In this document: positions 1 to 64,000 of the stretch, piece by piece | Position numbering within the stretch: the stretch's first letter is position 1 | Layout of the letters: each line of letters begins with the position of its first letter | NCBI GenBank assembly: GCA_026936335.1 | Contig: JAPMXV010000035.1 | Span: 124,001 to 188,000, forward strand | Length of the DNA stretch: 64,000 nt | Direction: 5' to 3' | Origin: Mantamonas sphyraenae STR306 | Lineage: Eukaryota > Protista > CRuMs | Position numbers and translations under genes: made by a program | The notes under the pieces: generated by a model | What the model was told of the DNA's origin: nothing | Database searches by the model: none | The model's input: the letters and a program-made list of their open reading frames with translations, nothing else

Positions 1-110
1 CGCAAGCACAGACAGTGTCTGTGGACGTGATTCCATGACGTGAAACAATTTGGATTGGTTCGCAGCAAGCAATTTTGCGTGTCGTTTCGTTTGTTGTTTG
101 CCATCGCTCT

Positions 111-2559
111 CTAGCATCCTCCAGGTTCGTACTCGGTGCCTGGATCCTCACCCAACACAGGGACAGTGGAAGCGGTGGAAGCACCGGCCATGGCAGCCTG
201 AGCCTCCTGTTCTTCGGCGAGCTCACGTGCACGCTGCTGGGTCTTGCGTGGCTTGCGATAGCGGGTCTCGATGGGATCAAAGCCACGTTCGGGAGCACCA
301 AACTGGGCCCATGCGGGTGTCTCTGCCATGTAAGTCGACGGTGGAGAAGGGTTCGGTGCCAGCCTGCAGCTCAATGAACTTGTCAAAGTCGATGTGGGTG
401 TACCAGCTGCCGTTGATCTTGAACTTCTTTGGTGAGGCCAGCAGGATGCAACACGAGTGTTCGTGCTCACTGGCCACCTCATACTCTCCTTCCGTCAGTT
501 CGGCAATCTTTTGGGAGAAGAGCAGCACCTCCTCGTGCCAGGGCACGTTCTGCATGCTCAACGACGACCGCTTGCCATTGCCACAAAAGGTGACCCCCTT
601 GATTTCCACAAAGTCGGGCATGCCCCGCATGATCAGTTTGCAGTACTCCTCCATGTCCTCCATGTTCCACCCCTTCACCAGCGTCATGCGAAACACCGTG
701 CGCTGGCCCTTGGCTCGCAGCGAGTCGATGCTGCTCAGGAATCGCTCCCAAAAGTCTTCAAACAGGGGACGATCCACCTCTTTCATGGACTCCTTGGTGG
801 GTGCATCCACAGAGATGTACAGTTGGGTCACAGGACGCAACTCGTCAATCTTCTCCGGAAACTGGGCGTTGGTCACCATGAACGAGGAGATGCCACGAGT
901 GTGCATGTCGTCCAAAAAGGTGTTGATCTCTGGGTAGATGATGGGTTCGCCCACCAGCGACAGGGCACAGTGACGCGGTGTGAACCCCTCCTCCAGTCGT
1001 TCCGGTTGCACCCCGGGCACCCCACGCATGGTGTTGATCATGGCCACATGCTTCTCGATGGCCTCGTCCAGAATGAACCCCGGTTCGTCCTGTTCCCAAC
1101 GCCACTCTCGTCCCACAGGGTTCTTGTGGTGCCGCCAGCAAAACACACACTTGTTGGCACACGCCATGCTGGGTGTCATCTCCATGCACCGGTGTGACTC
1201 GATGCCGTAAAAGGTGTGTTTGTAGCAGCCTCCACGCCCACGAAGCATGCTCTTGGTCCATCGGCACATCTTGACCCCACTGTGGCTGCCAATGATCTTG
1301 TACCCCTGCTTCTGCAACGATGCCTTGTGGGATTCAGTCAACATCACACGCACCTCCTTCCCATTCCTCACCTCCAACCCATCCATGGCCTCCCCTTCCT
1401 CTGCACTGTCCTCGTCCTCCTTCTCCTCCTCCTCTTCGTCGTCGTCCTCCACCGCATCATCCGCATTCTCCCCCTCCAGTTGGATCACAGGTCGCTTGCG
1501 TGCCTTCTTGCCCACTCGTCCTGCCTTCTTGCGTGTCTTGTTGCCTCCACGGCGTTGACGCAGAGACGAGGACGACGACGACGACGACGAGGCCATCATG
1601 GAGCCCATGTCCTCCACATCCACCAATGGTTCGGCATGGTCATCCCCATCCTCATCACTCTCATCCTCACTGGCATACTGGAATTGCGTTGGGTCCATCT
1701 GCGACAGCAACCCCTGCGACCACACCTGGAAGGCCGCGTTCATGTCCTTGCCTGGTGCACTGTCACCCAGCCCCAGACGCCACATGCGCTGTGCTCCCAT
1801 CTTCTCCAGTCGATGGTTCGTCTTGCGTCCCAACGTGTTGAAGAACTTGCTGTAGGCGCTGTCGCCCAGTCCAAACACCGCAAAGCGCATCTTCTGCAGC
1901 CACATGGCTCCCATGCGTTGATCCTGCGTGGCGTCCTTCAGCAGATCAAAGAATGTCCTGCACTTCGGTGGTGCTCTGTGGTACGTGCAGTCGGTTGCAA
2001 ATGTGTGTGTGCGTGTGTATGGCGTGTGTGTGTGTGTGTGTGTGTGAGTGGGCAACCACAGAACCGGGCATCCGCAGCGCTGCATTTTTCTGCGGATTTC
2101 CGGCGCCGAGAAATGGGGCAAAGCGGGCGCCGCTGGACGGGCGTGGAGGCACACGTACGTTCCCTCACTAAACGTGGCCACAATAAAGACGACGTTGGTC
2201 TCGTTGGCGAGTTCGTCAAACTCATAGTCGGCCAGATCAAACGCAGTGGCGTTGATGCCACGACCCTCGGCCGCTTGGACCAGCTTGTTGGCCAGGGTTT
2301 CGGCCGTACCACTGTATGTGGCATACAACACCGTCAACTCGGTGCTCTTCTGCTTGGCAGCCTCACGTGCAGCGGCCTTTGCAGCAGCACGCTCTGTGCG
2401 TGGCTTAAAGGCAGGCTTCACCTGCTTGACCTTTTCGCCCTTGCGGTTCTCCTCCTTGCGGGTGCCACGACGGGCATACACATACGCAAGCACAATGCAC
2501 AGCAGTGCCAACAGCGAGGCTCCCACCAGTTGTTGGGTGTCCACTTCGACTTTGACCAT
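111..2559 (-). CDS. TYW1: tRNA wybutosine-synthesis protein 1 (flavodoxin + radical SAM)
   Basis: N-terminal TM, flavodoxin motifs (VLYATYSGTAE; FAVFGLGDSAY), radical SAM CANKCVFC, YKIIGSHSGVKMCRWTK. In-frame intron 2158-1976. The conserved C-terminus YMAETPAWAQFGAPERGFDP lies in another frame after a 1-nt frameshift at ~333. Confidence 0.95.
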
Positions 2560-2652
2560 GGTTGTGTGGTTGTGCTGGATGGGGATGGGCGGTGGACGAC
2601 CCAACAAAGGATCCCTTCTCCTCTGTGTGTGTGTGTGTGTGTGGTTTCCCCA

Positions 2653-3669
2653 ATGGCAACAGTGTCTTCACCATGGCTTCTTCTGGTGGATCCAGCCACC
2701 CTGGCCATGTTTGGGACGGCGTGTGGGGTGGTGTGGCAAGCCAGCAGCCATTCCCTCCACTTCCACCACAGTCTGGGTCACCGTGAGCGTCAGGAATCGA
2801 TGGAATCCACATCCAAGAGTCTTCTGTGGGCACCAGTGACCGCCTCTGTGTCCCTTCTCCTTCTCTTTCTGTACTTTGATGCCCTGATGACCGTTTATGT
2901 GGTGCTGGTGGGCTTCTCCTGCTTCTTCAGCTCCACCTTTGCCATGTACAGCATGTTCACACGGATGCAGAACGACCGTTCGCGTGTGTTGTCCCTTCCT
3001 GTGTGGTTGGGCAGCCAAATCACCATGACGGAGGCCATGAGCATGGCCTACGGGGCCACTGTGGTGCTACTGTGGCTCTTTACAGGCCATTGGCTCTTTG
3101 TGGACCTGTTGGCATGTGCCATGTCCTTCACCATGGTCGTTGTGTTGCGTTTGAAGAACATCCGCTTGCTCACCATCATCCTTGGCGCCTTTTTCCTCTA
3201 CGACGTCTTCTGGGTCTTTGTGTCGCCACTGATCACCCCCAGTGGCAAGAGTGTCATGGTTGCGGTGGCTCGCAAGGCCACCCAACGCAACCTTCCCGTC
3301 ATGATTACATTTCCCAGGCTGTGGACGGCAGGCAGGGTGGGACTGGGCACCGGGGACGTGGCAATGCCAGGTCTGCTCGTTGCCTTTCTTCACCGCTTCG
3401 ACCACAGCAAGCCTGGTGCCACGTACCGTATCATCAGCATGATGGGCTATCTCTCTGGCCTGGTCATGGCTTATGTGGCTGTCATTGCCATGGATCATGG
3501 TCAACCTGCGCTCCTTTATATTGTGCCAGCCATGCTGGGGCCCGTACTGTGGAAGGCCCATCAGAGTGGAGATCTGGAACACATGTGGCATAATGGGCCT
3601 TTGTTGGGCTTTGACAGGGTGGCAAGTGATGATGAGGAGGAGGAGGATGAGGAAAGCGGCAGGAGGTAG
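2653..3669 (+). CDS. Signal peptide peptidase-like aspartyl intramembrane protease (A22B)
   Basis: Multi-TM protein with YDVFWVF, GLGTGD and QPALLY motifs; ATG 2653. Confidence 0.93.
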   Translation: MATVSSPWLLLVDPATLAMFGTACGVVWQASSHSLHFHHSLGHRERQESMESTSKSLLWAPVTASVSLLLLFLYFDALMTVYVVLVGFSCFFSSTFAMYSMFTRMQNDRSRVLSLPVWLGSQITMTEAMSMAYGATVVLLWLFTGHWLFVDLLACAMSFTMVVVLRLKNIRLLTIILGAFFLYDVFWVFVSPLITPSGKSVMVAVARKATQRNLPVMITFPRLWTAGRVGLGTGDVAMPGLLVAFLHRFDHSKPGATYRIISMMGYLSGLVMAYVAVIAMDHGQPALLYIVPAMLGPVLWKAHQSGDLEHMWHNGPLLGFDRVASDDEEEEDEESGRR

Positions 3670-3692
3670 TGGGCGATGGGGGACGCAAAGGA

Positions 3693-6679
3693 ATGGACGA
3701 CGGAGACGATTTCATCCAGGAGGTTGGGGAAGCAGACGATCTGCATTGGGAGGAGGAGGAAGGGGTTAGGAACGATGATGAGGATGAGGGTGATGATGAT
3801 GGAAAAGGTGATGGTGATGGTGAGGAGGATGGGCATGGATCCAAAGGTCAACACCATCGACACCACCGTGGGCATCATCGACACCATCACCATGGACACC
3901 ACCACCACCATCACCATCACCATCACCATGGGCATCGTAAGCACCATCACCGCCACCATCGTCGTCACCGCTCGTCGCATCATCGGGCGGTGGACGAGGA
4001 GGCAGCCGGGAAACGGGAACACGCGGGCAAGCGACCGCAAAGGCCAGCCACGTCACAACAGCAGCCAACGGCAGCGCAACAACAACGCACACGTGGTGCA
4101 AACACACGGGCAGGAGACACGGGCAGGAGCAAGACACGTCCTTACACTGCAGCAGCCTCAAGTGGGGGCACAGAGACACGTGCGGTTCGAGCGCAGGAGT
4201 TTGACCAAGTGCTCGCCTCGTTGCGCACCAAGGCTGCAAGCCAACTGGAGCTGGCCAAGCAGATTCGAGGTATGTTTGAAGGAAGGACACCATTGGGTGA
4301 TGAGGGTACGGGGAAAGGAGGGAGAGGGGAGCAGCAAGGGGGTGTGTGGGGAAGGTGTGTGTAAAATGGGCGGCGGCCAACGGCTAACTCTGAACGGGAC
4401 ACACACGGATGCACATGGGCACAGCACAAGAATTGTCGAAGCAGGAGGGCAGTGCGGATGGACGGAAAGAGGAGGAGGATGGGTATGGGGACAACCGAGA
4501 CACATACAGCGACGTGGAGGACTTTATTCAGGACGACGACGACTCGGGCCACTCGGACGACGATGTGCGGTACTCACCAGGCAAGGGAGGAGGGTCAAGG
4601 AGAGACAGTGGACATGGGGGCAACACAGGTGGGATGGTAGGATCATTGGATACAGGGAAGGGGAGTAACGTGGGGGGAAGGGGTGGGGAGGGTGAAAAGG
4701 AAGACGGGGCAGAAGGACAGAGTGAACACAGCAGCGAACGGAGCATTGAGGATGCATTTGAGGAGGCGTATGCAGCGTATGAGGAACGGATGAGTCAGAA
4801 GGCGGCAACGCAGAGGATGAGGCAGCAAAAGTCGGCGGGGCCTGTGTTTCAGAGGCCCGTGGACACGGCTGTACGACGGGTTCGGTACAAGAGTGCGGTG
4901 GAGAAGAGCAATCGATCATTGTTGTTGGATGAGGAACAGCAGGAGGAGATGATGAGTGCAGAACGCACAGAGTACTCGAGGCCACTTCCCTTTCTGGAGA
5001 ACAACCGTGGTCAAGAGGGCAACGACGAGGTGGTGGAGGACGAGGACGAGGAAGATGACGAGGAGGCTTACGATGATGATTTCGATGATGATGACGATGA
5101 CGATGATGATGAGGAGGAGGAGGAGGATCAGCACGAGGCAACACAGCAGCAGGGTGGAGGCCCACAGCGAGACATGAGTATCAGTGACACATCGTCGGAT
5201 GAGGACGATGAGGATGACCTGTCGTCCACATCCTCAGACTCGTCGTCATCCATGTCGGAGGACGATGAGGAGAGGGAGGAGCAGCAGAAGCAGGAGGGGA
5301 CGCCAGCACGAGGAACACCGGGGAAACGCATCAAAGGATCGGTGAGCATCCAAGAGGGCAGTGTGGACATGAGCACAGGCAAACCCACAACTATGACAAG
5401 CAGTCGCAGTGGACGTGTGCAACGCAAGGCGGCGCTGCCGAAGCAAGCGCGTGTGGTGAAGCGCAAGCGCAAACGACGCAAGGCAGGAGGCAGCGGCGGC
5501 ACAGGCACACGGGCAAGCACAGCCACGTCGCGATCGTCACGCACCGAAGACACACTGGCACATTTCCACCTGGACACTGCGATCGAACACCAGTCGGAGG
5601 CGTACATGCAGTTCAAGCGGATTGCCATGCAGTACCTGGAGCTGGCACTGTACGAACCTTCCATCCCAGCAGGGTACACCCAGGCCAAGCTGGGAGTGCC
5701 CACAGACCGATTCCAACTGGATGACACGCCCGCAGAACACCAAGTGAACCTGGATCCCAAGCACGAGCTGTCGTTTGCCCAATTCTCACCACGCAAGCAC
5801 TCCACCTCTGGCGAATCCACCACGGCGTCGTTTGGGGTGCAGTTGAGCAGGGGCACGGGCAGGGCACACGCACCTTCCGGCGCCTCCTCCTCCTCCTCCT
5901 CATCATCATCATCATCACGCGCGTACCAGGGCACCAAGGCATCGCGAGCACGCGTGGCCGCGGCCAAGCAGAGACAGAGTGGCGCGATGAGAGGTGGCAA
6001 CAAGGACGGACATCGATCCATGGATTGGCTGACTGAACGTGCGCTGTCGGAGTTGCAACACGCAGGCAGCAGGCGACGACCTCAGAGTGCGTTTTCGTAT
6101 CGATCGCTGTCGCAACGCAGTGTGGCACGCAGTGTGGGGTCGCGTTCCTCCACAGGACGTGGGGGCAGCGCAGGCGGGGCTGGTTCGTCCAGGCTGGCCA
6201 GTGGCAACGATTCGTTGTTTGCACGCAAGCAGCGCGAACGGGAGTTTCGTGCGCTGCTGAAGATCGAACAGGCCAACCTGATTGCGGAGGAGTTGGGACT
6301 GGACAAGCACTACGCCGTCATCAAAGACGACGCAGACAGTGAAATGCGTGTGCTCAGCTTTGCCGGCGTGGTCAATGACAGCGCACGCGAGTACACGGGC
6401 GAGAGTGCCGTGGGCGAAGACGTGGCCGATTCCGCAGCCACAAAAACGATGACCCTGGACATGTTCTTCCGCGAGCACAAGAAGCTGCAGGTGATGGTGG
6501 AGCAGGAGAGTGTCAAGCGCTTCAAGTACCAGGCCCTGCAGAAGCCAGACCATGTCGAAGAGCGAGCCCTGCGCAAGGAGGAGCTGCGCCAGACCATCTT
6601 TGAGACCATCCAACTCAACATGGTTCTTGCCGACCAGCTGGCCGAGTTGCAGATGAAGCGATCGGGAGTGAGTTGGTGA
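3693..6679 (+). CDS. Hypothetical low-complexity protein (His-rich N-terminus, acidic tracts, C-terminal coiled coil)
   Basis: ORFs 3669-4364 and 4409-6679 join in frame via GT-AG intron 4270-4424; no recognisable domain. Confidence 0.7.
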
Positions 6680-6816
6680 CACAGTCCATTCCATTTGGGG
6701 AGAGGGGACACATGCATCCGTGGAACGATGAAGAAAGGGAGTTTCAATCTCGGGTCTCGCTCCGTCACTCCGTCACTCTTCCTCCAAGACCACCAGACGA
6801 TTACCAGTACTTGAAA

Positions 6817-8734
6817 CTACCAGTAGTCGTCCGAGTCGTAGGAAACGTCGCCATAGCCGCCGCTGCTGTCCTCCCCAAAGGATTCCTTGAGCTCGCTGGC
6901 CGGGACCATGAGGGCGGCCGGGTTGAAGTTGGCAAAGTCAAACTTGAGGGAGAGCTGGGTGGTGGCCAGGGTGATGTTGTCCAGGGGACCCAGGGCCTTG
7001 TAGACCTTGTCGTAGTAGGCCAGCTTCTCCTCGCTCATGCTCCAGGTCTCGTAGTCCATGAGCATCTCGTGGAACATCTTGGGGCGAGCCTTGTTCAGCT
7101 CCTTCTTCACCACCCTGTTCATGTCCTTGGAGAAGTCCTCGTACGACCAGTCGTCCTTGAGCTTCTTGTCGCCCAGGAACTCGTTGACGTCCTTGAAGCT
7201 CATCGACAGCGAGGCGCTCTGGGCCCACTTGAGGAAGAGCACCATGGCACGCGCGCCAGGGTCGCCACCGGCCATCATGCCCAGGAACTGGATGAAGCCG
7301 CGGTCGATGGAGGCGTTGAACGAGGTCTTGAACTTGATGATGTCCGCCATGATGGTCTCCGGGTTCTCCGGCTCGATGGCGTCCTCAAAGGTGTACTTGG
7401 ACTTGAACTCAGCGTTGAGCTCACCCAGCCAGTTGGCCTGGAAACCCTCCACCATGTCCAGCGGGTCCAGGGGGGCAAAGGCAGCCACACGGATGTAGTG
7501 CGACTCTCCGTCGGTGTCCACGCTGGCGTTGAACTCAATCTCCACGGGCAGTTCCATCTCCTCCATGATCTCCGAGCCCACCTCTTCCCACGTGGCGTTG
7601 ATCATGTCCACCAGACCCTGCAGGTCGTCCATGCTTGCGCCCTCCTTGCCCTTGGCACGGGCCATGAAGAACGAACGCGTGCCCTCCGGTGCGTTGACCT
7701 CGTCAAACTTGCTGCGGTCGTCCTCCTCCGTCACCGCGTGGCTCATGCTCACACGCATCTTGTCCTCCTCGTACTCACCCACAGACACAAAGAACGACAC
7801 AGAGTCGGCGTTCTCCTCCTTCTTGCTGGAGCCCTCCGCCTCGGCAGCAGACGCCTGCAGCGCCGCCAGCTTCTCGCTTGCCTTCTTCACCTTGTTGCCA
7901 AAGCGCTGCGAGCGCAGGCTCAGCTTCAGCAGACGGAGCTTCACACCGCGGCGAGAATCCTTGTCGCGGTCCGAGCACCACCAGCCGAGGAACTCGTCAA
8001 AGGTGATGTAACCCTTGCCGTCGGTGTCGATGGCGTTCATGGCACGGGTCAGCTCCTCGTCCGACAGCGGCTCGCACAGGTCCTTGGCCAGGTTGGCGAG
8101 TTCGTGCGGTTCGATGGTGCCGCTCTTGTCCTCGTCGTACCTGCAACGATGCAAAACGGTGTTCTGTGTGTGTGAGTTGCCACAAAGAGAGAGAAAACTC
8201 GGAACGGAGTGTGTCACACGGCGAACACAAACACGGTGGTGGTCGCTCGTTCTTCCGCCTCCTCTGTACGTACTGGTCGAATGCAGCCTTGACCTGCTTC
8301 ATCTCCTTGGCAGACAGGTTCTCAGCCTTTTGCACATCCTTGTCGTCGTCCAGGTCAACCTCGCTGTGTGGATGTAGGCGTGGGTTTGCGTCAGCACACG
8401 AAAAAACACACCACCAAAAATCCCCTCTCTTGTCTCTCAGTCGCCCCCACGGCATTCTCGTACCCTTCAAACAGGAACAGCTTGGCACGCAGTTCCTCGT
8501 TCTCCTTGCGCAGAGCCTCGTGCTCCTCGTAGACCTGTGCAGGGCAGCGATGGGTGGCCGCAGGGGAGCAGAAACGGGAGGTGAGCGAAAGGCCCAGATT
8601 TTTCACACAAACTCACACTCAACGAGGCAAAACGCAAGAACCTACGGCAACGCGGGCCTTGAGGTCGTCGTTCTCCTTCTGGAGACGTGCGTTGACAATC
8701 TTGAGCTGGGCACGCTTGGAAGCGTTGCTGACTT

Positions 8735-8778
<44 letters not shown>

Positions 8779-8780
8779 AT
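6817..8780 (-). CDS. EF-hand calcium-binding protein with N-terminal coiled coil
   Basis: Four exons (introns 8645-8535, 8463-8364, 8273-8141, all frame-consistent); EF loops DEDKSGTIEPHE and DTDGKGYITFDE. Confidence 0.85.
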
Positions 8781-8969
8781 CGTGTTTGGGGTGGGCAGCT
8801 GTGCGCCTCCTGCAGCGATCAATGCGCACACACTCACACACACACTCACACACTCGTACATCCGTGTCATGGGTTGAGTCTCCAAACCAATGATGGACAT
8901 CTCCGTCGCTCACGCCCTCGCTCGGCACACCCCTGCCCAACCAAAACCGCAGCTGCAACTCCGCTTGCC

Positions 8970-11160
8970 ATGTCGACGTTGGAGCAGCTAGATGTTGGTG
9001 AGTGACACAGCAACATTGGCACACCCTTTTCTCAAAATCATCCATCCTCCGCATCCACCAGGGCCGACTGACAAAACGATACCATCACGACACAGGTGAA
9101 GAATCGCCAGATTCGGACATGTCCTCTGAAGACGAGGTGCCGGACCTGAAGATCGACGACGGGAGCAAGGAAGAGGGCACGCAGGAAGGGGACGACAGCA
9201 CAAAGGCGGCTGAGGACAAGGAACAGGCGGAGGCAGAAGCCAACAAGGCCAAAGAACAGGAGGCCAAGAAGGCAGCCAAGAAGCGGTCAGCGGCCGACTT
9301 TGAGTTTGGTCGCGTGCTGGGTGAAGGCGCGTACGGACAGGTAAGCAGGAGCCAGAGGACGACACACACACGCATGCATGCACACACATCCATCCCAGCA
9401 TGGCGTAGGTGGCATGCTGGGCGTGGGCAAGGACGTGTGGGCGTGTGTGGGCGGCGAGAAAGGCGGGCGAGGGCAGATTTGTGAACTCACACGCCAGGGT
9501 GTTTTTCCAAACCGACGCAGGTGGTGCTGGCCACAGAGAAGGAGACGGGCCAGGAGTTTGCGGTCAAGATCTTGAACAAGAAGCACATCATTCGGGAGAA
9601 GAAGATCGAGTATGTGAAGACGGAAAAGCTGATTCTGGACACGCTGAACCACCCGAACGTGGTCAAAATGTTTTACACCTTCCAGGACCCCAGCTTCCTT
9701 TGTAAGTGGTTTTTTAGCACCTACGCGACGCCCACGCCGCCATGGGTTTGCCCATGGGCCGTGTGTGTGTGTTGACAGGCACATGAGTACCACGGATGGC
9801 TGTGTGAAAGCCTGTGCGTGTGAGTGGGGCGACGGAGAGGAGCTGACTCATCCCGCACCATCAGACTTTGTGATCGAACTCGCACCAAACGGAGAACTGT
9901 GGGACCAGATTGCAGAGTACGGTTCGTTCGACGAGGCCACCACGCAGTTCTACACAGCGGAAATCATCAACGCACTTGAGCATTGCCACAGCAAGGGAAT
10001 CATTCACAGGGACCTGAAGCCCGAGAACCTGTTGCTGGACGAAGGCATGCACATCAAACTCACAGACTTTGGCACAGCCAAGCAGCTGGAGAACGAACGA
10101 GGTGGGTTGGCTCTCCGTGTCCCTGTGTGTACCCTGCCATGGGTCTGGCTTGGCTCCAGCTGCCGTCGGAAAGGCCCCACGGGAGCTCGCAGGGAGCGTG
10201 GATCACACACGCGGGGCGCCGGAAAAACACACGTCGCACAGCACACACAACACTTGGACACAGAATCCACTGACACACACACGTACGCACATATCACGCG
10301 TGGCTCATATGCGCTGACTGTTGCCCTGTCTGTGCATCGTGTCGCCGCATACACCACACACCACAGCACGCGCCAACTCGTTCTGCGGGACGGCGGAGTA
10401 CGTGTCGCCCGAGGTGCTGGGAGATGCCCCTGCGACGGCAGCGTCTGATCTGTGGGCAGTGGGATGCATTGTCTATCAGATGCTTGCCGGATCACCGCCT
10501 TTTACAGCCGGCAACGAGTACCAGGTGTTCAAGAAGATCACCGACCGGGTGTTTGAATTCCCGGAGAAGTTCCCGGACACTGCGCGGGATCTGGTGGACA
10601 AACTGCTGGCACTGGACCCTGAGGAGCGACCAAGCATCGAGGTGGTCAAGCAGCACCCGTTCTTTGAGGGCATCGATTGGGAGCAGCTGCCGCTGCAGGA
10701 TGCGCCGACCATCAAGGCAGGCTTTGCACCGAAAAAGGTGCGCAAGAACGGTGGGGAAAGCTCGGGGGCAGGCTCGTCGTCGGGATCGGGCAAGGGAGGC
10801 GATGGATCAAGCGATCCAGAGAGGCAGCAGAAGCTGGATCAGCAGAAGAACAGCGCCTGGAGCAAGTTTCTGTTTCCCGACGAACTCATTGTGCATACGG
10901 GCCTGGTGTGGAAGCGCAAGGGTCTCAGTATCAAGAAGCGACAGCTCATCCTCACCGATTTTCCACGCCTCATCTACATCGACGCCGTCAAGATGGAGCT
11001 CAAGGGCGAGATTGCCTGGGGCGACAACCTCAAGGCGGAGATGAAGAGCAACCGCACGTTTTTGATCCACACCACCCATCGCACCTACTACCTCGACGAT
11101 ATCAGCTGTCACGCCGACGCATGGATCAACCACATTGCCGAGCTGCAGGCCAAGAACTGA
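8970..11160 (+). CDS. PDPK1: 3-phosphoinositide-dependent protein kinase 1 (AGC kinase + PH domain)
   Basis: GEGAYG, AVKILNKKHIIREKK, HRDLKPEN, DFGTAK, RANSFCGTAEYVSPE, C-terminal PH (KKRQLILTDFPRLIYID); five exons. Confidence 0.95.
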
Positions 11161-11255
11161 GAAAGGAACTTGAGTCAAGCCACACATCAAAGCCCCCGCA
11201 ACCGTACTTCATTGCCTCTCAATGATGCTCATCCGTCTCATTTGCTCCCCAGTTG

Positions 11256-13585
11256 TCATCGGTAGAGAATGGTCTTGATCTGCTTGCGCTTGTTGCTTGG
11301 AGGCACGCCGTGTGCCACCGCCTTGCCGACTCGGTCCTTGAAAGAGGCCAGGTAGGTGGTCTTGCCTGCAAACTTCTTGCCACCCACCTTGAAGTGGTGG
11401 TCATTGATTTTGATGTCCACCGCCTTGCGTCGGGCGCCGCCCTTTTCGCCAAACTCGGAGGCCGCGGCTGTGGTGAAGCGTTCCTTGGTCTCCTTGTCCT
11501 TGTCCGGAGGCGAGAACGAGCCGTACTCCATGCGAATGTGATCCTGCAAGTGGTCGGGCACCTCCACCGCCTTGCCTGCCTGTGCACGCATGTGCCTGCT
11601 CATCATGGGTCGTCCCGCGGGACTTGCTGCCAGTTTTGCCAGCGAGCCCTGCTTGCGATTCTTCCACCGCTCCTGCAACTCCTGCTGGCGCAGCTTTTTG
11701 GGCTCTACAAACGAGTCCATAGCAGTGGAGCGCATGTAGCTGCCATCCTCCTCCTGCAGGCCCCAGTGCGACTCGTTGAGTTCTGCGCGCAGCTTGCGTG
11801 CACGTGCACGCTCCGCATCGCGTGCCTCGGGTGTGGGTTTTGCAAACGCCTCGCCCGTGCTGGTGCTGTAATCTGTGTACTCTCCACGGTCCATGCGGAT
11901 GTGGTCCTCTTGTTGCGCACCAACACCACCTTGCGCGAGTCCAGTCGCCCCTTGCGCTGCTCCCGCAACGAACGTCGCTTGAAGTTGTCACGTGCCTCTG
12001 TGGTCAGCGGTCCCCCCGGTTCCAGGTCGTCCCTGTGGTCCCAATGGTTGCGCTTCAGGTCGTCCGCCGTAAACTTGAACCCCTTGACCTCGCCTGCCGC
12101 ACGCAACCCACTCACATCCGCTGCGGCCTTGGCATCCTCAAAGTCCTTGGATGTCGTCGCAAACGGACGTGTGTTTCCCGTCCCATACTTGATTTTGCTG
12201 GAGTACAACTCGTCCGGGATGCGGTGGCGTACGTACTGGCTCTTCTTGAACTGCCCATACTCCCGCTGACTCTGTGTTTCCATGGGGGCTGGCTCCACAC
12301 CGGCCTGGTCGTCCAACACAAAGTTGCACACATAGTTGCGGTTGTCTCGCACAATCGTCCGTTCTCGCTTGGGCGGTTTGTGGTACTCCGGCACTTCCTC
12401 CAGCTGGAAATCCTTGTCGTACATCTCCTGCGCCTCGGAACGCGGCGTCTCGTGCCTCCCATCCCCTTCTTTCCACGACGTCCGTGTCAAATCCATGTGT
12501 GGACGCGTCACAGGCGCCGTCTTGGCCTTGAAGTTGTTTCGAAACTCCGTTTGGTGTCTGCGGGGTGACAACGCCCTCGTGTCAGCCTTGAGCTTTTCCG
12601 CGCTCGCGTGGGTGTGGTGCATGGTGTCATGCTGCTGGCTGCCACGGTGAAATCGATGGGAGTTGCTGCTACCACTCCACATGAGCGCACACACACACAC
12701 ACACACACTGTGCGCGTATGCCGCGTTTCCCCTCACTGATTAGGGGCTGGGGCGTTTGCTTCCTTACCGTTCCTGATCACTCGTGGCGTCGCCAAAGGTA
12801 AAGTGCGACGTGGCCTTCTGATCCTGGGCAATCTTGCGACGGCGCTCGGCATCCTTCTTAAAGTCTGTGGGGTGGGGTTGTGTGTGAGTGCCGGGGCGAG
12901 GCCAGTGCCGGGGGGTGTTGCGGGGGGTGCGGGCCGCCGCAACGGTCAACCGGGAGGCTGGGGAAAAAGGCAGGCGCCTACCTTCGGGATCGAGTTCGAT
13001 GAGACGCTGTGTCTGGCTCTGGGCACTGCCATTGGTGGTGTTGTACTGGTCGGGCAGCTTGGTGTTGCCTCGGGTCAGGTTGCGGCTGTTCCACTGGTTG
13101 ATTTTCACCGAGGTGCCGATGTTGCGCTCAACCACCTTGCGTCTCTCCTCGGCCAGCGACGGGTCGCTGCGTTTGTACTTGTATGTCATGCTGGTGGTGG
13201 AGCGGAAGGCGTTGCGCTTGTCCCTGGGCGTCATGTCGTCCTCCTGCAAGACAATGTTCTTCTGGTGCAGTGTCTCTTTGCGTTTGCGAGCCAGCTCCAG
13301 GCGCTTTTGCCGCTCCATGGCCCAGCGTTGGTAGTCCTCCTTCATGGTGGAAATCGGGATGGGTTCGCCTTCGTTCATGGCCAGGTGAGAGTGTTGTGTG
13401 GTCACCTCCAACTCCGATTGGCCAAACGTGTAGTCCCCCACGTCCGACGAGGCATCCGACGCCACGTCCCAGTCGTCCACAAGCTCAATTGTCTTTCCAT
13501 CCCGCTTCATGGTCTCCTGCTGGTTTTTGCGAATCTGCCGCGCCCGATTGGCTCGCACACGTGCAGCTGCATCCAGTGTGGACAT
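11256..13585 (-). CDS. Repeat-rich putative axonemal microtubule inner protein (SAXO/TEX45-like)
   Basis: Repeated (S/T)Txxxx(Y/F) Mn-like motifs (STMKEDY, STTSMTY, TTSKDF, TTEARDNF, STAMDSF, TTYLASF) and SHFTFGD-type motifs; introns near 12981-12865 and 12767-~12640; 1-nt frameshift at ~11908. Confidence 0.6.
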
Positions 13586-13726
13586 GGGAGAAAAGAGGAC
13601 TTTGCGTTGTCACAACCGGCGCAGCGATGTGGGGACTCCATTTGCTTGCCTCCTCTCTTCTGCCACTCGGTCGTTCTGACACTCACTCATTCACTCACTC
13701 ACTCACTCAGTATAATTCTCGTCCAC

Positions 13727-15503
13727 TCACATGACAACAACCAAAGTGGCAGCCAAAAGGGTGGCCAGCGTCCACGAGGCCACGCGGGCCATGGAAGCAG
13801 CGTCCGAGGTAGCCTTGGGGGTTGCAGTCGGGGTCGGGCTGGGTGAAGCTGAGGAAGAGGGCGTGGGTGTGGGCGTGGGCGTGGCACTGGGTTGGCCGTC
13901 GGTGTCCTCCTGTGCAGAAAGCACCTGGAAGCCAGCCAGCTCGGTCACCGACTCCACAGCAGCCACGTCTGCCTGCTGCTCGCCATCGGCGTTCTGCTCG
14001 TCCACCATGGCCACCTCCAGGATGATGGAACCCGAAGTCTTGCTGAGCACCAGAATGTTCTCCTCGGAGATGTTGGCACGCGCGGCGAGGGCACGGATGA
14101 CACGAGCCTCTGCGGTGCCGTTGAAGTCCTGCAGGCGACCAGCGAGACGCAGTCGCATGGTGCGTGCCAGGGGAGGACCCTGCACACGTCGCATGCGAGT
14201 CATGACACCGGTGCCCGGGCCATCCAGGTTGGTGGAGACATACGTGCGGTTGTCCGGCGACTGTTCGATCTTGATGTGGACCACCGTGCCCTGCATGTCC
14301 TTCCTGGTCGTGTAGCCGTAGCCCACCTTGATGGTGGTCTGGTTGACCCAGCGGTAGACGCCAAAGAAGGCGTTGACGTTGGTGCGGTTGCCTCCGTCCA
14401 GCTGGGACTTGCGGCACACCGAGTACGAACGGAACATGTCACCGTTGAAGGCAGTGGTCAACACACAGTCCTTGCTCTTGCCTGACCACACACCCTGCAG
14501 CCTGCGGTGCATCTGACGGTGCAGCGTCACGTTGAACGGGATCGGGTGTTGCTCACGCTCCACCTTGAGCATGTTCATGTTGCCCGACACGTTGGCAATC
14601 ACCGTCGTGCCCGGCATGGGCTTGTTGTCCGTCGTCTGCAGATACGTCACGCTTGCCTTGTTGCCCGGCAGCGTGCGGAACAGCGTAAAGTACGTCTTCA
14701 GACCACGAAGGGTCATCGATTCGTTCTTCGGCAGCGTGTGTGCAATGCTCAACGAATCGTCAATCAGGGACCATTCTTGCAGCGGTCCATTGGCCAATCG
14801 GTTCTCGCCCTTCCAGATGCCGTTGATCATCGGCGTCGGCGGCACGCGACGGAAGTGCGACACCGCCCTGTTCTCCACGTTCTCCAAACGCAATCCCATG
14901 TTGGTCACGTTGAACTTGAACAGGAACTTGTCGTGGAACACACCCTTGGGCAGCATCATCAGCTGCACACCCAGCAGGTCGCGGCGAAGGATGGAAAAGG
15001 TTCCCATGTACACACCACGGCTCCTTCCACACCCACCCAGGTTGAACAGGCCAAAGTTGCGCTCGTTGAAGTTCACCAGAGTGTAGCAACCGTTCTCCTC
15101 TGAACGCCACACTCCCTGTTGTCCCGCTTGCGTTTGTCAGTCGGCCGTTTCCAAGCCATGGGACAACCCAAAAAGGGGAAAAGCTTCGATTTCCGGACAA
15201 CCTTGGCCAAATCGGGAAAAACGTCAACACCGTTGGTCCGCCCATGCGCGTGCCACGGTCCCTCTAGGCACATTTGCATCAGTCACGCGCACTTACCTTG
15301 AGTCCACCATACACATTGTCGCGGTTAGGACGCGGCTGCGGTTGGCTGGGGCCCGAGTTGCTTCCGCCTCCTCCGGCTCCTGGAGTCGGGGTCGGAGGCG
15401 GCGGGTTGGGGTTGTTCCCGCCAGGACCCTGTTGCATGCTTGCACACACACACAGCAGCATGGTCATTGCCAAAATCGTCGATTTCTTGTTGAAGGACAA
15501 CAT
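13727..15503 (-). CDS. Secreted, probably GPI-anchored surface protein with three G-x-W beta-rich repeats
   Basis: Signal peptide, Pro/Gly linker, intron 15296-15116, repeats starting GVWRSE/GIWKGE/GVWSGK, Ser/Thr/Pro stalk, hydrophobic C-terminus. Confidence 0.75.
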
Positions 15504-15586
15504 TGTGTTTTCCGTGATTTTCGAGGTTGGCGACGGCGGCGCAAAGCAATCTCAACACCCAAAAGCGCCCCACCTGCCACACGCAA

Positions 15587-18500
15587 ATGTCGTCGCTCTT
15601 CTCTCGATTGAAGAAGAACTCGTCAAACAAAAAGGCAGAGAAGGATGGCAGCAAGGAGAGTTCGGGACGGAGTGCGTCGCCGAAGCATCAGCTTCGAAGT
15701 GGGAGTCCCGGTCAGACCCGAGAGACGGGTGGCGCTTCTTCCCCCAAATCGAGTGGCAGTGGTCGCTCTGCCAGTCCCTCCCTTCGCTCCCGTGCCGGCA
15801 CTCTGCTGTCGGGCAGCGGAAGGCGGCTGCGTTCAGCCACCACCACGGGTCCCGCTCACATGACCGCCCCTGCGAGTGAAGTCAACTCGGAGGAAGAAAG
15901 TGAGTGTCTCCCGGCGAAATGCTGATTGGCCATTGTTGCCCTTTTTCGTGCCTCTGTGTCTCCTTCTGCAGCCGTACACACGCACGCTTTCTTGGCCTTT
16001 GATCTGGAGGCAGAGGGAAACAAGCACTGACCTTCCCTTTTGCTCCCTCCTACTCACACACAACGACCATTCACACACACAACACACACACCCCACGCAT
16101 CGTAGTGGCTGTTGAGGATGCCCTGCGAGACTACGACGAACCTGTGCAGTATGCGGGCTGGGCGTCGGTGAAGGAGGGGGTGGGCAGCAACAAACGCCTG
16201 TTGGGCGTGGGACACTTTCGCCTGCAAGTGCTCAAGGAGAACAGCCTCGTACGCGGCTCCTTCACCGTCCACAAGACCTTCCACCTGGTGTCCATGAAAC
16301 GTATTGTGTGCACCGACGACGACGTGATTTCCCTCCACTTTCCCGCGTACGTGATGCACGTGGCCAGCCAAGACGCTCCCACCCTCCTCTCGGCCCTCGC
16401 CCTGGCCTCTGCACGCATCACCCTGGATTGGCCTCCTGCCAAGCGCTGCGAATTCGACGTCACTGCCAATCCCAAGCTGGGAGGCGCCCTGGAGCGTGCA
16501 CAGACCCTTCGCTCGAAACACCCGGCCCAGCAATTCCTGATTGAGTACACCGCACAGGCCATGCGCGCCTGCGACACACTGGATCACATCCGAGAGTTTC
16601 TCGCCCACTTTAACGCACGCATGTACCACTTTGGCAACGAGGATGACCCCAGCGCAGCCGGCGATGCAGGCGACCTGTTGGAACGCAACGAACCGGCAGG
16701 CAGTGTAGACGCCCCGTCCGTGTACCACGCCTTTCGCGAGCGCCACCTGGACCTCTCCGAGTATCCGTCCATCACGACAGACCTTGGTGAGGAGTACGCA
16801 CTCAAGCTGTCCCCTGTGGTGTTGGCATTGCGACACAACAGCTGGTTTGAAGAGATCACCGTGGCGGACATCCCACGTGCAGACATCCTACAGGAGGTTT
16901 GTGTAGCTTTGGCTGTCAACACGTCCGTTCACACACTGAACGTGTCCAACACGGAGGTGGTGCACGGGTTTGGCGCGTGGGACGTGCGTTGGTGAGCAAC
17001 AAGCACAGTGCCCTCGCCCAGCTCGATCTGAGCTACAACACCCTCAAGGACAAAGGACTGGGCAATCTCTGCCAGGGCTTGGCCAACCTCAAACTCCGAT
17101 CCCTGGACATTTCCTACTGCAAAGTGACCCCAAAGGGGTTTGACACTCTGTTTCGCACCTTTGCCCAGAACGAGCATCTGTCTCGCTCCCTCAACGCACT
17201 CAACTTGTCGCACAACAGACTCACCTTTGATGGCTCCAAAGCCATGGCCACGTGGTTGGAAAGCGTCAAGGACGTGCCTCTGGTCACCCTGCTGCTGGCA
17301 AACACGTCCGTCAAGTTTGAGGAAATCGGCCCTCCCATGTGTACCGCCTTTCCCAAACTGGCCATCTTGGACCTGTCACGCAACCACATCAAGCAGAACG
17401 CAGCCAGTGCCCTGGCCGCCCTTGCCTCCACGACCCCGAGTCTCACCGACTTGGATTTGAGCGAGTGCGACGTGGACGCTCGCTTCGTGGCCACCATCCT
17501 ACTGCCCATGGTTTCCGAAGAGGGCCGGGAAGCAACCATGTTCTGCGCCGATGGCGTAAACTTTGGCGAGGACGTGGGCGAGTCGTTGGAGCCCGTGTTG
17601 TCCCTGAACCTGAACCTGCACACCCTGGACATCACAGGGGCCATGGTAGGAGGCGACACTCTGGTGGCCCTGCTCAAGAGTCTGGCCAAGGCACCCAACA
17701 AATCGCATGAGCTCCGTTCCCTCTCGCTGGGATGCAACGTGTCCGCAAAGACCAGCGACTTTAAGAAGGACGACGTGTGCTCGCTCATGGCCGCCTTTGT
17801 GGCCAAACGCAAACTCGAACACTTTTCATGCACGGGCAGTGACAAATGGCATCTGGGCCCGTCGATGTCCCTGTTTGTGAAGAAAATGGCCGAACACAAA
17901 ACGCTGGAGATGCTGGATGTCACAGGCAATCGCATGGGCGACGAGGGCGCCAAGGCCATGGCCATCTGCGTGCGGTTGAACAAGTCGATCACCTCGCTGG
18001 CGTGGGACGAGAACGAAATCAGCGTGCAGGGCTTCTCTCGCTTTGGCAAAGCGCTGGCATCCAACTTTCAGATCCGCGAAATGACGGAGCAGGAGGCCGA
18101 TTTTGCACGCATCCTCAAGATCGGAGGTGACTTTTCCATTGACAACCCGCACATGATTGCTCGCAACATCGCCAAGTGTCTGGCAAGCAACACAGAAGTG
18201 TACGAAAACGGACAGAACTTTGTCGATTTCGACGGGGCCGACGTCGATGTGGCCAAGGTACAAGAGCAACAGGATGCCATGGCCGAGTCGTTCAAGCAGT
18301 TGCTCGGGGATGACACCAACGACGACAGCGAGAGCGATGTGCAGGATGAGATGGGTGACGACGGGGAGGATGGGGAAGAGAATGGGGAAACAGGCAGGGG
18401 TGGTGATGGGGCTGGTGGTGGTGGTGGCGGCGGCGGCGGGATGCGCGAGAGTGTGGTGCGTAGGAAGGACGCAGAGGAAGACTGGGCCATGCTGGATTCG

Positions 18501-20524
18501 CTGCTGAACGAATCGTCGAGGATGAGCATGCGGTTTGACATGTCCGCCATGGACGAAGAAGCCATTGCACAGATGAACAACGAGTTTCTGAGCAAGAAGA
18601 GTGTGGCAGCACAGGGTTTTGGAGGCGGTGTGATGGCAGAGCTGCGCAACAAGCAGCAGGAAGAACAGCAAGGAGGCAGCAGCAAAGCACAGGGCAAACA
18701 GCAACAGCAGCCAGCAGTAACGGAAACAGAGGAGGCACAGACACCGCAAGATGATGAAAACCAGCAGAACGAGGAGGAACAGATGCTGGCGGCCACACGA
18801 CTGGCACACAAATCGCTGAACAAGCGCCAGAGCCGCATGAGTCTGAAACCGGGCCAGACGCTGGATTGGAAGAGTGGAGGCATGTCGATGGCCATGAGCG
18901 CGGGTATGGGCAGTGCATTGGCTGCTGCCGGGGGTGGGTCATCCTTGTCCACTGCAGCTGGAGCATCCTCGTCGTCATCATCGTTGTCGACTTCATCGTC
19001 TTCATCGTCATCGTCGGGGTCCAGTGAACCTGAACACAAACGACGCAACTCACACAGGTCGAGTGTGTACAGCATGGCAGCCATTCCATCGATTGGCGAC
19101 AACGAGGCAGCGTTTGAACAGGCGGGTGATGTGGACGACGACGACGTGGCTCTTGACTTTGATGCCCTGGACGATCTGCTCGGGGCAGCATTGGGAGCAG
19201 ACGACAGTGCAGGCGACGACGCAGGCTCAGTGGCCAGCAGTTCGGCGGACAACGATACAGACACAGGTTCAGATGCAGGAGCAAGTGGAGTGCCACGTCA
19301 CATGGAGCCAGAGACACGCTTGAAGCGTCTGGATTCACTGGATGCGATTCTGATGGCACCGTCGCTGCGAAACAACAGCCGCAGGAGGAACAACCGTCGA
19401 TACCGCCTCGCAAGTCGCCAGCCACAGTACAGGTGGCTAGCACAGAGGATGAAGAGGAGGAGGAGGAGGAGGAGGAACCGCCTGCGCCACCGCCGCGACG
19501 GAACAAGCCGGGGCATCTGGTGCAGCAGGTGCAACAGCAGAGTACAGTGCCGACACAGGAGGAGGGCAGCGTTGGTGGAAGCAGCAATAGCAGCAACCGA
19601 AGCAGCACGAGCTCCACCAAGCAGGAGGGACTGAATGAGCTGGACAGGCTGCTGATGGAAAGTGGGATCGCAGCCACAGGCGCAAACAACAGCAACAACA
19701 ACAACAACAACAGTAGCAGCAGCAGCAGCAGCACAAGCCAGGTGCAGGTGAACATTGTCGAGGAGAAGGAAGTTGTCCCGTTGCCGCCGGACAGCTTTGG
19801 GGTGCAACCGCTGCTTGAATACTACCTGGAAAAGATGAAACAGAGCAAGACGCATGCAGAGGGCATTGCGCAGAACCTGGCTGCAAACTGGATTGAGACG
19901 TTTGGCCACCTCAAATTGGTGCCGGTGCCGTTTTGGGAGCAGGGGTTGGGCATTCCTGGAGTGTTGGTGACGCAGATGGAGGAGTTGACCAGCCAGCTCA
20001 CGGGCGATGTCATCAAGGATCCCCTTGCGGACACGGTGAGTCTGGCGCTGGCGCACAACTCGTATGCCATCACCAAACTCATGATGCTCATTGCACGCGA
20101 CGGAGGCCGCTCTCCCGAAGATGCCCTGCCGTATGTGCAACTGCTTTCCCGGCACTGGATCACCGAAGCCAGTCACCTGGCCATGGTGCCCTCTGCCGCC
20201 TGGTATCGCATGCAACTGCCCACCTTGCTTCTCTTGCGCCTGCGAGCCCTCGTGCCCTTCAACGACCCCAACGGGCAGAGCGGTGGAGGTGGCGGCGGCA
20301 AGCGACTGCCGGACGAGTTTCCGGTGGCCAACCTCGTGGTCTTTGTGGCCTCCAAGCTGGGTCGCAACCAACAAGACGCCGCTCCGTATGTGCAGGGACT
20401 GGCCAACAGGGGCCTGGATACTGTGGGAACCCTGCGTGCCCTCGCCGACGACGTGTTTGCCTCTCTCGACATACCTCTTCTGCTGCGCGTAGAAGTCAAG
20501 CGTCTGATCGACCTGGTGGAGTGA
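15587..20524 (+). CDS. CARMIL-like protein (PH-like domain, RNI-type LRRs, Pro-rich tail, three SAM-like repeats)
   Basis: Exon 1 15587-15899, intron to 16105; LALRHNSWF motif followed by LRRs (LDLSYN, LDISYC, LNLSHN); frameshifts at ~16977 and ~19352 join ORFs 16105-16995, 16899-19634 and 19433-20524. Confidence 0.75.
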
Positions 20525-20580
20525 CAAAATGAAGAAGCGCACACTTTTGACAAGATTGCGTCGCAGGTTTGATTGCGTCG

Positions 20581-23500
20581 TCACACCTTGCCTCCTCCTT
20601 GCAGAGTCTCTGTCTCTGTGTTGTCCGCAGCACGATCGCTGCCATTCTCGCTGCCACTCTCCTCGTCCTTCGTCGCTGCAGGTTTGGGTGCCGATTTGAG
20701 CGAAGAGGCTGACGAAGACGATTTGCGAGAGCGGAAGGATGCGTACTGCTCGTCCAGGCTGTCGATGCGATCAAGCTTGGCATCGTCCTTCTCCTCCAGA
20801 GCCTTGCGGACCACCATCCAGTTGTCGCTCATCTGCCGCTGGGCCAACCAAAAGTCCAGGTGCATGAGAAGGGCAAAGATGGCGCTCTCGCCAGCGAGAA
20901 TGCTAAAGTTGAGCCTATAGACAGAGGCCGGCTGGCGCGCTTGACCGGCGGGTGGTTTGAATGCCGTCATGAGCAGACCCAGGGAGGTGACAAACATGAG
21001 GACAAAGAGTAGAATTGCCAGTTTGCGCACCTGTCCGATGCCATACACCAAGTTGCGGTTGCGCACCATGCGACGCAAGTCTGCGCCCGGGTAGTACAGC
21101 ACATTGGCCTGAGCAATGGTAAACACGAGTCCTGCAATCATAAGCGACTTGCTGGTGGACGATTGGTTGGACTCCGAGTCGGCGTCGGTGCGTGTGGCCC
21201 CTGCCAACGACAGCAACACCACGCTGCCCACAGCGAACAGTGTGCCAAAGATCAACGACACCACAGGCATGCGAGGCTGCCAGGCTGCAATCCTACACCG
21301 CTGTGGCTCGTCTTCGTAATCCTTGGTGCGACGGAACACGGCGCACGAGTTGCATCCGCAGCACGAGCCCAAGGTTTACCAAGCGGCCCTCCTTGGGCGC
21401 AGGCTCCATGGCACGCGGATCCAAACCCGATTCCACCTTGAGTTGCATGCTACGGTAATCCTTGATGCTGACCACAATGCACGCAGCGATGCCGGCAAAG
21501 AAAAACACCAAAAAGGCGGTGCCCGATGATAGCGCCTCGGCCACACGTGCATCCTGCTGCGCATTGCGAATGGTGATGCCCTGGGTGCACAGGTTGACGA
21601 TGCAGAAGCCCAGAAAGATGTCCAGGAGGGTATGACGCCTGCGTGCAAAGGGGCGGGTGATGGCGTGGGCAAACACACTGGTGATGAAGACGATGATGAT
21701 GGCCACCGCACTCTGAATCGGCTGCGTGGTCCAAATCAAGGAAATGGCACCCACCAGACACTTGCGCAGCATGAGACACAGCTCCCACCACACAAACATG
21801 GGCTTGTACCGATCGAAAATGAAGCCCACGCGGGCCACAAAGGTCTCGTCGAGAAAGAGAAACTCGCGGCGCAGCTCCAGGGGCACGCCGGAGCGCCGAC
21901 GCACGAGGTAGATGACATACACAATGACGGAAAGGGTGCACATGAGGTAGAAGAGGCCAAAGATGACACCAGGGATGTAGGCAGCCCATTCGGGGCTTGT
22001 GAAACAGATGGTGGACGGGTAGGCATCCATGGTGGCACCGGCCTCGTGGAAGGTGCAATCAAAGACAGTGACCACTTTGATGAAGATGGGCAGAAAGGCA
22101 ACCATGAGGAGTTGCATCATCGCCTTGACCATGGTGGAACGTACGGCGGCAAAGTCGATGCGATCGGCGTCGTCGGGACGCAGGCGTTGCACGAGCTTGA
22201 GGACACCAAAGACAAACACGCAGGCAAGCATGAGGACACCGGGCATGGCAAGGAAGAAGTAATACTTGTCGATGAAGCGCACGTCGCGCCAGGTGCACTC
22301 GGGGGCGGCGGCATCGATGTTCAGGTTGACAAAGGACATGAAATTGAGGACGGAACGGACGTTGGGCGGATAATCAATCTGCAGGCTGATGACCTGACCC
22401 GCCAGTTGGATGTAGTCGACCATCTGCATCATGGCTGGCTGTACGGCCTTGATGCGAGGGTTGGTTGCCTTGCGGGCAAACACAAAGAGGAGCACCACCA
22501 TGACAAGGAAGGCCAGCAAGTATAGGTACGAGGTGATTTCCGGGGGACAGGCCTGGCAGGAGCCGCCGAGGAAGTAGAAGCCATCTACGCAGTTGAGGCA
22601 ATCGGTGCCGGAGGAGCCGGTGGGGCATGAGACACGCAGCAGGGTGTGGATGCGTGACGCAGGCGTCAGAGCATACACAGCGGTGATGAAAAAGTCGCTG
22701 CCATCAAACACGACGGCGTCGGTGGAGAAGTAATCGAGACGTGTGTTGAGATCGCCCGAGTCGCGACCCCACAGGTAGGCCAGGGTGGTTTTGTTGAAGG
22801 CCACGAGAGCACTGTTGAGGGTGCGAAAGACAACGGAAGAGGAGGTGAGCACAGGGTACAACTCTCGCACGTGGTACACAATGTTGCTGCTGATGTCCTC
22901 CTCGGTGCGGTTGGTGCCATACGTGTACTGACGATTGTTGGTGCGGCCCAGGAGTGTTCCATCGGAGCCACGGAACGCAAACAGTTGCACAAAGTCGGTG
23001 CGACTGCTGCCCAACACAAGCACAGAGTCGTCGGTGCCATTCCATCCCGGGGGACCGACCGCGGGCCGGTGATGCGGGTAGAATCCGGCATCCAGGGTGG
23101 TTTGCCACAATTGCCTGCCGTCCTGCAGACTGTACGCACGCACAAACCGGCTTGCGGCACAGGAGAGGTACACAGAGAGGTGGTTGTGGGACACTTCAAA
23201 GCCACACGAGTCCATGCGTGCGGTGACGTTGAACTCCCACACCCTGTGGATGGAGTGGGGCACACGGATGCGTGCAGTGGGGGAAGCGGGCACCAGTGAC
23301 TCGTTGCGCACGGCTGTGTGGAGGGAAGACACGTTGAACACCATCACAGAACCATACGAGGGCTGGTTGTTACTGTTGCTGACCAGGGTGAATCGTCCCT
23401 CGGGTGATCCATCCTCCGCTTGCAGCAACAGCAACCCATGTTGTGTGTGCACCGCACGACGCGATCGGTCGTTGGGCACGGGATTGATCCACTGTCCATT

Positions 23501-24559
23501 GGGACCAGGTCGTTGCTGGGAGGCGTAAAAGGTGGAGCTGGGACGCACGGCCCAGCTGCGATCGCTGGGGTCGTACACGACACTGTAAATCCACATGTCG
23601 TACGAAATCAGTGCAAAGATGCCATGTTTGCGTCCGTCCGACAGGGTGTGTTGTGCGAGCAGCACCGAGTCAACAAAGCCCCAGCGGCTATTTGTGTTGT
23701 CCGGGTTCGTGGCCGCCACAGACAATTCCACCTTGCCTGTGGCCATGGACAACACCTCCACGAAACCGTATCGGCACACGAGGATGTGCTTGGTGCCCGT
23801 AAGTGGCTCCAAGGGCGTGTAGTAATAGTAAGGTGAGGGGTCACGTTCGCCTTCAGCAAACACAGGGAAGCCGTAGGTCCACTTGACCGCCCCCGAGGTC
23901 AGATTGAAGCCCATCAATCCACGTGAGTACGTATTGCCATTCTCGTTGTTGTTGTTGTTGGTACGGTAGTCCCTCGGGGTGGTGCCGACACGCCGCAACA
24001 CTTGTGCGCCCACCACCCCCACGTCCAGGGCTCGGTCTGCCAACAGCGACGGCGTGTGGAACTCGTGCAGTTCGTCGTTGGCGTCCAGGTTCAGTGTCTT
24101 GCGCAACTGTGTGAACAAATCGCCCCCTGCGGGTGTGGGTGGGGTGGGTGTGTGCCGGTTGAGTGGGGTGGGTGGAGGGTGGGGGGGGTTGGGATGTCAG
24201 TGAGCCCACCGCGCCTCAAGCGAACAAACCCGTTTAGATTCATGCACGGTGGTGCATGCGTGCAGAGAGTGCCACACACACACACTATGGATGATGGGGA
24301 TGTGTGTGGCGGTGTGTGTGCTGGAGGTGCGTGGTCTGAAATGGGTGCGGGTGTGTCGGGGGCAGGAGGCGGAAAACGCAGCAAGAAACGCACCTGGCGT
24401 TCTCACATCGGCGGCGCCTGCAATGTACGCCAGGCCTTGGAGACCATAGCGAGACGGAGAGGCCGACGGAAAGAAGATTTCGTCGGTTTGGCCGAGTGCA
24501 GGCACGACACTCATCATCGCCAACAGCAGTGCCATCAGCGCCACTGGGAACCTCGTCAT
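20581..24559 (-). CDS. Large membrane protein: signal peptide, PQQ-like beta-propeller, Cys-rich repeat, multi-TM region
   Basis: Signal MTRFPVALMALLLAMM; intron 24393-24127 in frame; propeller motifs (FNLTSGAVKWTY, YSLQDGRQLWQTTL); CVDGFYFLGGSCQACP; TM block with YKPMFVWWELCLMLRK; frameshift at ~21373 adds ORF 20581-21372. Confidence 0.75.
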
Positions 24560-24586
24560 CGCCGCCAAGAGAAAAGTTGTGTTGGC

Positions 24587-25195
24587 ATGGTGAGTGCACC
24601 ATGCATGAAGGGGATATGTGTGAAGAGGGGAAAGAGCGTGTGGATTGGGGGGCAGGGGAATAGGTGGTTGGTGGTGTGGACACCCTGGTGGTGCGGGAGA
24701 GAGAGGGAAGGAAAAAGGGGGCCGGTTCGCTTGGGGGGAGGAATCGATCCAAGCAAGTTTCCGCACGCAAACAACACTGCACACAACACTGACACGGAAG
24801 GTGACACGTGCATGCGAAAGGCTGTGCAATTCCTGTTGTTGATTTCCCGTCAGGGAAAGACACGGCTGTCAAAGTGGTACATCACAGAGACAAACAAGGC
24901 CAAAGCGAAGATCGTCCGCGAGGTGACCAACACGGTGTTGAGCCGCCCGCAGAAGCTGTGCAACTTTGTCGACTACAAGGGCCAGAAGCTCATCTACAAG
25001 AGGTGCGTTGACATGCGTTGGAGACATTGTGAACGGCTGTGGATGTTTGTGTGCGACCGCAGGGCCTCCGGGAGGGCTTCGTTTTTCCCCGAGGGAGAGC
25101 AGCTGGGCCCAAAGGACAGCCCCGATTTGCAACACTGGCTGACACCACTCTCTGATCCCTTGCACACCTGCTCTCACGTGTGTCCCGTTGCTGTG

Positions 25196-25226
<31 letters not shown>

Positions 25227-25501
25227 ATGCGAGTTTGTACTTTGTGACGTGTGTGGACAAGGACGACAACGAGCTGTTGACGTTGGAAATCATCCACCAT
25301 TTCGTGGAGGTGCTGGACCGCTACTTTGGCAACGTGTGTGAACTCGACCTCATCTTCAACTTCCACCGCGCCTACTTTATCCTGGACGAGATGCTGATTG
25401 CCGGCGAGTTGCAAGAGAGCTCCAAAAAGAGCATCCTGCGGATGATTGCCGCCCAGGACGCGTTGCAGGAGAATCCCAACGAGGAGAAGATTGAAATCTA
25501 A
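24587..25501 (+). CDS. AP1S: AP-1 adaptor complex small (sigma) subunit
   Basis: FLLLISRQGKTRLSKWY, IYKRYASLYF, YFGNVCELDLIFNF; probable ATG-only first exon (24587-24589, then GTGAGT) spliced to 24821; second intron 25003-25224. Confidence 0.93.
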
Positions 25502-25548
25502 TGATGATTGGACACATGAAACCCCCCCCCGCGCATTTGTACACTGCT

Positions 25549-26123
25549 TCATTCCTTGGACTTGATCAATGCATCCAGCTCCTCGTTCAGGCGTTTGGCG
25601 ACGTATTCCTGCAGCAGCGGGGGATCAGCCGGCACGCTGCACGACACATACACTGGACACTCGTACTTTGTGGCTGAGAGAACCGTGTGTGATGGATGAT
25701 GGGTGGGTAAATGGGATGTCCCCGTGGGGATGTGTTGGTGGTGGTGGTGTGAGTGAGTGAAACGAGGCACGAGGGAGGACGGGGGGGTGGGGAGAAGGGC
25801 GACGGGGGGAAGGTCCCTTTGCCCTCGCACGACATACACAGATGACGAGACAGAGTGTCCGACGGGGTGTCGTCGTTGGAGGCGGCCATGAGCTTGGTGG
25901 AGACGACTGTGTTGTCGACAGAGTTGATGAGAGAGAGGGAAAGCTCGGAAAAGGCAAGATCGGAGGAGGAAACCCAGACGAGGAAGCTGTCCTTAAGGAC
26001 AACGATTTGGTAGAAGAGAGGCACATCCATGCACTGGTCGTTGTACGTGTGCATTGCATACTGTGGCTCTTCAAACTCGGGCAGGGACTCCTGGGTCAGC
26101 CCCGTGGAGGTGGAAGAAGTCAT
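25549..26123 (-). CDS. PSMG4: Proteasome assembly chaperone 4-like
   Basis: FYQIVVLKDSFLVWV...LSLSL...VSTKL...SDTLSRHL, then KYECPVYVSCS pattern; one intron (~25837-25675). Confidence 0.8.
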
Positions 26124-26177
26124 CCTGCGCTGCCTCCACCACCGCACAACATCCCCCCATTCACAGACACGACAAGC

Positions 26178-26845
26178 ATGAAGCGAGGGAGTGTGGCTGT
26201 GCATGCGCTGCTGCTGTTGGCACTGTGTCTTTTGTGCTTGCTGCCGAGTGGCCAGGGCGATGCTGAGGACCAGCTGGACGACCTTGTGAACGAGATTGGC
26301 GAGTTGGCACGCACCATCTGCTACAAGGTGGCCACTACAGCCAAGCGCAAGGAGATGTGCATCGACGTCGACAACATTGTGGAAACCGTGTTTGGTAAGG
26401 GCAAGCGCAGACAGAGTGTGAAGCTGGTGGGGGGAGAGGCGGGCGGAAACACACCTGACACACACACACACACACCTCGCTTCTACAGACCACGACCACG
26501 ACCGCATGCTGCCGTTCCTTTCGACATCACAGGGCGAGTTCTGGGAGACAGCACAGACTGAGCCGTACAGGTCGCATCTGGTAAGTGTGGGGGGTAAGGA
26601 GGAGGTGTGAGGGTGGGGAGGGGTGTGCTGACGTCAACGTTGCACCGCATGGCACACACGCCACAGCACCAAATGCTGGCAGAGGCATCCAAGATGCTGT
26701 TCCACACAAAGAACTCGACACGAGTGGATAAGTATCTGCGCAAGGAGTTCTTCCAGTGGCTTCTGGAGACGGCGCTGAAGAAACCCGGCTGGGGCAAAGA
26801 TCCGAAGAAGCAGAAACGTAGGTGGATTCCCACTCCAGAGAGACA

Positions 26846-26884
<39 letters not shown>

Positions 26885-27217
26885 GACGCACACACTGACA
26901 CGAGGTTGTCCTGCACGCATACATGCGCAGAGGGAGGAATGCCCGGGATGCCGCCTGGGATGCCAGGAGGCATGGGTGGAGGCATCCCCAACCTGCCCAA
27001 GAACTTCAACACGAAGAATCTGCCGGACAACATCCGGGCAGCAGTGGAAGCCAAGATGGCACAGGCCAAAGCGGCGGAGAATTCGCTGTACAAGTACGAT
27101 CCAACCACATACGTGCCTGCGGACGAGATCAACGAAGACGACACCACCCAGGCAGCAGCAAACAAGGACAGCGATGCAGATAGCGACGACGAGGATCGAA
27201 GCAAGACGGAACTGTGA
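26178..27217 (+). CDS. Putative ER-lumenal protein (signal peptide, GMP-rich segment, C-terminal KTEL)
   Basis: Signal peptide; multi-exon; ends ...DEDRSKTEL-stop. Confidence 0.7.
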
Positions 27218-27339
27218 TTGATGAGATGGCATGGACTTTTTGGAATGAGGGAAGGGAAAAGGGGGGGGAAGGGGAGGTTTTTGACAATGGAAACGCGACG
27301 CAACACAACGCAACTCCCCCCACCGGCTCCTCTTGCGGC

Positions 27340-29050
27340 ATGAGTGATCAGGCACAGGCGTCTGCATCGACACCTGCGGTGGATATGTCCAGTGTGCGAC
27401 TGTCATACACCACCCATTCACGCAAGCAGCACTTTCACCGCGAGCACCAGCTGATGAACGTGCCGCTTCTCTCGGAGCTGTGTCTGAATGTGATGATCGA
27501 AAACTTTGAGGGTGAGTGCACTCTGTGAATGAAAGAATGGGAGGGGGGATGGGGATGGGGATGGAGCATGGTCCACATGGCATGCGTGGTACGCGTGTGT
27601 GTGTGTGTGTGGGTGTGTGAGAGCGAAAGAGAGGAGGGAGGAGGTTGGCTGCTGACCGTTACCCACGGGACTGCCCCACAGAGTATCCCATCACCCTGAA
27701 GGACCTGTTGCCCAAGCATCGCAACCGAATTGTGAAGGAGTTGCCCATCTCGCTGCCATTGGAGCTGTCTGCGGTGGAGATCGACGACGAGGCGTACTGG
27801 CAGCGTGCGGCGGAGCACCGTTGGCCCAACAACCAACCCAAGGAGCACGGCACCTCCTGGAAGCGCCTGTACTTTGAACGCCACGTCCAAGAGCTGGTGG
27901 AAAACTTTGACCCGCATCTGGTGCTGTACAACATTGGCAGTAGCAGTAGCAGTAGCAGCAGCAGCAGCAGCAGTAGCAGCAGCAGTGGCGGCGGAGGCAA
28001 GGGCAAACGCGTAGGGATCTCTGGCCGCAGCGGCGGTGGAAACAGCAGCGGGAGCTCGACAAGCGGAGAGGAGGAGACGAAAGAGGAGGGATTGACGCAA
28101 CAGGAGCTGTTGAAGGAGATGGAAATCAGCAAGGACCACGTGTACAGCCTGACGCTGCGACAACTTGTGTCGCACATGGACATTGGCATCCTCATGCATG
28201 CCCTACCCAACCTCTACGAACTCAACCTCACATATGGAGTGGTTGAAGCCGGCGAAAGCTTCGACTGGAGCCTGTTTGGCATGCGTCTGCGCGACTGCCA
28301 TCACATGGCAAAGATGCTTCGCACCACAGAGACCCTCACCGTCCTCAACCTCAGCAACAACGCAATGGACGACGAGCGCTTCCGAATTATTTGCACAGGG
28401 TTGCTTCTCAACCAGACTCTGACCGAACTTGGTGCGTGAGGATTGCCGCCCCCGCCGCCCTGGGCCCCGTTGATCCATGTCACCCACACACACACGCTCA
28501 CACCCACCCCCTCTCTCTCTCTCTCTCTCTCTCTCCAATCGCTTTCCACACAGATTTTTCACACAATCTCATTGGAGACAGCGGTGCACGTGCAGTGGCC
28601 CGCGTGCTGGTGACCCCCAACTGCCTGGTGAACCTGAATCTGTGCGGCAACCAAATCGACACGCAGGGGGGCAAAGCGCTCGGGGCGGCGCTGAAGAAGA
28701 ACAACACACTGATGGCGTTGAACCTTCGCATGAACCAGCTCAAGGACAAGGGCGTCAAGCTTGTGCTGGAGGGACTCAAGAGCAACACCTCGCTGACGCA
28801 GTTGAACATCTCCTCCAACCAGATGGAGGTGGATGCCTCCAAGAGTCTGGGTTCCCTCTTCAAGATGAACAGCACCCTGACCAGCATCGACCTCTCGGGC
28901 AACAGTGACATCAAGGAGGACGGCGGCAAGCACATCCGCGACGCCCTCGAGTTTAACCGTTCCATCAAACACCTCGACCTGCGCAACGACGACATTGGCC
29001 AAGACAACGAAAACACAATTGCCGCACAGCTCAAGGGGCAAACTGTGTGA
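27340..29050 (+). CDS. TCTE1: Dynein regulatory complex subunit 5 (LRR)
   Basis: VPLLSELC, IDDEAYWQR, HGTSWKRLYFERH, FDWSLFGM, RNI-type LRRs; introns after 27511 and ~28431. Confidence 0.9.
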
Positions 29051-29081
29051 CACACAATGGAAAGCACTTGTTCTTCTCTGG

Positions 29082-30187
29082 TCACTCGCTGGTCTCCAGC
29101 TCCTTCACCAGCTCACGCGTCCTCTTGGTCACATCCTTGGCAGCTGCTGCATGCATGCCCTGGTTCTTCATGCTGACCAGGTAATACGGCAGATTCCACG
29201 CAGACTCCATGGCCACATCCGCCACAGTTTGCCTCTCTTCGTTCTGCCCCGCCTGTGCCTCAAGCACCTTCTCCCTGGCCTTGTCCAGCAACGAACGGTA
29301 ACTGCGGATCCTATCCATGCGTTCCCTTGACTCGCTGCTCATGTGTGCCCGTCGTTCCAGCCTGTGCACCTCCAGCTCCAGTCGTCCCGTTGTCTGCTTC
29401 ATGCCCAACGCCTCTGCCTGTACACTCTCCAGCTCCTTGTCCAGCTTACTCTCTGCATTCACCAGCATCCTCACCTCTGAGAATTGCTGGCTCTGTGAAT
29501 GACAAAAACGGGAAGCCAGGTGTGACTCGTTGTCAGCAGCAGCCCCGCGGGCGCGCGCGCGAAATCCCTTCACACACCCTCTCTCGCCCTCACCACCTCA
29601 CTCACTCACATGCTCTTTCATCAGGTTGCGCGCAAGATTCTCAAACGTAATGAGATGCGTGCGTGTGTCATATGTCTCGTGTGTGCGCCGATACCCGTCC
29701 AGACTCTCTTCAAAGTAGTGCTGCACAACCTCCATCGGATCATACCGGTTCTGCCCCATGTCCAACGGCACCGTCGAGTCTCCCACATGTGTCGTCCTCC
29801 CACGCGTCCTTTTGTGTCCTCCCTTGCTCCCTCTCTTTCCTTTGCTCCTCTGCCCACTCCTGCTCTCCCCTGCTGACGTGCTTTGTACAATCCTCATGCT
29901 GCTGCTACTGCTGCTGCTGCTGCTCACTGTCCTGCTCTCTTCCATCGCTTGCTCCGCTTGCTGTGCATACCGCTGCGCCTGCTGCTCCGCAAACTCCGTC
30001 ACCATGCTGCTGGCTGGCCGGGCAATCACCCGATTCGTTCTGTGCGAAAAATTTGGCGCCAAAACGTCGCACGTGTCAGCCACACATGCTTCTCACACAA
30101 CCGTCCACGCGCATCCTCCCGTCTCACAACCCATCCATGTTCATCCTCCACCTACTTTAGTTTCCGCCTCTCCCGGCGGGCGGACAT
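29082..30187 (-). CDS. Hypothetical coiled-coil protein
   Basis: Three exons joined in frame by GT-AG introns 30155-30040 and 29609-29493. Confidence 0.6.
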
Positions 30188-30224
30188 TGTGGGGGTTTTA
30201 CTTTTGCCTGCGCTCGCGCACACT

Positions 30225-31706
30225 TCACAGCGCTCCACTGCTCGGCACATGTGTCGAGGCACGCTCGTGACGCAGCTGCGAGTAGGCCACAGCAATGGCA
30301 ACAATGCCAGCGATGGAGGTGATGATGAACGTGGACTGGAAGCAGTCGACACCTGTGCAGATGTGGGTGTGGGCGCCGGCGGGCACGTGTGCATCGTAGA
30401 TCTCGCCCGAGACAAAGCCAAAGCCAAACACGCCAAAGGCACCGCCAAGCACGGCCAAACCGTAGTTGAGACCCAGCTTGGAGACGGGAAACTCCAGCGA
30501 CAGGATGGTGGGCACGATGGAAAAGAAGATGCCATAGGCGGAGCCCACAAAGACACACACAATTGGAAGCAGCTGCAGAGGTTCGATGAGAGCCAACACA
30601 TGGCCAATGGTCACCGAAATGGCGCTGATGAGCAGAAATGTGGACTTGGGCACCGAGGCAAACGCGTCGGTGAGCAACCCTGCCAACAAACGTCCCAGGA
30701 ACGAAAACAGGCTGATCAGAACCACCAGAATGTCCTGTGAGCCGTGCTTGCCACCCAATGAGATGACCATGGAGCCCACGTTGTTGATGACAAACACCGC
30801 CGAGCCGACAATGAGGAAGAAGAGGAAGAACACACGCCAGAACACCACCGAGCGGAACACCGCAAAGAATTCACGAAAATCAAACCGGTTCTGCTGTGTC
30901 TCCACCTCCTCCTGCTGCTGCTCCTGCTGCTGCTGCTGCTGCGTCCTGGACCCACCACCGGTGTGGTTGTCTGTTGTGGATGCGAGCGCACTCTTCTCGT
31001 CGGCGGCCTCTGCGTCGTCGTCAAAGGCCTTGTAGTTGGTGGACACATTGCGGGGCATGACACGCAGCGTGAGTGCGCCCAGGATGCCCGCCGAGGCGGT
31101 GCAGAAACACATAAAGAGCAGAAAGGGGCCCACGTGCGTGTGTGCAAAGGCGGCCTCAAAGATCTCGGTAAAGAGAGAGGCACTGAGTCCAAAGCAGGCA
31201 ACCATGATGCCCACCACCTTGCCACGATCCCTGCTGGGGAAATTCTTGACGTTTGTTACCAGGGAAGCGATGTACAGGCCGTGGTTGCCCTGGCCAATCA
31301 CAAACGTGAACACACACAGCAGCGCAACGGGCGGCACAAACAGACGCATGAAGGAGGCATACACGCAGAAGTAACCCACAGCCACGAGGCATGCGGCAAC
31401 AGTCGAGGTGAAGACGACGCCAAACTGGTCGTGCAGGGCGCCAATCAGCGCGCCACTGAATACACCGATGTTGCCAAAGCTGGCCACAGTGGAAATCTGG
31501 CTCTGGGACAGCGACAGCGCATGCTTGAGCGAGGGTCCGTAAATGGAAAACGCGTACAGCGAGCCAGCGTTCAGTTGCATGATGACGCCGATGACAAAAA
31601 GGCGAATGTATCGCAGGGCATCCGATTTGTCAAACGCACGCCCCTCCAGGTCGCTGAGACCTGGCACGACACTTCGCAGGCATTTGTTTCCTGCGTGTTC
31701 ACTCAT
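30225..31706 (-). CDS. MFS transporter (nodulin-like/Mch1 family)
   Basis: About 12 TMs; GSLYAFSIYGPSLK, NVKNFPSRDRGKVVG, ICTGVDCF; start could alternatively be ATG 31790. Confidence 0.9.
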   Translation of the reverse strand: MSEHAGNKCLRSVVPGLSDLEGRAFDKSDALRYIRLFVIGVIMQLNAGSLYAFSIYGPSLKHALSLSQSQISTVASFGNIGVFSGALIGALHDQFGVVFTSTVAACLVAVGYFCVYASFMRLFVPPVALLCVFTFVIGQGNHGLYIASLVTNVKNFPSRDRGKVVGIMVACFGLSASLFTEIFEAAFAHTHVGPFLLFMCFCTASAGILGALTLRVMPRNVSTNYKAFDDDAEAADEKSALASTTDNHTGGGSRTQQQQQQEQQQEEVETQQNRFDFREFFAVFRSVVFWRVFFLFFLIVGSAVFVINNVGSMVISLGGKHGSQDILVVLISLFSFLGRLLAGLLTDAFASVPKSTFLLISAISVTIGHVLALIEPLQLLPIVCVFVGSAYGIFFSIVPTILSLEFPVSKLGLNYGLAVLGGAFGVFGFGFVSGEIYDAHVPAGAHTHICTGVDCFQSTFIITSIAGIVAIAVAYSQLRHERASTHVPSSGAL

Positions 31707-31802
31707 GGGATGAGTGTGGAGGAATGGAGTTGACAGAGAAATCGGGGCGAGGGTTGCATCCACCCACGCAGCAAAACCAAACTCAGACATCCTCACACGA
31801 AC

Positions 31803-32345
31803 ATGAGCGACAACGACGAACGCACTTTTTGCTTTGCCATTGACCGTGGAGGCACGTTTACAGACGTGTACTGCTTTGTAAGTGGCCAATGGGGCCCGTG
31901 TGGAAGGGGGGGTCAAGCCGGAATGGAAGACAAAGACTTTTCCTGACACCGCCCGCACAACGGCAATACACAGAGCCCGCAATCGCCCGGATGGAGCCGC
32001 ACGATGAAACTGCTGTCGGAGGATCCGGAGAACTATGTAGACGCACCGCGGGAGGGGATTCGGAGGATTTTGGAGGAGGAAACCGGTGTGGCGCAGGACA
32101 AGAGCTGCGTGGACAGCACTCGCATCGAGTGGATCCGCATGGGAACAACTGTGGCCACCAATGCACTGCTGGAACGCAAGGGCGAACGTGTGGCGCTGTT
32201 CATCACAGCAGGGTTTGAGAACCTGCTTCAAATCGGAAACCAAGCGCGGCCGTTCATCTTTGATCTGGAAATCGTCAAACCCGACCTACTTTACGAGCAG
32301 GTGGTGGAAGTGAACGAGCGGGTGCAACTGGTTGGGCAAAGCGTG

Positions 32346-32376
<31 letters not shown>

Positions 32377-35300
32377 TCGACAATGTGCATGTGGGTGTCA
32401 CAGGCGAGCGTGTACGAGTGCTGCGTGCCCCGGACAAGGAGACAACCCTTGCGCAGCTGCAGGACGTGTACGACAGTGGCGTGCGAAGCATTGCGGTGCT
32501 GTTTATGCATTCCTACACATATGACAAGCACGAACAGCAGGTCGGCGCGTGGGCAAGGGAAGTTGGCTTTGAGCACGTCTCCTTGTCGTCTGCGCTGATG
32601 CCCATGGTTCGCGCAGTGCCACGCGGCCACACAAGCTGTGTCGATGCGTACCTGACGCCCGTCATTCGAAAGTACATCGAAAGCTTCCAGAGTGGATTCG
32701 ACGAGGCGTTGAGTGCCCCCGGCGCCAACAAGGTGTCGTTCATGCAGTCGGACGGAGGCCTTGCGCCAGTGCAACAGTTTACAGGCTACCGTGCCATCCT
32801 ATCGGGCCCCGCAGGCGGCGTGGTCGGCTATGCGTTGACCACATACAACCAGGAAACGGGACAGCCTGTGATTGGCTTTGACATGGGTGGCACCTCCACG
32901 GATGTGTCGCGGTACGACGGTCGGCTGGAGCACGTATTTGAGAACACGACGGCCGGCGTCACCATCCAGGCCCCACAGCTGGACATCAACACAGTGGCAG
33001 CAGGAGGTGGATCGCGGCTGTTTTTCCGATCCGGCATGTTTGTGGTGGGTCCTGAAAGCGCGGGGGCCCATCCGGGACCCGTGTGCTACCGCAAGGGAGG
33101 CCACCTGGCAGTCACCGATGCCAATCTGTTGTTGGGACGCATCATTCCAGACTACTTTCCGCATATCTTTGGTGAGGACGAAAAGCAGCCGTTGGATGTG
33201 GAGGCGACCCGGGCAGCGTTTGACGAGCTGACGGACGAGATCAACGCGGCAATGGACACGCAGATGAGCGCCGAAGAGGTGGCTTTGGGCTTCATCAAGG
33301 TGGCCAACGCTGCCATGGCCCGACCCGTGCGCAATCTGACCGAAGCCAAGGGCCACGACGTGAGCAAGCACGTGCTGGCGTGCTTTGGCGGGGCCGGTCC
33401 GCAGCACGCATGCGAAATCGCACGCGACCTGGGCATGAGCAAGGTGTTTGTGCACAAGAACGCCGGCATCCTCAGTGCCTATGGCATCGCTCTTGCAGAC
33501 ATTGTGTTTGAGGCGCAGGAGCCGTGTGCGCTGGTGTACACAGAGGCAAACGTGGAAGAAGCCGAGGAGCGTCTGACAGCACTGCGCACGCGCTGTGTGG
33601 AACAGCTCCACGAGCAGGGAGTTGCACAAGAAGGACATTGAGGTGGAGATGTACCTCAACATCCGCTACCAGGGCACAGACACGTCGATCATGACGCTGA
33701 AGCCCGGGTCGGACAGTGACAACACATACGCAGACAGCTTTCTGGCGCAGTACGAGTACGAATACGGGTTTACGCTTCCCGAGCGCGACCTGTTGATTGA
33801 CGATGTACGCGTGCGTGCCATTGGCAAGAGTGGGACACGTGTGGAGGCCGGCGGTCGTGTGGAGAGCGACGGCGAGACAGAGGTGCCGCAACCGGTGGGC
33901 ACTCACCCGTGCTACTTTGACCAAGATCACGGCTTTGTGGACACCCCCATCTACAAGCTGGGCAGTCTGGAGCCCGGTTGTGCGTTGGAAGGACCTGCAT
34001 TCATCATGGAGAGCACCTTCACGACGGTGCTGCTGCCAGGATGCACAGCACACATCACGGCGGCAGGCAACATTGAAATCGACATTGCGCTGCCGAAAGA
34101 TGCGTCTGTAGACACGAGTCTGGACTCGATCCAGCTGTCGATCTTTGCGCATCGGTTCATGAGCATTGCGGAGCAGATGGGTCGCACGCTGCAGCGCACT
34201 TCGATCAGCACCAACATCAAGGAGCGGCTGGACTTTTCGTGCGCCATCTTTGGTCCAGACGGAGGCCTGGTGGCCAACGCGCCGCATCTGCCGGTACACC
34301 TGGGCTCCATGAGTGAGGCTGTGCGTTGGCAAATCGAAAACGCAGAGTCGTGGCAGGAAGGCGAAGTGCTTGTGACAAACCACCCTGTGGCTGGCGGTTC
34401 ACACCTTCCGGACATCACGGTGATTTCGCCTGTGTACAACCAAGGCCAACCTGTGTTCTACGTGGCCAGCCGAGGCCATCACGCAGACATCGGATCGATT
34501 GCCAGCGGCTCGATGCCGCCGTTCTCAAAGACCCTGGAGGAGGAAGGGGCGTGCATCAAGTCGTTCAAGCTGGTGCGTGACGGAGTGTTCCAGGAGGAAG
34601 GCATCACGGAACTGCTGATGGCGCCTGGCAAGCTGCCCGTGGGACCGACAGGCTTGGCAAACAGCGGAACACGCAATCTGAGGGACAACCTGAGCGACTT
34701 GCGCGCACAGGTGGCGGCAAACAACAAGGGGATCCAGTTGACGCAGGAGCTGATGAAACAGTACGGGATCGAGGTGGTGCAAGCGTACATGGGCCACGTG
34801 CAGGACAACGCGGAGCTTGCGGTGCGCGACACGCTCAAGTCGATTTCGCTGGCACATGGTCTGGGCGAGGTGGACACGCTGCACTGCAGGGATTACATGG
34901 ACGATGGCACAGCCATCGATCTGAAGTTGACAATCGACCGCAGGGAAGGGAGCGCGGAGTTTGACTTTGAGGACAGTGGGCCCGAGGTATGGGGCAATTG
35001 CAACGCACCGACGGCGGTGACCCTGGCTGCCATCCTGTACAGCCTGCGCTGCCTGGTAGACATGGACATCCCGCTGAACCATGGGTGCCTGAAGCCCATC
35101 ACGGTAAAGGTGCCACCCAACAGCATCCTGAGCCCGAGTGACCATGCAGCGGTGGTGGGTGGCAACGTGCTCACGTCGCAGCGTGTCACGGACGTCATCC
35201 TGAGTGCGTTTGGCGCGTGTGCCAACTCGCAGGGTTGTATGAACAACCTCACCTTTGGCGACGACTCGTTTGGGTATTACGAGACAATCGCAGGCGGAGC

Positions 35301-35733
35301 AGGGGCCGGACCCACATGGCATGGGCAGAGTGGCGTGCAGACGCACATGACCAACACGCGCATCACCGACGTGGAAGTGTTGGAGCGACGCTACCCTGTG
35401 CTGGTGCGTGAATTTGGCCTTCGCCACGGCTCGGGCGGCGCAGGCCAGCATCGCGGAGGCGACGGTGTCGTGCGCGATCTGGAGTTTCTGCGCACGCTCA
35501 CAGTGAGCATCCTGAGCGAACGGCGCTCGCTTGCACCTCAGGGCATTGCCGGAGGCCATGACGGCGAACGGGGTGTGAATCTGCTGTTGCGCACTCGCGA
35601 GCAGCGCACAATCAACCTGGGCGGCAAGGGTTCGGTCCAAGTCGAGGCTGGAGACCGCATACGCATCCTCACCCCCGGGGGCGGAGGCTATGGTCAACCA
35701 AAGGAGGAGGAGGAGGAGGAGGAAGAGGCGTAA
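31803..35733 (+). CDS. OPLAH: 5-oxoprolinase (ATP-hydrolysing)
   Basis: [65 protein letters not shown]; intron 31878-31973; +1 frameshift at ~33633. Confidence 0.96.
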
Positions 35734-35935
35734 GAAGGGGATGATGCGACACGTTGGCGTTGTTGTCCCGAGGGGCTGAGAGTGAGTGAGCCACCAAGGT
35801 CGTACAAGGAGCGTTTGAGCGAGCGAGAGGAAAGGCGTGCACCGTGTTGGCGGTTTGCACGACGGGACAGGAGGGTGCGTTTGAACTGACGCATGGAGGC
35901 AGACACAAGAGTGGAACGGCTGAACGCGTGTTCTC

Positions 35936-35966
<31 letters not shown>

Positions 35967-36794
35967 TTGCTGGGTGGACCCGTGCAGAAATTGCGACTCC
36001 GGGGATGGCTGCCACCGGCGAGGTGCAACCTGTGGGTGACGAATGAATCGTGCAGATGGCAACGTCGCATTGGAAGCAGGAGGCGGCGGTGGGAGCAGGC
36101 CACGTTGATACACAGGGTCTGACGATCGGAAGAGCCTGAGGTCAGGCACGCACGGCTTCACCAGGAGCTGTAGACGCATCTGCAAACGCAGGCCGTAGGT
36201 GCAGGCACTTGCACGATAGTTGATAATGAATTGGGCTGCTTGGGGCACGATAGAGGCGAGATGGACGTGTCCTGCTTGCAGGAGGGTGTATCGCGGCGAT
36301 TCCTGATCAGTTTGCTCGGAAGCGGCGCACCACTGTTCGTGCACAGCGTGTTCCACTGCACAAGGAAGGGTCAGCAATGGTGTGTGACGGCGTTTTCATG
36401 CAAGGGAAGGAAGGGACCACGTACGGCAGGCAGACATGGACTTTGCGTGCAGGGTTTGATGGCAAGTGTGCGTCAGGAACGCGGTGCGCTGGAGCTGAAC
36501 GCAAACGGGTGTCAGTACGGGTCTGAATGAGGGTGAAACGCATTCAACGAGAACGTAGGTGGATAAACCTACATGCAACCAATGCAGAATGTCATGGACG
36601 GTGGCGCCGGAGTCAAAGTCGAGGCATGCGAGGGCGACAAGCACAACCGGCATCCAACTCCGCCGCTGGACAATGGCACACGCACGATCTACAGCCTCCC
36701 ACAAGAGAGCACTGGGATCGTGCTGCTGAGCATCCACATCGTCTATGAGCATGCTCGTGTCGTCCTCGTCGTCCTCCTCGTCGTACGTGGACAT
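35694..36794 (-). CDS. Hypothetical protein (multi-exon)
   Basis: ATG 36794, donor at 36572, acceptor near 36357 into ORF 35694-36377; no family recognised. Confidence 0.4.
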
Positions 36795-36886
36795 CGAGTG
36801 GGCCTTCGCTGTGCACGCGGGCGCAGGCAGAACAGCCCGCTCGGACACACACACACACACACACACACATATCACCAAGCACGACG

Positions 36887-39800
36887 ATGACGACAAAGAT
36901 AGCGTCGCCATCGTCGTCTTCAGTGAGTGGTGGTGGGAGTCCCGGACGGTCGGTGCCGTCGCAGCCACGGAACGGAGAGAGCGGGTATCGGCTGTTGTTC
37001 AACACACGGCAGTCGGGACGGGCCAAGAGCGAACCGGTGCTGCTGATGGAAACGTTGGAGGGTGTGGAGGGGGCATTGATGGACGGGGAGGAGCTTCGGT
37101 GCTGCTCACCGTTCCCACCGCTGTTTGCGGTGGGCACAAGTGCAGGGCGGGTGTTGATCTTCAACGCCGAAGGCATTCACCTGCTCAGCACGCCCATCCT
37201 GCACGATGAGGGTGCAGGCGTGCTGTGCGTGTGTCTGCAGCAATGGTGTGTGCTGACGGCAGGCGAGGACGGCCGCATTGTTTTCTACGATTGGATTCAG
37301 GACGACGTGTCGACGGTGGGCAACCGGGTCGACACGCATCTCACAGGGCTGGCAGCGACCGCCCTGTACAGACCAGAGAGCGGCAGTGTGTACTACGGCA
37401 CCTCCATCGGCACGGTGGTGTGTCGCAAACAGGGCATGTTTTGGTTCGTACAACGACGCCGTCGTGTTCTCAGACACATGGACGGCCGAAGCCATTTTCG
37501 GCGCCGCGTGGAGCAGCACCCAATCCCGCCGCGGACGCATGCAGAGTGAAATCATGCGCTACGCCTCTGCATCATCCAACAGTGTCGAAGACGACGACGA
37601 CGTGTTTGGAGACAACGATGCGGATCTGGTGGACGGATTCAGCGCGCTGAGTGTGCGGTAGGTTTTGTGCCCAAGTTTGTGTGTGTGTGTGTACAGGGCT
37701 GACACTCGGGAACCAACCACACCGATAATTGGGCAGGGACATGCTCCACGTACCTCCGTACGTGGTGTTCCGATGGCGAAAGGGTGTCTCTGTGTACAAC
37801 GCCAACACGGATTCGCTGGTGGGCTGCTTCTCCTTCGAGACAGCCTGCGACGAGCAGGGTAAGCAACAGGACGGGCAGCAACAGGGTGGAGAAGACGACG
37901 TGCAAGGCCTGGTGGCAGGACGTGGTGAAATGCACCTGCTGTCAGAGACGGAATGGCTGCTGCGCTGGGATCAGGAATTGTTTGCGGTGAAACTGCACAC
38001 GAAGAAGCCGCTGGAGGTGAGCAGCCGCTATTTGGTGGACGCACACATGCACATCCTACGCACTGCGTGTGTGTCCAAGTTTGTGTTGCTGTTGTACAGG
38101 GATCGAATGGACGGAGGCATCAAGCTGGGTCTGTTTCTGGTGCAGGGCCTGGTGCCCGTGGACGTGGTGACATTGCAGGAAGGTGGACAGAGTCGCAATG
38201 CATTGGGTGAGGAGGATTGGGCGCGTTGTGTACAGATGATGACGATGGACAGAAGCACGAATCGACTGTTGTACCAGATTGCCTCTGGTAGCACCCTGAG
38301 CTTCCCCATGGCCTCCACGGGGGCGTTGCTCCTGATCATGGGCACACGTACCATGCATCGGGTGCGCAAGTTGGAGGTGAGCGAGCGTGTGTTGTGGCTG
38401 ACGGAACACAAGGAGTTTTCGCGTGCGTTGTACCTGTGCCAGAAGAGCAAACGGCTGCGAGAGGCCATGGAAGTGGCTGATGCACAGGCACAGCATCTTT
38501 GGTTGCAAGGCAACCACAGCCGTGCGGTGGGCATTTGGGCAGAGTACATCCTGCCCAGTGCGCCGGCGCAGTATTGGGCTGCGTTTGCGCATCGATTGGA
38601 GGCTGCCGGGTACCCAGAGCTGCTGGAGCCGTTTTTGCCGTTCAACAACCGCAGTCTGTTGGGTGAAGAGGTGTACCACCGCATGCTGGTGCGCTACCTG
38701 GACAACGAAGACTACGAAGGGTTCCTTGAGCGAGTGTCGCGCTGGCCCGTGGTCTACGATGTAGAGGCGATGATTGCCCGCATCAAGCAGCAGCTGTGGG
38801 ACATGCAGGACAGCAAGGAGCAGGCATTGATGATGCGCATGAGTGGAGGGAGCAGTGGAGGTGCGTCGGGACTGGTGAACTTGCTGTCACCACACCGGGC
38901 ATCGTATGGCACCGAAGCCCTGGCCGGCTCGTTCACGGTGCTGTCACCGTCCAAGGCCAAACGTGGACGCAGTGGGCGGACGTTGGAGGTGGCCCGTGAC
39001 GAAAGCGACGAGGACCGGGACGAGGAGAGGGACGACGAAGATGCAGGGGACGACGAAGACAGCGGGGAGGATCATGACGACGAGGCGTTCAGGCAGCAGA
39101 GCATTCAAACGACCACAATGACCACAACAGAGGCGGGGGAACAGCGAAGGATGCTGGAACGACAGCGTCAAAGTCGTTTCCTGTACAAGGCGCTGTTCAA
39201 GTTGTACGAGTTTCGCAACGACTTTATGGAGGCTGTGCGTGTGCTTGTGGTGCTGCAGAGCGACAACACGATGGACTACTTTGTGGCAAACAAGGGATGG
39301 CAAGTGTTTCGCCTGGGTGAGTTTGCAGAGACGTCGTCCTCGTCCTCCTCCACCTCCTCCCAGGGCGGCGGCAGCGGCCTGTCGATCACGACGACACCGA
39401 CACGTGTGAAGAAGGACTTGCGTGTGAGCGGACCCAGCAGCCCCGGAGGACTGCGTGGACGTCGCATGGAACTGTCACCCGAGTCACCTCGCCTGAGCTC
39501 GTCGTCGGCGACGCTGGGCAGTGCATCGCTGGTGGCGTCGTCGTGGGGTATGCCTGCACCGTCACCGGTCACATCGTTGAGCGCAAAGCGCAAGCAATTT
39601 GTACGATACTCACAGAGCAATCCCGAGGTGGAACGTCGGCGCGAGCTGCTTGTGGATCTGCTGCGAATGGATGGGACACGCGTTGTGGAAGCGTTGGTGG
39701 ACCACCTGGACGATGTGCCAGCACATGATGTGCACACGCTGCTGGTGCACGAACCGCTGCTGCGTCTGATGTACCTGGAACAACTGTACAGCCGGGTGAA

Positions 39801-40122
39801 ACCCGGACGGAGCGCCTCGTTCCACAATGATCTCATCGCATTGTGTGTGCTGTTTGTCAGCGAAAACAGGGCGCATTTGCAGGGTTTGGAGGAGACGGTG
39901 CGACGCATGGGAACGCGTGCCGAGCAGGACGCAGACCTGCAGTTTGAAATCACCATGCTCAAGCGCGAGGTGGACGCCAAGTTGACGCTGCTGCACAAAA
40001 TCTTGCGCAGCAGCGATTGGTACGATGTGGATGAGGCTGCACGGGCCTGTGAAGAGTACGAGTTGGACACAGCCATGGAGATTGTGGTTGGTAGGCGCGA
40101 GAGTACCCAAGGCAAAGCATAA
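36887..40122 (+). CDS. VPS41: Divergent HOPS subunit Vps41-like (WD40 + clathrin-repeat solenoid)
   Basis: WD40 motifs (VLTAGEDGRIVFYD); ERVLWLTEHKEFSRAL and EVYHRMLVRYLDNEDYEGFLERVSRWP resemble Vps41; frameshift at ~37440; intron near 37658. Confidence 0.72.
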
Positions 40123-40148
40123 ATCGGACATTGTTGACGTGAGTGAGC

Positions 40149-41246
40149 ATGTCACGACGCATTGCTCGGTTCCAGAGACTGGTGAGCAGCAACGAACAGC
40201 ACGAACGGATCGACATTGCAGCTGTGGTGGACTCGATTGATGCCCTGCAGGTGTTTCGCAACGCAGAGGCCATGAGAGCGAGGTACAAGGAACAGAGGGA
40301 GAAGCATGCAGGCACACATGGCCCTGTGGTGCTGTTCTTTGACGACAGACATAATCTGCAGCTGCCGCAGAGCCACCGATTCCCGATGAGCAAGTACGAT
40401 CTTGTCGTGAACACACTGGCCCACAACGAGGTGGTACAATCTCGTGCACTCATGTGTCAGGCGCGTTTGGTGTCACGGAGTCTGCTGTTCAAGGTGCACG
40501 ACCCACACTTTGTGCATCGCTTCGAGTACGGGGAAATGACGGACAAGGAGATGCGAGAGATCGGCCTGCCCCATTCGGACAGCCTGTGGCGACGGGCACG
40601 CATGACATGCGGTGGCACAGAACAAGGGGTGCGTCACGCGCTGGAATTCAACACTGTGGCGGGAGCTGTCGGTGGGGGGACACACCACGCGTTCTATGAA
40701 CGGGGGGAAGGCTTTTGCGTTTTCAACGACATTGCGGTGGCCTGTCACGTGGCCCTGGAAGAGTATGGCGTGGAGAGAATTCTGGTGGTGGATTTGGATG
40801 TGCATCAGGGCAATGGGACTGCCGTGATGCTCGAGGATGAGCCACGTGTGACGACGCTGGATTTGCACGGCGAAAACAATTACCCGTTTCGCAAGGCTAA
40901 GAACACCTACGACGTCCCACTGCCCGACCGTATCATGGACGAGGCATATTTGGACACATTGGACCAGTGGTTGCCGCGGGTGATGGATGAGACCGAGCCG
41001 CAGCTGGTGCTGTTCCAGGCTGGAGTTGATCCGCTGGAGCACGACACATTGGGAAGGTTGCAGGTGACGCGAAAAGGCCTGCATGAACGCAACAAGCGTG
41101 TTTTCGCAGCATGCAAGGAGCGAAGTGTGCCGCTGACAGTCATGATGGGCGGTGGGTACGCAAAACCGATTGAGCGGAGCGTTGAGGCGCACAGCGACGT
41201 GTTTATTGGCCTGGTTGACTTTTTCGCCGACAGCCCATCCATGTGA
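40149..41246 (+). CDS. Zn-dependent histone deacetylase family protein (class IV/bacterial-like)
   Basis: HRFPMSKY, GGTHHA, GFCVFND, DLDVHQGNGT, QAGVD, GGGYA. Confidence 0.92.
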   Translation: MSRRIARFQRLVSSNEQHERIDIAAVVDSIDALQVFRNAEAMRARYKEQREKHAGTHGPVVLFFDDRHNLQLPQSHRFPMSKYDLVVNTLAHNEVVQSRALMCQARLVSRSLLFKVHDPHFVHRFEYGEMTDKEMREIGLPHSDSLWRRARMTCGGTEQGVRHALEFNTVAGAVGGGTHHAFYERGEGFCVFNDIAVACHVALEEYGVERILVVDLDVHQGNGTAVMLEDEPRVTTLDLHGENNYPFRKAKNTYDVPLPDRIMDEAYLDTLDQWLPRVMDETEPQLVLFQAGVDPLEHDTLGRLQVTRKGLHERNKRVFAACKERSVPLTVMMGGGYAKPIERSVEAHSDVFIGLVDFFADSPSM

Positions 41247-41293
41247 GCAGGGAAAATGAAAGGATGTTGCATACAAGGTGGGTACGTAGGTCG

Positions 41294-41581
41294 TCACTCG
41301 TTCACAGGATGCTCGTGTTTGGTGACCTCCACGGGGGCCACCTGCACAAGGTAGTAGATGGCAGCAATGGTACAGATAAGAACAAAGACAAAGACCACCT
41401 TGAGCCAGTTTGTTTCACCCTTGGCAACCTTGGTGACCCTGCCTCGCTCGATCTTCTTGGTGACACGCTTCTCCACCTTGCCACGCTCTTTCCTGTACTG
41501 CTGGATGGTGGGGTCCTTGAGATGGCGCGGCTTTTCGCGCTTCCGCATCGATCCGCCGGGTCCCTTTGCGTGTTTACCCAT
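41294..41581 (-). CDS. Small basic single-TM protein, TRIQK-like
   Basis: 95 aa; KDPTIQQYRKERGK resembles the TRIQK motif, followed by a basic stretch and a C-terminal TM. Confidence 0.6.
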   Translation of the reverse strand: MGKHAKGPGGSMRKREKPRHLKDPTIQQYRKERGKVEKRVTKKIERGRVTKVAKGETNWLKVVFVFVLICTIAAIYYLVQVAPVEVTKHEHPVNE

Positions 41582-41668
41582 GCGAAGTGTGTGGGGGGAG
41601 TGGAAGGGAAAGGGGGGTTTGAGTTGGGTTGGGTGGGTGACGCGCAGGCGCATGCAAGGACGACAACC

Positions 41669-42803
41669 ATGCGAACGACTATTCTTGTGTGTGTGGCAAC
41701 GATGGTGTTGGTGGGTGTGGTGTGTGCCGGGGAGGCAGAGGCAAAGGCACAGGTGAATCTGCGGCCGATCATTGGCATCCTGACGGAGCCGACCGGGAGT
41801 GAGACGAGCAAGTTTGGCGAGCAGTACATTGCAGCCAGTTACGTAAAGTGGATTGAGAGTGCAGGTGCACGTGTCGTGCCCGTGCACTACGACTTGGACA
41901 ACACCGAGTTGATTGGCCTCGTGGAGCAGCTCAACGGATTCGTGGTGCCCGGCGGAGGCGTGGAGCTGGCCCACTCGCAGTTCCTGAGCACTGCAGCCGC
42001 CGTGGTGAACTATGCCTACAACCAGTACGGCGAGGGCAAGACCTTCCCCGTGTGGGGTACATGCCTGGGTAAGTGAAGGGACCAAGGAACAGGAGAGAGG
42101 GGCACAGCGCGCGCGGGGCCTTTTCGCGTGTACCGATTCAGCCTCGCACGCATGGATGGGTCACTGACACACACACACACACACATACACACCGCGTGTA
42201 CGGGTCATGTGATGTGTACCCCCAGGCTTCCAGACGCTGAGTGTGATCTTGGCGAACAACGTGAGCGTACTGGAGAACGGGTTTGATTCGGAGAACCTGA
42301 CGCTGGCGTTGGATCTGACTTCTGCAGCGTCGCAGTCGCGTCTGTTGGGCACGGCACCCAAGGAAGTGGTGGAGATTCTGTCGTCGCAGCCGGTGACGAT
42401 GAACAACCACCAGGCCGGTGTGACACCTGAGATGTGGCAGTCGTCGCGTCTGCAGGGTGTGGCCACGGTGTTGTCCACCAACAAGGACCGACAGGGACGT
42501 GCGTTTGTGAGCACCATGGAAGCTGTGGGAGCACCGATTTTTGGGACGCAGTGGCATCCGGAAAAGACGATTTTCGAGTGGTGGGACGAGGAGGTGATGA
42601 ACCACTCGTACGACAGCATTGTGGCCAACTCGTGGACCAGCCGCTTCTTTGTCAACATGGCTCGCCTCAACATGAACACCTTTACCAGCAAGGACGCCGA
42701 GGCCAAGGCCCTCATCTACAACTACGCTCCGGTGTACACCGAGTCGGTGGAGCACTCGTTCGAGCAGGCCTACTTCTTCAGCAACAGCAGCTCGTCCGAG
42801 TGA
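41669..42803 (+). CDS. GGH: Gamma-glutamyl hydrolase (peptidase C26)
   Basis: Signal peptide, RPIIGIL, YIAASYVKWIESAGARV, PVWGTCLG|FQ, GTQWHPEK; intron 42069-42225. Confidence 0.95.
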
Positions 42804-42916
42804 TGATGATGAGGAGGAGGAGGAGAAGGGGTGTGTGTGTGTGTGTGTGTGACGGGTGGACATGATGAAGGTGTGCGAGAGCCAACCCAAAACAACAACC
42901 AAATCAACGCCATCTG

Positions 42917-45172
42917 ATGTCTGCATCGTGGTTTGGCAATGTGGACGTGGGTGCAAACCCACAACAGGAGGCATACGAAGCGCCTCAGGAGACGATGTAT
43001 CTGAAGACGGTGTCGCAGGAGGAGCGTCAGGCCAAGGCACAGCGTTCGCAGGGCAAGCGGTATGACCCGATGGACCTGAGTGACATCGAGGGTGCTCGGC
43101 CTCAATCCAACATCCGCGAGCACACGCGGGTGCCGGAGGAGTTGACCAAGCCCATTGAAGGGGCGCAACCAAAGAAGTTTACGGTGCGTCGCGACACTAA
43201 AAACCAGAGCTCAGGGGTCAGCATGTCCCTGCGCACCGACGACATCGACGGCGCCAAACCGCGCAGTGACAATCGCATCCACACACGCCGTGTGGTGAAT
43301 CCGCTGGAGCCCGAGTATCCGCTGCCACAGGTGGAAACGCGGCCGCCCACACCGCCCAGCAAACCAGCACGCGACATCCTCAGTGTGGACGACATCGACG
43401 GCGCAAAGCCCTACGACCGCATCAGCACACTCAGCACACGCGATCCGTTGGACTACAGCGACGTGGAGGGATCGTCCAGCGACTGGAAAGCCAAGCGACG
43501 ACAGTGAGTTCTGAAGGGGTGGGGTGGGGGGGGTCCAGGTGATTGGTTCACAAAACAGCCGCGTGGAAGGGACACACACGCTGACACACAACCGCGCATC
43601 GCGGACATGGGTTGCAGAATGGTGTTGGCTGGTGCAGGGCGCCCTGTGGACGACGACGGCAAAGTGATTGAAGAGTAAGTAGGCCCAAAAGGTGGCGGAG
43701 GCCACGAACGTAACGGCCACTTGGGTCACAAAACAGCGGCGCAGCTCCCATCCCAGTGTGGTGGCCATGAAATGGCATGGGGAGGGTGTGTGGTGGCAGT
43801 GTGCATGTGTGTGTGTGTGGATGGTGGAGAGTGGGGCCATGCATGTGGTGCACAGGGTCTGACAAAACACCGTCGACGGTGCTTCACCCACAGTGGACCG
43901 CGAGACTACATGAATGTGAAGGACATCAACGGGGCAGGGATCTTCCAGACATCGCGTGTATCGAATCCGCTGGATCCGCGGTACGTGTATGACATTCCGG
44001 AAGGGTTTGAGGGAGATCCGAAGGAGCTTGCGTACGGGGAACTGGAGGGCAGTGCACCGCGAAAGCGCAAGGTGAGCGAGAACCGTCCAGACTTCATTTT
44101 GGACGTGCGGGACATCAGCAAGTTCCGTGAGGAGCAACTGCAGTACAAGTTGAAGCAGCGGGAGTCGAACAAGGTGTCGGACATTGCTGGGGCACAGCCA
44201 AAGTCGTGGACAAAGAAGTACCGCGGGGACAACCCGCTGGAGCCCAACTACACGCTGCTGGATGGCACCAAGGTCATGCCTGAGGAGGAGCAGAGGCAGA
44301 GGTACGAAGGACCCAGCGCCAAGGAGACATACAAACGAAGTGGAAAGCGCAAAAGCAAGCTCAACAAGACCCTGGCCGAATTGCGTGAGGAACGTGCGGC
44401 AAAGACGGAATCCAGCGAGAGTGGAGACGGACAAGGAAGCAGCAGCAGCAGCAGCAGCAGCAGCAATGATGATGGTGGTGATGGTAGTGTTGCTGGTGGT
44501 GGTGGTGGTGAGGAGACGACAACCAGTGCAAGTGGAAGCAGTAGGGTGCGTGTGACCCTGGGCAGTGAAGGAGTGCAGAGTCTGCTTGGGGGTGGTGGTG
44601 GAGGAGGAGGAGGGGGCCAGGACGGCCAGGAGAGTGGGGCACACACGTATGTGCCGACACACAAGCTGAGGAAGCAGGAGACGTATGCGTCGACGGTGGA
44701 CATTGGCAGCCTGGGTGCAGAGGGCGATGGGTTGGAGATGATTGGGGGCAAGAAGCGCATCGAGGTGGACGAGGGACCGCTGGACAGGACGGACGAACGA
44801 CGCATCAAACCCAGCCGCTGGACGGGCACGGAACGCATGGTGAAGAAGAAGAGCCAGGCGGAGGTGGAACGGGAACAGGACATTGGGTATGCGACCATGA
44901 CGCAAACGGTCAAGGCAGGACGCCGTGCGGGCCAGACACGCCAGCGTCCTGACTCGGCACTTTCTGCGTTTAGCGCCAGCATGGGCGCAGGCATGGGTGC
45001 AGGAGGACGGCTCAGTCGCAACAGTTTGGGAGGACGAGGAGGAGGTGGAGGAGGCAGTCGCAAGGGTGCCACCATTTCCTCGTCACGTCCACGCATGTCC
45101 TACGAGCAGCGCAAACGCCAACAGGAACGGAAGCAAGACATCCAGAGCGTCATGGCACTGCCAGATTTCTGA
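42917..45172 (+). CDS. Hypothetical protein with DIxGAxP / NPLxPxY repeats
   Basis: Repeats DIEGARP, DIDGAKP, DIAGAQP, NPLEPEY, NPLDPRY, NPLEPNY across exons. Confidence 0.7.
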
Positions 45173-45229
45173 TGTGGAGGGATGATGTGAGCATGGTAAG
45201 TGGGAACACACACAAGACAATGGATTTGT

Positions 45230-46503
45230 TCAGGATTTACTTTTGCGGTTCAGCATGGCAAGGAGATCAGACATAGCCGGCACAGCCCCTTTCTGCTGCT
45301 GGTTGCCTTCACTGTCTTGCGTGTCTGTGGCGGCGGTGCTGGAGGATTCATCGATGGAGGCAGGTGTATCGTGTGTGGTGGTGGTGGTGGTGGTGGTGGT
45401 GGTGGACGGGAATTGGTTCCAGCCGTCGGACAGAATCACCTCTGCGTCATCACCACCACTACCACTGCCACTGCTGCTGCTGCTGCTGCTGGACGAGACA
45501 TTCGTTGTGCTTGTCTCCTCTGCATTGCCATGTGCTTCGTCGTCTGGTTCCACGCGGGCTCGCTTGGCGACGGGCAGAAAGGTGTCGTTGAACGCGTCGT
45601 ACAATCGCTTGGCCTTGGTGGGACCGAACCCAGGCACCATGGCAAACTGTTCTGCGCTGCCTTCTATCACGTTGCGCAGCGTGCCAAACTGGTTGAGCAG
45701 CATTTTGGCGTCGCTTTTGTTCACGGAGCGGACGCTTGTCAGGAACTCGGTGGCGACCGTCAACGGGTCCCTCTCCTTGACGCCTTGGATTCCGTTTGCC
45801 TCTTTGTTGGCATACACCTTGAATGTCTCCAGGTATCGTCCTGCCTCCTGGTTGCTCCAACACAGAATAATGGTCCATTCTTGCATGAGAAGCGTTTTCT
45901 GTAGCGTGGGCAGCACTTTGCCCGGATCCGGCTGCCTCGAGCAGCAGCATGTGTCAGCGACCAACGACCCACTCACGGCAAGAAAGAGGAAAGGGAAAAC
46001 ATGACACTCTTCACACACACACACACGTACCACGTCCACCATGGCAAGCACCACGCGAAGCGGAAAGTCACTCTTGCGGACCTCTCTCATGCGCATCTCC
46101 AGGTACTCGGGATGGAGATTGTGGAAGCGAAGGCTAAGAAAGAGGGCACACACGTCCTCTCCCATCACATAGTCCGGTGTCACTGCCTCAAACTCCCACG
46201 CCACGTTCTTGATCATGTTCAACACCGGGTTCCCCTGTTGCCTCTTGCTCACCAGGATGCTCTTGCTGCTGAACATCTTGTTGCCTATGGTCGTTGCCAC
46301 GCGTTTACGTTCTTCCTCACTCATGGTCGTCGAGGAGGACGAGGATGACGACGACGACGACGACGACGACGACGAGCTGCTGCTCGAGGCATTGTTCCCC
46401 TTGGAACTGCCCGTGTCGGATGTACGTGTCAGTTGGAAGAGGGAGTGTGTGCAACGATGAAAGGAGCATGCATCGACGATAAAGACACTCACAAGGAGAA
46501 CAT
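45230..46503 (-). CDS. ERCC1: DNA excision repair protein ERCC1
   Basis: ILVSKRQQGNPVL, LFLSLRFHNLHPEY, EAGRYLETFK, HhH2 (VPGFGPTKAKRL); introns 46492-46407 and 46030-45932. Confidence 0.95.
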
Positions 46504-46562
46504 TGCGCTGGCAGGCTGAGCGCATCGCCGGCCAATTCAACCTCAAACCGACCGACAACGAG

Positions 46563-49231
46563 ATGGGCCGCACAACGACACGACGCCGCAAGCGACTCTC
46601 GGTGGGCTTCTCGCTGAAGAGCGCACAGCAGATGCAAGAAATGGATGCAGGGGAGGGCATGATGTCGCCTGTGCAGAGTAAAACGAACGACGACCAGGCG
46701 GAGCGAGCACGCAACCGAGCCTCGCTGCTGGCAGAATCGCGACGCAACTCGCTCATCCAATCACCACAGCCAAAGTCTCAAGGCAAGGCAGCAGGTGGGA
46801 AAGAGCAGGAGCACGGGGATCCTATGTCGCCCGAGGGAGCACATAGCACGACGGCGGCCAACACGGCGCTGTTGTCTCCGTTTGCCAGCACCAAGAAGCG
46901 CAAGCAGAAAAAGCGCAGCCGGCTGAGTCTGGGAGGCGCCCTGTCGCTCAACAGCCAGATGCACGATGGAGAGACACGTGAGCGCCAGGCAATGACCAAC
47001 GAACAGCTCACAGAGCTGTACAGCAACTGCCTGAAGCTCAGCACGCAAAACGTGGGTGACCGTTTCGAGCGATTTGAACTTTTTGGCGCGCGCGCAGTTC
47101 CTGACGTCTGACACACACGTGCACACACACACACAAAACACACTCACGAACACACGCATACGCATGTTTACAGAAAATCAACCAGAAGAATGCATTTTCC
47201 CTGAACCTGATTGAGCACATGGACGACGTGCTGGCGGCGGAGAACAAGGACAAGGAGATGACCAACTTCCAGATGGCCAGCTGCACGCTGGACGCAAGTG
47301 TGAAAATCTACGCATACCGTGTAGACTCTGTGCACAGTGAGGCATACAAGGTGCTGGGAGGATTGACGCGTGCTGGGCGTTCGTCGCGCAAGCAGGAGGA
47401 TGAGGACGAGGAGGATGAGGAGCGCAAGGCGCAGCGCATCAAAAAGGCCAGCAGCAAGCACATCAACACGCTGGAAAGCAACATCGAGTCGCTGAACGTG
47501 AACAAGTTTGACGTGGAGTTTGCGGTCGATCCGCTGTTCCAGAAGACGAGTGCTGCGTTTGACGAAGGCGGAGCCAAGGGATTGCTGCTCAACCATCTCA
47601 GCCTCAGCAACCGGGGCGAGCTGATCTTTGATTCGAGCGACGAAGTGCCCACAACAACGGGCAACAACACCACCATCACGAGCGAGGGTGACGAGAAGGA
47701 GGGCGAAACAACGACGACGACGACGGACAATCAGGAGGAGCCGAAGCAAGGGGAGGAGGAGATGGAGACCACACCCGCCACCACCGCCACCACCACCACC
47801 AAGGTGACCAAGGCGTCGGCAGTGGATAGTGTGGCACGCTGGGTGCGTGTCAACATCCAGGATCGTGTGCGTGAGAAGCAGCTGTGTCCTGCGTTCACCG
47901 AGCTGCGGGGCCACTGGCAAAACACACTGGCACGCAGCGACAAGCTGCTGGAGGACGAACAACAGCGTGCGGTGGACGAAGTGCCCGCAGCGTCGATTTG
48001 GACAGACCACGACGACGATGACGAGGGCGATGGCATGGATGGTAGCGACGACGAAGGTGCGGACGACAACCTGGCTGCGTTTGAGGAGCACTTTATGATG
48101 CAGGAGCTGGCGGGCGAGCTGGAGGGTGACGAGGCCAGCGACGAGGCTGTGGCAGCGGCTGCAGCCGCGGCGGCGGCGCGTAAGAGCAAGGGGGGCAAGA
48201 GGCAGGGGCAGGCCCAGCAGCTGAACGACAATCTGGACACCGTGTTGGCGTTGGCCAGCGAACGTGCAGGCGACAACGAGTTTGGCTACTTTGACGAGGC
48301 CACCATCGACAATTGGGCGGGTCCCAGCCATTGGAAGGCGTCCAAGTCGTCGCGTGCACGGGCTGCGGCCAAGAAGGCAGGCGCCGGCAGCAAGAGTGGC
48401 AACGGCGAGGGCAGCAGCAGCGGCGGCGCACGAAAGGCAGGCGGCGCACGAAAGGGCGGACGCAAGGCCAAGCTTGCCATCGACTTTCTGGACGAGTCGT
48501 TGGGCGAGGTGGACGTGAAGAAGGCGCTGGCGATGGGCAAGGGCAAGTACACTCAGTCGGAGAATGCGATCAAGAACGCCACCGAAGCAGCGACGACGCT
48601 GCCGCATGACATGCACATCAACGCACAGGTGCTGTCGCGTCTGTTTACCAAGCCCGACTGGACTCTGATGGCAGGCGGCAAGCGTGGTGGCGTCGGCGGC
48701 GCAGTGGACGAGGACGGCGACACGCGCATGGAGATGTACGACGGAGGTGACGACGGCGACGATCTGGCTCTGGGTGGCTACCACGATGACGACGACGACG
48801 ACGACGACGACGTGGGTGCAGGCGGATGGCAGCAGGACGAGGCAATGGGTGGACCTGGCCGCGGGCTCATTGCTGCGCCGCGCAGGGTGAACAAGATCAA
48901 CATTGGGTACGCCAAGAAGGCCAAGCGAGTGGACGTCAAGTCGTTGAAGGCCAGTCTGTGGGGTGCGGTGACGGACGACGCGGTGGTGCCGCGGCTCGAG
49001 CAGACGACGGCAAAGTTGAGTCAAGAGTTGCGTGAGGAAACACACGCGCAGGAGGGCAAGTCATTCCAGGAAGTGATGGGTGCCCTGCCACAGGTCATGC
49101 TGAAAAAGCAGGAACTCTCCTCCGTCTCGGTTCCCTACTGCTTCATCTGCCTTCTGCACCTTGCCAACGAGGAGGGCCTGGAGATCAAGGGCAAAGCTTC
49201 GCTGGACGACCTGGCCATCGTGGCGCCGTGA
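46563..49231 (+). CDS. NCAPH: Condensin I kleisin subunit (Barren/CAP-H)
   Basis: KINQKNAF, NFQMASCTLDASVKIYAYRVDSVH, DPLFQKTSAAFDEGGAKGLLLN, WAGPSHWK, CFICLLHLANE; intron 47052-47173. Confidence 0.96.
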
Positions 49232-49374
49232 GGGCGACCATGACTTGAGGCCATCTGCAATTGCAATTGTTTAGCATTGCTTGGTGTGTGGGAAGCGCTG
49301 GCATGGGCAGCTGCCCAGACGCCGAGGCGAGCAGGGCACGAAAAATGGAGAAAACTTTCATTGAGTGAAGACCT

Positions 49375-50556
49375 TTAGCGGCACAGGTTGAAGCAGCACC
49401 ACCAAGTGCAGCAGGTGTCAGAGTCCTTGAGGTTCTGCACGTGCATAAACTTGGCCACAAACTCCTCCTGGGACATCTTGGTGGAATCGACGTCGGAATC
49501 GGCGAGCGGGTGGTCGTTGGGCTGGTTTGCGTTTCGAGAGCCACCGCTGCTGCTCTTGGCTCCACAGTCGTACTTGCAGCTTGCGAAGCGGTTGCGTGCA
49601 TCGTTGTACAGCTGCTGGTAGTTGGGGTCATCCGGGTTCATGTTGTACTGGTGCACCAGGGTGGCCAGCACGTGTGCAGGCGGGCAATCCGTGTAGTCGT
49701 CCAGCTCGTTGGCCAGCTGACGGCATGCGGCACCAGGCAGGTGCTTCTCCTTCTCCTCCTCCTCGTCAGAGTCGTTCACCACGTTGCTGTTCTCCATGGT
49801 CTGCTCGTCCTCCAGGTCGTCTTCCAGGTTCTCGTCCAGCTCGTCTTCCACGTCGTCGTCCAGGGCAGAGTCGGAATCCTCAGCTCCCTCCACGTCCGCA
49901 TCGTCCGAGCTGTCCTCCTCCTCAACCTCACTGTTCCATGCCGCGTTTGTGACACCAGCCAGGGTTCGATTCGCCCAAAATGGGTGGTTTTTTTTTTTCC
50001 ACCGTCCCCAATCCTGCGTCAGTGTTTGTCCCTTGCCTGTGCCTCTCCTCGCCCCTCTCGACACACAACACCGTCCCTATTGTCATTGCGTGCAACTGTA
50101 GTCTGCAGGAGGCATGTTTGCATGCGCACATGCGTTCCCTACACCCGTCCAGCGGCCTCGGAAGGGGCGCTGGAGCGGCTGCGCTTCGCCAAAAACTTTT
50201 TCAAGCTCGAGCGGGAGGTGTCGCGTCCGTCTGTGTGCTGCTGTCGCACGTGTCATGATCCACACTTACCTGTTGTCAGAGTCCTCCTCGTTGTCCTGCT
50301 GCTGCTCAGCAGCGCTCAACTCGGCGTCCTCCTCGTTGGCGAGGCGTTCCTCCTCGTCGTCCTCGGCGCCCTCTTCCACCTCGTTCTCGCCCTCCTGCTC
50401 CTCCTCAGACTCGCCAGCCGATTCCACGGCGGAGCCCTCCTCCTTGACAGCATCCTTCTCGACAGTCTGTTCGGCCTGGGCCTGCTGTTCCTCAGCAGCC
50501 ATGGCAAACGCAGCGCTCAGCAGCAGTGCAATCAGAAGCAGCGAAAGCTTGGACAT
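49375..50556 (-). CDS. Secreted acidic protein with Cys-rich C-terminus
   Basis: Signal peptide MSKLSLLLIALLLSAAFA, Glu/Asp-rich segments, multi-exon, ends TCCTWWCCFNLCR; internal exon boundaries uncertain. Confidence 0.65.
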
Positions 50557-50608
50557 TTCTGTGCGAGCGTGTGTGCGTCAGCTACTGACTCCAACCACCG
50601 TGCGTGTA

Positions 50609-50652
<44 letters not shown>

Positions 50653-50755
50653 GTGGACGAGAGTGCTGCGTGCTGCTGTGGAGGAAGCGTACTGTGTTTG
50701 GTTTGCCAGCGAGCGCGCTGCGTCGTGTCCACCAAACATTTCTGAACTCCCGCTC

Positions 50756-51529
50756 ATGGCTTGCTCTCGTGCGATCGTCCTGTTGGTTGGGATTGTGACG
50801 CTGGCGAGTGTTGTGGCAGCGATGCCGGTGCCGCACGCAACACACCCGGCGGTGATGGACAACGTTGGGATTCCGGCCGGGTATGACCCACCCCTGCAGA
50901 ACCGCTACCCGGGCTACTCCATCGGGTCGGACAAAGCAACTGTGGTGCAAGTGAGCGCATTCTGGGATTTCCAATGTCCCGACTGTCTGGCGGCGTACCC
51001 GCACGTGAAGAAGATGCTGGCCCACTTTGGCGTGGACGCCGGTGCCACAAACGCTCCGTTTCGCTTCACCGTCCACCCGGTGCCCCTTCCGTACCACCGC
51101 AACGCCTTTATTGCCGCCTCCACCGTCTACACGTATGCCAAGATGCAGGCAGCCAACGCCGGGGCGGACATGAACGCGGCCGCCTTTGAGATGATTGACA
51201 AGCTGTTCATGGAGCAGCCCAACTTCTACAATGGTCCCTCTGCCAACAAGACGGATCCGGAGATGGAAGACCTGTTTGCACAGTATGCCAGTGACCTGGG
51301 AATCAGCGACACGACTGCCTTTAAGCAACAATTGACCAGTTCCGAGACGTGGTACAAGGTTGTGTACGATTTCAAGTTTGGCACAGGTGCCCGCGGCGTG
51401 TTTGGCACTCCCTTCTTCCACGTCAACGGTGTGGTCGTGGATGCTGACAGCACATGGACCAGCCAGCAGTGGATCAACTTTCTCGACAAGGTCATCAACG
51501 GCACGGACGTCACGCACGTGCGTACGTAA
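50756..51529 (+). CDS. Secreted DsbA-like thioredoxin-fold protein (paralog 1)
   Basis: Signal peptide, FWDFQCPDC, PLPYHRNAF, GVFGTPFFHVNG. Confidence 0.9.
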   Translation: MACSRAIVLLVGIVTLASVVAAMPVPHATHPAVMDNVGIPAGYDPPLQNRYPGYSIGSDKATVVQVSAFWDFQCPDCLAAYPHVKKMLAHFGVDAGATNAPFRFTVHPVPLPYHRNAFIAASTVYTYAKMQAANAGADMNAAAFEMIDKLFMEQPNFYNGPSANKTDPEMEDLFAQYASDLGISDTTAFKQQLTSSETWYKVVYDFKFGTGARGVFGTPFFHVNGVVVDADSTWTSQQWINFLDKVINGTDVTHVRT

Positions 51530-51639
51530 ATGAAAACATGTGCATTGATTGTGTTGAGGTGGATGCACTGTGGTTCCCTTGCGTTGGAATGGGATGTGGC
51601 ATTGCTCGGAGAATTTGCGTGCACGCAGCCGGAGCCAAC

Positions 51640-51860
51640 AACACTGTATTGCTGAGCGCAGCGTGCTGTGCACACTTCCCACAAAAAATCTCTCTCCCCT
51701 GGAAACGTGTTCACTACGGCCGCGTCGGCGCTACGCCGGTCCTAGATAAGTACCAGTCGTTGTCGTTGATGGTCAGTTGTCGTTGTCGTCGTCGTCCTTG
51801 TGGATTCGCTGCAGGCCAGCTGGACGTCTTCCTTGCGTGAGGAGGCACACGGCCAAGATC
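51640..51860 (-). ncRNA. Candidate Fanzor omega-RNA region (inferred, boundaries unknown)
   Basis: Position at the ORF 3' end up to the element end is where TnpB/Fanzor guide RNAs lie; GC-rich hairpin CGGCG-nnn-CGCCG at 51726-51738. Confidence 0.3.
51659..51675 (+). repeat. Left inverted repeat CAGCGTGCTGTGCACAC
   Basis: Matches the reverse complement of 57050-57066 at 16/17 positions. Confidence 0.7.
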
Positions 51861-54800
51861 GCGATATTGAGCAGAGCGTTGACATCTCGATTGATGACTC
51901 GCATGCTGTGGGCCCCTGCACACGCCTGAACCGCTGCACGTGCCCCTGCCGTGGCACTGCGACACCCGTGTTGTGCAACACACTCTTGACAACCAACCCA
52001 GCGTCCCATCGATTTTTTCGTGCTGCCCAAGGCATGGCAGTATTGAACTTCTCCATGGCACCGTGAGTGGTTCTTCGTGGTGTTGTACTCGGATACAATG
52101 AGCACCAGGGTGTGCAATGCAAGCTTCGAGGTCCAGGAGGTGAAGTTGCCCCCCGTCCAGGTTTGTGGCCCTGCCACAGTCAGCACGTGCTTCCTGTGCA
52201 ACGTTTTTGCATATGACTTTGCCGCCGTGTAGCATCGCTGAGCCTGCGCATTCTTGCAGCGAGCTGACTGAGCCCTGGATGCTGGCGTGTGTTCGCCGCT
52301 TGAGCGCTTGTGCCCACGTCTTTGCACCAACTCTCCCCTGTGCGAGGTAGTGGACACGCGCACGAGCGTGCCGTACACACGTGAACCTCGTCGGAACTCA
52401 GGCTCAGCAGAAGGGGCAAAGAGCGCTGCGTGATTTTTGGTCTTGCCACCGTCCAGAATCAGCATCACCGCCTCGTTCATCCACGTCTGCGGCGGCTTGC
52501 GGAACAGCACCTGCCTCTCAAACAGGGCTCCTTTTGGAGTCAATGCCTGCTCCCGGGGAATACAATCGAGCAGCTTGTTTGCTTGTTCGGCGTTGTGGCC
52601 GCTGGCGCGAAGCAGGCGCACAGTTCTTTCGCGGCCGAGCAATCGCACAGATGCTGTCAGAATGACAGCAGCGTTGTGTGACTTTTTCAGGAAAGGCAGC
52701 AGGTACGCAACGCTGCGCTGTGAGGTCTCAAAGAGCTCATCCAGAAAAAAGCATCCACAGATTTTGGGGTCCAGGTACGAGTCCACCAGGCTCAGGAGGG
52801 ACAATAAGGGTGCCTGCTTGTGACGGCAGTACTTCCACGTGCCCATGTGCCGCGCAGCACTGCCCCAATAGCCAGACAGCTGGCTGGGCGATGCAGAAAG
52901 CAAATCCGGTGTGAAGATGAGTGACACAAGGGGTGGTTGTGTCGTCCTCGCACGATGCTGAGCGAGGCTGTTACATGATAACCATGCCTCAACGAGCGTT
53001 TGCAAGTAGTCGATGTTGGCACACAACGTGTCCTTCTCTTGCATGACAATCTGGTGCAGCTCACCGGGATTGTCCGCATCGTTTGCCCAGGCCTGAAGGT
53101 TCTCCACGGTGGCGTTTCCGGTGCTCTCCCACGTGCGGAGGATGTTCCAATAGTCTGTCGGCGTGTACATGACCTGCGCCTCTGGATTGACCTGTTGGGG
53201 AAGGTTCAGCGGCTGCTCGCCTGCCTTCAGCGTGCTCACAGCATCCAAAAGGTCTTTCACGTCGCCATCCGCATACAGGTGGTCCGCGGTGAAGTGGATT
53301 GTCTTTAACGCCTGCAGTGCTGCCTGTTTCAGTGCATCGGGGTCTGAATCGGACACGGAAGAATCTGCCCCATCAGATGTTCCCGAGGCAGAGGCTGAGG
53401 AGGATGAGGAGGAGGATGAGGATGAGGATGAGGATGAGGATGAGGATGAGGATGAGGATGAGGATGAGGATGAGGATGAGGATGAGGATGAGGATGAGGA
53501 GGAGGCGGCGGAGGCGGCGGCGGAGGAGGAGGAGGAGGAGGAGGCTGCGACGGGTGACTCGAAGATTTGCGTGAGATTGACCTCCTTCAGCCGCTTGCGC
53601 ACCATGGCGGCCGTCCTTGGCTTTGTGCTCTCCTTGCCGTTGTCGTTGAGGTAGTCTGCAATCACCTGGCTCGCTGCCTCCATGCCCAGAGATGTGACGT
53701 CTTCAGGCAGCATTGCGTGCAGAGCGCATGCCCGCGCTGCGCCTTGAACAAGCACAATCATGTCCTGTGCACAGCTGGCTCCGTGTTTGCCGACTGCAGC
53801 CAAACCGCGCTTGGTGTCCTCGTCCAGGGCTTCCACCAGTGGCACACAACCAGGCCCGGCGGGGGCATCCGCAATTTGGAGCGGTGACGGGAGGCACCTG
53901 GAGGACCAGTGCTCGTTTGCACTCCAACCAGCATTTCCTGCGGCCTGCACGTCCAGCACCAACACCTTGCCATCGTGGCTCTGTGCCAGTGCGTTCGCCA
54001 CACTCCTTGCTAGCTTGTCCAGTCGCAGGGTCAGAAGGGGAGAATCCACGGGCACAGCGTCGCCCGTTTCACCTGCGCGTGTTGTTCGACGTTTGGGAAC
54101 AGAACGAACGGCATCCTGCAGGAGATAAGGGAGAAGCTTCACGAATACGTTCAGCATCACCAGTGTGGCCCTCCCGAAGGCTTGTGTTGCAGAAGAGAGG
54201 TCTGAAACAACGGCATGCGTTTCGGCGGACCAATCAGCCGCGTTCTCGCTGGCCGCGGCGCCGGCCTTCAAAGGGATCATCGAGACGTCCGAGTCCACCA
54301 GACCACACAGGTGATCCGGTGCCGTCTTTCCATCCAAGGCACCGACCCAAGCACAGGCAGCGAGGACGCCGTCTTCCCCGATTTCGCGCATCCGCTTCCC
54401 AAACATCTTTGTGGCCTCTTCTTCCAGACTCAGCAGACCCTCCTCGCGCTTCTCGCTGACGCTCATGCGACGCTGCTTTCTGTACAACAGCGAGTAGTAC
54501 AAGGGAAGCAGGCCATGCTCGCGTGCATATGCTTGGATACGCTTCCGCGGCCGTTTCTTGCTCAACTCGGCCGTATCCATCTTGTCACGAAGCGACAGTG
54601 CCTTTTGAATGAGTTCAGCGTCGACCCTGTCCCAGTAGTTGGCCATGGCGTCGCAGAGGCTGCTTGAAACGACGTCTCCTCCACACTCGAGTTCCATCTT
54701 GCAGACGCGTTTCAGCTGGGTCCTTCTGATCGTCACTCTCATTTGCATGCTTGCTGAAGCTTGCAGACGCTCCAACAGGTGCTTGACCTCCTCTGCCAAC

Positions 54801-56876
54801 CGTTGCGCGTCACCCAACACGGAGATCGTGTGCGTGTGACTCTGTTTGTCCTCGCGAAAATGGTCGCCGGCCATCAACACGACGTCCCCGCCAGCGTCCT
54901 CCGCATCGTTGTGTGCCTCTTCCAGATCCAGAAGCACATCATACGCGTTGTTCAGCACTACCAGTGTCTTCCTTGCCCTCCCTGTCCGTGTGTTCCTTGT
55001 GTCCAGCCCATGGATTCCATGGATTCGCTCTGGCGAACCGGCACCCACAATCACAAGGTCCTGTACATTCCCACTCTTATCCACAACGACAGAAAAGGCT
55101 TGTCCGACAAGTACATACGCCACCTGTCGTTTGGCGGTGGAAAACGAGTCCCAGGATTCCGGCAAATTCGCCGTCCCTTCTTTGCGCAGCCGCTGGGCAA
55201 AGAAGGACTCAAAGGCCCGGACCATGGCACCCTTGTCGCCCTTGCTCTGGTCCACCATCTGCTGGTACAAACCCTCCAAGGCCTCTTTGCTCACACTGTT
55301 GGGGATTTGGCTCTGGATGCGCTGGCTCTGCCGTCGCCTGTGAAACACACTCACCCATGGTGAGTCCATGTACACTGCACTGTCATACAGGTCATCCTCA
55401 AGCAATTGTCTCGATCCGGCAGACAGGGCTTGGTAGTCGCTGAGCAGCTTGCTCTCCTTGGCAGTGAACGACTTCGACAGGTACTCCACCAGATGCTGGA
55501 GAGAATCGATATGAACGACGGAGAGATGGTTGTCGCCTGTGCTTGGGGGTTCAAACCCCGTCGGTACGATCAGCTCGGTGCTCGCGACACCACAAGCCTT
55601 TGAAACCAGTGTTGAGTACTTTGAAAGCAGTGGGACCCGCGACGGGATGCCATCTCGCTTGCCAGTGAGCAGAGCGAACGTGTTCAATTGATACCTGGTC
55701 AACTCAGTCACCTCGTATGCCAGTAGCGGTTCTGTGGGATGCACACTGAAGAAAGACGCAGAAACGGTGGGGGCCAGTCGCACCACATCGGAGTCAGTGT
55801 GCACAAAGACGTGTTGGTACCGGTCATAATGAGCTGAAAAGAAGGCAGCCATTGCCTCCTCAGCTTCCAAAGAGGCCGACGTCGTTGGTGCAGGCGACAG
55901 AAACACGCCAGGCGTCTCTTGCATCGGCTGGGTCCAATCGTGCCGTGGAATGGACCTGGAGAGGTACTCGTGCAAGTAGCCATACGTCAGGTACGACCTG
56001 CATTGCCACAGCATGTCCTGGGTGGAGGATGGGTGTGAGCGAGGGAAATGAGAGAATGGCATGGGCACAAAAATGGATGCCTCACCTCATAGCTGGGCGG
56101 CTTCTTGTTTGATGCGGAGTGGCTGAGATGCCTCAACAGATCCTGGACATGCACCTTGTCCTTGAAGTGGGTTTGCATGCCTGCAAAGTCTTCGGGGGCA
56201 GCGTGGTGATCCAGGAACAGCAGGATGGCGGCATTGACACCTCTCGCGTCCAACTCCTTTTTCAACTGCGTCACCTCGTCAATGACTTCGTTTGCCTTGG
56301 TCCTGATGTGCGTTTGCACTTGCTCTTGTGTTTTCTCCTCCAGGTTTGCGTGCAGCCAAATGCTTTTGTCTGTGGAGGATGAGGAGGGGCGTGTGAAGAA
56401 CGGCAGCAGTGTGTCAGTTGGCCGTTGCGTTTTTGGGCGTTTTTGGCGCCAGCCAGCCAGTCACTGCACGTACAAAGGACACCACCATCGACACAGACCA
56501 CCATCATGTCTCCTTCGGGGTCGGCAACCTCGGAAATTCTGCTTGCCAGGGCAGGGGCGTTCAATGAATGACTGTTCTGTGGCAGTTGCGCAGGTGGATG
56601 TTCGCGCGGCGCTGTTGTCTCCTCTCCGGCCATCATGCGCATGTGTTTGAGCAGTACTGCCTTGCTGGGCCGCCACACCTTGTGTGTTTGGCCTGTGGCG
56701 TCCATCGTAACTTCGACAACCGCTTGTGCATCTCCATCGAATGCAGTCACAACCTTTCGCACGCTGGGCGGTAAGTCGTCCACACGAACCGATCTGGCAG
56801 CAAGGACGTCCTGCTGCCCTAAGATGGATTCAACAATGCCATCTACGGCGTCATCGCGGCTGCTGGATGATGACAT
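51773..56876 (-). CDS. ~1643-aa FEN1/XPG-like nuclease fused to Fanzor/TnpB-type RuvC-zinc finger nuclease
   Basis: Exons 56876-56474, 56369-56086, 56017-51773 (4932 nt, in frame). XPG-like motifs VCVDGG, LFLD, EAEEAMA, HTDSD, LTRYQLNTFALLTGKRDG. Fanzor motifs LILDGG, VSEYNTTKNHSRC, CQEC, INRDVNALLNI, GRRPAGLQR. Confidence 0.85.
53395..53545. repeat. (GAGGAT)n/(GAG)n microsatellite encoding the poly-Ser linker of the fusion protein
   Basis: Near-perfect hexamer run seen directly; translates as poly-Ser on the minus strand. Confidence 0.9.
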
Positions 56877-57049
56877 TGTGTTTGATGCGACTCCGCGCGC
56901 AGCCGGCAGCTGTTGACCTCCTTTGATGCACACGTGCCAAGATCATAACAGTGGCGAGGTCTGCCTGTATCATGCTGATCTCCGCTTTCCCGACGTGGGC
57001 ATGTGACTGTTTGTGATCGCTCTGGTGTGGAGTTTGTTTGAAAATCCAG

Positions 57050-57066
57050 GTGTGCACAGCGCGCTG
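57050..57066 (-). repeat. Right inverted repeat (plus strand GTGTGCACAGCGCGCTG)
   Basis: Reverse complement CAGCGCGCTGTGCACAC versus CAGCGTGCTGTGCACAC at 51659. Confidence 0.7.
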
Positions 57067-57090
57067 AACTTAACTGTAACGGGCCTCGGC

Positions 57091-57762
57091 ATGACGACTG
57101 CGACACATCGACTGCCTCTCCTTGCAGCTGTACTGCTGATATTGTGTGCGACGTGTTGCATGGGCGACCACTTTGAGCGACGCACGCCTGGCTACCGGCT
57201 GGGATCCCCGCTGGTCGATTCGGTGCATCTCGACTTTTTCCTGGACTTCCAGTGTCCGTATTGCAAGACAGCCTTCCCCACCATCCAGAGTGTGATGGAG
57301 CATTACAACGGCAACGCAGCAAACGGCTCGATGCCGCTTCGCCTGGTCCTGCACCCGTTTCCGCTTCCCTTTCACCGTTCCGGCTTCCTCAGCGCCTCAG
57401 CCGTGGCTGCCTTTGCACAGCTCATGCCTGGAGGCGAAGTCAAGTACATTGAGAAGCTGTATGCGGAACAGGATCAGTTCTACAATGCCCCTTCGTTCAA
57501 CAAAAGCCAGGCCGAACTGACGGAGCTCTTTGCGCAGTTTGCCAGTGAGTGTGGCATGGATGACCAACAGGCGTTTGTGAAAGCCATGCAATCGGATGTT
57601 GTGTATGAACAGGCCATCGGCAGTTGGCAGTACGCCATCGTGCGTGCCGTGCGAGCCACCCCAACCTTTTTTGTCAACGGCGTCCATGTCGCCGACGCGG
57701 ACAGCACATGGACGGTGGCACAGTGGACCAAACTGTTGGATCCGCTGGTGTACGGGCAATGA
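57091..57762 (+). CDS. Secreted DsbA-like thioredoxin-fold protein (paralog 2)
   Basis: Signal peptide, FLDFQCPYC, PLPFHRSGF, VRATPTFFVNG, DADSTWT shared with paralog 1. Confidence 0.9.
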   Translation: MTTATHRLPLLAAVLLILCATCCMGDHFERRTPGYRLGSPLVDSVHLDFFLDFQCPYCKTAFPTIQSVMEHYNGNAANGSMPLRLVLHPFPLPFHRSGFLSASAVAAFAQLMPGGEVKYIEKLYAEQDQFYNAPSFNKSQAELTELFAQFASECGMDDQQAFVKAMQSDVVYEQAIGSWQYAIVRAVRATPTFFVNGVHVADADSTWTVAQWTKLLDPLVYGQ

Positions 57763-57814
57763 GCAATGAACAATGTGTGTGTGTGTGTGTGTGTGTTGTA
57801 CTGTGAAGATGAGA

Positions 57815-59790
57815 TTAGCAAAATCGTGACAACCCAAGGCTGCGGCCTGCGGTGATGTCATCCGAGACTTCGTTGATGCCTGTGATGGCCATGAGGACAA
57901 AGCTGACGCTGAGGACAATGGAGATGACCATGGTGATGTAGGACAGCTTCCTGTGCTTCTTGATGAGCCAGTTCATGATGGTCTTCCCTGTGAGGGCGCC
58001 TGCAAAGCCCACGCAGGTATACCAGAAGCCATAGTCGTAGGGAAGGAGGCCTAGGACGAGATACTGCAGTGTGGTGGCAGATGCGGTGAAAAGGATCATG
58101 AAACTGGTGGTCGGGGCGACGATGTACGGATTCATGCCCATGTGCAGCAGCAGGGGCGACTTGATGAGGGCATCCTCAATGCCCAGAAGACCAGCCATGA
58201 TACCAGCCACAAAGCTGTACATGCAGTACAGGAGGATGTTGTCGATGGTCCAATGAATGTCGCCTTCGGGGAACGGGTAGCGCAGGCGGACTTTGTTCTC
58301 AAAGTCGCTGTGGAGCCTGCGTGCAGCCCAGGCGGTGGCCAGCAGGACAAAGGGCAGCACGGAAAAGATGACGGACCAGTATTCCCAGGTGCAGCTCTTG
58401 ATGCCCAGGATGGAGGGCATGGCGTGGCCTCCGTTGCTCAGCGACACAAAGAGGACAAAGAACCAGACAAAGACGAGGAGAGCAATCTTATCCCAGGCCG
58501 TCTTGCTTTCCTTGAAGATCATTTGGTGGACGGCAAACTGCTCCTCACGAAACAGATTCTTGGCGCCTGCACGGCCCTGTTCGTCGTCGCCCTCGTGGAG
58601 GGCCATGGTGCGGATGCCGCCGTCGTCGTGGAGGAGGTCATCGTCGTCGTCGTCTTCGTCCGAGTCGGCAAACGGGTGTGCGGCGGAGGGCGACAGCAAA
58701 TCGTGGCGTTCGGCCTCGGTGGCGAGCTCGTCGCGTGCAAAGTGCACCCAATCCGGGGAGGATTCTTGCCGATGCAGCTCACGAAAGTGCTTGAAGGTGC
58801 GCCAGGAGGCAACGGCCAAGGTGGTGGTCAGCAGAAAGACAATGAGCCAGGTGGGAAACACGACGTTAAGGAAAACACCGAGAATGGTGGCGGCCATGGT
58901 CAGCGGTTCGCCCACAAACGCCGCGTCATAGTTGATCAGCGGCCGGTTGACCACAGGGTGCCGCTGGCCAAAGTTTTTGATAAAGGTGGCGATGGAGCCG
59001 CCAAAGATGGTGGCCTTGCTCAGTGGGATGGCTGTCTGCGTGGGAAATTGCGCAAGGAGGATGAACAGGCCCACGTACAGACCGCCGCCGCCAATGCCGC
59101 CTGCAGCAGCAAGCGAAGCTGTGGTGGAAGGCACAACGCACACGGGTGCATCCAAAGGGTGTCACGTGCAGAAGGACGTCCATGTGAGCAGAGGCGGCAG
59201 GACGGGAGGTGGCAAACACGCCGGGAGGCGGAGGGGGATTGTGTTCGCGGGACCCCCGGGGTGGGGAAAGGCAGGCCCCTGGCGTGTGGGGAAGGCATGG
59301 GAGAGAGGCGATGGGAGGGCAAGGGGAGGGCAATGTGGAAGAGGGAGGGTTGGGCGGATGTGCATGGGCACGCACCTGCGATAAAGGCGAGGAAGGTGCC
59401 GAAAAAGTCGGGGCCGTTGAAGTGCGGGAAGAGCGACTTGTGGGCGCAGATGGAGCCGCCTGCGTCGCGGACGGGACGGCAGACAGTCTGTGGAGACTCG
59501 CATTGGGTTGTGTTTTGGCAGTAGCTGCAGATGCCATCTATACACACGAGCTGCTTTCCGCACTCTGCGAGCTGGAACTGCAGTTTGCAGTCGAGGCCGA
59601 GGGTGCCTGTGGGGTTGTTCTTGGGCGACACAAAGCGCCCGTCGGGGTCGCGTGGCACAGGCGTGGGCGTGGGTGTGGAGGTAGGATCAGCAGTGGGTGC
59701 TGCTTGGGTGCATGCAGGCAGCAGGCACAGGCACACCAACAACACCACGCATCGCAAAACGACCAGACGGGACGGAGGACGCAGCAGCAT
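57815..59790 (-). CDS. Sulfite exporter TauE/SafE family protein with Cys-rich N-terminal ectodomain
   Basis: AAGGIGGGGLYV, AIPLSKATIFG, RPLINYD, TTSFMILFTAS; intron 59375-59119; signal peptide. Confidence 0.9.
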
Positions 59791-59845
59791 GGTAGGGTGT
59801 AGGGTTGGGCTGGAGGGAGGAAAGAGTGATGTTCTGTCGTATGTT

Positions 59846-60067
59846 CTATTGTGCCGGGAATGTCTCTTTGCCCGCTCGGATGGCTTCCAGGCGTGCAATG
59901 AGAGCCTTGTTGATGGGTTCGCGGAAGGCCTCGGGCAGCGACTGAATGTACGCCTTGACGTCTGCAGTGCGTCCTGCCAGGATGCCAGCCACCAGTTGGT
60001 TAATTACATTCTCGGTAGAGTCCTGCTGTTGTTGTTGTTGCTGTTGCTGTTGCTGTTGCTGTTGTTG

Positions 60068-60106
<39 letters not shown>

Positions 60107-62218
60107 TGGCTTGCGAGGGGGTGGCAGCTGAGGCTTCTGGGTTTGTACATTGGCCTGCTGCTTGCCCTTGTCCGAGTCATTGTAGGAGGAGGAGGAGGAA
60201 GAGGTGTGGGAATACTGCTGCAGCTGCTCGTCCTCGTCGTAGCGAGCCTTGGCGAGGGCTTCCTCGCGCTCCTTCTCTTCCTGCTCTGCACGCTGCATGC
60301 GTGCTGTCTCATCGTCGCGATCGGGAATGATGCGTTGCAGGCGCACCAGCTGGTCCATCGTCTGCTTGCGTGGGATGGGTCGTGGCGGAGGACGTCCCGC
60401 CCCAGCATCGTCGTCGTCGTCGTCGTCGTCACTGTACCGTGCAAACCGCGACGTCGCCGCCTTGGCCAATCCTGCCATGGCTGCAGCCTGCTGTGCCTGC
60501 GGGCCGTTGTTGCTAATGTTGTTGTTGTTGCTGCTGCTGCTGTTGCCCTGTGCACCCCCGTTGTTGTTGTTGTTGTTGTCATTGCCGTCTTGGACGTCGT
60601 CGTCGTCGTCGTCATCGTCATCGTCATCGTCATAGGCCACCACCAGAGCCGCGGCCTTGTATTCCTGGTCCGTGAGGGTGGGTGGGGGTGCAGAAGGCTC
60701 GCCCATGCTGATGACGTTGCCCTCGTCGTCAAACTGGACGGCGGCCATGGATGAGGTGCGGTCCATGTTGGATGATGACGATGATGAGGAGGAGGACTCG
60801 TCGCCTTCATCCTCATCAATGAGAGTCTCCAGCATGGATTGCTTCTCCTCGACGGCGCGTGCGCCCTTGCGCATGGCATGTTTCAGGGCTCCGCGACGCA
60901 GTTCGTCGGCAATGTTGATCATGCCGTACTGGACATTGGCCGAGTGCTGGTCCTGATCCTCCTCAAATGTGCTCTGCAGGATGGAGAGGGCGCGTGTGCG
61001 GCGCGTGTCCTGCTCTGCGCGCAGTTTGGCTTCGTCTTCAAACAGGGGAATGTCGCCGTCGCCGTACACCAGATCGTACTCTTCGATCATCAACTGCACA
61101 ATCTGGCAGCACGTGGGCGCCTCGGTCATCATGCTGCCCAGGGTTTCCTGCTGCGGGCGCAGGATATTGGGTGCCATGACAATGGCGAGGTTGGTGGGGG
61201 TCATTTTCGTCACCTCCTGCTCCTTTGACACCAAGTTGAGGAAACAGCAGAGATACTGTGTGTGTGTGTGTGTGGGGGGGGGGAGGGGCGCGGGAAAGGG
61301 CCACCAAGGGACGTAGCAACATCAATGGGTGTGAGTGCACATGGTGACGCGCAGGCAGCGTGGGGGGCAGGTGCTGCGTGGACCAAAAGAGCGGTTGTTG
61401 AAAAAACCCTCCTCGGTCGAAAGGGCCCACACGGGTATGTGCTGGCCATGCGGGAAAACACATATGTGGTGGGTGCAGGGATAGGGCCGTACGGTGGTTG
61501 GCACAAGGCCAATACGACACGGGCCAAGGACCAAAACGTACGCTGCTGAGAGTCTGGTGGATGGCGGGCATGGCGGCGACAATGGAGCGGAGAGCCTCGA
61601 TGCGTTCACGGCGCAGGGGCTGGTCGGCGACCATGAGGAAGGCGGGATAGAGGTCAAAGGTAAAGAGGGGCTCGGGCAGCTCGCGCAGGTAGAGCTTAAG
61701 CAGGCCTGCGACCACGTGAGGATCGGTGTTGGTGGGAAACACGACCTTTTTCCCTGCAAGCGGGGCGCGGATTTTGCGTGCAACGGGTTTTGCGGGACCG
61801 TCAGGGAGCACACAGCGGGTCAGACGAGACGGGTATGGGCGGCAATGGCGGAGGAACAAGGCAAGCAACACGGGAAAGCAGGGCAAGGGAGGTAGGGTGG
61901 CATGTGTGCAGTGGAGGACGCACCTTTGTTGAATTCCTTTTTGAAGCGCTGGATTTCGTCGGCGGAGCCGCTGAGACGAAAGATACCGGTCTCGGAGAGG
62001 CCTGGGGAGTGGGCAAGAGTGTCAGGAGATATCAGGCAGGGACGACGCAGGAGCGACGGGATGGATGGAGGGCACAGGAGAGGGAGAGGGAGAGAAAACG
62101 AACCGTAGCGTGTGACGAAATCAATGCAGAGGGGAATGATAGGCGGCGGCTCGGACCAGTAGGCGAGGGCTGTGCCAAACACAGCCGCCTTTTTGGATTT
62201 GAAGAGCTTCTTGAGCAT
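59846..62218 (-). CDS. Rho GTPase-activating protein
   Basis: VFGTAL, GIFRLSGS, DPHVVAGLLKLYLRELPEPL, KMTPTNLAIVMAPNILRP; four exons; poly-Q/poly-D tail. Confidence 0.93.
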
Positions 62219-62320
62219 GGCCGCTGTAAGGAAAGGGGTTGTTCGGGTGGAAAGGGAGAAACGATTGGGTGGAGTGGCGTCGGCGTCGAGGGAGGCAGTG
62301 GAAGCAGTGGGGCCGAGGGC

Positions 62321-62845
62321 ATGTCGAGCAGCAGCAAGATGCGGCGAGGGAAACAGCGACGGGATCCGATGCCACGTTCGCTGGGCTACCTGCTGAAGGA
62401 GCTTGTGGACACGGCGGTGGAGATGGAGATGGTGAACGACACGTGGGTGCAGGGCACGCTGCGGGATGTGGATGACAACCTCAAGTAAGCGCGGGTGGGG
62501 TGGCAGGAAGAGGGAGAAGAGGAGACCACAGGACGAATACTGACACGGACGGCGCATGGATTGCGGAACTGTAGCATGATTATGGTGGACGCAAAGCTAA
62601 AGAGGAGGTGGAAAAAGGCGGAGGAGCTGGATGTGTTGTTTATCAAAGGGGCTCGCGTACGTATGGTGCACGTACCGGACAGTGTGGACGCAGTGGGGCT
62701 GATGGACGCACGTTTGGAGCGGCTGGAGCGAGCGAGGGCGGCATTTTCAAAGCAGAAGAAGCGGGACGGAGGCAAGGAAGAGCGGATCAAGCTGCCAAAG
62801 CTGGAACCGTTGCGTGGCGTGCTGATTCCAAGGGGAGACTCGTGA
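62321..62845 (+). CDS. LSM10: Sm-like protein resembling U7 snRNP LSM10
   Basis: RSLGYLLKEL...VQGTLRDVDDNLNM...LDVLFIKGARVRMVHVPD; intron 62485-62574. Confidence 0.65.
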
Positions 62846-62920
62846 GGCGAGGACGAGGGGCTGGGGGAAGGGGCAAGGGGAATGTAGTCAACGAATGGAG
62901 AAATGAGGAAGTGATTGCGC

Positions 62921-63861
62921 ATGCAGAAGCACAGCAAAAAGCAAAGTCGTCCGTCCGTCGAAGAGATGCAGGTTGACGACGAAGACGTGGTTGTGATCGA
63001 ACAAGAGGAGCTGGAGGAGGAGGAGTACGACGTGGACGAAGTGGAGGAGGAGGACGCGCTGGACGTGGAGGAGTCGTCATCGTCTTCGTCACGCAAGGGG
63101 AAGAAGAAGCCCAAGTTTGGGAAGCTGAGTGCGAAGGAGCTGGCTGGGGCGATTGAAGGACGGCGGATTTCGATCCCCCCTCATCGATACACGCCTCTGC
63201 ATGACGCATGGGATGACATCTGTGACGTGCTTGTGGACGAGTTGGGACTGGACGCGCGCGTAAACACACGGACGCGTGTGGTGGAGCTGAAGACGAACGA
63301 GTACACGGAGGAGGCAAATGCGCTGCAGCTGGGTCAGGACTTTGTGCGTGCGTTCTTGCTGGGGTTTGAGCTGGACGACGCAGTGGCGTTGACACGCATG
63401 GACGATCTGTACATCGACACCTTTGAGTTTAAGGACGGTGAGTTTGCGTGTGCAGAGCGGCAAGGGGCGCCGGTGTTGCATGTGTGGGGGGGGGTCCCCA
63501 CGGATTTTTCAGCAGCGCCCGGCGAGTGGTTTTTCCGGGAAGAGGCTTAGGGGAGAGTGGCTGACACGGATGGACGGAATGGGATGGGGTGTGTGTGTGG
63601 TGTGCAGTGAAAATCATCAGCGGAGACAACCTGAGCCGAGCGATTGCGCGTGTGGTGGGCAAGGACGGACAGACGTTGTACACGATTGAAAACACAACGC
63701 GTACGCGTATTGTGGTGGCAGGGAGCAAGGTGAGCATCCTGGGATCGTATGCAAACATTGCCATTGCACGCGGTGCAATCTCAGACCTGATCATGGGCTC
63801 GCCTGCAGGCAAGGTGTATAGCAAACTGCGCACGATTTCGTCGCGGCTGAACGAGTCGTAG
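62921..63861 (+). CDS. PNO1: Pre-rRNA-processing KH-domain protein PNO1/Dim2
   Basis: RISIPPHRYTPL, DFVRAFLLGF, LSRAIARVVGKDGQT, LIMGSPAGKVYSKLR; intron 63438-63607. Confidence 0.95.
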
Positions 63862-64000
63862 TTGCGCAAAACGAGATGGGAGAGCAAGATGGGTGGAACG
63901 GAGAGTGGCTGGCTGTTGAGTGGATGTGAATGAAATTGGGTGTGCGAATGGCACACAGGCAGGAAAAGGCGTCCCTTGGCGCAGGATCCCTTGACGACGA

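Follow-up and report, generated by a model that had tools for sequence, protein, structure and literature searches.

Gene structure of the locus

The window analysed here is a 64,000-nt stretch of the Mantamonas sphyraenae genome, to which all positions refer. ORF and splice-site analysis identified a minus-strand gene with three exons (56876-51773), predicted to encode a protein of 1643 aa. The ORF scan detected an open frame of 1431 aa at 51773-56068 (minus strand) with two further frames upstream, and the predicted coding sequence (56876-56474, 56369-56086, and 56017-51773, minus strand; 403, 284, and 4245 nt) corresponds to 1643 codons plus a stop codon. The spliced product of approximately 1643 aa proposed in the initial annotation was recovered at its exact length from the canonical introns and the summed exons, and translation and counting placed all of its motif residues at the positions given for them. 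Both intron 1 (56370-56473, minus strand, 104 nt) and intron 2 (56018-56085, minus strand, 68 nt) display canonical GT...AG borders and pyrimidine-rich 3' ends, as read from the sequence. Exon 1 (56474-56876, minus strand) comprises 134 codons plus 1 nt and ends two codons past the V-C-V-D-G-G strand carrying D130, with a phase-1 donor located at an identical position in every subfamily examined. Exon 2 (56086-56369, minus strand) encodes a W-L-H helix and the L-F-L-D strand containing D188, whereas exon 3 (51773-56017, minus strand; 1414 codons plus stop) encodes E280/E282, D304/D306, and D351, in agreement with the three-exon division of the XPG half described previously.

The encoded protein comprises an N-terminal FEN/EXO1-like 5' nuclease, a fast-evolving spacer of ~700 residues, and a C-terminal Fanzor module. 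XPG-I-like and RuvC motifs occur together in a single uninterrupted 4.3 kb frame. Homology searches were run exon by exon or on separate frames.

The Fanzor/TnpB-like C-terminal module

The C-terminal module (51776-53356, minus strand, 527 aa) contains a RuvC core at approximately 51776-52483. Its catalytic triad consists of the RuvC-I Asp D1418 (ORF residue 1206, codon 52451-52453), the rearranged RuvC-II Glu E1539 (ORF residue 1327, codon 52088-52090), and the RuvC-III Asp D1607 (ORF residue 1395, codon 51884-51886), all on the minus strand and invariant across 15 family members in a full-length alignment; the alignment of family C-termini likewise shows no variation in the D/E/D residues, the cysteines, or the G-x-R-P tail. 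A profile built from the family matches the mimivirus Fanzor2 structure 9b0l (E 2e-4), with the match falling exactly on the N-E-Y-x-T-T-K...C-G and D-R-D-x-N-A-A motifs. In this comparison, D1607 aligns with the D-R-D-x-N-A-A motif, and E1539 aligns with E467 of the mimivirus Fanzor, whose E467A mutant is inactive (PMC10530073).

The TNB zinc finger (PF07282) was matched in nine of the 15 family members at E<=0.1, and in the genome scan it exceeded the cut-off for the copies on contigs C22, C17, C43, C49, and C44. The subfamily of the window copy, in which the first zinc-finger Cys pair is altered to H/C and reads H-x-x-C-H, reached no Pfam threshold in the Pfam search, that of PF07282 included, while the guided_TnpB profile matched one family member (E 0.064). 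AlphaFold modelled the C-terminus of the window protein itself with low confidence (pLDDT 55); the best structural matches of that model are the RuvC domains of Cas12j, Cas12k, Cas12b, and Cas12a, and the modelled RuvC fold is of the Cas12/TnpB type. The RuvC/Fanzor assignment made in the initial annotation is therefore supported by the 9b0l profile match, by PF07282 in paralogues, and by the Cas12 structural matches; of the Fanzor/TnpB profile comparison it had suggested, the family-level match held, but the window subfamily itself remained below the Pfam thresholds.

Like the Fanzors ApmFz2 (9b0l) and SpuFz1, the window protein possesses a split RuvC D/E/D triad with the Glu in the rearranged N-E-x-x-T-S-K position, a TNB zinc finger that is matched by profile in paralogues, a D-R-D-x-N-A-A-x-N-I motif, a Cas12-like RuvC fold, an NLS-like patch, and spliceosomal introns. 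However, it is approximately three times the usual size, adds an N-terminal FEN-like nuclease and a spacer of ~700 aa, has diverged so far that single-sequence searches find no database relative, and has a guide RNA only at the level of a candidate.

The FEN-superfamily N-terminal domain

The FEN-superfamily 5' nuclease domain (55559-56594, minus strand) extends over the three exons and includes both introns. In the window copy, all seven FEN-type acidic residues (D130, D188, E280/E282, D304/D306, and D351) are present in canonical sequence order. Across subfamilies, alignments indicate that six acidic positions are kept, equivalent to FEN1 D34, D86, E160, D179, D181, and D233, whereas the E158 equivalent is often Ser. 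An N-domain HMM from which the window's subfamily was left out still matches the window (E 5.8e-5).

The fold prediction comes from a paralogue model (pLDDT 72, pTM 0.68), which displays a PIN-like alpha/beta core and, after it, a helical H3TH region. The model resembles EXO1, T5 exonuclease, XPG, GEN1, and FEN1 in structure search; among the best 50 Foldseek rows, 47 are FEN-superfamily or XRN 5' nucleases, and in a second, independent structure search the top 16 chains all belong to the FEN superfamily, spanning residues 9-354 of the paralogue model. The AlphaFold and Foldseek comparison proposed earlier accordingly ranked FEN-superfamily nucleases at the top for the N-domain and Cas12 RuvC domains for the C-terminus. 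In contrast, Pfam XPG_N (PF00752) and XPG_I (PF00867) matched neither the window frames nor any of five giant paralogue frames at E<=1, their genome scans found only other, ordinary-sized loci (e.g., five XPG_I places), and the N-domain profile had no match among PDB sequences. These sequence profiles miss the domain; it is assigned by fold rather than by XPG Pfam membership and, as modelled, is a divergent member of the FEN superfamily. The FEN1/XPG identity originally suggested for the N-terminus thus stands for the FEN fold of the paralogue model and the seven acidic residues, but not for the XPG_N/XPG_I profiles.

Among known systems, the N-domain stands closest to the FEN-superfamily 5' nucleases, which comprise EXO1, FEN1, XPG/Rad2, GEN1, T5 D15 exonuclease, T4 RNase H, the Pol I 5' nuclease, and Xrn1/2. 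It differs in escaping the XPG_N and XPG_I models, by which the ordinary XPG-family genes of this genome are recognized, in its fusion to a nuclease of the RNA-guided type, and in its location on a mobile element.

Middle region and linker

Between the two nucleases lies a middle region of ~665 aa (53549-55543, minus strand), which is poorly conserved between subfamilies and contains no recognized domain. It includes a basic NLS-like patch, K-K-R-P-R-K-R (54539-54559), and is followed by a poly-serine linker (53396-53542, minus strand) encoded by a trinucleotide repeat. A feature-based comparison of the middle region with the ESM Atlas matched nothing. A transposase hidden in this region was considered and rejected, as almost no residue is conserved between subfamilies in a 15-sequence alignment.

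A mobile element with inverted terminal repeats

The gene is the only one of a mobile element of about 5.43 kb (51645-57079, minus strand), delimited by sharp homology edges against five copies on other contigs; the flanks of the six copies compared are unrelated, and one element copy carries an internal deletion. Inverted ends are common to the six copies. At the gene 3' end (51645-51675), an imperfect repeat of ~30 nt reaches up to the tip and is kept in all copies, and its 17-nt core (51659-51675) is 94% complementary to 57050-57066. The repeat at the gene 5' end (57049-57079) carries a palindromic C-A-G-C-G-C-G-C-T-G motif that is also common to other subfamilies, whose ends are related. 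The junctions of 14 copies showed no consistent direct repeat of the kind that a target-site duplication would leave. As the copies occupy unrelated loci and share no such duplication, homing alone does not account for their spread. The existence of a multi-copy mobile family with inverted-repeat ends, which bears on the mechanism, is absent from the initial annotation. The flanking DsbA-like genes were also considered as an element-made duplication, a possibility rejected because they share only 39% identity and no other part of the window matches the flanks.

The best-conserved segment is the non-coding 3' tail of 128 nt from the stop codon to the element tip (51645-51772, minus strand), with an identity of 0.82-0.86 versus 0.58-0.70 elsewhere against the most divergent close copy. 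Judged from this conservation, the tail is a candidate for a guide-RNA scaffold, an end-recognition site, or both. Covariation analysis of the copies identified no compensatory base pairs in the tail, its folding energy is no better than that of shuffled sequence (z +0.71), and an Rfam search of the element gave no match; the covariation and folding tests led us to reject a stable or covarying RNA structure there.

Spu-1 is a Fanzor element with inverted repeats and without a transposase (PMC10432273), and the window element is likewise bounded by inverted repeats and devoid of a transposase. Inverted ends, the lack of a second gene, and copies at unrelated loci would also suit an alternative in which the giant protein acts, with no RNA guide, as the transposase of a cut-and-paste element, either new or Academ-like; its RuvC (RNase H-fold) domain and FEN-like nuclease would recognize the inverted ends and carry out excision and integration. 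The GC-rich palindromic subterminal motif, common to subfamilies with protein identities of only 20-35%, favors such a role, as do AcademX transposons, which in the 2020 account by Kojima reportedly encode one large protein combining a transposase with an XPG nuclease. Compared by description only, AcademX, a conceivable relative, shares with the window element the large single-ORF DNA organization, the inverted ends, and the pairing of an XPG-like nuclease with an RNase H-fold domain. However, the RNase H-fold domain of this family resembles that of TnpB/Fanzor, with the rearranged Glu, D-R-D-x-N-A-A and, in paralogues, the PF07282 zinc finger as TnpB/Fanzor-specific features; the middle region has no conserved DDE-like block, and we know of no TnpB-family protein that acts as a transposase. 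In addition, the Academ RNase H domain has been reported to have no Pfam similarity (PMC5751038), and the 3-4 bp target-site duplications given for the nuclease lineage in a paper that cites this account (PMC10045372) are not consistently seen in the 14 copies of the window element family. A transposase acting without a guide is therefore considered distinctly unlikely.

Family expansion and selection

At least 24 intact giant paralogues with both modules and the conserved intron position are present in the 25 Mb genome, and the window C-terminus as query retrieved 23 further giant frames (E 0 to 1e-9). The giant frames (at least 24) are 1175-2087 aa long and free of stops, and proteins of different subfamilies sharing the GC-rich palindrome are only 20-35% identical. 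Outside this genome, phmmer with the window pieces found no match in PDB, exhaustive phmmer with the C-terminal 527 aa returned 0 hits among 1.84 billion representatives, word-seeded protein searches found no relative, and a metagenome scan with a paralogue query found nothing. The architecture that the initial annotation had proposed to look for elsewhere is thus recurrent within its own genome (at least 24 giant frames), but protein searches located it nowhere else.

Ka/Ks values of 0.05-0.39 across every protein region indicate purifying selection throughout; within the subfamily, they are 0.29-0.39 in the middle region, and the values of 0.05-0.16 in the two nuclease domains indicate that function has been retained there. 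Together with the presence of both motif sets in one frame and their recurrence in the giant frames, the overall Ka/Ks range argues that the nuclease pairing is beyond chance. Comparison with the C68 copy gives a Ks of 0.78 for the N-domain and of 0.025 for the C-module, a contrast that points to recombination between element copies.

The failure of protein searches to find homologues in other genomes would fit a host gene family, a decaying immobile or inactive repeat, or two separate genes wrongly joined. These readings are highly improbable, since the unit is sharp-edged with inverted ends at six unrelated loci, at least 24 frames of 1175-2087 aa are stop-free, every region is under purifying selection, and a continuous frame connects the XPG-I motifs to RuvC.

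Proposed mechanism and implications

The locus is one copy of a multi-copy inverted-end element whose only gene encodes a two-nuclease protein. Alongside the established gene model, folds, conserved catalytic residues, element boundaries, copy number, and purifying selection, we infer that this protein probably acts through an RNA-guided cut followed by templated copying. An RNA transcribed from the conserved 3' end of the element would direct the Fanzor module, which would cleave DNA where the element is absent. The tethered 5' nuclease might next resect the 5' ends, or cut the displaced strand or flap, and repair would use an element-bearing copy as template instead of joining the ends, helping a transposase-less element to persist and spread in a eukaryotic nucleus. 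More tentatively, and with a rather low probability, the two nucleases may by themselves be sufficient for RNA-guided "cut, resect and copy" activity, with the tethered EXO1-like domain channelling the break into homology-directed copying. If so, the element would represent a natural RNA-guided gene drive, spread and maintained without any transposase, and would offer a ready starting point for genome editors biased toward HDR.

It is also conceivable, although unlikely, that the architecture is correct but the FEN-like domain is not used for processing DNA ends in repair, serving instead in guide-RNA maturation or trimming, in cutting of the R-loop displaced strand as a second active site, or in nucleic-acid binding only. 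With regard to the last role, the six acidic positions, including an invariant D-S-D, are kept across deep divergence at Ka/Ks 0.12-0.16, a sequence pattern that argues for catalysis over mere binding and fits DNA and RNA substrates alike.

To our knowledge, Fanzors are the only known RNA-guided DNA endonucleases of eukaryotes, and a natural pairing of a flap/EXO1-like 5' nuclease with a Fanzor was not found in the literature searched. The fusion, kept across deeply diverged subfamilies under purifying selection, suggests a testable answer to how a Fanzor could benefit its element in a nucleus dominated by end joining, namely that the element processes its own breaks. Engineered fusions of Cas9 or Cas12a to T5 exonuclease or EXO1 exist, and they similarly tether a programmable-type nuclease to a 5'-3' exonuclease, changing break processing; given this parallel, the domain arrangement could inform the design of templated-repair editors. 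Whereas those fusions are man-made, the one described here is natural, carried on a mobile element, and of sufficient age to have split into many subfamilies, and Fanzors have diversified in the M. sphyraenae genome into several giant multidomain forms.

Gene structure and the C-terminal Fanzor-like module

The minus strand of 51773-56933 carries an open frame of 1431 aa, preceded upstream by two shorter frames that lie in different phases. Two short introns, read from the DNA, have GT...AG ends and pyrimidine-rich 3' parts. Joining the open frames across these introns yields three coding exons (56876-56474, 56369-56086, and 56017-51773; minus strand) of exactly 1643 codons, in agreement with the spliced protein of ~1643 aa proposed in the initial annotation, whose listed FEN-like and RuvC motifs were all found at the expected residues. 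The XPG-like half is indeed spread over three exons, with catalytic acids traced in exon 1, exon 2, and exon 3. However the introns are drawn, co-translation of the XPG-I-like and RuvC-like motifs is independent of the splice model, because E280/E282, D304/D306, and D351 of the former and D1418, E1539, and D1607 of the latter lie in one uninterrupted exon. Database searches were made exon by exon rather than with the joined protein.

Single-sequence searches with the last 527 aa returned no match in Pfam, the PDB, or 1.84 billion representative proteins. When the C-terminal module was searched against the window's own 25 Mb assembly (G000), 23 further places were recovered, nearly all within stop-free open frames of 1175-2087 aa. 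Close paralogues account for 5 of the 23 (74-98% identical to the window module), and the remaining paralogues show 26-37% identity across the last ~220-390 residues, with motifs much more canonical than those of the window. A 15-member alignment shows no variation at the RuvC-I Asp, the Glu of N-E-x-x-T-S-K, the Asp of R-D-x-N, three cysteines, or the G-x-R-P-x-x-L tail. Searched against the PDB, the profile of this alignment matched a single protein, mimivirus L79 (TnpB-like; Fanzor2, 9b0l; E 2e-4), which aligns exactly at the N-E-x-x-T-S-K and R-D-x-N motifs. The family glutamate is aligned with E467, the rearranged catalytic residue of mimivirus Fanzor2, whose E467A mutant is inactive (PMC10530073). 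In addition, 9 of the 15 members are matched by PF07282 (Cas12f1-like TNB zinc finger), which in a scan of the genome exceeds the curated cut-off for several family members. The window's subfamily, the most divergent one, has an altered first zinc-finger pair and no Pfam match of its own. The C-terminal module is most likely a divergent Fanzor, and the TnpB/Fanzor assignment of the RuvC half was borne out by the Fanzor2 match of the family profile and by PF07282 in the paralogues.

The N-terminal FEN-like domain

The giant frames recovered by an HMM of the N-domain are those also found with the C-terminal query, and when the window's subfamily is left out of the HMM, the window copy is still matched (E 5.8e-5) over the E-A-E, D-S-D, and G-K-R-D motifs, indicating that the N-domain is a real, conserved domain. 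Because introns interrupt the domain in the window, the fold was predicted not on the window copy but on paralogue L015 (contig C43), in which the corresponding stretch was translated unchanged; the L015 frame reads through both introns, and those stretches are disordered in the model (pLDDT 72, pTM 0.68). Among the Foldseek matches listed, 47 of 50 were EXO1, T5 D15 exonuclease, T4 RNase H, plastid exonuclease, FEN1, Rad2, ExoIX, or Xrn1/2, and the module is accordingly assigned a FEN-superfamily fold. Every subfamily examined retains the exon-1 strand-end Asp, the exon-2 D/E, the second acid of E-A-E, D-S-D, and the H3TH Asp, and all seven FEN1-equivalent acids are present in the window copy. 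A rival explanation of the domain's role is that it acts on RNA or only binds nucleic acid. The proposal of a FEN1/XPG-like N-terminus is therefore upheld in predicted fold and acidic residues, but not at the level of profiles, as XPG_N and XPG_I had no match on the window frames or the paralogues. Across the genome, these two profiles matched only other, ordinary-sized loci, and the N-domain family profile found nothing among PDB sequences.

Two side observations concern similar domains. At C38:193792-194106 of G000, XPG_N gives a weak match (17 bits, under the cut-off) within an open frame of 1233 aa that is part of neither the giant fusion family nor the set of ordinary XPG genes. In the ESM Atlas, the FEN-like model resembles (TM by query, 0.50-0.54) large protein clusters from arthropods and molluscs, with as many as 1399 members and lengths of 417-812 aa, whose automatic names are Tesmin/TSO1-like CXC or hypothetical; these proteins may be transposon-encoded and carry a comparable nuclease.

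A multi-copy element family

The gene belongs to a mobile element family. Homology of the window to five copies on other contigs starts at 51645 and stops at ~57067-57079, with unrelated flanks, and the two ends are imperfect inverted repeats of ~30 nt with a 17-nt core. Other subfamilies are likewise discrete 6-8 kb units with one giant gene each. Termini are alike across six paralogue copies (L013, L015, L016, L028, L029, and L037) and the window (57049-57079), beginning near T-A-C-A-G, and these subfamilies share a GC-rich palindrome (C-A-G-C-G-C-G-C-T-G or close) 12-25 nt inside the ends; their proteins are merely 20-35% identical. The related termini and the palindrome may represent a common recognition site. 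No consistent target-site duplication was found at the element junctions: those of copy L019 are straddled by an exact 8-nt direct repeat and L029 is flanked by a 7-of-8 repeat, but the two are out of register with each other, and the other copies have no duplication.

All subfamilies examined contain a phase-1 intron exactly two codons past the first catalytic Asp on the D-x-G strand (e.g., L016:6632-6751, L019:2861-2980), which is readable in frame in two paralogues, L015 and L020. The shared position implies that the fusion gene and its intron are older than the diversification of the family. Subfamilies share hardly any residues in the ~700-aa middle region, and the poly-serine hinge (53396-53542) is coded by a long trinucleotide repeat; since the serine run differs in length at the same place among close copies, the linker length is unstable.

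L027 (G000:C35:262800-271500), on the window's contig, is an internally deleted derivative that has lost the equivalent of 55010-56893, comprising the N-domain and gene start, and retains both element ends and a 1175-aa open frame. When the window copy was compared with four close copies, Ka/Ks was 0.12-0.16 in the N-domain, 0.05-0.13 in RuvC, 0.23-0.31 in the pre-RuvC stretch of the C-module, and 0.29-0.39 in the middle region; with values of 0.05-0.39 over all regions, the whole protein is under purifying selection. Divergence between 51776-56017 and the copy L024 (G000:C68:267600-276500) is mosaic: Ks reaches 0.78 in the N-domain and 0.43 in the middle region but is only 0.11 in RuvC and 0.025 in the pre-RuvC stretch of the C-module, a pattern suggestive of recent gene conversion or recombination among element copies.

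Proposed mechanism and relation to known Fanzors

Collectively, one polypeptide with two nuclease folds and conserved catalytic residues is encoded on a multi-copy element. The Fanzor module would make an RNA-guided break, the tethered EXO1/FEN-like domain would resect the 5' ends or cut a displaced strand or flap, and the break would then be repaired by copying from an element-bearing template. We regard the two-nuclease architecture as highly probable and the whole proposal, including RNA-guided cutting, 5' processing, and templated copying, as reasonably likely, and the specific role proposed for the 5' nuclease is tentative. Alternatively, the giant protein may be the element's own transposase, possibly kin to AcademX elements, or the giant-fusion family may be inactive. 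No other gene and no conserved catalytic block were found within the element. Fanzor elements with inverted repeats and without a transposase, such as Spu-1, are already known (PMC10432273).

As for a guide RNA, the part of the element best conserved relative to the most divergent close copy is the 128-nt non-coding tail with the last few hundred ORF bases (identity 0.79-0.86, versus 0.58-0.70 in the rest of the element), and a second subfamily has the same pattern at its 3' end. By analogy with TnpB and Fanzor, this fits a candidate RNA scaffold overlapping the 3' end, and it equally fits end recognition by a protein. The 3' tail contained no compensatory pairs and folded no better than shuffled sequence, and Rfam had no match on the element.

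In the library searched, no paper pairs Fanzor with XPG. Among the matches listed for Fanzor and flap endonuclease, the papers concern genome engineering and, in one case, gene transfer among animal viruses (a survey); judged by titles and abstract openings, none of them seems to treat such a fusion. The principal Fanzor surveys describe disordered N-terminal regions and NLSs, and no added nuclease. Protein and metagenome searches found no relatives of the fusion outside this genome. G000 also harbors ordinary-sized Fanzor-like frames of 633-849 aa (C44:209417, C52:436203, C58:24124, and C6:54752; PF07282 at 45-52 bits), as well as another group of about 22 giant frames (1780-1977 aa; e.g., C12:157185 and C70:203576) with PF07282 over the cut-off and without the FEN-like domain.

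In the window, the element's neighbours are at 50114-51529 (+), 57013-57762 (+), and 57815-59155 (-). It is flanked by two DsbA-like thioredoxin-fold genes, which are old paralogues given their identity of only 39%, with a TauE/SafE-type exporter gene next. Reading of the frame places the likely start codon (ATG) of the second DsbA-like gene about a dozen bases downstream from the element's 5' tip.
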